Source: Chlorokybus atmophyticus (Eukaryota > Plantae > Mesostigma and Chlorokybus algae). From it: 64,000 nt of DNA. The notes below the pieces were generated by a model. It saw only the letters and a program-made list of their open reading frames with translations. It did no database searches and was not told the DNA's origin. This document shows positions 1 to 64,000 of the stretch, one piece after another. Position numbers and translations under genes: made by a program. Every line of letters starts with the position of its first letter. The first letter of the stretch is position 1. The stretch lies in assembly GCA_009103225.1 (NCBI GenBank), contig RHPI01003369.1, positions 913,490 to 977,489 on the forward strand, in the 5' to 3' direction.

Positions 1-291
1 CCCGCCTGCAACACTGGACCAGACCAAAGCAGAGCAGAAAAGTCAGTCAGCCCTAATCGCTAACGGCTGACAGGACGGTGGATTCTACATCAACAGGCAA
101 AAGCTCGTTTGAAGTTCAAAACCACGTGCCACCTTGTTGGCGATGCAACAGCCACTTTCTGCGCCCGAAATAGGCGCAGAAGTCCCCGGCTGCATCGCCC
201 GTGGCGGCGGCGGCGGGCAAGGAGGAGGAGGAGGAGGAGGAGGAGGAGAAGAAAGAATAGGAGGAGGAGACGGAGGAGGATAGAACAAAAT

Positions 292-1762
292 ATGGAGAGC
301 TTTCCTCTGTCTCTGACGCTGGAGGCGCTGGCAGATGCGGGGATGGCGCTGCCTGCGGAGCAACGCGCTGCAATTGAAACCAGCCTGCCTCTCAAACGAG
401 CTGAGGCAAGTGTATTATATTATTCATTATGTGTCATAATTTATCTGTAAGTGGTTCATGAGTTAGCTCAATGTGTTTAACACAATACAGGCTGGTTTGA
501 GGAACCTGTCGCTGTGGGGCCGCATCAAAGCCCTGAACGGGCGCGACTACCTCATTGCCCGCTCCGTCACAAGCGCAAGGACCGCATCATCCCTCGCAAC
601 CTCAACTTCCACCTCCGCATCATCACTGAGCGACATCGTCATCGACGCCAAGTACTACTACAGGTACACCACCACCACCACCACCACCACCACAGTCACC
701 ATAACTGCAACCAAAATCACCACCACCACAACAACACCAAGCCTCTCGCCCCACTCTCTTACCCTCCCCAGCCAAGACGCCGTCAAATGGCTCGACCTCG
801 AGTCCCTCCCCCTCCCGGGCCTCGACGAGTCCCTCCGCCGCGCGTCTCTGCTGCGCGGGCACTTCTCCGGAGATCCCGGTCGCGTCCACACGGCCAAAGA
901 GGAGGCGCCGGAGCCAGAGCCTGGGAGCCAAGCCCAAGCCCAACCTCAGGAAGGGAGTGGGGAGGGGGAGGGTGGTGAAGGGGGGGAAGGAGGGGAAGGG
1001 GAGGGAGAGGGAGAGGAGGGAGAGGAGAAGGGACCCAAGATGATCACGTATGAGATACCAGAGGTGAGTGGGTGGACCACCTACACACATATGCCTGATG
1101 TGTGGGTGGGTAGATGTGTGTGGGGGTGCATGCGTGGGTGTGGGGTTGCGTTGTGCTGAACTGTGTTTGTTGCAGCTGCAAAGGCTTGCGGCTGCGATAC
1201 ATATGATTGAGATGGACTGTGCGGTGCTGCCGAAGGGTACGGTGATCTTGAACGCAGAGAACAACGTTGTCGCCAACCGGATGTTTGCCGGTACGCTTCA
1301 AGAAAGTCACATGATGCCTTAGCCCCCTTTTCTATACTAGCGTTCGTCACTTCACGTCTGAACGCCCCTCTCCTGTTGCAGGGCTTGAGCACCCCTGCAA
1401 GCTGGAATCTTATGTACGCATGCACTCAGCACTTGGCAACCAGTCCCTCGCAGACGACATACCAGGTGAGTCTAACGTCCAACCTACACAGATGCAATGC
1501 GAGCACATGCGCATGCACAGCTCACACTTGAACAACGCAAACACACGAATATGCACGGAAACTCACGCCATCCCCCTACTCAGGTGCGTGGGTGTTGCGG
1601 TGGGAGGGTGCCCTGTCGGGCCCGGCGGTGACGCTGCAGTCCCTGCTGCACCGCGGCTACGCCTTCTGCTACCGCGAGGCCGAGCAGGGGGGACGCGCGC
1701 ACTGGGGAGGGCTGTACTATGGAGACGGCATGCGCGCCGATGACCTCGTCTTCTGCACTTGA
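292..1762 (+). CDS. RSPH9: Radial spoke head protein 9 (multi-exon)
   Basis: GT-AG exons join to MESFPLSLTLEALADAGMALPAEQRAAIETSL..LSLWGRIKALNGRDYLIA..HFSGDP..LQRLAAAIHMIEMDCAVLPKG..QSLLHRGYAFCY..GLYYGDGMRADDLVFCT*, matching the RSP9 family (LWGKI, F.GDP, RSL.W.G, Y.G.G...DL.F). Confidence 0.88.
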
Positions 1763-2804
1763 GGGATGGACCACAGAGAAAGGAACTACGGGGAAGTGTT
1801 AGTCGATGTATGTATGCGTAATTCAAGCAGAGATAGATGTACTATTTGTGTTTTGAGTGTCATATCCAAGACAGTGCGGATGTTGTGTGCGCTGCTTGGC
1901 ATCTCTTGCAGCATTCAGGGTAGATTTGCGAGCACGCAGTGCACATATGAGTTTGTGTAGTGCCCAAGCAATGTTCTGTGTTGCTTATCACACTTCAGCA
2001 GCCAAGCTTGCCATGGTACTGCATAAAAAAAGGAATGGGAATTTCGTGCATGCAAGGTCGCACATGCCGCGATCACATGCAAAGAAGACTCGTTACACTC
2101 ACCAATCACACAACCAAACATAACTACCAGGCTGGTCAGTAACTATTTCATTGCTTCACCTATTGCTTACCTACCTACTAACCGGCGTGCTTGCATGCAG
2201 CTGGCATGCGTGTGAGTATGCTTGTGCAGTGATAGGCAGAGATGACAGTGCGTAGCTTGGTGTGACGATGTAATAGGCATGGATGACAGTACGTAGCTAT
2301 GTGTGACGATGTTGCTGTACTAGTAATGAGAGAGACTAACCACCCCCGTTAGTCGTGCATGCACGCTCATAGTCAGTTGGTTGCCTGCACGCATGTGCAG
2401 CCAATTAGTCTTCACAGCAGCCAGTAGCAAGAGCAGCAAACGGACTCCCACTCCCACTCTGCCGTTCTCCTTCACCCACGCCGTCACTTCCCATGTTTGC
2501 ATGCACACATGGGAATATCAACTAACACAGCTGCTGTATGCACATCGTGCCTCTCTGATGCATGTGCGCAATAGCACGTCACACATATCCTGTACACTCT
2601 CTTACAATACCTACGCTGCACACAAGAGTTATATGTATCAACAATTGCAAACTAGTGTCACCTCCAATCGTAAGGCAAAAATACACAGAATACTACATCT
2701 GGCCGCGTTGGCTGCAGCCGTGAAAGTGTTGAGCCCTACAGAATAATGTAATTCAAAGGCCTGTGTCTTTCCATTGGCTCGACATCGTTGACAGGTGGCT
2801 GTGA

Positions 2805-5572
2805 TTATGAGGGCCAAAACTGGCTTGCCAAAAGAGCAACGCCGGCGCCCAAAAGGCCAACGTGGCCAGCAATGCTGACTACAGACGCCTTGCCCGCTGC
2901 CCGCTGTGCTTGCAGATGCACAGCCACCGGCAGTAAGTAAATGAGAATCAGCCCGCAGAGTGCACCCGCGTATCGCAGCACGGAGCCAAGGCCCACCTAA
3001 GCAGAAGCAACAGCCAAGTAAGCAACCACCAACAAAGAAAACTATCTCAGATGATTGACTTAAAAAACAGTAGCAATGCGAAGCAAGGCACTATGCACAC
3101 GCCTTGATGCAACTAAACTCAACCCACGTAACGCACCACTGCAAAGGTACCTGAAATGCGGCACACAGAGAGGCACCAGCAACGATGGTAGTGTTGAGCA
3201 AGAACACTGGCAATGAACCGGGATGGATGCCTGTACCATGGCTGAGGCTGAAGAGCTGCGTGCGCAGTATGTATAGCAAAAGCGGGTAGACAGTGACCAG
3301 CTGGCACGTCACAGCTAAACGTGCTGAGGAGGCCAATGCGTCTGTGTAACCAAACACGGCCAAGAAGTTCATGGCCGTTACTTCACCACCGGGTGCCTCT
3401 CTCTTAGCAACCCACTGTTCTGCATAGTTCCCTGTTGCAACAACCAATTTGGGAGGCAGCCACTTACTGGTTCTGCATCAACATCCCAGTGCGACACTGA
3501 AAATGTACATGTCACTGTGTCATATATGAATTAGCACGCACCTACGACGCCAACGGAGATGTAGCAGACACAACTAAGAATGTACGCAGCAGCCAAGTTT
3601 CGCCGATTGTGATGACGCTTTGTGGCGCTCTGCAACCGAGCAATGAGTATGTGCCAGCAACGCAACAAATGCACCAGGCAGCTGTAACTGCCACTGCCCA
3701 CAAGGCTACTCAAAACAATTAGTTGTCCTGTGTAACGTACCTGGCATATCGGTAAACAAGCATGGTGGACAAAAAAGGAGCTGGCGCAGACTCCCGCCAG
3801 GTGAGCAAAACTCTTACTGTAGTATGGTTTGATGTAAGGTACTGTTGCTATAGGGCCAACCCACAAGCTCTGCAAGCCGAGGTGCATCATGAGCACTGCC
3901 AAAGCTTGTCATGACAGCAAACATTGCATGACTATACTTCAGTAAAAGTAGCAACGTTACCTGGAAAAACATGAAGAACAGTGTGTAACCGATGAACACC
4001 ACGCCGTAGCTGCTTAGATTGGCCAGGGGCTTGAGATTCTTCAGCATGGTGAGAGGCAGCAACAGGAGTGCGACAATACCAACGGCGCAGTACGGTGACC
4101 AGTGCTGACGCAGCAACTCTAGGACTCCACCACCCCCATACTTGCTTGCGGCAGGGTCACTCCCAGCAGCCATCAGTGCGCCTTGCACGATGGCGTAAAC
4201 GCTGTCCACAATCAGTATGTCATAGGATATGGCTGCAATCCACAGGACGGCTTCAGACCCAATTGTGCTTGGTGAGGAGCAGGCTGTACTTGTATGTGCA
4301 TGTGCTTTACAAACACCCACCGCCAGCTACAAGTATGAGCACAGTGGTCACAATGGATAGTGTTCGAGCCCATCCACCAAGGTGCTGCGCAGCAACCTCC
4401 GCGAAAGAATCATGATCACCACCATGCGTCACCATGAGAATGCATGTGTAACAACAGATTGCTCCTGCCATGGAGTTGAGACAAACCATCAGCCATCTCA
4501 TTGTTCAGCCCATTGACATGTATGACATGATGGCGCTAGGGGCTTGCTGTACAGGCCTCGACCAGGGCGTACCAACCAAGAGCGTAATGATTGTGCCAAG
4601 AAGCATCCCAGCTTCACCAAAAGCCCATGGCAGCACGAGGATACCACCGCCAACCTGTTCGTGATGACAGGGAGCTTCAGAGCATGATGCATGCTTTAGC
4701 CATATTAGCTGCCTCATTGATTATAATGCTCACGCAGCTCTTCAGCCAACCTTAACTTACTTAACATAGTCGGATACGTGTGCACACAGCTGTGTAGCAT
4801 CAGCCAAGCACATAAAGTACTATGCGTACCATGGAATTTGTGAGACAAAACACGGTTGAGAGGTCGCTGCGACCAATCCTAACGACCACAGCGCGAGGAG
4901 ACAGATCGGGGTCGCATTCCTCGGGATGCACAAAGTATTCATCCTTTACTGCTTCCCTGCAACGTAAGCTGATATCAGATACGTCAAGTCGGACACGCAA
5001 AGAGAGCAATTAATCTAGTCGCTTCCATGTTACATGGCCAGCATCACCAATGCAAGACTAAGCAGCGCCGAGATCAAGCTTGTCAAGAAAACAACTCGGG
5101 CAGCGAACCCGTTCATAATCTCACCAATCTCAAAAGCACGCAGTGTGTGTGCATGTGTCAACACGCGCATGGGTGCGCAAGTGCGTGTATGCACGCTCGT
5201 AACATCAGTTGGTTACGTGATGTATGCAGTACTGCTTGCTTCCACAGAGATTGCTGCGAGTCAGCATGACAGCAGCGCACTGGGTGACAGGGACATATTT
5301 TTGTCCCAACATGCATACAATGCACCTCAGGCCTGACACAGTAGCACAGCTGGGAGACAATATATGCAAGAAGCAGCATACAAGTTACTCTCAGTCACCG
5401 ACCTGTCAATCAGCGGCTGGCGAAGAGCAGCCATGGTGGCCGCGCCGGACCTGGTGCGCTCAATGAGCACCATCCCGCCGAACTGCACCTCGCCTATCAA
5501 CGGTGCTGCGCCGCCACCAGTATCAACCGCATTTTGGCGATGATCCACCTTGTCGGGCAGCGGCTCCTCCAT
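2805..5572 (-). CDS. SLC38A9: SLC38A9-like amino acid transporter (Aa_trans family, multi-exon)
   Basis: Exons encode HPEEC..SP..TVFCLTNSMVGGGILVLPW, HLAGVCASSFFVHHACLPI, NRRNLAAAYILSCVCY, ARLAVTCQLVTVYPLLLYILRTQL; these parallel SLC38A9 segments as recalled (NTMMGTSILSIPW, FFIHNC, RDL.IAY.LV..TY, FQMMTVYPLLGYLARVQL). Early small exons are not fully resolved. Confidence 0.8.
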
Positions 5573-5826
5573 GCCGCCACCACCGCCACCGCACCAGGCC
5601 AGGCCAGGCCAGGCCAGGCCAAGCTAGGCCGAGGCAACTCCCTGCGTCCATGAAAACTTTCAAGGACGCACAACACCCTTAAAAATACGTTCAGCAACAT
5701 TCCCAAGTGTGTAGAGAATAACTTCACATTACGTCGAGGATCGCCCGAGATTTATGAGACGGTCGGGTTCAGCAAAGGGAGTCCCTCAAAAATTTTCCAG
5801 GACGAGCCTTGCCTGAGCCAAGCAGC

Positions 5827-5835
5827 AAACCCTAA
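5827..5835 (+). promoter_or_regulatory. Telo-box (AAACCCTAA) in the SLC38A9/RBM25 divergent promoter
   Basis: Exact AAACCCTAA just upstream of a probable 5'UTR intron of RBM25; a related AACCCTAAA lies at 25655-25663 upstream of ELP4. Telo-boxes are known near plant RNA-processing and translation genes. Confidence 0.45.
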
Positions 5836-6277
5836 CCGCGGCGACAGCTTCGCGCAGCCAGGGCGGCGGTGCTGTCGTGGGCGTTAGGGGGCGGACGGAG
5901 GCTGGGAGCGCAGCTCTGTGGTGAGTGTGTTCTGCAGTTGCCATCAATCTGCCACAGAGTTCCTTCCTGGGGTTGTGTGTTTTTGTGCGTAATGCCGTGT
6001 ATTCGTGATGCCGCTCTTGCTCCGTTGAATATAGGAGCTTGCTAGTCGCTCGCGGATTTGGCTTGATTGCACGCATGTGGAGTCAGTTGGTCAATGCTGA
6101 CATCTGAGTGATGCATCAAACGAGTTTTTGTAAAATGCGTGCATGTGTCTTGTGGGCATGCGTCCAGCGCAAGGACACTGATACGGTGGTTGATTACTCA
6201 GGATGACCATGTAGCAACGAGTCCCTGCAGCATCAAAGACTGTAGAGTAGAGTACCTTAGGGTGGAGGGCCAAAGCT

Positions 6278-9200
6278 ATGGAAGTCGATCAGCCTCCGCC
6301 ACCAGGACAGTCACCACCACACGAGCAGCCCCCGCCTCCTGGGCTGTCTGTGCCGATGGCGTCGCCTACGCCGCAACCAATATTTGGTGCCGGCATCCCT
6401 CTGGCACCCTATGGGTACACACCGGGTAAGCAGTTGCTGTGTTGTGGCCATAGAGATGGTCATTGCATGTTGGCCGGTTGTCAGAATGCAGGCTGTGCTG
6501 CAGCAGCGACAACATCACTGGTTAGACCGCTGAGCTTGTGTAGGTGACGGTTTGTTTGCATTCTTGCTCGTAACAGTTGCTACTGGTTGCGCTGTCGACT
6601 GTTCGGCGTCAGCTGCATCATGCTGTATGAGCCACTGGCTTCTCCTTCACCCTCACTCCAGGCGGTATGCACTTGATTTTGCAGTTGCAAAGTTATGACT
6701 TTAAGCTTGTCATGTATGGCTCAACTATGCTCACGAGCTGGGGGTGGCTATGCTTCTTTTGCTGCTTTTGTCTTAATTCAGCTTGCCTGTTGGAATAGCA
6801 CAGCCGATCATTGCACTCGTGGGTAGGTGTTCTCAGAGTGTTGTGGCACATCATTGAAGGCATACAATCTTGAAGAGTTTTCATTTGCATTCACGAGCTC
6901 CATTGTTGCTGTTTGTGCCAAGCACTGACATGGTTGCCAGCAGTGCCGTATCCAGGTCTGCCGCAGCCTTTGCTCAGTCATCAATACCAGTACACGCCTC
7001 CGGTGAGGACACAGTTCCGACCTGCAGCACGGCGCTATCTGACGCCAGTTGTCAAGGCCTCACCGCAGACCACGGTCTACGTCGGCAAGATTGGTCCACG
7101 GGTGGACGACCAGTTCATGCGTAGCCTGCTTGAGGTGATTTCACCAATCGCATTGGTATTGGATGGTTGTCGGCATCCTTCGTGCTCACAATTTGTGCAC
7201 AGAAGTGCGGTCCTGTGCAAAGCTGGAAGCGAGTGCAGGATCCTGAGACGGGCAAGCTGAAGGGTTTTGGTTTCTGCGAGTTCAGCACTGCTGAAGGTGT
7301 TCTGAGAGCTCTGCATGTACTCAAAGCTCTGGCCGTAGATGGGCAAGAGTTGCTGGTGAGTGATTGTCGTATTATATAATAACCTTCTTGTCGGATGGTC
7401 TTCTATCGTGGACTTGCTCGTGGCAATGTTCTATTTGTATAATTTGCAAGATTCTCAGTGCGCATTCATCAGGTGAACGTCAATCAAGCGACCCAAAAGT
7501 ATGTTGACGAGTATATCGCCAGGAAAAAGGCTGCAACTGAAGTTGGCGTGGCTGCACAGCCAGAAGCAGAGCCTGCCCGGGATGTTGACAGCAAGATGGT
7601 TGAAGCTGAAGCTGTGCCAGTTGAGGACGCCGAGAAACATGCATTAGCAGCCAGCAGTGATTCAACTCAAGCAGCAGATAACTTGCAGTCCACAGCTGCA
7701 GAGGAGGCAACAACAACTGATATCACAGCGGAGGCAGCGACAAGTGAACCCAAAGAAGCAGCAAAGACTGACGAAGAGCAGATAGCAGAGCTGCGCACAG
7801 AAGTTTTCCAAATGGTCGAAGAATGGTGCGTTATCTGTCAGCATGAGCAATGCGCTAGTATGCCCGTTCATGCTGGCATTATGCTGTCTTGCTGCAGTGA
7901 TCACAGCTGCTTGTGACATATAGGATTAAGCTTGTTATGTGGATGTAGATATTATGTGACGTCATGTGCTGGGGTATCCATGCTTCAGTCTTGTTTGCCT
8001 GGCGACTATGCACTTTGCTGATTTCTACCAACTGCAGGGAGAACAGCCTACCACCGCCAGAAGAAATTGGTGTGGATGAAGTTGCAGGTGATGCTTTGGT
8101 CTGGGACGAAATGTTTGCTGATGGCATCAGAGAGTTCCTTGTACACTAGCCTTGTTGGGCTATTGTGGATTGGCTTCTATGTTGCTGCTGAGTGCTTACA
8201 CATGGGGTCAGGGCAAGTTTCGTCACTGACAGTACCTGGACAACCACTTGACAGATATTGCAAGAGCATCACGTGAGAAGCTGGAGCAGGATTTTTTCAA
8301 GGAACAGAAGCCTGAACCAGGAGGATCAGAAGGAGTTGTTACTCCTGAAACACGGCACAGCGAAGGAAATCATAGCCGCGAGAGGGAGCCGTCCCGTGAC
8401 AGGGAACGCACGCGCGATCGACCTCGAGACATATCTCATGACAGGAATCGAGCGGTGCGTGATGATCAAGGCAGGGCAAGGGAACGGAGAGATACAGATG
8501 GTGAGCATAAGGCTACTGACCAGCACGAGGCAAAGGGTGAGAAGGCACAGGCTGAGCCTCCTCCTGAGCCCAAGACGCGGCGTGAACGGCAACGTGACAT
8601 GGAGTTAGAGTACATGGAGCGCATGTACAAGGATCGTGAGCGTCAATGGGAAGCGCGTGAGTATGACAAAGAGCGCGAGCGCGAGTATTATCAGCGACGA
8701 GAGAAGGAGTTGGACTGGGAGCGACAGCAAGAAATTGAAACAGAGAATGAAGCAGATGACAACCATCGCTATCGCTACAAGATGCGTCGGGAAAGGTGCA
8801 TGCTCAAACTGATCATGCACACCTACTGACTGCTGAGTCATGTTGCACGCGTTGTTTTGCACAATGTCTGACATGTGGGTGACAGTTACTTTGTTGAGAT
8901 ACGCAAGCGACGACAACGAGAACGTGAAGAGGATGAGCTTGACCGGCTGAAAGAGCTGGAAGAAATGGCCGCAAAACGTTTGCGTGCTGCACGTGAAGCA
9001 GCTTTGCCACCTCCAGAGGTCCTCAAGGAAGTCATTGCACCCAGATTAACAGGGTTGCCGGAGACGCGAGTCAATGGGGATGCTGTAGACCACTCTGAAA
9101 CAAGCGATCCTTCAGCAAGACAATCAGGTCAGTTGCAATGCTCATACAAGTGTGATATTCAACAAAACAACACAATGAGGATGTGCAGTACTTAGCAGTA

Positions 9201-10185
9201 ATCATTCATGGTTTCACAACTTGCATGTCTTGGGTGCTCGATTGACAGTTCTGATGGTGTATGTGTTGTGCAGAAGCTGGCCAGCAGTTTGCAAGGCCAA
9301 TTAGTGAGAAACGCTCTGATCCTGGGGCACAGGCAGTCTACGCTGCACTAGCAGCTGTTGCTGAAGCAGAGGCGCGCAAGGCAGCAGAAGAAGCTGAGGC
9401 AGCTGCGGCTGAGAGGAAAAAGCTGGAGCTGCGGATAGCAGCTGGTGGTGGTGGTGGCAAGCGTCCTTTCAAGTCAGTATTCGGTGTTGACGAGGAGGAT
9501 CCTGAGCAGGAGGCCCGTCGCAGAGTGTTAGAGAAGAACAGGAAAGACTTGGAAGACATCCTCAAAGATCAGCGGGAGGTGGCAGCTGCGACGCTAGTTC
9601 ATCCTAAAGTTCCTGAACCTGAAGATAACAAAGTCAGGTCGAAAGACAAGGAGCGTCATAGTAAACACAGAGATGAGTCCAGGCATGGCAAAAGTAAAGA
9701 TCGCTCTGATAAGCATAAGGAGAATGGCAAAGATGTGGACTTTAAGCCCAAGGATGTCAAGGCCTTGATTGACAGTCTGCCAACAAAGCGTGATGAGCTC
9801 TTTGTGTTCCCAATCGATTGGGCTGTCTTTGAACAGGTGGGATGACTTGGTTGGGATGTGTTCTACTCTACGCAGTTGTCCATGTGGCCTATCACATTCT
9901 GGTGTACTTTGCATTTGCAGTTCACTTGTCGTAACTGTTGAGTGCGTGCAGGCCAAGGTAGCGGACAAGCTGCAACCGTGGGTCAACGCAAAGGTCAAGG
10001 ACTTCCTCGGACAAGAAGAGGCTGATCTGGTGAAGTTTATTGTGGGCAAGGTCGAAGCGCACATAGCTCCAGAAAGCCTCTTGACGGAAATCGCTGCTGT
10101 GTTTGACGAGGAGGCAGAGATGTTCTTGCTGAAATTGTGGCGAACTCTGTTATTTGAAGTGCAAAAAGCCAAGTTTGGGCTGTAG
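6278..10185 (+). CDS. RBM25: RNA-binding protein 25 / Snu71-like splicing factor (RRM + RE-rich + PWI)
   Basis: Pro-rich N-terminus, RRM (TTVYVGKI..KCGPVQSWKRVQDPETGKLKGFGFCEF), RE/RD-rich middle, C-terminal PWI (LQPWVNAKVKDFLGQEEADLVKFIVGKV..EAEMFLLKLWRTLLFE). Confidence 0.93.
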
Positions 10186-10890
10186 CACGAGTGTCAATGA
10201 TCGATCCCATACTTTTCCCACGAAGTTGATCTTATGCATCTGCTTCTGTGGATGCTACATCAATAGCATGGCACGCCCAAACTGTCTTCTACGAGCACCG
10301 ATTGCTTCAGCTATCCGCCTCGGGCATGTCCGCCTTGGAACCTGTGCGCTGCGCTGTTGCCCTATTGTTGTCTAAGCTTGCATGCTCGATGATGCTTGTA
10401 TGGCGCTTGTCTTACAACGGCGCCACTGTTGCTTGCGCTTGCATGCCCTTGAGTACCCTTGCTTGGCGTTGGCGCGTACACTCTCAGCCGCTACATGACA
10501 GTAGCAATTTAATTGAAACATATGTGCCACTGCGGCACTGCACTGGTCTGCAAATGCTGCATGTCGCAATCAGAAGTTGAAGCGGAAAGCAACAAAACCA
10601 ATCAATCAAGCAAGCGTGACTTGGCTTGTAAGGCAGGGCACTGCAGTACGAGCAGCATGTGCTGTTAACACGTGTTGCATGGTACAAATGTAGCAACTGC
10701 ATTGACATGCTTTTTGGGCCGTATTGCCACATCCGACGCCCGTATTGGCAAGGAGTTCGACATCCTTGTCATGAAGTTTGCTGTATCACATGCGTGGCGT
10801 CTACCCAACGGCAGCCCTGTTGCAAGTAGCAAAGCTGACGAACTGGCCTGCTGTCAACACACACAAGCAATTAGCAAACCTTTCCGTAAC

Positions 10891-11383
<493 letters not shown>

Positions 11384-11651
11384 NGTGTTTATCTGTATAC
11401 ACACGTACAGGTTGTACATAACCGGGTGCATGTCGGTTCGGCATTACACATGAATCGACTGATCCTGCACATAGTTGCATTTGTGCTTCTCATTAGCCAC
11501 GGCCCCTAGCGGAGTTAGGTAGGTTGTGTTATGTGTGAGTCGAGCAGGCTGGGTGCCATGGAGTTGGGAGGCTTGCCTGTTTGCCTTGAAATTTGCTGCT
11601 GCTGCTGACCACGCACGCACATACATGTATACACAGCTCGACACGGCTCAG

Positions 11652-12103
11652 CTAGGCAACATCTTTGCGGCAGGCGTCATTGTTGGCGAGCTCGAAGCGG
11701 CTCTCCGCATACAACAGCTGGCGCTCCAGCGACTCCAGCTTCCCGTTCATCGCCGCCAGCCTCCGCCTCGTGCTCGCCTCTAGATGGACAAGCAATGTTG
11801 TGCATGCTTGTCACACTAACTGAACAAGGATTGCGCATGCGTGACACTGACTGACTCACGTCACCTGCAGTACCTCACATACACCGCATACACACGACAC
11901 CTCACGCAACATGAAATACACAAACGTTTGTTGTAGTGCAACACACAAACAAACACAATCAGGACGCGTTTGAAAGAGTTTCAAGTACCGAAGTCGGCGA
12001 CGAAATGTCCTATCTTGACGACTTGCAGCTGCAGCCGCTCGTTAAAGGCGCGGTTGTCCCAGTCTTGCTGCACTGCAGCCGTCGTTGTCGCCGTCGCTGC
12101 CAT
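11652..12103 (-). CDS. BRK1: BRICK1/HSPC300 subunit of the SCAR/WAVE complex (2 exons: 12103-11989, 11779-11652; 80 aa)
   Basis: Spliced MAATATTTAAVQQDWDNRAFNERLQLQVVKIGHFVADFEASTRRRLAAMNGKLESLERQLLYAESRFELANNDACRKDVA*; QDW.NR.F..., F..S.R.RLA.LN.KL..LER signature and size match BRK1; GT-AG phase-1 intron. Missed by the ORF track. Confidence 0.9.
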
Positions 12104-12703
12104 CTTCTAACCTCTACTCTCGCACAACACAGTCACTCCCCTCAGAGCTCACCAACTACCACTCATTGCTGTGGCTCCTCAGAGCTCAGCTTCTCTCATT
12201 GCTGTTGCTGATATGACAAGCGCTCAAGCGCGTGCACACCTATTTGACGTCGGCATGTCATCCAAGCAGCGTACCCCGCCCACCAGAGCCACGAGACACT
12301 GACAACAACAACGCCAAACGCCTTAATGCCAAGCATTGTGTATATTACCAACTTTCTATGATAGCAATCATTCTTGGAGAAAGTCTCTGCGCTTTTGGAG
12401 TTTCCTGCACTTTTTGTCTTAGGGTTTGCAAAACTCCGGGAGCTTTTCCTACGGAATTTTTCTTCTTGTGCTGTGATGCCGCGGGCTACATGTCAGTGCG
12501 TGGTATCTGCTTGTCGGTGGCGGCGGCGGCGGCGGCGGTGGCGGCTACGGTGTCGGTGTGCTCGGCGCTGGCTGGGCTCTTGGTATCGTGGAGATGGGGT
12601 GTTGTGCGATGGCTGCGGGGATGTGGTGTTGTGGTGGCTGCTTGAGCTTTCAGATTAGCCGGCAGTAAGCGGCGAGGGTCTTCTTTGTGTGGTAGCCCAG
12701 CTT

Positions 12704-14963
12704 ATGGAGTTGGTGCAACAACAGCAACAAGAAACCCCAGCCAGCAGCTCCGTCTTCTTGCCGCAGCCGGCGGTTATCCGCTTGCCTGTGGGCGCAGTGC
12801 TTTGTCTTGGCCGCGGCATTGGCGATCCTGCGCTGGTCGCAGACGCTGACGAGACCGTCTCACGCTGTCAGCTTAAGCTGCAAGTGCAGGTACCGACTTA
12901 CGTAAAGTTGTACCATACTTGAACGGCCACCATCTTACATTAACTGAGGTGACTGGGATGCTGTGGTCTTGCAGCATGTTTTGCGTTTTATGCATTCCAG
13001 ACGTTTGCACTTGCACACAGCAACACAAGCATGCCGCATGTAAGCTCTTGAGTTACCATCAGCATTGGCACAAGATGTACGGACCATGCTGCTTTGTACT
13101 TTACCACGCAAGTATGCAGGTTCAACCAAACCAGGACTTTGCGCCGCACTCTGTGTTGTGCTATTATTGTGTAATTTCCTTTATGGCAGTGCAATCTTCG
13201 GTCGTGTTGTCTGTGCACTGCCCATGTAACTCTACTTCAGAGCTTCTTGCCATGAGCAGGAGGAGAGTGGAGCCATCAAGCTGTGGGCAACCACGTTGGG
13301 CACTAACCCATGCATGGTGATCTTCAAAGATCCCGCTCGCCTACTTGCATACCCAAAGGCCGATGGGTATGTCAAAAGCAACGTGCCAATGCATGCCGCT
13401 TCCACACGAAAAATTGTTGCCATCGCAGTGTGCTAATCATATATGATAGTCGAGTTCTAGTATGCTTCTACGTAGGCTGTAGCTCTAGCTACGTTGTTGC
13501 CTGTTTGCGTGATTGCGGCGTTTGGCATTTGCACACATGGCGGCCTGACAGACATTAGTAGGGCGAGCATGTTGGTGAAGCATGTCCTTGGGCTGGCATC
13601 TGGCAGGATTGCTGGTGTGCTCTTTCTTCCCAAGCGGCAGAGTGCCGAGCTCAGACCGGGTGACCAACTCTCCCTGTCAATTGAGAAGCCTGTAATGTTC
13701 GAGCTGCGGTACGCCCCAACATTTTTCAGACGTTTCTCTGTTTCTCTGCTTCATACGCTTCAATAGACTTCAATCCACAATAGGTCTTTTGGTTCATGTA
13801 AGATTGGGTTTGGGCAGGACGTCGGAAAGATGCGTGCCGGCATCTGCATCTGAATGGGCCCAGCCGGAGTACAATGCACGGGATGCAAGCACCGTCCCCA
13901 CAACAGCAGTTACGCTGAAAACCCATCTCGAGGATGCGAGCTCAGTTGCTGCAGTAGCATCCCTGTTGACACGGTTAGCAGATGTTGCAAATGAAGTGCC
14001 TACAACAAGCAGAGCGGACGATGCTGGTGACGATGTTGATCTTGAAGGCAAGTGTTTGTCATGCAGATTGTCACACTGCTGCGTGTTCAGTGCTTTGCAT
14101 AATGTACATGACTGCATGCGTACCCGTTTGTGGGCTGCAAGCCACGCATCACCAAGACAGCCGCGGCTAAGCAACAGCTGTATGCACTCTTCTTTGCTGA
14201 ACAGCTTATGAGTACATGCAATCAATGAGGTTGACAGCTCTTTATACTCAGTAACTGTTTGTACTGTTGCAAGCACTGCGTTGCTGAAAAAGGCACACAC
14301 TGTTGATGGTTGCAGATCTGGGGCTAGTTGTTGAAGGTCATGAGTTTGATGCCTATGATGACCGACCGCAAGGGCGTTGGACAGCATTCATTGGCAAGCT
14401 CATTCCAGATGACAGCCAATCAGGACGACCGAGCAAGCGCTTCAAGCGACCAGACGGTATCTTTACAGTTGACAAGTATCTCATGTCTCACAATACGCCT
14501 GCATTGTTTTTCTGCTTATGTTGATGGTTGCGTATGCAAGGTGCTGAATACATGTCATCCCTTGCAGAAGATGATGACTATTGGACGGACAGTGAACCGT
14601 CATACGATGACCGCAACCATTCCGTTGAAGATGATGGAGTCGCGTCAGACGAAGATGATGATGATGAAGATCTGTCGTCAGAGCTGGACACGTCGCAGTC
14701 TAGTGAAGCAATTCTGCAGTCTTCTCAACAGCCGGCAACAACCATTGGCGAAAGCCACACATCAGACAAACCAATGTGTATATATGGATCCAACTGCTTC
14801 AGGTGCGTCGCAGTGCCTTAACTGCAGTCACTAAATGTTATCTGCTGTTCAAATGTTTGTTGATGCAACCATTTTTGGTGTCAACGAAAGGCCTTACCAA
14901 TGTTGCTTTCATGACAGGTCCAATGCTCACCATCACCAGTCCTTTCGACATCCAGACGCTTGA
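12704..14963 (+). CDS. APLF-like protein: N-terminal FHA-like domain, acidic region, C-terminal PBZ zinc finger
   Basis: LGRG..VSRCQLKLQV and LPKRQSAELRPGDQLSL (FHA-like), RPSKRFKRP basic motif, D/E-rich tract, and spliced C-terminus CIYGSNCFR|SNAHHHQSFRHPDA* fitting PBZ C-x-Y-G-x2-C-[YF]-R-x-N-x2-H-x3-F-x-H. Internal exons partly unresolved. Confidence 0.72.
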
Positions 14964-16029
14964 GGCGGAAACCTGTATACTGCTCTCTTGTTGTTGGCAA
15001 CGCAGATTTCACCTGCCAGCTGGACAGCGCTGCCGAGCGAATTGCCTGGTAAGCATTGTAGTGATTAGAACAGTATTGTTATGCTGCTTGGTTGTGTTGG
15101 TGTAATTTTGATGTAACGAGTGTCGGTTCTGACTCGTGTGGCAGGCCTTCAATCTTGCATTGCATGGTAGTCGCCAAGTGCGTCTCTCCATGTGGCAAGG
15201 TTTGTCCGCCTATTGTTGCAACACTTCTGTACAGCCATTGCCATTGTGCCTTCAAATAGCAGTCCAAGCAGCAGGTGCACAAGGTTCGTTGTCTAGACGC
15301 AATAAAGGGAGCATCAAGTAGTGCTCTAGATTGTTGGCCGCCAGCTTGTAGTAGCTGTGATATGTAAGTGTTGAACACAAAAAATACGCCCTACACACTG
15401 TACAAACAATGTGAAAAGGAACCGCACATGCATGTGTGGAGGCATCGAAGGGTGCAAACGTGCGCCAATGTTGGCAGGTGTACATAGATCACATGCTGCG
15501 CTAGGCGAGCTCAAAGAGTTTGTGTGTAAATGCAAGCACTCACGCAAGGCAACCAAGGTAGCAGCACAACACAGCGACATTTTGTCAACACACAGGGAGT
15601 TACGACATGCCATGCATTGCGCGCCGAGAAATGTAGTCCTTATTGTGATTGCCAATGGCAAAGACGACAGGGAAGGAGGCGGCGAGGGTGTGGGCAAGGG
15701 AGATAGGGAGGGAGGGGGAGTCCACATCTACGTATTGCTGCTGTTGTGATCGCTGCTGCACAAGACCGCTAACCAAGGCGCATGCGCAGGTGACTACCGT
15801 TGCTGTGTATATAAAGGGTATGGTACTATGGCAACATGCATGGTGTGCGGGCAATGTGAGTGGCATGCATGACAAATAACCTTCACCACTCACATAACAG
15901 TCACCACCGGTCTAGTGCTACCTACGCTATGCTATGCTAGAACTAGCCCGCCCCGTTAGACATACAGCAAGCATGCAGAGAACAGTACCTGCCCACAAGG
16001 GCTGTGCATGCATGTCTAACAGGGGGGCA

Positions 16030-16175
16030 GTAGGGGTTTGTTCTAGTAGTAGTTGACAAATAGCAGGCGCATGCCTCAGCCCGGTGGTCAAGTTGGTGAG
16101 TGGTTGTGATGTTGGTAACATTGCATGTGCACGTAGGTTTGCATGTACTAATTACCTTTCGCATCTTTGTACAGA
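16030..16175 (+). repeat. Short dispersed repeat, copy 1 (copy 2 at ~51820-51965)
   Basis: Shared core agcccggtggtc[a/g]agttggtgagtg..acattgcatgtgcacgtaggtt..catgtac; roughly 80% identical by eye. Confidence 0.8.
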
Positions 16176-16892
16176 GCAGATCAATTAGGCGGGGCCCAAG
16201 ACAGAATTGTTGACGCAATCCAACTGCAAGCAGACCGTAGGACTCTAAGTATGCTACGCTCTCAGGCAGCAACAGCAGCAGAAGGTAGAGTAGGTCAAGC
16301 ACCTGCAGAGGGCACGGACATGTACTTGTCGTACAAAAGGGGTGTGCTGCTGTGCCAGCATGCATGGTGTGAAACATGCAACCAACGTGCATAGCGCCAA
16401 ACACACAGCACTCACCGATACTCATATTACAACACCGCCACCGGGCTACAACTATCTACTATGCGATGCATCCGTTTGTGTCGCGCAGGCAAGGGCGTGC
16501 AGACTGCCACTGGTGGTATATTGCTACACGATCGTTGTAGCACCACTCGCTTATATATTCCACTGCTTTCATATACATATATGACTTTATTCCGGTGCTG
16601 CGCTAGCAGACTCACCGAGCGTACTAAGTTCACAAGAAGGATACATACATCATGATGATGAAATGCCTGCAGAGAGCACACTTCTCTCTCATGCGTCAAG
16701 CGCATGTGCGCCAAAGCACAGCAAACATGAACAACTATAGTACATGTGACAACTAAGCAAAGGCACGGGAACTGTATCTCCAGCCCTATGTAGGTGAACC
16801 GCACTATATACAATCACTACAGAGTTTGCCAGTCTACCTACTTTACACAAAACAAAACCCAGCAGAGCACTCCACTTTGCTCCGGTCCTCGA

Positions 16893-19290
16893 CTAGACTT
16901 CAATAAGCCCCTTGTCGACAAGGTTCTTGATCGACTGCGCAATCACCGCCGCGTTGGTCTTCTGATACCCTCCGGACGTGACCATCACGACCGGTACCGG
17001 CGCGTCGTGTCCCCTCCTCGCGAACCTAAACACGGCCTCGTCGCGTGCGATCACACCGGCAGGAGACACGCCGAGTCTGCCCAAAGGATCCCCAGCGAGG
17101 CAGTCGGTGCCGGCGTTGTAGACGATGAGGTCAGGAGAGGGGAACTCGCGCGAGGCGGTGGTTAAGGAGGAGTCAAGTTTGGATAGGTACTCGTCGTCGG
17201 ATGTGCCGGGATCGAGCTCTACTGCGAGGGAGATTGACTGCCTGGCCTCGAAATCTTGAGGGTATATCTGCACAAAGACGACGAGTTGGTTTGGAAAATG
17301 ACGTGCGTGTGTGAGTCTCATGTATACATATGGTGTGCACGTTGTGTATGTGTATGAGTTTGGGTATGTGCTTGTAGGGTGTGTGCGCATGCACATTATA
17401 CACATGCGTGTGCGGGTTTGGGTGCATGTGCGGGTGCGGATTCGTGTGCAAGTGTGCATGTGTAACGACTGTACAACACCAGTTGTTCACCTTGTGGTTA
17501 AACATGTCAAGAATGTACACGCGCTTGTCGCCGGCGAAGTCCCTCTCGTGCCCGTTGCCCTGGTGGGCGTCGAGGTCTATGATCAACGCACGCTTCATGC
17601 CCAGCCGCCGAAAAGCGAACTGAATGCAGAGAGTGATGTCCGCGTACGCACAGAAGCCCCCACCCTGAAAGAGCACCACATCGAGAGTGTGTTGGCGTGG
17701 GTATTCGTGTACATGGTACTGTTAGTGTGGGGGGGTTTGTAAAAATAAAACTGATGATGTGATGACACCAAAGCAAACTGCTGTTATGAAGCGTGTTGGC
17801 TTCTCCATGATATGTTAGGTGACACCACATATGTGCATATACACACGCCGACGCCTGTGCACAGGTGCTGCCACACAACCATAACACGCACAGGCACACG
17901 CCCACATGCGCACAGGCAAGCCACGCCACTGCACATGCCAGTCTGCACCTGGTCAGCGCAGCAGTGGTGGAATCCTCCTCCGAGGTTGATCGCCCACCCG
18001 CGCTCGGCCGCCAGCTTGCCCGCCAGGACGGTGCCTCCGGTCTGCACGTGCAACACCCGCGCAGGCATGCAACACATCAACCTTGAGAAGATCTGCCGGA
18101 GTACCATGTGCAATAGGCTCGCTGGTGAAAGCTTCACAAAGACTCTCATGCCTGAAACCTGAAGGGCTTGAGGAGCTTGTGCTGCACGACGATGTTGGGC
18201 AGAAACGCCACTGGCACAACCTGCCATAGGGTTCTGAGATTGAGCAAACAGACCAGGGCAACACATGCATGCAACTTTTGCACGGAAACACTTGTAACAG
18301 ACACAACACGCGCCCACGCATGTCGTGTCTGTTATAAACGCGTGAACGCCTGAGCACCCAAGAACCCACGTACACTAACACGCACGCACATGCATGCACA
18401 TGCAAACGAGAGCGCATGCCAATGCACGCGCGCACATACTTACGCACACAAGCATACACACGACAGGCAAAACGCACACGAGGGCACGGTGGTATATTTG
18501 CTTGCCTCTGTGATTTGCGCGACAGTCAAGCTGCTGTTCAAACTTTGCAAATACCGCTTTGTGTGCACCTGCAAAGGAGAGGTGATGCACACATCCCACA
18601 CATGTTGTGTGTGGTTTTCTCTCACAATGTTACGTACTATTGTTGTGCCATTGATAAAAACAACTCACCACCAGCAAGTCTTCTGCGGTAGCCTCATTCG
18701 GCTCAACAAACTTGGAGCTCTCAATCGCAGCGTCCTTCTCCAACAAACGCTTGATCTTGCCCCACTTGCGCGAATCAAACGGATGCCTTGCCACAACACG
18801 AAGCAATAAGTTGATGCAATAACAAACAACGATCTACTATGCTTCTGACTTACACTCCATTCACGCACGTTTTGCACGAGTTCTGCACAGAACTTACAGC
18901 TTTTCTAGGCCGAGGAAGGTAATGTCGTAGTGTGGGGAGTATATCAGAGGAGTCTGCATACCAACCAAATAGACACTGTGTGCAAGCGCACGAGTCATAG
19001 TAGTGTGACTGTAAGCAAACACCATCATCAACATGCCTGTGTGTTGGGGACATCAAAGTACAACTTGCTCGCCGCCGTGGATACGTCCTCAAAAGCGCGG
19101 CCCGAAGCACTCGCCTCGCCTTGTGCCGCTTCTGTTGGTTGAATGCACACAAAGTTGACCACTAGAAACTTTGGTTGGTTGTCGTTGTTGTTGTTTGTGA
19201 TGATGAAAGGTCGAGGTGAAAGGCATGGAGTGCATGTGTGTGCATGTTCAGCAGCAGAGCTTTTGTGCTAGTGGCATGCATACCTGACAT
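16893..19290 (-). CDS. HDA2: Class IV histone deacetylase (HDAC11 / plant HDA2), 9 coding exons
   Basis: SKLYFDVP..IYSPHYDITFLGLEKLHPFDSRKWGKI..GGTVLAGKLA..AINLGGGFHHC..GGGFCAYADI..IDLDAHQGNGHERDF..YNAGTD..GDPLGRL..TSGGY. First coding exon inferred as the 7-nt ATGTCAG (19290-19284); a more upstream start near 20100 cannot be excluded. Confidence 0.93.
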
Positions 19291-19387
19291 GGCTGCAGCT
19301 ACTGGCGAGGCTGCTCTCAAACGCCTTGCTGCGGGAAAATGGAAACATTGAGATTGTGTTTGTATTGCTTGCACGCACGCACGCACA

Positions 19388-19880
<493 letters not shown>

Positions 19881-21382
19881 CATTGAGATTGGGTTTGTAT
19901 TGCTTGCACGCACGCACACACAGAGAGACAGAGAGAGTCTCTCTCTCTCTTCTCCTCTCACCCACCCACCCTTTCCGCCTTCTCCCGCCTTGATCCCTTC
20001 CCGCCTCCACCTCCACCACCCCGCTCTGCTGTCGCCGCAGTTGCGGTCCGCCGCCGCCGCCACCGCCGCCGCTGACGCCGCCGCTACTGCCCCGGCCATC
20101 ACCACGCAGGAGGATGACCGCACTTGCCTGACTGTGTGTTTCTGTTGGGAAGACACTTGTTGAGTACCTGGTAGCGACCGGAGAGCATGAACGCTCCGTT
20201 TGTCAAGTGATACTCTGCTTGTTCGTTCTTTGAATTGAAGGTGTGTAGAGTAGTTGGCATGCGTGGCACACAGCTTATGCGTCAAGTAAAGCCAAAAGCG
20301 CATCCTTTTGAGACGCGTGTGCATGTATTTAATGAAGTGCTTCACTCATGCACTTCACGCTATGTCACACATGCAAGAGCACACATGGCAATCCACTGCA
20401 GTCCCACACGCACAGCCACTCACCCACCCAGAGCTTTATTCACCAGAGGGCTTAGCTAGGGGCCTAATGCTTCTAGCTAGGTGCAAGGGGACGACGACAG
20501 CAAAAACGACGTACAGCCAGCAAGACCGGTTGGCTGTACCTGCAGGCACGTTGGCATAGACAGAACAACTATACGAGAGCATACAATCTTGGAGGGTTTT
20601 TTGGTAAAGGGTGCTTTGTTGTGCAGTGTTGCAAACGTAAAGCGTGTGTAAGGCTCCCTCATGGTGCACTCCGCCTGTTGTGCCTCTTACTGTGTGTTGT
20701 CAATGTTGCATTTTTTGTTGCAAGGCGCTACCTTCTGGCCTATGTACAAAAGAACCGGGAGGGGATTGACTGCGTGCAACGCATGCCCACACACAGAGCA
20801 CCTAGCACCGCCAGCAGCTGCATGCCACCAGCCTGCGCCACACATTGTGATACATGCCACAATCTCGGCATCCTATATATTGTACACCAACCTGCATAAT
20901 CATCACACACACGCACCTTCAACATGACCACCAGGCTCAACTATGCTAACTACCACTACCCCACCATGTTAGTCATGCATGCATGCAACTGGCAGACTCG
21001 GTCACCTGCACAGCGGCCGTTGTTAGCGGCTGGCCTCTGCGACATTTGCGACAGCAGCAGCTGACGAACAGGACTCCCCCGCCCTCCTCACCAGCGCTAT
21101 CCCCTCCTCGCCCGCCACACCATGTACTGCTGCTGGACACACGGTACATGGTACATGTACCATGTACCGTGTCTACAATGTACATCACAACGCCGACGCA
21201 GCATGAATCAAGAGAAAGTGGTGCTCGCGCGCAGTGCGAAGAGCAAACAAGTTGATGCATGTGACACACACGTCGCGCAATCACGAGAGACGCATGAGGC
21301 ATACATGCTACTCTTTAGTAATAGATAGATATAAGGGCCGGGCGACTACTATGCTAGCTTTAACATGACCATATGTATATAA

Positions 21383-24300
21383 TCAGGAAGTGGTTCCGTT
21401 CGATTTTGCTGCTTTTAGGAAGTTCTGAAGGGCGTATAATCGAGAATCGATGTCCGCGATCTCCGCGGCTGCATCATCATACGCAGCCTTGCCCCCCGAT
21501 TTCTCTGCAAGACAAAAAGCATACACGCATGTTCGAAAGAGGCATTTACACCATCATCGAACAATAGAAGACATGTACATGGTGATAATGCATGCACGCA
21601 AGCGCACTTGAGGAAAACGCCAACGCAAACAATGCCGTGCGTACCGCTTGTGATTGAGACGTTGAGGCTTCGTGATCTCGACAGCTGTTCTTGCGTCACC
21701 TGTTCCATTGGTGGTTCCTTCAATGATGTTGTTGGAATTTCCTCTTCTTCCGGAGGCTGTTTGGTGGAAGCGGGTATGTTGACATACTGCGCGAGCTTGG
21801 CCTTCACCTCCTGCAGAGCCCTGCCGGGCGAGTTGCTGCGTTGCATCGTCGGCCGCCCGACGGGGGGCAAATCCTCTTCGTCATAGTACGCCGGTGCAGC
21901 ACCATTGCTGCATCACACCACAATAACACGCTGTCAGCAACAACAACAACAACAACAGCAACAACAATGCCAACAACGACAACAGCAACGTCAACCATGT
22001 CAGCAACAACAACAGAGTACACCCAACTGTGCAACGACAGCATGTGCAGAAGGCAGTGCCGGTGTGCACCTGTTTCGCGTGCGTAACCTATCAGTTTCCG
22101 CTCCTCGAGTCGGTCTCCAGTGTGAATCGTCGCGCGGTAGGGGTTGTCTGCCTGAGAAGCCGCCAACTGGCGATTTGGAACGCCTGCGCAAGCCTGCGTC
22201 GGTGCGATCCAACGATGGCGAGCGCAGAGGACGCACGCGATCTACACAACCCAACTATCAATTGTTGCAAGTGTGTTGACCAATCCAGTGGTGATACGCG
22301 AGTTAACATGTCAGCGTGTAACTAGTATACCTGCAGGATGGCTTCCAAACGTTTGCCGGCCGTCTGCGCTGTTGGGTCGCGACCGTTGAAACTTCTTCTC
22401 CCTCTCTCGTATGTACGCAGTCGGATCAAATCTACCAAAGCTGCGAGGCGCACATTCACATAAGTCCCCAACACGCACCACACGCATGCTATAGCACTCA
22501 AAGGCCACCAATCCCACCTTCTGGAGCTGGGCGCCGAGTTGGGTCGCGACGGCGGCGGCGTCTGTCTCCCTCGGGAGCCAACGGGCGAGGTGCCGCGCGA
22601 CGAGTTGAGCGACGACGCCCCTGGTGACGGACCCCACGACGCGCCGGCCCGGCCGTACGACGCGTTGGGGCTGTAGGCTCTGCCTCCGGGACGGGGTGGG
22701 TTTGAGGGTTCGGGTCTCCCGCGTTGAGGCGGGCGCGAATGGCGGCGCTGCAGGGCCTCTAGCTCGGACGTAAGCTCCAGGGCTTTCTGACGGAGACGCT
22801 TCTCCACGTCCTTCGCGCGAGCTGCCTGCGGGAAGGTGTCAACATGCCACTTTACCAACACAAAACAACAACGACATGCGCATGCACGAAAAATTCGCAT
22901 GTGCATGCGCACATACACATGTAATTGTAAGCACATATGTGTACTTATGTATTATATGCTAGTGCATGTATTACACATACATGTACTTCCATATGTGCGT
23001 ACATGCATCACGCAGCAAAAAGAAAAAGAGGGCGGCCAGTCAATCACAGGTGATGACCTCACCTCCTGCGCAAATTCTTCGCACTCTCTGCTCTTCTTCA
23101 TGAGAGCACGTTTATGCACGGCACGTTCATTCAACAGATCCTCCTGCAGTCATGATGGTGGTAAAGCTCAGCGAGAACAAGCAAGCCCAGCAACTATGAC
23201 TAACGCATGTGCAATGTTTCCTAATAACAAGAGCCCAAAGAGTGTTTCCACCAACCTCTGCGGCTGCTAGGCGCTGTCTGAGCAATGCTTTCTCACGTTC
23301 TGCCTCGCGACTGCGCCCGGCGCGAGTCTGGACAAGCTCAGCTTCCTGGGAGCATGCAACAATATTACTTGTATGTTACCCAAAATAGCGTGTAGGGCTG
23401 AACGCCAGCTGGACCTTTGGCAAACAGAGCGGTGTGCATGGAGCGTGTACCAACATCGTGAATGTACCACATGCTGCCAGACCACCACACTGACAGGTGC
23501 ATCGACGTGTATTTCATCAAACACTGATACCCGTTCGCTCAGTTGCGCGGCGAGGCTATCTCGCTCTTTCCGCAGTTGCCGAAACGCACGCTCCTTTTCT
23601 TGTGTCCATTCCACACTGAAGGAAAGGACGTAGAGGGACTTCACGCAATGTCGCATCAACCAGTGTTGCGTGATGACTATGCAGGCACACTACACCACAT
23701 CACTGCAAAGTAACTAAGTAGCAATATAGCGTACTTGTCTCCGGCCACGGTTTGCGCAGCTGCCTCTTCTTCCATCCTCAACACCTGAACTCAACAGCCA
23801 CAAATCATGGGTCATATATTGCAGCTGACTGAAGCAAACATGACTGCAACATCATGCACAATGAGCGTCTCACAGCAAGAACTGCCAGCCTTGACACGCA
23901 ATACCTGCGCCCGTAACCTCTCGTTCTCCTCACGCAGTTTCCTCGACTCCAGACCGTCTGATGGCCGACCACCAGCTGGTGCAGTGTTGCTGTTTCTCCT
24001 GGCTTCTTCCAGCTCGTCTCGAAGCCTCCTTATTGTTGCCTGTCGGCAGCGCTTGTTGTTTGTTGGTGCTCAGAAGCTCATTGGCCTTCTGTGCAGTGGT
24101 TGAAGCTTACACTAATGGAAGAAGGTGCGCAATACCTTTAATGCTTCTGGATCAGGGTTCTCCTCAAACAACAAAGGCAGCGGGTAATGTACCCTGCAAC
24201 CAACATATGAGAAGCTTGCATGCAAGCAAGCACAATGCATCTGGGTGACGTTGCCGATATTGTCTACAACAGGGCAACTAGCAAAGTATTGCAAGTGTCC

Positions 24301-25318
24301 CTCGACATAGAGCATGCGCAGGCGGTATGTGTGTGTGTGCGCACGCGTGTTGATGCATGCGTGCATGTGCGCGCTTGCATGGGCTTGTCTGTGTAAGGAA
24401 CAGCCTTGGTGATAAAGCTGGCCTGGCCGAACTCACCTGTCAAACTCTGCAGCATAGGTGAGAATGAGGTATCGTTTATTGTTGGGCGGTGCTGTTCTGC
24501 GCGGTGCAAAGGAGCCTTTTGATTTCCTGTTGCAAGTTAAGTCTGTCATCACAAAACAGACTGACTGTACCAACCGCCAGTGAAACAACATGCCCGTGTG
24601 AAGCATCCCCCAACCTGTGCTTGAGCAGCTCCAAGTCGTGGTAAGTCAACAAGTCGAGGCAAACAGCATCGGACTGCTCTGTCATCGCAGACAGCAGCAT
24701 GCGAACGAACACACTGAACTTCTTGAAGTTCCCAGTCTTTCCAGTGATGTCCTCGATGTCTGTCACACAAACATACCAGCATTAGAAGTATGTTGGTGTA
24801 CTGTCAATGTGTATTGTTCACGCTCAATGCGTGGTTGTTGCATGTTGTGCCACATAAACGCAAACATGTTGCACAACGCATAGCATTGCAAGGCTGCTAC
24901 CCAACTCCAAAACCACACAATGCCCTTGTTAAGGCAAAAAGCGCGTTGAGTCTACACATTCGTGTTTTTACTGTATGTGCACAGCCCACAACACTTGTGT
25001 CAGCCGGCACCACAAGCAATGCTGCACAAAATAATTGTTTACTTCACATAAAATTTCAGTTCATACTGCATGTCTAGCTCACACTATTCTCTGAACACAA
25101 ACTTATGTGCAAGCAGTCACATGCTACACTGCACAATAAAGTTAGTAGCAACACACAGTGCCTTCACACATACATCTTGCTGTGAAGTCGCCTCGCCATC
25201 GCGACCCGTCGCTCTTCTGCTCCGCCTCCACGCAGAGTGTGTCGCCCCTCACGCACGCCACAGTCAGCAAGTACTCCACGCCGCCGAATACGGCGGACAC
25301 GCTCTCCTCCACCTCCAT
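21383..25318 (-). CDS. CCDC61: CCDC61 / VFL3 basal-body protein (SAS-6-like head + coiled coil)
   Basis: MEVEESVSAVFGGVEYLLTV..RWRGDFTARY|IEDITGKTGNFKKFSVFVRML..LDLLTYHDLELLK..NKRYLILTYAAEFDR|VHYPLPL, coiled coil, S/P/R-rich region, and C-terminal AEIADIDSRLYALQNFLK; matches the CCDC61 signature. Confidence 0.92.
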
Positions 25319-25810
25319 GGCAACGGCCTGGCCTGGGCCGGCCTGGCCTAGCCTGGCCCGGCGCAGCCACCACCACTACCACCGCACCCAGTCAACTAAG
25401 CCAGAGCATGCCTTTCAGCGGAGAGCTCCATCCTCGATACTCCTAAGCTTAAATTGGTCTGGCCTGGTTTCGCCCGGCCTGGCAAGGCCCGGCCTGGCAT
25501 GGCCCAGCCGGCCCGCCCTTCTAGCTACACTTCCCGCCCCAGAGCCTGGCCTCGCTGCGTGCTGCCAAATAGAACTTCACAATGCTAATATGGCCTGGTA
25601 CGGCAAACTACCCTAGCCAGGTGGCAGCAGCAGCAGCAGCAGCAGCAGTGTAGCAACCCTAAAGCAAAGCCTGGTTCCGGCCTGGTCTGGCCTGGCCTGG
25701 CCTGGTTACGGTTTGAACCTGCGAGCAGGCCGTTAGGCCGAAGTTACGATCGTAACTGCAAGTGCGTTACGCTCCAGATTACATTGCAGCTACAGTGCAA
25801 AGCATTGGCA

Positions 25811-28270
25811 ATGGTTTTGGCGGCAATGGCGGCGGCGGCGGCGCTGGGGGCAGGCTTGTTCAGGAGGGCGGCCGGGAGGGGGGCTGCCTCATCCGCCGGG
25901 ACTAAGGCTGGGCCGTCTGGGACGACTCTCGCATCCACGGGCCTGCACGACCTTGATCATATCCTCTCATCTGCAATATTTGCAAGCATGCATGCATACT
26001 GAGCCAAGCCAATTATGCTACTGTACTGCTTTGAACGAGAATGCAACCTTTTGAATACACTGGTACACTTAACGGTGTGAGCACATATCCTTGGCGGTGG
26101 ACAAGCTCTTGGCACATTGCTGCTTGTCGCAGAGGACCTGTACGGCGGACCACCGGTATGGGATCGCAGTCCTGCTCATGTTTCCGCGTACAATGTGTTT
26201 GTTGCAGTTGTCACGCATGCAATGATAGCGAATTGTGCATGCACATGTCGCTTGTCAAAGCTTGCACAGGCTGTTTCTTGAAGTTCGGTGACTGCGTATG
26301 CATCACACAGCTGTTTGTAAACAATACCTGGTTCAGCTGCCAAACAATGCCCTGCAGTTAGTTACTCAGCTGGCTTGCTGCAGGCTGCGCTGTTGTCAAG
26401 GCATTATCTTGCAGAAGCTGTTGCCTGCGGGCATCCAGCGTTGCTCGTTGCCGTGCAAGAGCCTCCTGAAGCCATCATCAGCGCACTACCACAGCTGACG
26501 CAGCCTGCTTCGTCTGCTGGTGGCGGCGCCGATGTGGGTGTTCCGAGCCAGCCAGCTGATGAGCTACCGTCCGGTGCTTCAGAGCAGGTGCATGTCATGC
26601 ACAAGGTTGTGTTTGCACGCATCAGACATAGTACTTTGCGTGGTTGCGTTCTTGCATGTTAGACTGTACACACTGGCAGTTTTGCCTGCAAGGTAACGCA
26701 CTCTTGTTAGTCGACCAAGTTAAAAAGACACGACACATGCATGCAACGGTCGCTCACGAAAAGCGATGTGCAATGGGTCGGGTTGTGCGTCAAGTGTAGT
26801 GTGTAACAGCATGAGTGTGCTGAGTAGCGCATGCTTGCAGGATGGTCTTCGCATTGCATGGCAGTACAAGCGCTACATTGCAGAACAGGATGCATTGGAG
26901 ACACGGCGACAGCAGAGTCGCACAGCTGGGCCGAGTTTCCGCCGAGCAGGTATGCAGTACGCGCGTTTCAAGGCTCAAAGCTCACACTCGCGAATGCAAT
27001 AGCTGCTATCATAAGTGGTTGCAGGCTGCACAAACTGCTTGACACTGCTTGGATGGCAAGTGGGATGCGACATTCATGACCCGCATCGTATACCAAGTTT
27101 GAGTATCTTAGTGGCTATCTTTGTGTGGGGCCGTCTGCAGTACTTCAGCATCAGCTTATGTTGACATATGATGCGCGTCACATCACGCACTACACAGTGA
27201 ACACAAGCACGTGTGCTTCATCTTGTGCACAGGCCCATTGTCAACAAAAGGCTACTGCCATGGAATGGACCTGAGCAAGCACATGGATGCTGAAGTTGCT
27301 GCAGCGGCTGTGGCCACAGCTTACTTGGAAGATGGTGACGTTGCGTCTCAGCTGTACAGCGCATGCGCACAACATCTGCTGAGCTCAACCGGGTGCGTTG
27401 ATCACACGTGCATGTACGCACGTACAAGCAGGCGGTTGCTCATGTGTCTCAGTCTCATTGAGGGCTGTGTGGCAGAGCAGATGATGTTCATTCAAGCCGT
27501 CCACTCAAGCGCATTGTCATTCAGGGTTTAGCTCCTCGCCCTGGTGATCTCGCTGACTCCAGCTGGGTATGCTGCCTTCCCAATGCCCTTGCTGAGACTA
27601 TCAACCCTCTGCCACAAGTGTTGGTTATCTCAGCTCATTGATGCTGCAGGTTCGCCAACTACTCATTGCCGTCCATGCATTGCGTGGCCTGGTCAGAAGC
27701 ACCCGCTCAATAGCATTTATCTCCGTATGCGCATCCATGCTGCCAAGTTACGCCCTTTCGCAGCTGCACCACTCTGCTGATACTGTTTTCCGGTTGAAGA
27801 CTCAGCCAGGTACTCGATGAGGATATGGCACGTTCAGTAATGCAGCATTTTACCAACTTGCGAGCATGATGACGGATGTATGCTGCAACTGTTGTGTGGT
27901 GGTACTGCAGAGGAAGACAGTGGTATGTCCTTCACTGGTGCTACGCGGGATGTATCCTCATCGCTTGCGTACATGCACATATTCAAGATGACATCCATGA
28001 ACACCCTTGTAAGTGGCCTGTTGCATGAAAGTCGCTTGTGCGCAGTCTTGCCACAACAGCAGCTTGAACCATTGTTACTGGTACCATCAGGCACCGCCAG
28101 TTCGTGCGGCATCCGTGTATGTCATGAAGCGCTACCGCAAGCACCTTGCGCTAGAGCAGCTTCATTTACCTCCGGCTGATGCCAGCAGCTCCGAGCCAGG
28201 GCCGCAAGCAAAGTCCGCGTCAAGCATGTTGTGCGCTCCGGTGCCTGGCAGCAGCAAGCTGGACTTCTGA
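25811..28270 (+). CDS. ELP4: Elongator complex protein 4
   Basis: ASTGLHDLDH|ILGGGQALGTLLLVAED, LSRHYLAEAVACGH, LRIAWQYKRY, YCHGMDLSK, HIFKMTSMNTL, RKHLALEQLHLPP, terminal LDF*. Start may instead be the ATG at 25826. Confidence 0.92.
25959..26084 (+). other. U12-type (minor spliceosome) AT-AC intron, ELP4 intron 1
   Basis: 5' ATATCCTC, branch-point CACTTAAC at 26066-26073, 3' terminal AC, no polypyrimidine tract; removal restores DLDHILGGG in frame, and no GT donor exists after the conserved STGLHDLD. Confidence 0.85.
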
Positions 28271-29544
28271 CTGGCTATTATGGGCTATGTGCAATGGACC
28301 TGTCGACTGTATCAATTTGCTTCTCTAGCTTGAGGTGTCAGGGCATCATGCACCATGTTGCGAGGTGGTTGACAGTCAATTTGTATACATATTGTACTCA
28401 GAAGCAAGCTATCCGCCTATCCCAAAGCGCCATTATCAATGTTGTTATGTGTCTCCGTGAGTTCGTTATCATTCTTAATTACGTGGAAAGATGGTTGTAA
28501 AGCTCATTGTTTATGGTTAAATGACCATGGACGTGTTACAACATCTATATGTACCCTGATACATCGTGGCATCACCCTGTTCGTGAAATTTGTTAATGTA
28601 AATCCTTGAATACCTCTCAAGCAACATAATCAAGTCCGTTTAGTACTTGATGGTGATGGACAACACATTGAAACATACCATCTATTGTGTACTATACCAT
28701 CTCTTATGCACTCCATAAGCAATGATTGCGGCGATTGAGGGCTCACATGGCACATTACTGGAATGCTTTAGACATTCTAGTGTTGCCTGAGAGTGTGCTC
28801 CGTCCTGGCTCGCAAATGCAAGCTATTCGTATTTTGTGCACATGCTTTTGATGTTCAACTTCATTGACTTCTGCCACATTCGTGAGCACTTAAAAATGGC
28901 TGTAATTAAGTCGTACCGCATGCCGCATTATATTGTGTGCACAACTTACGTGAATAACAACTTTAAGCTGCTTGGACAACTCATGTGACCATTTTCAGGC
29001 AATCTGCTACGACGTATTGAGACTGAATTGAGAGCAAGTTCAAGAGTTTCTTGCACCACGGAAAAGCCCCATGCCCCATTGCTATGCAAGGTCATGTGCA
29101 TGTGCAGCATCAGGCAAAGGCCAGACTCATACCAAGATCATCAAATCCTACGTGGCTGCCACGCGAGCGGCGCCTCTGCGCCCGCTGCAGATCTCGTGGC
29201 CAGAGCGTCGCGCACAACAAGCCTCCGCTCAAACCCTCACCCGGGCATCCGCGACCCACAAGATCGACATCGGTTGCCGATTTCACTACCAGCCTACCGG
29301 ACATTTACCCACAACGCAGTTTTGTAACGAAGTGGGAAGTCACCTGCACTTATTGTGCACACTGTAGACCGGCCCGCGGGTACGTACCGGATTTTGAGGG
29401 GCAGCGCAGTGCACCGACAGGCACATCAGGTATAAGCGTCGGTGTTTATGCAGGAGCATGCACACAAGCTGTCTTGGGCCAATTGTCCAGCATTCTGTTT
29501 CGGCGTGAGCAGTGTAGCGTGTGGCAGCGGCGGCAGTGGCAACC

Positions 29545-30992
29545 ATGGCGGCGATGGCGAGCAGCAGCGGTGTGCTTCTGTCCAGGCCTGTCTTCAGCAG
29601 CAGGAGCTTCAGGGCGGCTTCCAGGCCCGAGAGGGTGCACAGGCGGATGCTTGTCACATGCAAAACGGATGAGGTGAGTGTGGCTTGGCTGCTTGCAGCA
29701 TGGCCGCGAGCTCAGCATGCAAGCTTGGTTGAAATCGTCTTACATTGTCTCATGTGTCCATGATTATGTTTGCAGAGTGAGAGCATGAGTGGTCAGATGG
29801 GTAAGAGCAAGGAGAAGGCGGTAAGTGGTATCGTTGATGCTCAACAAGCAAAGCTATAGCATTTGTACACAAAACCGTCTGGTTTGAGACGATCATAGAC
29901 AACCATTAGAGGTGCTGACTGGTCGTTTCATGCAGGATGGCTTCACTACCGGCCTCTTTGACAAGCGTGCAGATGGTACTCCCGTGGGCGGCACCAGGGA
30001 GAAGGAGGTACATGCACAAGACACAGTATTGACTTCTTGCTTGCTTGTTAGCTGCAACCCAACACCCATCCTTTGTTTGGCTTGCTCGCCGCAGGTGCCC
30101 TTCAGCGAGCAGGGCCTGACCAACCAGGGTCTCAACCCCCTCAAGGACCAGCCATTCGGGGAGAGCAAGGGCACTGACAAGAATCCCCAGGATGTGTCGA
30201 CTGCACCAGGCGCCATTGAGCGCATCAACGGCCGCGCCGCCATGGTGCGCTGCATGCATGCACCCGTTGGTCTTTTCGCCATTGCTGTGTTTCCGTCATA
30301 CCAACGCATATCAAGCCCTCTGTTCACCTTTTATACACACACACACACACCTGTCCAACAACTGGTTGACAATGTCACTCACAACTGTCTTGTGCACAAG
30401 TGTGTTATCGTTAATGCAAGTGCACATGCGCACATATACTGTTATGAGCTGGCATGCGTGTCTCAGACTGATGCAGTCCTGACTGGTAGTTTGTCAACAC
30501 TGTTGTACACAGATTCTGCATTAGATCTCTTAGTTGCTCATATGATAAGCTCTTTGCTTGCAGATTGGCTTCGTGATTGCGCTTGGAGTGGAAGTCTTCA
30601 CCCGAGCATCCGTGTTCGAGCAGCTGTCTTCATCCTCATGGGCACGCTGGGCCTTCTTCGCTGTGATCGGCTTGGCCACCCTCAGCACTCTGGTGCCACC
30701 AGGCCGAGGCGTCGGCGACCGTGAGGCTGAACGAGACGCACCGCAGCCGTTCAAGCCAGGAAGGGAGATTGTCAATGGCCGTGCTGCCATGATCGGCTTC
30801 GCTGGTGAGCTAACTTGTGCGGGGGCGTGCGCACGCGTGTGCATGTATGCCAATGCATGGGCGTGCATGTGGGTGTACACGCACAATAGGGTGTGTTGAC
30901 AGCTTGTTGGGTTGTACTGACTGGTTGGTTGTGTTGTGGCAGCTTTGCTGATTGTGGAGGCGCTGAAGGGAGGAGCTTTGATTAGCCTTTGA
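29545..30992 (+). CDS. ELIP: Early light-inducible protein (ELIP/LHC-like), plastid-targeted, 6 exons
   Basis: Transit-like MAAMASSSGVLLSRPVFSSRSFRAASR; two LHC motifs ERINGRAAM|IGFV and EIVNGRAAMIGFA|ALLIVEALKGGAL; all introns GT-AG. Confidence 0.9.
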
Positions 30993-32829
30993 GCAGGTTA
31001 TTTTTGTACATGTACAGTCGTAGTCACTGTAGCACTACTGAACATTCCATTTAGCATAGGCACCTTGCCTGTACATTAAAGCCTTGCAACTGAGATGGCA
31101 CTTTTGTTACGCCTGGAGCTGCTGTGCAATAGATAGGCACAATGTGCTTGGTTTCCTAAGCATGTTTCCCGCAGCGAAGCATGCCAGAGCTACGTTTACA
31201 GAAGTGTTCTCTTAGGCAGATATGCTTGCAGCAAGCCAGAGTGTGTGCGGGCTCAGATCTGACGCCTTTTGTGTTGCCTGAAAACGAGACAATATGAGTG
31301 CCAGTCCAGCAATACAGATTCTCAACTAAGCCACACAACAGTCATCAGAGTTGTAACACGCCAAGCGTGTTATAACCATCATACAGTATATACTTAGCAC
31401 ACAGCGGCATGCTGACAGAACTTGAAGATAGAGTGATGCCTGCAGCCGTGTCTCGGGCTCCTTGAGTTTATTTTTGGACAGAAATTTCAGTTGTAGCAGC
31501 GTGTTGGCATGTTTGTGCCGCGTCCACTGCCATCTACTATTCTCTCAGCAGTTTATACGTCATCAGCTTGACTTGGGCACGGCGGTCTTGCTGTGCCTCC
31601 GCTAGCTCACGGTTGACCAGCGCGGCTTCGACTGATGGTACGTCTGCCTCAGCTGTAAACTGTGCTGCGGCCAGAGCTTCCGCAAGGGTAGGGCCTTATG
31701 TAACGGGGGTCCTTTTTCTTACCTCCTTGTGATTCACTCGGACGGCAAGGGGTCCGTTGGTTTACTTAAACACTTAGTAGCGACTTTTGCACACGCTGAA
31801 TGACTTGGTAAACCCTGCATTCGGACTTGGGCGCCTATATCAATTTCTGAATCAATCGCGACTTCGCGTTTCCCCACAGAGGCCTTGGTTTCAATTTTCC
31901 CAAACTCAACATTTTGCTTAGCGACTTCGCCAAGTTCTATCCTTACCGCGGTGAACTATTCACTCCAGCAAAGGACGCCGCGGTGAGGCACCCAGTAGTG
32001 GGCAGGATAAGGAGAATCAACAGCCAATTCGACTTTTCGTGCCTTCCAACCCCACAATAGATTGAACTAACTCGACCTAGTTAAACAAGGTGGCATGTTT
32101 TAACATAGTTGCCAAACCCGCATGACGTTTCAATTTGTCTATATCTACTTGCGGTTGTAGGAGCCGGCAGCCGCCTACGCGTAAGTAGTATTTCAACTAG
32201 CCACTTACTTATGAATGCTTACGACGTCGTAAATGAGTGCTTGTTACGTGCGTGCCAAGTGGGAGTCAAGGACTTGGGGAATTTTTGCGACTTTTCGAAA
32301 CTAGCCTTACTCGCACTCTCTCTCTTATGGCCGCGGACTTCCATTGCCGCAAGGGGGTTTCCGTAACTCTAACCACTCGGCCCCAAAACAATAAACATTG
32401 ATTGACTCACTTTGAATCAACATATGTCGCTATTGAACTTGCGTCCTTGGATTAGTGGTTAATCCCAATTCCTTAGCAGGATCTTTTACTGGCTCCTTTT
32501 AACAATTACGCACAATGAAGCTTATATATAGGTGCTATGCTTAGAGAAGCGCATTTGCATAGGTGTGTCATGAGAGAAGCACTTGATGTAGCGCCTTAGC
32601 ACCTCCAATACCATGCACCTTCTTGGTTCCCAATTGAGGTCCTAAGAAAGACCTTCCTTGTCAACAGTAATGAAACCAATCATTGATGATGCAATTGCGT
32701 GCCTCAGCTTTTCCAAAGGTGAGTTCAATCACATCAACCGAATTAAACTAGGTCCACCTTAGGTTGTCCCTAATAACAAGTCGAGAAAAGATTATATATC
32801 ATCGCAAACAACCGCCCGAGATGAGCCCA

Positions 32830-34815
32830 CACTCATTTCGTCGCAAAATGTTACCCCTGACGGCCGACTGAATATATAGGACGGTCGTGGGTCTGAGGAT
32901 ACTCAGTCAAACTGTCGTTGTTCAGTCTGCCGGCGATCTCGATACAGGGGCCTGAGCATAACGGCCGTTAATATTGGTCGACGATCGTCTGCATAAAGGG
33001 ACCAACTCTAACCGACAGGTACCTGTAAGGATACCCATCAGTCAAGCAAAAGGGACTTAACCTAACTAACAAGTAACCCACCGGTACCTAATAGTTGGGT
33101 ACCGGCGACTATACACTAACTGATTGTAACTGACATGTACCTCATGGTACAGTTTAACCTCGATAAGTGCATACCATCGGGAACGGGCTTATGTATGCAC
33201 TTATCGCGTTTATGCATCCTTGTTAAGTGCATATATTATGCACCCGCTTTCAGTGCATATATTATGCACTTAGGCTTTGCATAAGTGCATAATCTATGCA
33301 CTTATTGAGTATACCTAATCCTGAGTTACGTTGTAACGTGTACGACCGTAACTATGATACACTGTAAATATAATTTGTCTGTAACTTAAGCGTAATTCAG
33401 CTTGATAAGTGCATAAACACACCAAAGGTTAAACATCTCAAGGTATGCACTTATCGATAAATGCATATGCTCTTAACGCACAGGTTTTCCCCCTGAAGAC
33501 GTCGGTGATGGCCGAATTTATGCACTAAACGCGGATATGCACTAATCGAATATGCACTTATTGAGGTTAGACTGTACCTGCCGTTACTAAAGGGTACCTG
33601 CAAAGGTACCTGTTGGGTACCGTTCAGTCATGATTGGATACCTCACGTGAGTGTCGTCAACAATGATGAAATATTCATAAAATGATATATTACATGTGTT
33701 GCAAGTCATACTGGTATTACGCTACAATATGAACTACTGTGAGCGGCTACTACTGCTGCTGCTACTACTACTACCACTCTAATCCAAGGCCTTATACTAA
33801 GTCGCCGCTCCTGCGCTCCACCGCCGCCGCCGCTCTTTGTCCACCGCCGCTCCTGCAAGCACAAGTCTATCACACCAGCGCCATCAACAGCAACATACAC
33901 ACCAATGCTCACAGTGTGACAACTTACATACACATGCTGTTGCTTGCCATATACCGTCGCCGACGCCTGGCCTGGCCTAGCCTAGCCTAGCCTGGCCTGG
34001 CCTGACCTGGCCAAGCCTAGCCGCCCTAAGATCAGAAGGGCAGTTAGGCTGCATGCGCTGTTGCGCATAACACAACATTATAGCACCAAGCAAACTTGCT
34101 TACTGTTAGCCGTTACCGCCGCCGCTGCACAACTCAACTGTTCAACTTGCTTGAAGCCGTTGAGCGTTTGAACCTTGGGCAACCCAAGTGATTCAAACGC
34201 GTTGTCACAATGGCACTATCGTACCATAAAAATGGTACGATGGTGCTATTGTAATAATGGGATTTTCGTACCATTTGTATGGTAGTTGCATGTACCATCG
34301 TTCCGCATGCTCGCCGGCAACAAAAGACGGGCGGTCACTTAATTGTCATGAAAGGTAGGTCGCCGCCGCACTAACGAACGATCGGTGGTCTGCCGTCACT
34401 CGACAAGCAGGCAGGTCACGGAATAGGGATTGACAGTGACCGGCTTGCCATAATACGACTAGTAGGCAAGCCGCCGCGCATACGGTAAGATGGTTATGGT
34501 ACGACCGGCGGCCGACCGTCGCAACAAATGACCGAAAGGTGACACTCTGCTATGCTAGATATGTCGCTATTGAGCCAAATAGACGACCGGCGATGCGCCG
34601 TCACTTGAAGATGCAGTGACGTCAAGTTTTAATTATCGCAGGGAGGCTTCAATCGCGTGTAGCTGTTGGCCGACCGCTGGCCGTCATTCTATGTTGCTGA
34701 GTAGCACCGGCCGTCCTATAAGTCCCTTTATGGACCAATCCGTTAGGTCAAGCAGGGTCAAGTACCCGTCAATCCCTCAATCCTTGGACAGTCACCGTGT
34801 CAAAATTTGCGACGT
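32830..34815. repeat. Unclassified dispersed repeat family, copy A
   Basis: Colinear similarity (about 65-75% by eye) with 37950-38994 plus 47111-47150: gcaaaatgtt..ggccgact..tcgatacag..ataacggccgt..gtctgcataaaggg..ggtacc..cgttcag.catgatt..gccgctcctgc..gggtcaag..ccctca.tcc..aatttg.gacg. Confidence 0.75.
33150..33574. mobile_element. Tc1/mariner (pogo-like) MITE, 425 bp, TA TSD
   Basis: TA|CAGTTTAACCTCGATAAGTGCATA ... TATGCACTTATTGAGGTTAGACTG|TA: 24-bp TIRs with 2 mismatches, many internal ATAAGTGCAT/ATGCACTTAT copies, no ORF; the paralogous empty site is at ~38288 (ggta|ccagccgtt). Confidence 0.88.
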
Positions 34816-35269
34816 TATTTGGTCAAATGTCTTCATACACAATTCATAGCTTTTCCCGTCATCTAAATATTTTCCATAACAAATATTTACATTCAACCAC
34901 CGGTCTATTGATGGTTTGCGCTTGGATCACTACCATAGGCATGGGTAACAGTTGTAGCAGGTTGTTATTACCTAGGTTAATTCGGACGAAAATGCTTTCG
35001 CCATCATGCGTGAGTTTTCTTACATGTGATGTCTCATTTTATACTCGAGGTTGCAAGTCCCTATTATGAACTTAAGCGCTCTTACACGCTTAACTTTAAC
35101 CACATAACAGTAACTTCATAATTATTAACATCAATCAACCCATTATCTCATTATCTATACAATGCATATAGCTTAGAACTAGCTTTGTGACACCTTGCAG
35201 GGTGCAGTTGGAACAATGGGAGCGGTAGGAGCGACATGAGTTGACACAGCGATGGCCAGGACCCCATAC

Positions 35270-35460
35270 CCTCCAATCTCATGTCGTGCAGCAACTGGCC
35301 TATACACCTCATGCGCCTCGTGGACTAAGCACTACGCAGCCATGCGAAAAGACATGACATCTGACCAGTTGGGGGTGTTAATCGCATGGTAGTACATCTT
35401 AGAATCGGACTTGGTGATCCATTCGTCCAACGGTGTTCTGCCAGGACGTCCATAAAAGGT
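35270..35460 (-). pseudogene. Possible decayed retrotransposon gag fragment
   Basis: FYGRPGRTPLDEWITKSDSKMYYHAINTPNWSDVMSFRMAA*CLVHEAHEVY resembles the capsid N-terminal pattern (F.G....EWI.K...YF..A...L..EA..Y) with an in-frame stop; similarity judged by eye only. Confidence 0.35.
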
Positions 35461-37949
35461 GAGACCATGTGTGGAGACTGCTGGCTCCATATCGTCACTG
35501 TCGAGCTAGTCGATGAAGTCGCCAACTCAATGACGGGAAGTAGTACGTCTGGAACTGCTTACTAATGAAAGACGGGGACTGTCGATGTTGTCGCCGTCCT
35601 CTTCTTCACTGAATTGTCCGTATAACAGGTTTGAGCCCCAACCAGCTGCCAAAGTCGCTGGTGTTCTCCTCAGCAACAGGGGAAAGCCCGTAATAATAAG
35701 TGGACTCTCTGGCTGCTGAGAACTCACTCATGCAAGTAGCATGGTGAGCAAAGGAGAATGCGAGGCAGAGTGTGTATGCTCTACTGCTGTTCCCCCGATG
35801 CTACCATTGAACACACTCGTGCGTGTAGATGCACTATGTGCTGACAATGTTAACACAACACCGATGCAACCAATGTCACGACAACGATGCTGTAACGCGG
35901 GGCTTGGCCGACTAGGCCATGATAGCAAAAGTCGCTACCATGAGAGGTTGTGTATTGCTGATTAATGCTTCATGCTCTTTTTAGCCTGTTCCACATTAAA
36001 CGGCATTGCAAATGCGAGCAACACTGATGCACGACACTCACTTGTACAAGGAGGTTGACGCTGTAAGACAACAAGCCACTACTAGAGGTAGCGCTGACAG
36101 TACAGTGTCTTGCATGAGGTAAAAATAACTCCATTGTTAAGTGAGGTGTATGAATGCGGCAAAACGTGGGTTCCACACCTAAATGGGGACCATACAACGT
36201 GCACCTATGCAACCACAATCACATCAAGTGACAAGCAATGCACGTTTGTATACGGTGCACTCTCTCACGTGTGGATGTGTCTTGGCAGCTGGGGCGGTGA
36301 GGTGATGCAATCACATCAAGCCACAACTTCATCTAGCGAGCAAGTTCAGAGCACTTCAAAGATTAACGTCCATACTTTTCAATTCTTTCAATTCAAGTTC
36401 AAGTTCTGGCTTACAGTGTCACCAACGTATAGAGATCAAGTGAAAACTGCTCATTTTAAAGATAACGGCTAATATATGAATCACCTAAATAAAGGTTTAA
36501 GTTAAACTCACAACAGATCAGCTGGTACGGTTATGACTGAATACTACTTACCTACAAGAGCTAAATCGCAACTGCTCCGTGTCGCGCGGGACCCATGCCG
36601 GTAGCCGGGGTCGATGCCTGACTGTAAGCATTAACGAGGAAGTTGGCCCCTCTTGGACCGCTAGCATAACAGGTTGTCGTTGTGCCCCACATAAAGCGCA
36701 CATAGCTTGAAGCACGACATGACCATCCGGTCTCAAATGCTCCGCATCATGTGAGACTTATCGTGACAGCTTTGCCGGCAAAGTGGCCGACGAAGTGGAT
36801 TTGCTGATATCTTATATCAACCTAGTGAATATGCTTGTTGAGTGCGCAAAGACGAGGCATATAATATTCAGGGATACATTACGCAAATCCAACACGAAAC
36901 CGCATCGCATGACAAGGTTGGCCGTTAATAGCAAGGAGAAGATGAAGTTGCATCGCAAAGTAGGGACGGGTCAGTTGGATGCTATTGAGTTGATGGCCCA
37001 TGAGGACTTTTTGCAAATAAACCATGCAGCGGAGCACTGATGACTTCAATGTGCTGCATGCTATTGCAAACGAGCTTGCCGCGCTATGAGGAGATATGTT
37101 ATGTTTGATTTTCACTCAAATGCCGCTTTGTGGAAAAAGCTGACACACTTACTATGTTGAAGCCCATGTTGATGGTGTTTATTATGGATAATTTTGCAGG
37201 AAAACAGTGAACACGTTATTATGTCTCTGCGGCGCGAGCTTAAGGAACACCTTTTTTCAATGGAATGGACGATCATTGTGGTACTCTTTACATTGTTTTG
37301 CTTTACATTTGTAAATTAAGTACCTACCTTTATCATGCTAGTGCTTGCTTGTACAGTTAGTGTGAATGGCCTCTGCTGCGCTCTGCAGGTGGCCTTTGCC
37401 GTCATGCTGCTGTTCGGTCGTAAGTTAAACGCCCAAGTCTAGTGAGGCCCGGATGGTCTTGGCTATACTTTAAGCTTAGCTTTATCTTTGCCCTTATGTG
37501 AACTTAATGTGTGTCTGCTTGTGCTGCATTCTTACCGATCGTTGGTTTGCTGTGTGCAACTCTTTCAAAGCTTATGGATACTCTATATGCTGATAGCAAG
37601 TGCTGCGCAGCTGAACATGCAGTATAATGTGCATCAAGCAAATTCTATATGCAACCTTGAAGCAAGCTGCTTGGCAAGGTGAGTGATCAAGACATAGGCT
37701 GAGACAGCAAGCACATCATGTTAGCACATTATGATAGATTGTGTAAATAAGACCATAAGGGAGTACATGTAGCGTATACTATTTCATGTATTTGGCATTG
37801 TGTACACAATCTACCCTCGCCGTAGTCACCCTCACTGCGATGATAATTCAACCATGCACAAATAGCATGTCCACATTTAATGACCATCACAATCGCTAGT
37901 AAGACCACCATATATGCCCTGTATAGGGCAATCTCAATGCGGCGGTGCT

Positions 37950-38994
37950 TCGCAAAATGTTTCCATGCCGGCCGACTAAATATTGGCAACGGCCGTGCAC
38001 CTAAGGATACCAATTGGACTGTCGTGGCTCATTTCACCTGTAATTTCGATACAGCAACCTGAGTATAACGGCCGTCTCCATCAGTTGGCGGCCGTCTGCA
38101 TAAAGGGATTGACCCTAACTGATAGGTACCTCAAAGTTACCTCTCAGTCACGATAACTTATTGAAGGCCTTGAACCTTGAAGGCGACTTTTCCTAATTGA
38201 CAAGTACCTAACCGTTACCTAACAAATAGGTACCGCCAATTGTACGCTAACTGAGCGAAATTGTCAAGTACCTTAAGGTACCTTCAAGGTACCAGCCGTT
38301 AGTGATGTGTACCTTTGCAGGTACATGTTAATACCGTTCAGCCATGATTAGGTGTCACACGTGATTATCGTCGCAAGAATGTGCTTGAAAATATTACACA
38401 AGAATTTACAACGTAAATTACACCGAGCTACTAGTACCACTACTAGTACTAATACCCTTATACAAAGCTGCCGCTCCTGCACCGCCCGCTCTAGCTCCAC
38501 CGCCGATGTTCCTCCTCCGCCGTCGGCGCTGAAAAGCACAAGGCGATCAAGGCAATCAAACAAGCGCAATGAACATACACAACATACACACTCACGTCCT
38601 TTTTAGGTGACTTAGTTGGGACTGAGTGGTCGCTTGCTTGCCAGTTAACGTTCGTCGCCGCCGCGGCTTATGTACGGCCGGCGGCCGGCCGCAGTACAAC
38701 TTTGACTCACCGGTATCATTCATCGCCATTAGGGGCCTGCACATTCACCTAACTATCATGGTATGTCGGTCGGCGTTGCGTTAGCTGGATGACCGGCGGT
38801 CGGCCGTCGACATATATATGTTGCTGTCACGTCATTACCGGTAGGCAACAGTCCATTTCACTGTACGATAGACGGTCGGCAATTTATTATTGTCCACAAC
38901 ATGCACCGGTAGTCCATTCTGTCCATTTGTGGCTCAAGTCGTTAGGTTCGTCACGACCTAAACGGTTAGGGTCAGATAGGGTCAAGCATTCGAC
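37950..38994. repeat. Unclassified dispersed repeat family, copy B (left part; continues at 47111-~47150 after the gypsy insertion)
   Basis: See copy A; the sequence after the right TSD (agtccctcagtcccttgtcagtc..aagatttgggacg) matches copy A 34768-34814 (aatccctcaatccttggacagtc..aaaatttgcgacg). Confidence 0.75.
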
Positions 38995-39544
38995 TGTAAC
39001 AGGCTGTTACAGAGTGCTGTTACTAACAGGTGCTGTTACTAACAGCAACACCGTCACCGGTGATGCCCCTTCAATCCTCTACCCCAACACCCACCGCCTA
39101 TGACAAGCCTTTCAGCAGCGTGGCCGCCACTGAGCAGAGAACTGAACGTGAGGTCGCATCAGTTTGATGACCTTTTATTTCAAGAGTATCAAATATATAC
39201 CTCTCAATAACTAACTCACAACGAGACATCGACCCTATAGATAGGGTAGTTAGGAAATCTAGCTTGAGCCAATCGCAGCTCAGATAAGGTACCTATCAAA
39301 AGATACCTATCCTAAAGTACTTAACGAGATAGTGATCACATTTTATCAAATGTAACACCAAATAAGCTTGAATAAGCGTTTGCACACCCATTAAGACTTA
39401 TTTAAGCTATAATAAAGCATCATAGCCTTTAATAAGCTGGGAACTGTAGAAAAGAGATATAAATACGCATATTGAGATACTTATTCATGCAGAAGTGTTA
39501 CTTTAAGTAGCAATAATACCCCTATTATTATTGCTCCTGTTACA
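38995..39544 (-). repeat. 3' LTR (550 bp, apparently internally deleted)
   Basis: Ends TGTAACAGG..CCTGTTACA; 39046-39544 aligns with 46585-47110 at roughly 88-90% by eye. Confidence 0.9.
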
Positions 39545-39695
39545 TTCCCCCCGACTTAGGTTTTCAACGTCCTCGTTGAACTCAAGTTGATCAGGCTTGA
39601 TTTTGAGTAATTGTAACCAGTGAAATAGCAGGAAATGACAGAGTGGTAATGAAATTGCACTGCTAGTCTGTCAAAAAATCAAGCCCACAGTTTAC

Positions 39696-42600
39696 GGGAC
39701 ATGACTTGAATCCCAATAAGCTCGAAGCAACTCGCGGCAGTGCGTAAGATGCCTGTCGGGCTCCCAACTGTTATATTCTGCGCCATACCCTTTCCATTTC
39801 ACCAAATAGCGAGTTGCGCGTCCGCGACTATATTTAGCTTATAGTTTAATATAGCTTCCACCTCGTATTTGAGCTCGCTGTCCACCTCAACTGGCGGTGG
39901 TGGAGGCTGTGTTCTAACGTCTGAGCGGTAAGGTTCAACAAGTTCACATGGAACACGTTGTGTATACGCACACTTGGGGGCAATTGCAGTCGATAAGCGT
40001 GCGTACCAACTCTATCCGTGATAGAGAAAGGACCTAACCATTGGGGCAGCAACTTGCGAGCACCCGTACCTTTGATGGTTATGTTCTTTGCGTTAAGCAA
40101 AACTTTATCGCCGACATCGAAAGTGGCCATTCTTTGATGTGTATCAGCATAAGCTTTTTGCCTGTCCTGTGCTTCTTACAGACATAGCTTGGCTCGAGCC
40201 AAATTTCTTTGCATATCAGTGGCAAATTCTTTTGCCGCTGTACAGTGAGGGCATTGCGAGGTACACGCAATGACGCTGGTGTGTTCGGGCGAATCCCATA
40301 ATTGAAGCAAAATGGGGTTTCCTTTACACGGTTTCCAACCACAAGTTGTTTACAGCGAACTCTGCCATTGGCGTACCTGTCCCAATCAGCATGGTTAGGA
40401 GCCACAATGGCGAAGCATTTCTTCCAGTATTTGATTTTCTCGCTCAGTTTGTCCGTCCGTTTGCGGGTGGAAAGCAGTCGACATGCTTTGTTTTACCCCC
40501 AACGATTCACAGACTTCTCTCCAAAACTTGGAGACAAACTGAGGATCACAATCCGTGATAAGCTCATGCGGTACACCGTCAACTCGAAAGACCGTGGACA
40601 CAAATAAATGTGCTAAGTCCCGTGCACTCACAGTTGTGCAACACGAGGCAGTGCACCATTTTGGTCAAACGATCGATTAAAACCACGATAGCAGTGTATT
40701 TGGTTGCTGTTTCAGGTAGGTCAGTAATCAAATCCATACCAACACTATCCCACTTTTGTTTTGAAATCACCAATTGTTTAAGCAATCTCGCTTGTTTTTG
40801 TCGTAATGGCTTGTTATGTTAACACACGTCACATGTGCCGATATATTGATCCACATCAGATGACATTGACGGCCACCAGTATAACTGTTGCGCAGCTTTG
40901 AGTGTTTTGTGTTTCCCCAAATGCCCAGCATACGGCGGTTATGCACTGAAAGTAAGCATTGCTTACGCAAGTCGCCCGAGTTGGAAAATGCCAATTGCTC
41001 CCCTTCATACCACAAATTGCTAATAGCAGTAAGCTGTTGCAACATGGTTTGATTGCTAAACCAATCATCTGAGTTATACCCTGTGAACACTTCCTTTACA
41101 AAAGGATCTTCAGGCTGTTGCACATTACATGTACTTCGAAAGCGCGTAAGTGCCAAAAGAGCAGGGCTACGACTTAGTGGATCCGCCACATTTGTGCGAC
41201 CCGGACGGTATTGCCAAGTGAAAGTGAAACGAGAAATGAATCATTCCACCTAGCTTGCCGCCTCGACAGGTTCGGTTGCGCATAAAAGAATGTGAGCGGG
41301 TTGTGATCAATAATCAAAAAACTCCACACCTTTTTAGTAGCAACGCCATGTGCGCAGCGCGTGCACCACCCCGAGCAATTCCTGCTCAGTAGTTGTGTAA
41401 TTACGTTCTGCAGGAATGAACTTTTTGCTTTCATATGCACATGGTTTGTCATCCTGTAGAAGGACTGCCCCACACCCAATGGTGGAAGCATCACTGATCA
41501 TCATAAAAGGCTTGGTGTGGTTGGGGAAGGCTAACACAGGGGCTTGTGTTAATGCATCATGAATGCGTGTAAAGCAACCTCGTGTGCCTCCGTCCACACA
41601 AATTTAACATCCTTTCTCAGTAAAGATGTTAAAGGATTTGCCATGCTAGAATATGCTCGCATGAACTTGCGAAAATAATTGGCTAGCCCCAAGAAAGCAC
41701 GTAACTGATGCACATCCTTGAGTGGTGGCCAATTTTTCACCGCACACACCTTTTGGGGATCTGGTTTAAATCCGTCTTTGCCAATCACATGCCTTAAAAA
41801 GGGTAGTTCATTCTTTGCAAAATTGCAGTTGGACAGGATGGCATAGAATTTGTGTTCGCGTAACTTAGCTAGAACCAATTCCACATGCTTGTGGTGTTCC
41901 TCCCGTGTTTTGCTGAACACAATGTCGTCAACATATACCAGTACAAACTTGTACAATTTTAACAAAATATACCGCGTTGATTGCTGCCTGAAATATAGCT
42001 GGCGCATTTGTCAACCCAAATGGTAACACTTTATACTCAAAGTGTCCTAGTGGGGTGAGAAATGCAGTTTTTTGTATATCTGATGGGTGGATTTTGATTT
42101 AATGATAACCATTGGTCAAATCCAATGTGCTGAACACTGGTGCATCTGACAGGTTATCAAACAAATGATCAATTCGAGGCAAAGGGTATCTGTTTTTCAC
42201 AGTTACCTTGTTTAACGCACGGTAATTAATACACATGCGTAGCTTGCCATTCTTTTTAGGCACAAACAAAATTGGTGCACCAAAAGGAGATATGCTCTTT
42301 GTTATCAATCCAAAGGGATTGAGCCTATGGATAGGCCGCCAAGCTGGCTTTGCCCCCTCTTCCAACAGAATAGTATGATGTATGTTTCTATTAAGAGGCA
42401 ACTCCAGGAGTTCATCCTGAAATAGAATTGCGTATTGTTCCGTAAGTGATTGCACCACAGGGTCAGTTACGGCCTGTTCAACAAGTGTCTCTACCTGTCG
42501 TAAGTGCATAAAATATACTTCCTCGCATTTACGCATGCAACGTTTCAGTTGCATAGCAGAGAGGAGCGGAACATTGTCGGGCAACACGTGCGAGTACAGG

Positions 42601-43137
42601 TGCGATTAACGTCACCTTACGATTACCCTTACGAAGGGTGCACTTATTTGCTCGAGAGTCCAATTGCAAACTTGCTTCGGCGTGCCATTGTTCACCCAAA
42701 ACAACATCCACCCCGGGGTTACCTATATCCACCACGATGAAAGCTGGTCAAGTCTTGTGGTTGTTAATAACAAAACGCCCCTTCATCTCTCCAATCGCAA
42801 TGAGGGTGGAACCAGCAGCACGTACATACGTCGTGACTGGTGTGAAAGGTATGTTATTACGTTTCACCCAAGCATGTTCAACAAAGTTATGGTTTGCACC
42901 AGTATCAATCAATGCTGTACATGGTGTGCCCATAAGTTGTCTCGCAAATCTCCATTTGAGTGGCACTGAGTGACCATCAAATGTAGCTAATGTCGGAGTG
43001 CCGTGATTGGAAGCAGGCTTGATAAAGATCACTTGTAACGGTGAAGTTCCTATATCTTTACGTGAGAGTTGCATAATTACTTCTCTCCCTTTCAACAATC
43101 GCAACCACGGGCCATGATATCCGGGATAACTACACAT
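39696..43137 (-). pseudogene. Disrupted pol (PR-RT-RH-INT-chromodomain)
   Basis: ORF fragments 42748-43137, 42099-42587, 41549-42007, 41334-41597, 40579-40785, 40395-40631, 39846-40130 carry successive pol motifs in different frames. Confidence 0.93.
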
Positions 43138-43360
43138 GCAGTGACAGCATGTTGTAATTGCAACTCGTGTAAGTGCTTAACAGCAGTAACCAATTCAGAG
43201 AATGGAACATTGAATAAAACACATACTTCTGCAATTGTCAACACAGGTAATGTGCTCATACCAGTCCATACATCTAATACATCACAAAGAGAGAAAATTT
43301 TATCAAGAAGTACAGAGTTTTTGAAGTCGTTCTGCTCGACTACGCTACCACGGACAGTTT

Positions 43361-44477
43361 CTATTTCTTGTTCTTCTGCTGCTTGGCCTTCTGTGCATTC
43401 TGCTTTGCATAGCACTTGGCCTCCCCATGACTTGTCTTGTTGCAGAAGTTGCAAGTGATGGTGGATTTGGCCGCATTGTAGGGGCCAGCACGCTGAGATG
43501 TTTTTGCCTTTTTTACAAAAGGTTTCACAAAAGGTTTGTTGTCAGTGGCCGGGCGCTTTGCAGCTGAAGCCGGGGCTGCCTCTTTTGCTGTGGTTTGCAT
43601 GTTTGCGTGAGAGCGCTTCACACTGTCCACAGCAGCAACCATCTGCATCAGCATTGGCAAATCCCTCGAGGCCCACTCTTGCAAACTCGCGGGGTTGACG
43701 ACCACATGCTGCACGAGATCTGTGTCCAAGCCACGCCTGAAAATATCCAGCTGATCAGCATCACTGATGGGTAGTTTGCAAGCATTGATCTTGCTGACAA
43801 AAGACTGGAAGTTCTGGATGTAGTGCTGAACCGGACGCCCGTTTTGACGCGGATTATGCAGCTGGTTGCGAGCAACCTGGGCATGATATGCGCCACCATA
43901 GCGCTGCTCCATGAAAGAGCACAACTGATTCATTTCCCGCCCGAGGTCCGTACCATGTTGCTTACGGCGGTACCACTCTGCCAGAGCATGGTTTGGATTA
44001 GCAACTCAGCTACACGCAACTTCTCCTCCTCAGAAATGTGAAGGGAGTTGACATAGTGTCTCAGCTTCGCGAGACAATCCAAAACCGCCGCTTGTTTGTT
44101 GAGAACAAACTTGGCAGGTTGAGCGAGCGCCTGAACAGGTGGACCACTATTAGAGCGTTGAAGGCGCTCGATCATGTTCAGAACGCGTTTGCCTTCACCC
44201 ATCGATCCCTCCTAATTTCGCCCATAAAGGTGGTGAGCTGTGAGATCTTTTCCGCCACATGAAAGAGGAAGTTGACGAGCGAGACAATCGCCTCACGAGG
44301 CTCCTCATCATAGGTGCCAAGAAAGTGGTCCATCAACTCCTGTTTTGTCAAGCGAATTGAGATTTCAGGCTGCACGAATGATGGTGGTGGTGGCACCTCT
44401 GGTTCCATCAAAGAATCCACATCCTTAACAGCATGAGACTCATCAGGTGCATCATCCGGGTTGGAAATAACCTCCAT
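43361..44477 (-). pseudogene. Disrupted gag with zinc knuckle
   Basis: Three frameshifted fragments (44178-44477, 43930-44202, 43361-43933); LHNPRQNGRPVQHYIQNF..DIFRRGL..CNFCNKTSHGEAKC. Confidence 0.88.
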
Positions 44478-44760
44478 GGCGGGAAACTCCTCTCACGGGA
44501 TGATTGCTCTTATTGCAAGATTTCCTCATTTGAGGTGGGCACCGAGTTCTCTTCCATCTGTCTGCAAAACAGGCGAAATGGAATGGTGAGAACCTCACCA
44601 ATTGTAACAGTCAAGGCCAAATTCTGTGATTTTCATGGCCGTTTTAGGCCTTATTTGTAAGGTACATGTTTTTAATGACTTGTGGCGGATATCGGCGAGT
44701 TATGAGTCTGCCGCGGATATCGACCGGGGCCCCAAGACCAGTCTGGAAGGTGCCAGAAAA

Positions 44761-45787
44761 CGGAGGGCCAGTCGAGAAGGGCTCGACCAGATTTTTGGAA
44801 GGGCCTGGCGCCAAGTAGTATAACTTGACCATATGAGCAGCAAATTAGGAGATCTTTGGTGCGTTGGAAAGGTCTAGAAGTGTACTACAAGATTCTGCAA
44901 GAATATCTTAGCTTCTAGTTCCGTCTAGCGCTAGAATCGTCTAGACAATAGCATGCGCAGACTGGTAGGTATAAAAGTGACATTCTACAATTTGCAATAC
45001 AACCTTTAGCTCCCTAGTTTCTGGTGTGCAAGCTTGGTGGTGGCTAGCAGGGCTTGCTAGCGTGTGTCCACCGGTGTGTGCTTGCTTGTGTGACGATCCA
45101 AGGCGCTACACAAGTCGGTGTGTAGCTTCGAGCGCATGCGCGTGCGTACGCGAGTGGCGGGGCGCGCGTGTGTGCTTGGCAGAGGGGGCAAGGTTCCGGT
45201 GTGAATACCGTGTCTTGGTGAGAGGGTTGTGGATTGGACCAACTCACAGGTGACAAGGCACGAGCACCGTCAAANCGGAGGGCCAGTCGAGAAGGGCTCG
45301 ACCAGATTTCTGGAAGGGCCTGGCGCCAAGTAGTATAACTTGACCATATGAGCAGCAAATTAGGAGATCTTTGGTGCGTTGGAAAGGTCTAGAAGTGTAC
45401 TACAAGATTCTGCAAGAATATCTTAGCTTCTAGTTCCGTCTAGCGCTAGAATCGTCTAGACAATAGCATGCGCAGACTGGTAGGTATAAAAGTGACATTC
45501 TACAATTTGCAATACAACCTTTAGCTCCCTAGTTTCTGGTGTGCAAGCTTGGTGGTGGCTAGCAGGGCTTGCTAGCGTGTGTCCACCGGTGTGTGCTTGC
45601 TTGTGTGACGATCCAAGGCGCTACACAAGTCGGTGTGTAGCTTCGAGCGCATGCGCGTGCGTACGCGAGTGGCGGGGCGCGCGTGTGTGCTTGGCAGAGG
45701 GGGCAAGGTTCCGGTGTGAATACCGTGTCTTGGTGAGAGGGTTGTAGATTGGACCAACTCACAGGTAGCAAGGCACGAGCACCGTCA
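44761..45787. repeat. 512-bp tandem duplication separated by an N (44761-45272 and 45276-45787)
   Basis: Near-identical copies with about 3 differing sites, in the retroelement leader; N at 45275. Confidence 0.9.
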
Positions 45788-46149
45788 CACCAATGGACCA
45801 AGTGTCAACGAGAGGATCAAAATGACTAAGTTGTAAAAGTCCCAAACAGAGTCCAAACCAGTCGCAAAACAGGAAAGGTTGGATCCGGAGTGTCACAAAA
45901 CTGAAGAAGTCTGAATGGGATCAAAATGTTCTAACCCTGAATTTGTTCTCAAGTCCCAATCTCTAAGCCGAAGCCAGAGGGGGAGGGTTTCAGACTAACA
46001 GAGTGTCCTGGAACTTCCCCAAAACTGTCCTAACAAAGTCCCGATCTCCAGGCCGAAGCCAGAGGGGGAGGTTTTTAGAACAGCTTGGTTTAGAACTTAC
46101 GGACCTGGGTCAAGCGACCCAGTAAAGCAGCTGGCAGGTCACAGATACG

Positions 46150-47110
46150 TCACAGGCATGCAACAGGCAAGCCACAGGCAGTGACCAACTGTGACATGCA
46201 CTGGCAAGCACGATGACAAGCAATCACCGTATGCAATGACAGGCAATCACTGCAAGCAATGATAGTGCACTAAGTGTGACAAGCAGTGATGGCACATTAG
46301 CATTGCACTGGCAAGTCACTGAATGATGTGCATGAAAGTACACACGTGCACCTGGCAAGCAGGCAAGCAGGCGAGTCACCGACGTGTGTGATGGTACCTC
46401 ACATGTGGAGAGGCCGCCTCTTTAATGGGTGGCTTCAACGTTAAGGTAGTGCAGGGAAGCTACATTGAAGCTTGGGCTGCGTGGACGAATATGAGGCCGC
46501 CGCCACCGCCTTCTGATTGGCCGAGAGCAGGTTGCCGCCCCCTATAAGTACCCACATCACCCCCCAGCTCCTGGACACCAATGCAACGGCACCACCGTCG
46601 CCGGTGATGCCCCTTCAATCCTCTACCCCAACACCCACACCGCCTATGACAAGCCTGCTCAGCGGCGTGGCCGCCACTGAGCAGAGAGCTGAAAGTGAGG
46701 TCACATCAGTTTGATGTGACCTTTTACATCAAGAGTATATTAAATAAATACCTCTCGATAATTAACTCACAATTAAACATCGACCCTATATATAGGGTAG
46801 TTAGGAAATCTAGCGTGAGCCAATCACAGCTCAGATAGGGTACCTATCGATAAGATACCTATCGAAAGATACCTATCTCAAAGTACCTAACGAGATAGTG
46901 ATCACATTTTATCAAATGTAACATCAAATAGGCTTGAATAAGCGGTTCTACACCCATTGGGACTTATCTAAGCTATGATAAAGCATCATAGCCTTCAATA
47001 AGCAAGGAAGCGTAGAAAAGAGCTATAAATAAGCATATTTGGATACTTAATCATGCAGAATGTGTTATTTAGGTAGATATAATACCCCTATTATCATGGC
47101 TCCCGTTACA
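46150..47110 (-). repeat. 5' LTR (inner boundary approximate)
   Basis: Homology to the 3' LTR is clear from 46585; TGCAACAGGC at 46159 resembles the TGTAACAGGC end of the other LTR, suggesting a ~950-bp LTR. Confidence 0.65.
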
Positions 47111-48989
47111 TCGACAGTCCCTCAGTCCCTTGTCAGTCAGCGCGTAAGATTTGGGACGTGGTGGCGGCGGCAGTGCTCAGCTGCGGGGCCAAAGAGGTGG
47201 ACGCGGTACTTGCATAGAGTAGTGCATGAGCATGTGGTATGTTGGTTTGTGCCATAAATAGGCATGATGATAGCATCAACAACGAATTCATGACACTTGC
47301 ATAAATCTTGTGAAAAACCATAACATCATGATCATCTATCGGATAGCTAATACGGATTATTATTGGGGGGTGCATTTGTGCAATGCAATGGCCCGTGCAA
47401 AGCTTGCAAAAACATCGCAAGCACTATCAATAAAGGTTATCAATATCTAGTAACCATTTTCAAGAAATTTGCGAATGACAAGCTATCAATACCTCGTATG
47501 GCATTTTCCTATTAAAAACTGATAATGCCGTAATGCAATGCGATGACTATTGCCAACATATCATGGAGTTGCAAACCTCGATGTGGTGACAGTAGCGCTT
47601 TGACATATATGGTAACAACAAAGGGGTCGTTGACCACAGCTCTTGCCCTGCCGAAAATGATTTGCATCATGCCGGTTTCCAGGAAGCCGTTGCCACGACC
47701 TTTCATTATGCAAAGTTTTTGCCCCGCATGGCACACTCGCCCCCTTGCGCTGTAACAAGTGGCATGCAATACTACTATGAGGCAATATCTATGCCAAGCA
47801 GCAGCAAGTGCACATACCTTGATACAATGAGCAGCCTTGTGTGAGAGACCTGCAAACCACCAGGCAATGTTGAACAATATCATGTTGTAATAATTGCTCT
47901 ACTTGCCATGGTGTCTTGGTGTGTCAAGGCGCCATACGTATTAACCTGGACGGTGATAATAGTCTTGTGCAAATAATATAAAGGCATCACCATTATTGAG
48001 ATGTTTATAGCCACACAGGGCCCATCACTTCTTTTTAATGTTAACTGAGATGCTTCATAAGGCACTTCATCTGAATTGAGATGAAGCGTCTCACAATGCC
48101 ATTGACCATGGCGACCTGAGTTATGTGCTCTGATGCTGGCAAGTAACCTTCTGCTTCATTACCCCGCCTCCTTCTGGTTTATACACAGTACACAGCTAGT
48201 ATAGCAGGCCCCTCACTCAGTTGTTTATTTGTGTTGGCTGTTGTTGTTATTGCTGTTGTTGTTGTCCTTACCAGCTGCTTGGCCTTTGTATTGCTCTGCT
48301 ATTGGCCCCTCCTGTGTTGTGCATTATACAGCACACGCACATCCTCCGCACACAACGTGACGAACAACATGCTGCAGGCGCTGCCGCTGCAAAACCAGTG
48401 AAAGTTGGACCAGCTTGTCCCATGACAACCTTTCGGTCTCGCACACTTTTTTGAGTCAGCTGACTGGCAGCACGTGACGTGATAAGTGATTTGACCTCCC
48501 ACAACCAGCAAGTCTGCTGCAGTGCCAAGCGCCTGGCGAACAAGGCGGGTGTTGCCGTCGCCGTCGTTGTCGTCGTCGTCGTGGCTGGAGGCGGCGACCG
48601 CTTTGCGAACAGCTCGCCCGGCGTTTGTGTGCGGCTTGAGCCGCTGCAAGTCGAGCTAGCTGAAGTTGGAGGCTTTGCCGGCAGCAACATGGCGTGGGCA
48701 GCTAGGTTCAAGCTGAGGCAAGCTGCCTGAAGGCAGTTGCACAGCGCGTAGCTCAGCAATTCCGCCACCATCAGTGACCAGCGACTGCCTCTACCTGGGC
48801 GGCTGTCGGCAGGTACATGCAGCTTTGCGTGCTGGTCGGCACACTTGCGCTGGAACTTGCGGCATGCAAGATAGTGTTGCAAGCGAAAAAAGCAAGCACT
48901 GCCGCATGATAGGTTGTCGTTGCCATGCATTAAAAAAGGTTATTGTGTCTTGTTTGTCGTGTTGCTCGTGACCGCCGCTTCTCAGCAGG

Positions 48990-50922
48990 ATGTGTCTCGC
49001 CCCGCAACAGCCCACAGCTGCTGCTCCCCCAGCGGCAGTGCAGCCAGCGGACACCACATCTGCTGTGCTGCCGCCACCAGCTCAGCAGCAGCAGCAGGAT
49101 GGCGACGTGCTGCGAAAAACAGTCCCAGCCAGCACCAGTGTGCCTGCGAGCAGCATAGCCAGTACCGCAGCGGCAGCTGCAGCAGCAGCAGCGCCTGCAT
49201 CAACTACTTGCATGCTGCCACAACAGCAGCCTGAGGCTGGCGTCAGCCTTGCCCAGCCAAGCAGAGCTAACGCACCCACGATTATGCCTAGCCCAGACTC
49301 GCAAGGCAGAACAATCTTGAACCGCTCCAAGGTAAATTCTGGCTTCCTAGCTAGATAACGTTCTGTTTCTCTACCAAGTGCAGTGCGTTGCATGCGTGCG
49401 CGTATGCACCCACAAGGATATTATATACAACAAAGTTTGCTGTACTTTGACAAATTGCGTCCCGCCATGCACGCTTTGAACTTTATGTGATCTGCCTCAT
49501 TATGTGCACCACATTGCTGAGTGTGGCTGTTGCAGGCCAGAACTGATGGTAAAGTGAACGAACGAGAAGAAGGAATCTCCGGCCAACGATTGCAGAATGT
49601 AAAGCATGCGTCACCCCTTAGCACTGTGACAACTGGAACACAGCTGTGTGGCAGTTCGTCCCTCAAGTTCTGGTTGATGACGGCCGTCGTAGCCGTAACA
49701 GCTGTTATATTAGGTAAGCACAATGTGCATTTGCCCACTTGCTGAGGCTTGCGCAAAATGGCTTTGTCTCATTCACATGCACAACTTGCGTTCTGAGTAG
49801 AGAATGCTGCGTAGGGCAACTTCATACTGCCACTTACAAGCAGGAGACAACACCAACCACTGCCAAGTCAAAGGCATCCACATTGTTGTTGCAAGTGACA
49901 CTTGGACAACTGACCCCAAACACATTGAAGCAGCAAAGCCTGGCATTAACACAGCTGGAGGCAACTTCAGCCGCATTGGCAAAGCAGGCGGATGACATCA
50001 GCTTAATGATGCGACTGACACATGCACGCGGCTCCAGCAAGCAGGTGAAAGTGAGAAAGCACCTTGCTGGTTTGTACCAAGAGTTGAGCCGCAGCGCTGC
50101 CGACCAACGGACACTGTGCAGCTTGACTCGCAGCGCGTTAAGCTTGTTGTTTGACAACATTGCGAGTGGCCTGGCCTCATTCCAAGAGGTATTCGGGGAG
50201 TGTTGGTTTCTGTTGAATTTTGGACCATGCGGATATGTCATATTGCTGACAGTATGATGTGTGCAGGATTGGCACAGCAAAAAGCTGCAGGGGTTGGCCG
50301 GCACTGTGGACATTTTGATGTCTCATATGAACCAATTGGTGGCACTTATCGAACGCGCGCAGTTGAAGCACACAGACTTGCAGGAACACATCACGCAAGT
50401 CCAACAGGAATTGCATCACGCGAGAAGGATGGCTGGAAAGCGTGCCGAGAAAAGCAAAGAGAAGAAGAAGGTGCGAAAAGCTGAGACGGATCAGCTGGAT
50501 GATGTTGAGTTTATGGTCCAGGAGGACTTGTTGCAAGCAACAACGCAGAGAAGTGCAGATGACTTCAAGGTGCTGCACGCCATTGAAAACGAGCTGATCG
50601 CGCTGCGAAGAGATATGGTATGGTTGCTGTGCGGACAATTGCTGTTGCAACAAGCACGACACGCTTGCCGTGTATATGCACACATGTTGATGTGTGTTGC
50701 AGGAGAACAGCAAGCATGCTATTCAGTCCCTTCAGCACGATATTGAGTTTGGAGCCGACTTGTCTCCTGAGGACTGGACCAGCGTCTTGGTACGCGAATA
50801 ACTGTTCTTTGTCATACGTCTCCTTATTTTGAAAAGTTGCATTTAAGATGGATGTTGAAAAAGCTAGTGTTGCGCAGAATGCAGTTGAACGTGCGACTGA
50901 TGAGTTCCAGATGCAAACATGA
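48990..50922 (+). CDS. Orphan single-TM alpha-helical/coiled-coil protein, paralog 1
   Basis: GT-AG exons: P/A/Q-rich N-terminus, TM FWLMTAVVAVTAVIL, ALAKQADDISL..RKHLAGLYQELSR..FQE|DWHSKKLQG..ENELIALRRDM|ENSKHAIQSLQHDIEFGADLSPEDWTSVL|MDVEKASVAQNAVERATDEFQMQT*. Start codon uncertain. Confidence 0.78.
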
Positions 50923-51819
50923 GAACGGGCTGCTTGGCAAGGCGAGCGATCAAGATGGAAGGCTGGAGAACACCAAGCAAACTGCCTTTTGCGCATGGAG
51001 GTTTACTTGGTGTCCTTTGTCTCCATGTTTGTGCACGTAGTGTCACGCATACCTGTGAGCATGGCTTGCGCATGGTGTACAGAAATCTCCACGACTATTG
51101 TGTGTGAGCATTGCATCTTCGCTATGTAGTTTAGACCACCATACTTTATGACGCAACGAGACTTGTTTCTTGTCGCCACAAAGCCAGCAAAAGGGTGTGT
51201 GGCTGGTGCTGGTATGCACTTGCAAGAACAAGTCTATGCAAATGCAATTATCAGTGTGTGTGGGGTTGATTGCTAGTTACAGTTCTTAGGGGCCTGTGTT
51301 TGTAAACCTTGCTTTTGACCACTCTTTCATGCCACAATCCTTGCATACTATATTATACTACCATTGTGTTATGTGCCTTAGCTGCTTGGTATATTAAGAT
51401 CTAAGGTACATATCGGCGAGCACATGCTGTGCTGTGTACTGGGTGCTGTATCATACATGCTCAAAACGTGTTTGCCTGCGCACTAAGTTAGTCGACATGC
51501 ACATGCCCATACACAGCAGCAGTCAACCACAGCCGTCATCATATTGCAGTCACCACCGCCAGGCTATATGATCTATGAGCTAACTTTATCTACCCCATAT
51601 GCATAGCCCCATGGCAGCACCGACGTAGTGCAGTACCTGCGTCACCAGCGGTAGCGTCAGTGCCGACCAGGACTCTCACGACGACACGACTCCCCTCGCC
51701 GCCGCTCCCAAACCCTCCACCACCAATGCCGCCTTGGTCGTCCACTTCGTCCATTTGCTGCTGGTGCCGCCATCAGCCATCAAGCAGGCTGTCCTGTGTG
51801 CTTCAATTGCGCGCGCTCG

Positions 51820-51965
51820 AGTAGTGGTAGGGTGAAAAGTAGTTGGTAGGTAGCATGCAGGCGATTTTAGCCCGGTGGTCGAGTTGGTGAGTGCTTGTGG
51901 TGTTTGTGACATTGCATGTGCACGTAGGTTGCCATGTACGAATTGCCTCCTCGATCTTGTGTACA
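51820..51965 (+). repeat. Short dispersed repeat, copy 2 (copy 1 at ~16030-16175)
   Basis: See copy 1. Confidence 0.8.
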
Positions 51966-52929
51966 CTACCTGTGCTGCTGACTGTTTTGTTGCAATCGTG
52001 CACACTACACACGTAGCATACTATTTCTTATACAAATTTGCGTTTTGTGGCTATCTTTGAACAAGTCTTTGGAAACGCATTGATCCATGTGTGTGACATG
52101 TATTATGTGCAACCCTGGTGTAGGCAATAACTACCAGTGTCCGGAATCATCATTCAAGACCACTGAAGAATGCACGTTGAAGCATGCATTGACAAGTAAG
52201 CTTGATAGCTGTGCGTCGCTCTACATACAAGCAGAGTGCATACAGCACGCGTGACCATGCTGAACCACGACCTGCTGCTCTTACTGTACACAGCGTCGCG
52301 CATATCCTGTACAACAAGCAGTGTAGCATGATCAATAACATGCAACTCATAATGTTGAGGGTAGTAGCCGATTGAGCGCTGTCCAGAGCCAAATGTGCAG
52401 TTTTCTTCATGTGAACGCACACGTGTTATCCATCTTGCATCCTTTGTACACCCGAGTGCAACCGCAAAGGGCGGAGAACAGGCGCTGGCAGCTGATTTGA
52501 CAAATCATCCCAAGTGGTTGACCACAACTCCTGCCCTCTTCAAGATGACCACCGCGGCACTGCTAGCAGTTGCTGCTGGCAGCAGACACCACTGCAACTG
52601 CCCTGCTGTGCCGAGCTTCTTTCCCAGCATCAGCAACTATAGCACAGCGTCTCGGCGCGGTTGTAATGACCTGAACAGCAGCAGGTAGTACCACTGTGAG
52701 GCAAAATGCATGAGAAACAGCAGTAGAGTTCTTACCACCAGCAGCAAATGCACGCACCTCGATACACTGCCAATCATTGAGTAGCCTTGTTAGTTAGACT
52801 CCCACTAGTTAGCCGTTGTTCGCAGCGTTGCTGACCTTTTTGATCAACAATGGCAGGTACAACACTGTGCAAACTGGTGCTATTGCCAGACACATGCAAC
52901 ACTGTCAACAACAGGTAAGCAGGGCCCGG

Positions 52930-55900
52930 TCATTTCCTTTGAGAGTAGAAGTGAGGCGCGAGCTCCGTCAGCCACTCCATCTCGATGGCGGCGACTTCCT
53001 TCATGTAGTCCTGCTCAGCGAGCTCAGCCCCGTTGAAGACGACCCACGCGGGCGTGGCGCGGAACAGAACGGACGACGGGTGGATGCGCAGCAGTTGGCC
53101 CGACCGGACCGCCACGTACGTGGACCCGTCCCCATGAGGCTGCAGCCGTGCCGCATTGGAGAAGAACCCCGCCGTCAGAGCGCGCCGCACCGGCTTGGTG
53201 TCCGAACCGCAGGACTGCTCAACACCAAGTTATTATGCGTCACACATATACAACAAATAGTGTAAACATGTCGCACTTGCCACCCCATGACCGGTTATAA
53301 GTAATTTGACCAGCAGTACCATACCCTTAAATATGTATACGCAACGCGGAACGGTGTGGCTCTGCATGCTGGATGCACTATAGTAGCGCTTATATGTGAG
53401 GTTCCATGGAAGATACTGTATAACAAGCATACAAATTGCAGGGCGTGCATGCGACCCAACGTATGCCAAGCAAGGGGAACACCACACACCTCAAGGGCGA
53501 CCCCTAATCTTCGTAGAGTGCGTCCAATCTGCGCGCGTATCTCTGCAACACGGAGCATGGCGCGATAGTTGACGCCGTGCGCGTGGCACCACTTGCCCTG
53601 CTTGCGAGAGTCCGTGCGTATGAACGCCGTCCAGACGTTCAAGTACGTGATGTGGTCGCCCTCGGCGACCGCAAACGCCTCCTTCTTCTCGTCCTGCTCA
53701 CGCTGTCGGCCTCGGGAACCTATCCAGATGGACTGCACCAACATTCATAGTTTGAGTTCTATACAAGCTGAGTCTCATGAGACTCTTTGCATCTGCCACA
53801 TACCGGTGGTCATCGTCACAAGGACACCATAGTTATGTGATCACCCGTACCTGTACGCACAGTGTGGCGGCGATTGTGACCATCTCCACGCCGCAGCCCA
53901 TCTCGCCCGCAGCCAGAAGCGCGCGCGCGAGGCCAGGCTCCACTGGCAGCTCCGCCATCTTCAACCCATCAGGGGACTTCAGCTTGGAGTCATCACCTAT
54001 GGCGCCTGTCATACACGCACACAATAATACGTTGTCGAGTGTCATGTCACGCACACAGGGTCACTTGACGCAGAGATATGACCCATGTAGCTTGACAAAG
54101 CCCTGTATCTGAACTGACAACGACAGTCATGTCAGCGTACCGAGTGCATACAGCAGCTCCAGGGCTTTCATAGCGTGCTCAGGCGGGGGAGGAGAGGGCC
54201 AGTCAAAGTTCATGATGTTGTCGATGCCCAGTGCTTTGAGCTGTAGTATGGTGGATGCTAGCGAACTCCTCTGTTGCACACACATGCAGGCTCATCAGCA
54301 CAACTCACAAATGCACTAGACGAGCAGAGAAGTTGATAAGCCTAAAACTGCAGTCTCACCTGCATCTCCGGAACACCGTTCACCTCCATCTCAGTCTTGT
54401 AATAGTCCTCAGTGTACATCCTGTAGCACTTGCCAGGCCTCACGCGACCGGCGCGGCCAGTACGTTGCTTTGCGGACGCCCGTGATATGGGCGCCACCAC
54501 CAGCGTTTCAGCATCAAGGACAGGGTTATAGAAGCGCTGCACAAGACACGCGTAACCAGATTTGCCAAGGAAGATGCCACAACTATGTATAAAAGTGGCA
54601 GCATGTACAAGAAAACTCACAAGTGTTGATGTGTGTGGGAAGCTCTCTCAGCACAATACCTGTTTTGAGAACCCGCAGTCCACAACATACACTATGCCTT
54701 CAATGGTCAGGCTGGTCTCCGCTATGTTGGTGGACACGATCACCTTGCGCTTGCCACGAGGAGGGGGCTGAAAGGCGTACGCCTGCAATGCACAGGAATG
54801 CAAGTTTAATGACCGAGTTGATTTGCATAATGAGCTGCAAAATGCGACTCCTGGATAGGTCATTCTTGCCTGATGATCAGCGGGTAGCCCCGCGTACAAA
54901 GGGATGACGAGCAGGCTCTGCCCTGCAGGACCTCGAATTTCTCTGCTCTGCTCATTGATCATTTCTACAGCAGTGTCAACCTCCTCTTGGCCCGTCAGAA
55001 AGATCAACACATCTCCGGGAGGCTGAGTTCTGCAAGGCAACATAAGTGGCATAAACGTACAGGAGGCATGTGGTCACATGCGTGTCAGCATGTATGCACC
55101 GTACCTGTGTATAGCGACTGCCGCAGCAACCGAAGCCTGGACATAATCGGGAGCCGGCTACAAACATGCATAGTTTAGTAAGACCTCCACTGCACACAAT
55201 TCACACAATTACGAGCGCATAATGAGCGTTACTGGTTGGGTAGTACAGGACAGCGTCCAACATACAGCGATAATTGCAGCGCGGAAAGGGCTACCTGAGA
55301 CAAGAAAAAGGTCTGGACGGGGTGCATGCGGCCCTGCACGCTGAGGATGGCGGGCTTCAGGTTGATCTGTACTGCACTCGGTTTGTCGTCAAACTTCCTC
55401 TTTTTGGTGCTAGCATCAAAGAACGCCGCAAACTCGCGTGCATTGAGCGTGGCGGATGAGATAATTAGCCTGAGCTCTGGTCGTCGGCGCTGCACCTTCT
55501 TGAGCAGACCCAACAGCAGGTCTGTTTGCAGGCCCCGCTCGTGCGCCTCATCCACCATAATCACGCTGTACCTCGTCAGCAGCGGGTCGGACATCATCTC
55601 TTGGATCAGCACGCCGTCCGTGACGTAGCGGATGCGCGTGACACCTGCTGAGAAGGGAGACAAGAGTCATTCTCTTGTGTGCCAACATGCACGTGACTTG
55701 GGGTCAAAGCAAAGGTTGCTTGTACCTGTTGAGACATCATCGAAGCGTACTGAATACCCAACTTCGCCGCCAAGCTGCACACCTCGTTCTTCTGCCACTC
55801 GCGCAGCAGCGCCTTGCGCAGCCACACGCCTGCAATGTTTGTATGTAAGCCACGACTACTCACATGCTCTTATGTCAAGCCACAGACATATAAACATCCA

Positions 55901-56791
55901 CTCACTCACCTTGGCTGCGTGCACGCGATCATGCGGCCTCCTGCAGCCCAGCCGCCTTCAAGCAAGTACTGCACAAGCTTTCATTGGTGACTACCAAAAC
56001 CTTGAGTGCATGACAGACAAAAGCTGTGGGGCAAGTGTGAAAGCGCTCACTTGAGGGACTTGTGTAGTCTTTCCTGAGCCAGTTTGCCCGACGATGATGG
56101 TTGTGGCATGGGTTTCAACCAAGTAGAGTATCTGCGTCCTGTGCTTGTATACTGGCAGCCGTGTGCGCTGATCGTCAATGCCAAGGGTGCTGTACCTGAA
56201 AATCCCACACAACAAGCATAAATAGCAAAACTATTGAGATGCAAAGAAATCCAGCGGCACGCGGGACCGTCATACCCATATTCTGTGATTTAAATACTGC
56301 TGGACATCTGGGCTGCATGCGGCACGCAACATGCACTGGTGCATGTTTGTATGCTGGTAGTATGGGACTGTTATCACCAAGGTGCAAGGCACTGTGGCAG
56401 CTGCATGTATTAGAGAAAAAGGCAACTCTCGTTGTTTCTTCGGATGGATACTGTTGAAGACTGCACACGAGTGATGTCTTATGCGCTTGTATGCATCTAG
56501 TAGCAACCAAGCAATGCACTTAGCACAGCCAACCAAGTCATGGGTACAAAAGCCATTGATGCGACCGTTCAATTCAACAGCACAAGCAATTACAAAGGCG
56601 ATCACACAACGAGCATCAAACATGCGAACAAACGACTTTCAATGCACATGCAGGCCATCATCTCCAGCTCACTTGTTGTGCACATAAGTGAACTGCGGCC
56701 CGCTGGCGTCCCTGTCGATGGCGGCAGAGGAGGACAGCGCTGCGGCAGGCTGGTCAGGCCTTTCCCTGCCAGGCTTCCAAAAAAACGCCAT
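52930..56791 (-). CDS. DHX35: DEAH-box RNA helicase DHX35-like
   Basis: MAFFWKPG.. start, [56 protein letters not shown]2 [24 protein letters not shown]-fold [18 protein letters not shown]; the FWKPG N-terminus is typical of DHX35. Confidence 0.93.
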
Positions 56792-57817
56792 GCTCACCCC
56801 CGCACACCAGCAAAGCCAAGCTTAACACTGGTGCCGCACTCTGGTCAGGAGATCAGCACACTGCTGCTCCTTTCAACCATCTTGTGGAAAAAGAGCCAGC
56901 TGGCAGATGAGGCAAGCGGACAGCCGGCCATGCGCACGACCAGCATCAAAAATACACAGCCCTCGCCGTCGATGCCGCCGAGGACGAAGACGCCAACACT
57001 GCGTTGTGCAAGCTTTCCACCACGTTAGTGCTTTTCGTTACGGCGACCTACCACAATAACGTGCGACTGCCCACGAAGCAACGTTAGCTCTGTGCATAAC
57101 GTGTTGTCGATGACATAACATGTTGATGCTGCCATGCACAGGTGGGCGGGGGACGTTGGCGGTGACGGCGCCACGCAACAACCTCACCATCGTTGGAGGC
57201 TCTAGCTTTGCAAGCAGGTAAGCCTGTATGCTTCGGCCTGTGAAATGAAACTAGGCATCTAGTTAGCATACATCATGGCTGGACCAGTGGGGGCCAGTGT
57301 TGTCTTCGTCTTGCATTGTGAGCAACGCAATGCCTGCCTGCAGCTGCCTACTGCCCATTCTGTGTGGGCTTACCTGCATGCCAGAGTGTAAGGTATGGTT
57401 TTCCAGCATGCTTGTGGGTTTGATTAGGTTGTTACAGCTTGAGTATATGCTGCAATCACCACCGGCGTTCTAGCACTTTGCATTGACTGGCTACGGCCTG
57501 CCACCCGGACTGGTGCATGGCAGCAGCTGCTCAGTCTCTGCATCTTCTTGACCTGGCATTGAGCTAAGCAGTAGGGCAGTGGCCGTAAACACACCAATAG
57601 CGTTAGCTTTGTCACTGTGCCAGCTTGCATGGGTTTTTCATGCTGAGTGCATTGTTCGAGACCAATCAACATTGCCATCGTGCGGTAAATGCTGCACTTA
57701 TAAGCACACAAACATGCTGGCTGATGACAGCGCTCTGGGTGTAGGTTGTGCCTAAGTCTCAGCAAAATGATTTTGCGGTTAACATCTACGCATGCAGCAA
57801 ACCTATCAGCTGGGCAG

Positions 57818-58724
57818 ATGGAGCCAGCGGCAACAGGAGAGGTGCAGCCGGCCGCGAAGAAGGCACGAGCTCATAATCCAGCTGCCGCGAGTGATGACAA
57901 AGAACAAAGATTCAAGTGAAGGAGTAATCAGCGACGTAAGCAACACGGGATGAGGGTTGGATTGAGAGGCCTCCCTTGCCTGAACAAAGCAGTTCTTTCC
58001 TTTCCTTCACTGTGTGCAGCTGGTCTTGATTGTCGAGGGCAAGCGGCTGCTGACAAGGAGGTTTGTGCTCGCGCGCAGCAGCCCCGTCTTCAAAAGCCTC
58101 CTGCTTGACATTGAAAACACCTTGGGCGCCCCCGTGAAGGTGCAGTGCGTGGTTGGTTTCTTGCATGATCGTTGTAATGATGCAGTATGGTCAGTCAAGG
58201 ATGTTGTTCTTGCACTTGCCTGCAACAGCAGCATCCAAACAGGAGTTTAAACTGGCTGGCAAGAAAGTGGAGGACATGAAGCTCTTTCTCGCATGTTTGT
58301 GTCCTTCTCATCTGCCCAGCTCACAAGGGTGAGCAATAGCATTTTACAACAGCTATCCTGCACGTGGATTTCGGAAAGCCAGCTAAGTCGCAACTGTCAT
58401 CTTGCAGGAGACGGCGCTCATGATGCTCCCGTTGGCCGATGAGTACAACGTCGCATAGCTCAAGTCTTGGTGCGAAACCACGCTGGAGAGGACGCGGCCG
58501 GGCGTGGATGGGTTCATTCTCGGGCAGCAGTGCAACTCCCCGCGCTTGCTCGAAGCCTTCGCGAGCAGATGACGACGCCGGGAGCTAATCTTGAGGTCTT
58601 CAAAGATGTGCGCATGTACGACGTGCACCCGCCAACGCTGCAGAAAATCATGCAGCAGTATGTCAGCTGGGCCACAGCCCGGACATACCCAGCAGGGATG
58701 AGTGCTCATGGAGTGTATCGGTGA
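57818..58724 (+). pseudogene. BTB/POZ-domain gene with nonsense and frameshift lesions
   Basis: LVLIVEGKRLLTRRFVLARSSPVFKSLL and LPLADEYNVA*LKSWCETTL (TAG at 58456-58458), plus an apparent frameshift near 58558 joining to REQMTT..; start exon tentative. Confidence 0.7.
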
Positions 58725-59234
58725 TGATTACTTGTAGCAGTTACCGTGCATACCAACTAAGACAGCTTTGTTATTCATATTGTACATAGCTTAAATTGTG
58801 ATCAAGACAACTTTTTGCAGCATGAGCGCACAAGCGCAGCTCCCTATCTGGCTTTGTTGGACTGGTGTACCAGAGCTCGTTTTCGCTGCTGTTGCGAGAT
58901 AGCATGACAACAAGCTTCTGGTAGCTTTATGCTTGAGTGCCAACAAGCAGGCAAAGATTGCACATCTACGCTCACAACTACATATGCAGCAATCAGTGTC
59001 AGCAAGTCCAACTCACTGAGTTATACAGCCTCAGCAACATGCTGTACTCCCACTAGGCTACAGCAGCATAGTATAGTCAGTACCGACAGGCGGTTTTAGT
59101 GTTAGTACACAGTGATGCACCGTTCTCAGCAATAGAAACGGCATTGAGCGGAGGTGGCAACGATGCGTAGTATTGTTGACTTTGATTTGGAAGCAAGGAC
59201 GAGAAGTGTGAACATAAGACTAAAAACTGCGGTG

Positions 59235-61475
59235 CTAAAGCTCCACTTTTCTTTCCTTCAGCATCATACGGCGCTCCTTGACTCCTGTCTGCAAACTGCG
59301 GAACTCGCCTGCTGCATGCTCGACAGCATTCTGAGCCAAACATACGTCTCAGCACATTAGTAAAACACAACATTTTGTGCGCAAGGACATACATGCATTA
59401 AGCATACCATGATAATGTCCCAGTCGCCCTTGGACAGATGTGCTTCGTCACTGTTGAGCTCTTGCCTCAGCATGACAATTCTGTCGTTGATGTCCTCCTG
59501 CATGGCCATGGCAGGTATGACATCAAGCATCTTTCAAACAAAACACATCGAGTACCGATCTACAGTTGCAGTTAGTCACATCCCTAAGCATGTCTGCTTG
59601 TAGAAACGTTCGTGACACATTGGTGCGAGATGTGGTAGTGTGTACATGTTCATAACAAAAGGTAACAAGGCTGTACGCACCACATTGGCTCGCAGCGTGA
59701 TGAGCTCGATCTCTGCGACATTGAGTGCGTTGTAGATGTCTGTGTTGTTCTTCATCGTTTCCTCTAGCAAAGTTATCTCGCCTTGGAAGTCCTCGGCGTA
59801 TTCCACAGCATCCATAATGTTGTCTTCCCAACACCAAAACCCAAACAGCTTACAAACAATGTAATACAAGAAAGCATCGGACTTTGCTGACATGGCGTTG
59901 CCCTTGTCTTGCATGTCTTCAGCGGCAATCTTAGTCAGGCTCCTCACGTGATACAACTGTTGTTGAACTTCTGTGGCAACCTCTTTGAGGTCAACGCTCT
60001 TTGCTCGCGCTTGCTCAAGCGTGTTCAGCACCACTCTGGTGTAATTAATCAGCAAATTCATGCTCTGAGCGGAGCCCTGCAAATTCTTGCGCTTCAAGTT
60101 CTGCAGCGCACAAACAAGAACATCAGTCCAGCTTTCATGGTCGTGTATGCCACATTGCGTTGCCATGTTGCTGTTCGCACAACAGTGACCAGCAAGTTAT
60201 TGCGGCAATGCAGTGCTACTGGTTCCATTGTTGTGTTACCTCCTTGAACAGGCTGAGGGTGTTGGCACCGCTGTTGAACAGCAGGGACATGCCGCTGTTA
60301 GTTTCGCTGCAATGGATGCTCAATTTATAAGCGTTGCGGCTGAGCTGTTGATACAAATTAGCCAGATGGTTGCGTGCAACATTCAGCTCGCTGGAATGTC
60401 GCAAGCGTGTGGTCAGCTTGATCTGCAGATCAACCCTTATGTCGTCGGCCTGCTTGCCCAAGGCCTCTGCTTCCGCTTGCACCCGCGGCAACTCTATCAT
60501 TTGATCCTTTAGCGGAAACGACGCCAACTGCTGAAATGCTTCTTGCAAGGCGATTGCTGTTGAATGCGGCTTGGGTAAAGTTGCCCAAAGCCCTGTGCGT
60601 CCATCAAATACAAACAGCATGCTTTGAGCGGAGGCATAGGCAGAACAGGCTTTTGTCAAGAGAGTGTGACAGTTGCACAAACGTACATGTGGCACCAATG
60701 CCGACGGCGACAACGCAACCAATCAGCACAAAGCTTGCAGCCACGGTTTGCCACACAAGCTGCAGCTCTGCCCGGGATGACCAACTCGGCAGCACAAAGC
60801 GCCTGGTAGCTTGTGGTTGCTGCTCTTGAGCAGGCTCGGGCTCGAGCTTCGGCTCGGGCTCGGGCGCTGGTGCAGGCGCAGGCGCAGGCGCAGGCGCAGC
60901 CTCAGCCTCAGCCTCAGCCTCAGCCTCAGCCTCAGCCTCAGCCTCAGCCTCAGGCTCAGGCTCAGGCTCAGGCTCAGCCTCAGCCTCAGCCTCAGCCTCA
61001 GCCTCAGCCTCAGCCTCAGCCTCAGGCTGCCAAGCAAGTTCCAGTGACTTTCAGCTGAGTAGTCATGCAGGAGTGTGTCTTGAGACTTGCATTGCAGTAG
61101 TGAATTGTCAAGTGCGACAAGGCAACGCTTGCAACGTGCGGCACCCTTACAATCCACTCCACGTTATCCGTGTTGAGTGAGATACGGCTGCATGATTGAA
61201 CCCTAGCTTTACCAAAGTTCCAAGGCAGAACTACTAGTTCTCAAAGCCAGTACCTGAGCGTAGATGATTGAGTGGGTGTTGCCTTCTTCAAGCAGAGACG
61301 GTGTGTTGCCCCTGCCAGCAAGCTGTGACTGCGTTTCACCGACTGTTAGCTGCTCAGACTGCGTTGCTTCGCATTCCTGCACCTGCACTGCCTGCTCTTC
61401 GTCTGACTGCTGCTGCACCATGGCCATCATCACGGCAGCTTCCTCCTCCTGCTGCTCAATCACACCGCCACCCAT
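59235..61475 (-). CDS. Orphan single-TM alpha-helical/coiled-coil protein, paralog 2
   Basis: Q/E-rich N-terminus, (EA/EP/AP)n linker, TM ASFVLIGCVVAVGIGAT, ALGKQADDIRV..RNHLANLYQQLSR..FKE|NLKRKNLQG..EIELITLRANV|..LRQELNSDEAHLSKGDWDIIM|TGVKERRMMLKERKVEL*. Start codon uncertain. Confidence 0.8.
60838..61026 (-). repeat. Coding hexamer repeat (GAGGCT/GAGCCT/GCGCCT) in paralog 2
   Basis: Read in frame with the downstream TM exon it gives EAEAEA..EPEPEP..APAPAP. Confidence 0.85.
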
Positions 61476-62960
61476 GAGTTCCCAGTCCCCTAACACTTCG
61501 CCGTCCGCTCATGGTCAGCCATAACGTCCTCCTGATCGTAGTCCTCAACCACTTCATCAGCGCCGGCTGCAGGCCATGCAAGACGCAGGCGCATCCTGCG
61601 GCAGGAGTGCAGCATGCGCTCAGTGATGGTTTGTCAACCCTCAAACAAAGGTTGCCAACAGTAAGCTAGGCAAGTCTAAAAGTCAACAATAACAGCTACG
61701 ACTTCAATCATCCTGTAGTTAGAATTTATACCACGGCATGCACAGCGGCAAGCATGCAACGTTTTGAGTGACATTGATGGTGCTCGGTGGCGCTTGCCTG
61801 CGTCAAGGCAAGCTGTCCGAGCAGTGCGGCAGCTGTGACACTCCCTTGTCAAGACAGCGCTTAAGCTGGATGAAGCACGACGCAACTGCTGCCAAGCGCA
61901 TCAGGGCAAGTAGTAGTGAGGATACCTTACAGTAAGCAGCAGTCCGAACTGCTTGCTGTCATTGCACACACGCTCTTAGCTGACCCTCACCCCTATCGCC
62001 GCCGCCTCCGCTTTTCCGCCGGGCACTAGTCTGCTAGCCCAGCTCCGGCAGGCACTTGCAATGCACGTGGGTCGTGCAGACGTTGTGAAGCTTCGCGAGG
62101 TCAGGTGACTTGAAACAGCAGGTCAGGGCTGAAGCTTGGATATAGGCATGCCTCAGTCAATAACTGTCATGGGTGTTACTCAAGGCATGCAGCCTGCTGT
62201 CTGTGGCCACAGTGGTGAAAACGGCACCGGCGTGCTGAGTCACGGCCTGTGCCTGCACGGACGGAGTCAACAGATGCCACGCCTTACGTTCACAACATGC
62301 CATACAAGTTTCTACCATTCTAAGTAATACCAAATGTTGACACTTCATCTTAACTTCAATTTGACTTCAAATGTTGGATGCTACATGACCTGGACTAATA
62401 CCTGCCACTCGTGCTTGCCTAAGTATACACGTTATCTACAGATATGTTTGGACAATTCCTTATGGTGACCACATGCATAGTGCATTGTTGTAATGCACTA
62501 CATTTGCGCTTTGACTTTAAGTCTGCACATTGGTTATTATATATACCATTTAAACAGAGACTTTGTTTTCAAAAAATTCAACTATGACTCTATCACTTTA
62601 GCGAATGATAACGCCGATGCAAAGACAATTTTGCAAATGCAATCTGCTCACATGACCTTATACACATGGCAACAATTATGTAATTGCAACATTTATATTA
62701 TTGTTATAATTAGCGTGTGCATGAGTATTCGCACGCGTGAACACATTCACCTCATCAACACGAGTACATATATCTGATCAACGGGCTGTGCGCGCTCGAT
62801 GAAGCTGCGTTGCATGAAGCACATACCCGGCCTCAAGCTGACAATGTGATGATGGATGTGTTTTCATAGCACCATGCTTGATGTGCGCGCGTGTGTGTAT
62901 GTATGTGTGTGATGGTGGTGGTAGTGGTGGTGGTGGTGGTATGGGGGGTTGGCTTGTTGA

Positions 62961-63089
62961 AGCCAATCCTCACCCTGGCATAGCGCAACGTGTCGCGGTG
63001 TTGCGCCACTTGCAAGTTGTCAAGTGCGATTGGCATCACACGCCGAAACAGCTCCGCGCGCTTTGCCATCTCCTTCTCCCACACAGTGG
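62961..63089 (-). mobile_element. Gypsy integrase C-terminal remnant
   Basis: RAELFRRVMPIALDNLQVAQHRDTLRYARVR resembles the post-catalytic A..NL..AQ.R...Y segment of gypsy integrases; truncated at N 63090. Confidence 0.65.
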
Positions 63090-64000
63090 NTGTGTGTAAT
63101 CAATCTGCATATTTAACTACATGTGTGCGTTATGGGTTTTTATCCACACCTCACAAGTAATTGCATAATGTTAACACGTGTGCTGTAGTGCCTGCCGCTT
63201 GTGCGTTGTGTTGCAAGTTGTAATTTATAATCCTATTGCTTACTTGGCAGCGGCAACCGTTATCAGGCTCGCTAGATAGCATATAGGTGTGGCTCTTGTT
63301 ATTAAATTTGCAATTACTGCCACACAGCCGCTGCTCAGCGATAATTGATGTGTGTACCGTAGGTATAAAAAATTATTCATAGCAATGAGCATTTTAATAC
63401 GCAAACATGGGTTGATACGCAACATTCGTAGTGCAAGCACGGCACGGCAGCGTAACACACAACAACAATCTGAGGTTTTTCTTACTATATCGATGTCAAG
63501 CAAACAATTACCCCCGCGGCCTTCAAGCGCGAATGACACACAACAACAAATTGCGCATGTATAAGCAAGTAATAAACACGCTGATAGAAGCCGCTTAAGA
63601 GCCGTATGTTTGCGCGTTGTTTGCTGCCAACATAATACCAGTAGTCTAGGTAACTCCTGCCCACATTCGGAACTACCGTGATACAAAGCAACGCTCAGCT
63701 TTGTGCGCAGGTTCGCGCAGCATTCTGGTGGTGCAGTGACAAAGTGATGTGGAAAATGCATCACTGACAATGCAGCATTGTGCGCCGCCAAACAATGTTA
63801 ACGGGGCCTCATGCTTGTAAACGGGGCCTGATTCAAGAGCAAGCCCAGCTTTAGGGCTCAGCATGGCGGCGGCGGCGGCGGCGGCGTGGGTGCGGGGGTC
63901 GTTCTGGGGCGAGGCGGTGTTGGCGCCTGCAGCTGCGGCTGCTACAACTGGAAGACGCAGGTGCAAAGGTCCATCTGGAGCGCGGTCGCCTGCCGTTGCG

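What the first reader, a model, noticed from the sequence alone, without database searches (positions are those of the whole stretch)
25959..26084. AT-AC minor-spliceosome (U12) intron in ELP4 of a flagellated green alga
Seen: the intron begins ATATCCTC, has CACTTAAC ending 11 nt before a terminal AC and lacks a pyrimidine tract; removing it restores STGLHDLD-H-ILGGG, while the unspliced frame stops at TGA and no GT donor is available. Established: these are U12 consensus signals, land plants keep the minor spliceosome, and Chlamydomonas reinhardtii lacks it. Inference: this alga retains a working U11/U12/U4atac/U6atac system, which is phylogenetically informative. An added oddity is that exon 2 itself starts with a perfect U12 donor (ATATCCTT), so the junction sits in an 8-nt direct repeat. 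That could reflect intron birth by duplication or allow re-splicing.
Basis: partly seen in the sequence, partly recalled or inferred. Interest (0 to 1): 0.78.

Follow-up and report, generated by a model that had tools for sequence, protein, structure and literature searches.

The report
Minor-type AT-AC intron in Chlorokybus ELP4
The first intron of the Elongator subunit 4 gene of the early-branching plant relative Chlorokybus atmophyticus has the sequence signals of the rare "minor" splicing machinery, an expected inheritance in this lineage, and the public gene model misses it.

Summary
Window 25959-26084 is a 126-nt interruption of an ELP4 (PAXNEB) gene. It starts ATATCCTC, has CACTTAAC 11 nt before its end, and ends AC.

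Removing it joins two pieces that match the Pfam PAXNEB profile at positions 3-27 and 29-46. The split codon CAT fills position 28. No in-frame GT-AG alternative exists.

I rebuilt the gene: 9 exons, 406 codons, and the seven other introns are all GT-AG.

The alga is not a chlorophyte. A 218-aa public protein that equals exons 5-9 exactly is named Chlorokybus atmophyticus Chrsp4S06264. Chlorokybus is a streptophyte. That public model is cut short and lacks exons 1-4, so it lacks this intron.

Minor introns are already published for the streptophyte algae Chara and Klebsormidium and for land plants. This scan has noted about ten more AT-AC introns, a U12 snRNA gene and SNRNP48 in the same genome. 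Retention is therefore expected.

The repeat at the junction is real (CATATCCT twice, 126 nt apart). It is most simply explained by the codons for His-Ile-Leu of the conserved LD-x-ILGGG motif. I found no support for re-splicing or for birth by duplication.

No orthologous loci could be fetched.

Verdict: a new member of a known kind, of low to moderate interest.

The parts
25811..25958 (+). ELP4 exon 1 (ATG at 25811; ends after the first base of a CAT codon, phase 1)
   Evidence: Translation. Its tail (25877-25957) matches PAXNEB profile positions 3-27.
25959..26084 (+). Intron 1, 126 nt, AT-AC, U12-type by sequence
   Evidence: It is the only junction that restores the frame without an insertion or deletion relative to the PAXNEB profile.
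25959..25966 (+). U12-type 5' splice site ATATCCTC (consensus RTATCCTT; C instead of T at +8)
   Evidence: consensus from PMC2846911.
26066..26073 (+). Branch-site motif CACTTAAC (consensus TCCTTAAC; core CTTAAC intact). The putative branch A at 26072 is 12 nt from the 3' end.
   Evidence: consensus from PMC2846911.
26083..26084 (+). Terminal AC of the intron
25958..25965 (+). First copy of the exact 8-nt direct repeat CATATCCT (last exon base + first 7 intron bases)
   Evidence: family D2.
26084..26091 (+). Second copy of CATATCCT (last intron base + first 7 bases of exon 2). With T at 26092, exon 2 starts with the perfect donor-like ATATCCTT, which encodes (H)-I-L.
26085..26155 (+). ELP4 exon 2 (ILGGGQALGTLLLVAEDLYGGPP)
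   Evidence: Matches PAXNEB profile 29-46.
26156..26383 (+). Intron 2, GT-AG, 228 nt
26384..26587 (+). ELP4 exon 3
   Evidence: PAXNEB profile 52-90, E = 3e-4.
26841..26949 (+). ELP4 exon 4 (contains RIAWQYKRY)
   Evidence: PAXNEB profile 110-134; flanked by GT-AG introns.
27233..27392 (+). ELP4 exon 5. The public model Chrsp4S06264 starts at Met 27265.
   Evidence: Exact match to P0001 residues 1-42.
27476..27566 (+). ELP4 exon 6
   Evidence: Exact match to P0001 residues 44-73.
27650..27809 (+). ELP4 exon 7
   Evidence: PAXNEB profile 219-277, E = 7.8e-6; P0001 residues 74-126.
27911..28008 (+). ELP4 exon 8. The internal GTATCCTC at 27952 is coding sequence, not a donor.
   Evidence: P0001 residues 128-159.
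28091..28270 (+). ELP4 exon 9 with the stop codon (ends ...SSKLDF*)
   Evidence: PAXNEB profile 316-365; P0001 residues 160-218.

Best explanation
Window 25959-26084 is the first intron of the Chlorokybus atmophyticus ELP4 gene (Elongator subunit 4, PAXNEB family). It is a U12-type (minor-spliceosome) intron of the AT-AC subclass.

**Inferred mechanism, from the established U12 pathway:**
- The U11/U12 di-snRNP recognises ATATCCTC at the 5' end and CACTTAAC near the 3' end together.
- An A of TTAAC (26071 or 26072) acts as the branch point.
- The 3' site is chosen by distance, 12 nt downstream, at AC|A.
- U4atac/U6atac.U5 then catalyse removal.
- Splicing joins ...GAT C to AT ATC CTT GGC..., so the mRNA encodes the conserved LD-H-ILGGG segment.

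The intron is most likely inherited. The streptophyte line leading to land plants never lost the minor spliceosome.

The donor-like ATATCCTT at the start of exon 2 is most likely a by-product of the codons for His-Ile-Leu in a conserved motif, not a second functional splice site.

**Shown here:** the sequence signals, the exact homology-defined junction, the absence of GT-AG alternatives, the gene model and the species.

**Inferred, not shown:** actual excision in RNA and dependence on the minor spliceosome.
For: 1. **Signals at exact positions.** ATATCCT at +1 to +7, the CTTAAC core with its A 12 nt from the end, and a terminal AC. They match the published consensus /RTATCCTTT and UCCUUAACU (PMC2846911).
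2. **Junction fixed by homology.** The exon 1 tail matches PAXNEB profile 3-27, exon 2 matches 29-46, and one split codon lies between. Any other junction creates an insertion or deletion.
3. **No in-frame GT-AG pair exists**.
4. **Complete gene.** It has 9 exons and 406 codons with no internal stop, and seven ordinary GT-AG introns. Exon matches to PAXNEB are colinear from profile position 3 to 365.
5. **Junctions confirmed for exons 5-9.** These agree exactly with the public protein P0001.
6. **Species.** P0001 is EukProt Chlorokybus_atmophyticus, jgi/Chlat1 Chrsp4S06264, in Streptophyta.
7. **Lineage keeps minor splicing.** Minor introns are reported in Chara (166), Klebsormidium (110) and all land plants examined (PMC10639083; PMC11347168).
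8. **Fits known biases.** The intron is phase 1 and is the first intron. The 5' position fits the bias reported for streptophytes. The bias of minor introns against phase 0 is from my own knowledge.
9. **Leads not tested here.** Earlier notes of this scan on the same genome list a U12 snRNA gene, SNRNP48, and RNA-supported AT-AC splicing in RPA2.
Against:
- The public gene model starts in exon 5 and does not cover this intron, so no annotation supports the junction.
- The donor has C instead of T at +8, and the branch motif differs from consensus at its first two positions.
- No minor snRNA lies in this window.
- ELP4 is absent from the human/mouse minor-intron tables as held (PMC6717393 supplements).
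- AT3G11220 is absent from the Arabidopsis table of AT-AC introns retained in drol1. Conservation of this particular intron is therefore unshown.
Confidence: 0.87

Rival explanations
1. The same U12-type intron uses the AG at 26080-81 as its 3' end (AT-AG, 25959-26081). This gives LD-P-H-ILGGG, one residue longer, either always or as an alternative form.
For: It is in frame and stop-free. From my own knowledge, U12 3' sites are chosen mainly by distance from the branch site and tolerate several dinucleotides.
Against: The distance from the branch A to 26081 is only 9 nt, against 12 nt for AC. The extra residue breaks the gap-free match to PAXNEB positions 27-29. AT donors normally pair with AC.
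Confidence: 0.04
2. The intron is a major-type GC-AG intron, 25986-26081 (donor GCAAGC, acceptor tgtgAG). The mature protein then carries a 10-residue insert (ILSSAIFATH) between LDH and ILGGG.
For: It is in frame and stop-free. GCAAGC is close to the usual GC-AG donor GCAAGT (own knowledge).
Against: It splits a motif that is contiguous in the PAXNEB profile. The acceptor is GAG, whereas all seven major introns of this gene end in CAG. It would also leave the perfect alignment of U12 donor, branch site, distance and AC as coincidence, roughly 1e-8 at a fixed position.
Confidence: 0.03
3. The intron is real and U12-type but is a recent gain. A ~118-nt piece of DNA inserted into the coding sequence ...GAT CAT ATC CTT... 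and duplicated 8 nt of target (CATATCCT). The host's own His-Ile-Leu codons thereby became the U12 donor, and the insert happened to supply a branch site and AC.
For: - An exact 8-nt direct repeat sits precisely at both intron ends.
- The chance that exon 2 starts ATATCCT, given x-Ile-Leu, is about 1.5%.
- The intron is not listed as minor in human/mouse or among Arabidopsis AT-AC introns.
- Intron GC is 0.42, against 0.48-0.55 for the other introns.
Against: - There are no terminal inverted repeats and no second copy in the 64-kb window.
- The insert would need to carry CTTAAC at the right distance from a terminal AC by chance.
- Gain of U12 introns is very rare outside Physarum (own knowledge).
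- An 8-nt exact repeat somewhere within 261 nt is expected about 0.5 times by chance, and another pair of similar length is present.
Confidence: 0.05
4. The N-terminal exons are not expressed (a decayed or mis-joined 5' part), and the true gene is the 218-aa public model starting at 27265. The 'intron' would then never be spliced.
For: The public annotation begins in exon 5.
Against: Exons 1-4 are intact and colinear with PAXNEB positions 3-134. They are joined by canonical GT-AG introns in a consistent phase and start with an ATG. A 218-aa protein would lack the N-terminal half of the PAXNEB profile, positions 3-134. Automatic gene finders commonly fail at AT-AC introns (own knowledge).
Confidence: 0.02

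Closest known systems
U12-type (minor-spliceosome) introns, AT-AC subclass, as described in land plants and in the streptophyte algae Chara braunii and Klebsormidium nitens (Larue & Roy 2023, PMC10639083)
   Same: An ATATCCT donor, a TTAAC branch motif 12 nt from the 3' end, a terminal AC, phase 1, a 5'-proximal position, and a single minor intron among major introns in a housekeeping gene.
   Different: The host species, Chlorokybus, is not named in the papers I could search. The host gene ELP4 is not in the human/mouse or Arabidopsis AT-AC tables I could check. There are one donor mismatch (+8 C) and two branch-site mismatches.
USSE (U11 snRNP-binding splicing enhancer): tandem U12 donor motifs in SNRNP48 and RNPC3
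   Same: Two U12 donor-like motifs lie in the same orientation in one transcript. A related arrangement was noted by this scan in Chlorokybus SNRNP48 (untested here).
   Different: Here the motifs are 126 nt apart. The first is a true donor and the second is coding sequence directly after the 3' site. No alternative 3' site or poison exon is evident.
Recursive splice sites (ratchet points) of long major introns
   Same: A 3' splice site is immediately followed by a donor consensus, so splicing regenerates a donor at the exon 1 end.
   Different: No downstream U12 3' site lies inside the gene. Removal of exon 2 (71 nt) would shift the frame. The intron is short, and no case is known for the minor spliceosome.
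Introner-type, transposon-derived introns with target-site duplications in algae
   Same: An exact short direct repeat lies at both intron borders, and one copy contributes the donor.
   Different: There are no inverted termini, no other copy in the window, and U12-type rather than GT-AG signals. Genome-wide copy number is untested.

Membership tests
U12-type intron, AT-AC subclass | 5' splice site /RTATCCTT at the first intron base | tested here: met
   ATATCCTC at 25959-25966. Positions +1 to +7 are identical to the consensus; +8 is C instead of T (consensus from PMC2846911).
U12-type intron, AT-AC subclass | Branch-site motif TCCTTAAC about 10-15 nt upstream of the 3' splice site | tested here: met
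   CACTTAAC at 26066-26073. The core CTTAAC is intact and the first two positions differ. The A at 26072 is 12 nt from the last intron base.
U12-type intron, AT-AC subclass | Terminal dinucleotides AT...AC | tested here: met
   AT at 25959-60 and AC at 26083-84. This is the only one of nine equivalent placements with recognised termini.
U12-type intron, AT-AC subclass | No polypyrimidine tract | tested here: inconclusive
   The tract is absent (pyrimidine fraction 0.48, longest run 3). The seven GT-AG introns of the gene are no richer (0.48-0.60, runs 2-4), so the feature does not discriminate here.
U12-type intron, AT-AC subclass | Excised from RNA at exactly these borders | not testable with these tools
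The public protein model does not cover the junction.
U12-type intron, AT-AC subclass | Genome encodes U11, U12, U4atac and U6atac and the specific proteins | not testable with these tools
   Only this 64-kb window is readable, and it holds no Rfam match. Earlier scan notes report a U12 snRNA gene and SNRNP48 elsewhere in the genome; I did not check them.
ELP4 / PAXNEB (Pfam PF05625) | Match to the PAXNEB profile along its length | tested here: met
Exon-by-exon hits are colinear: profile 3-27, 29-46, 52-90, 110-134, 219-277, 316-365. Each is below the 28-bit cut-off alone, but they sum to about 99 bits. P0001 (exons 5-9) carries precomputed PF05625. There are weak hits to yeast Elp4 chains 8asv_G and 4ejs_A, E = 0.3.
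Recursive (re-)splicing site | A regenerated donor with a usable downstream 3' site that yields a productive mRNA | tested here: not met
   The only AT-AC partners for the donor at 26085 lie beyond the stop codon (28661, 28664) with weak branch motifs. Skipping the 71-nt exon 2 shifts the frame.
Intron born by tandem duplication or transposon insertion | Similarity of the intron to flanking exon sequence, or further copies, or terminal inverted repeats | tested here: not met
   Only the 8-nt repeat is shared. There is no other copy in the window and no inverted termini. Genome-wide copy number was not testable.

The most novel reading that the evidence does not exclude
The exact 8-nt repeat CATATCCT at both borders is a target-site duplication. 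On this reading, the ELP4 intron is a lineage-specific gain in which a short inserted DNA turned the host's own His-Ile-Leu codons into a U12 donor. It would be a rare, mechanistically readable example of minor-intron birth.
Probability: 0.05. Interest if true: 0.7.

Novelty: new member of a known kind. Interest (0 to 1): 0.28.

Why it matters
- It adds one well-defined minor intron to Chlorokybus. Together with Mesostigma, Chlorokybus forms the deepest branch of the streptophytes.
- With the other AT-AC introns noted in this genome, it shows that this branch has kept minor splicing, as Chara, Klebsormidium and land plants have, in contrast with chlorophyte algae.
- Practically, it corrects a public gene model. 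Chrsp4S06264 is annotated as 218 aa, but the locus encodes a complete 406-aa ELP4. The missing N-terminal half includes this intron.
- The finding does not change the picture of minor-spliceosome evolution.

Tried and rejected
- **Orthologue loci for intron-position comparison.**
  - A word search with the exon 3 ORF found nothing.
  - The representative search with exon 7 found only the species' own truncated protein and two repeat proteins.
  - Word searches with that protein found only itself, even at E <= 10. One search was a parameter slip.
  - Two metagenome scans were blank.
  - Exact look-ups of window ORFs and of P0001 in the contig collection found nothing.
- **PDB sequence searches.** Single exons gave nothing useful.
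- **Rfam on the window.** No snRNA was found.
- **Literature.**
  - No paper couples Chlorokybus with the minor spliceosome.
  - The one paper that mentions ELP4 together with minor introns is a clinical-variant guideline I did not open; none couples At3g11220 with U12.
- **Loose window-wide scan for further U12 introns.** It was no better than shuffles. GTATCCTC at 27952 is inside exon 8, and ATATCCTC at 27826 (- strand) is antisense to ELP4.
- **Rejected ideas.** Tandem-duplication origin, transposon origin with inverted termini, and re-splicing from the exon-2 motif.
- Joined sequence was used only inside scripts, for frame and stop checks and codon counts.
Full report
**1. Observation**

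I read window 25500-26700 and checked the coordinates by script.
- The 126-nt stretch 25959-26084 begins ATATCCTC.
- It contains CACTTAAC at 26066-26073, which ends 11 nt before the stretch ends.
- It ends AC at 26083-84.
- The next base starts ATATCCTT.

From the ATG at 25811, the unspliced frame runs into TGA at 25999-26001. With the stretch removed, the frame reads ...ASTGLHDLD-H-ILGGGQALGTLLLVAEDLYGGPP.

**2. The gene**

Each stop-free piece was scanned against Pfam by reference, exon by exon. The matches to PAXNEB (PF05625, the ELP4 family) are colinear:

| Piece | PAXNEB profile positions |
|---|---|
| Exon 1 tail | 3-27 |
| Exon 2 | 29-46 |
| Exon 3 | 52-90 |
| Exon 4 | 110-134 |
| Exon 7 | 219-277 (E = 7.8e-6) |
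| Last exon | 316-365 |

From these matches and the DNA I built a nine-exon model:
- 25811-25958
- 26085-26155
- 26384-26587
- 26841-26949
- 27233-27392
- 27476-27566
- 27650-27809
- 27911-28008
- 28091-28270

The model has 406 codons and no internal stop. The seven other introns are all GT-AG and all end in CAG.

The profile places exon 1's last residue at position 27 and exon 2's first full codon at position 29. The split codon C|AT (His) therefore fills position 28 exactly. The junction is fixed by homology, with no insertion or deletion.

It was used only inside scripts for frame checks and codon counts.

**3. Alternatives at the junction**

I enumerated every GT, GC or AT donor against every AG or AC acceptor in the region. 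There is no in-frame GT-AG pair at all.

The in-frame options that keep both conserved half-motifs are:
- the AT-AC pair itself;
- AT-AC 25956-26084 (one residue fewer) and AT-AG 25956-26081 (Asp changed to Ala), whose donor ATCATATC lacks the U12 consensus;
- AT-AG 25959-26081 (one extra residue; the branch-to-end distance falls to 9 nt);
- GC-AG 25986-26081 (10 extra residues inside a motif that is contiguous in the profile, with a GAG acceptor unlike the gene's CAG acceptors);
- AT-AC and AT-AG from 25992 (11 or 12 extra residues; the donor lacks the U12 consensus).

I keep the second AT-AG pair and the GC-AG pair as low-probability rivals.

**4. Type of intron**

The published consensus is /RTATCCTTT for the donor and UCCUUAACU for the branch site, with no pyrimidine tract (PMC2846911).
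- The donor here matches +1 to +7 and has C at +8.
- The branch motif keeps the core CTTAAC.
- The branch A is 12 nt from the end, inside the usual window.
- The termini are AT-AC.

Two cautions apply:
- The missing pyrimidine tract does not discriminate, because the major introns of this gene also lack one.
- A loose donor + branch + terminus scan of the whole window is no better than shuffled sequence: 18 hits found against 18.4 expected.

The weight of the argument is that all three signals sit exactly where homology requires an intron. That is negligible by chance, about 1e-8 for a fixed position.

**5. Species**

P0001 is 218 aa and reproduces my exons 5 (from Met 27265) to 9 residue for residue. 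This also confirms introns 5-8.

Its only record is EukProt EP00898_Chlorokybus_atmophyticus_P005495, named jgi/Chlat1/5947/Chrsp4S06264. Chlorokybus atmophyticus is in Streptophyta, class Chlorokybophyceae.

This independently confirms what an earlier follow-up note of this scan had said about the genome.

It also shows that the public model is N-terminally truncated and omits exons 1-4. The AT-AC intron is therefore unannotated.

**6. Context in the literature**

- Chlamydomonas has no U12 introns or snRNAs (PMC2846911).
- Chlorophyta lack minor introns and minor snRNAs, while all land plants examined and Chara have them (PMC11347168).
- Larue & Roy report 166 minor introns in Chara and 110 in Klebsormidium (PMC10639083).
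- I found no paper that couples Chlorokybus with minor splicing.

Because land plants have the system and it dates to the last eukaryotic ancestor, the streptophyte stem must have had it. Finding it in Chlorokybus shows only that this branch did not lose it.

Earlier notes of this scan list about ten further AT-AC introns in the same genome: RPA2, PEN-2, SMC1, SAC1, NCBP2, LSM12, DMC1, FHIT and an EF-hand gene. They also list a U12 snRNA gene and SNRNP48. These are leads that I did not test. This scan has therefore met this kind of finding before, on other pieces of the same genome.

**7. Is this particular intron conserved?**

I could not fetch orthologous loci. The word searches, exact look-ups and metagenome scans were all blank.

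Indirectly:
- ELP4 does not occur in the human/mouse minor-intron tables held for PMC6717393, although NCBP2 and ELP3 do.
- AT3G11220 is not among the 49 Arabidopsis AT-AC introns retained in drol1.

Neither table is exhaustive. So the intron is either an old one lost or converted elsewhere, or a local gain. This stays open.

**8. The repeat at the junction**

The exact repeat is CATATCCT, at 25958-65 and 26084-91. It makes nine junction placements equivalent, of which only one is AT-AC.

The second copy encodes (C)AT-ATC-CT of His-Ile-Leu in the conserved LD-x-ILGGG motif. Using the gene's own codon usage, the chance of ATATCCT given x-Ile-Leu is about 1.5%, or about 0.5% with the eighth T. 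That is a mild, post hoc coincidence.

Evidence against an origin by duplication or insertion:
- The intron shares nothing else with its flanks.
- It has no second copy in the window.
- It has no inverted termini.

Evidence against re-splicing:
- The donor-like motif at 26085 has no U12 3' partner inside the gene.
- Skipping the 71-nt exon 2 would shift the frame.

I therefore read the repeat as coding constraint plus chance (about 0.9). I keep an insertion-with-target-duplication origin as the most novel reading not excluded (about 0.05).

**9. Limits**

- No snRNA or protein of the minor spliceosome could be searched outside this window.
- There was no orthologue comparison.
- The classification rests on sequence signals, homology and lineage.

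**10. Verdict**

This is a genuine, well-formed U12-type AT-AC intron in ELP4 of Chlorokybus atmophyticus. It is an expected inheritance in a streptophyte and a new member of a known kind. Its practical value is the repair of a truncated public gene model. Interest is low to moderate.

Noticed in passing
window 25811-28270 (+): The public Chlorokybus model Chrsp4S06264 (218 aa) starts at Met 27265 in exon 5. The locus encodes a complete 406-aa ELP4 with four further upstream exons. The truncation may stem from the AT-AC intron defeating the gene finder.
   Followed up: yes
window 26156-28090 (+): All seven GT-AG introns of ELP4 end in CAG and have no real pyrimidine tract (pyrimidine fraction 0.48-0.60, longest run 2-4). 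Five are 82-101 nt or so, and three are 228-283 nt.
   Followed up: partly
window 61925-61793 (-): A 133-nt candidate with GTATCCTCA ... CCTTGAC, 10 nt, AG lies just after an ATG-started short ORF upstream of the minus-strand gene at 59.6-61.2 kb. It may be a U12-type GT-AG intron or chance: about 1.5 such short hits are expected per window.
   Followed up: partly
window 10870-11430 and 19330-19890: Two long (GA)n/(TC)n microsatellites, each about 560 nt and each containing an ambiguous base (X in the translations). They are probably assembly-difficult spots.
   Followed up: no
window 40767-43933 (-): Fragments of an LTR retrotransposon in a lower-GC stretch (about 0.45). They carry a gag domain (PF03732) and two reverse-transcriptase pieces (PF00078), broken into separate ORFs.
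   Followed up: partly
window 16896-17459 (-), probably extending to about 18400: The last exon of a histone deacetylase-domain gene (PF00850, E = 5e-17). GTATCCTTC at 16644 (-) lies downstream of this ORF's stop codon (16893) and was not examined.
   Followed up: no
window 25622-25648 and 25670-25705: A (GCA)9 run and GGCCTG-type short repeats lie about 100-190 nt upstream of the ELP4 start codon.
   Followed up: no
window 29500-31000 (+): A multi-exon gene next to ELP4. Its pieces contain two GRAAM motifs (ERINGRAAMV, REIVNGRAAMIGF). From memory this suggests an ELIP/LHC-like membrane protein. The one piece scanned, which holds the second motif, had no Pfam hit.
   Followed up: no
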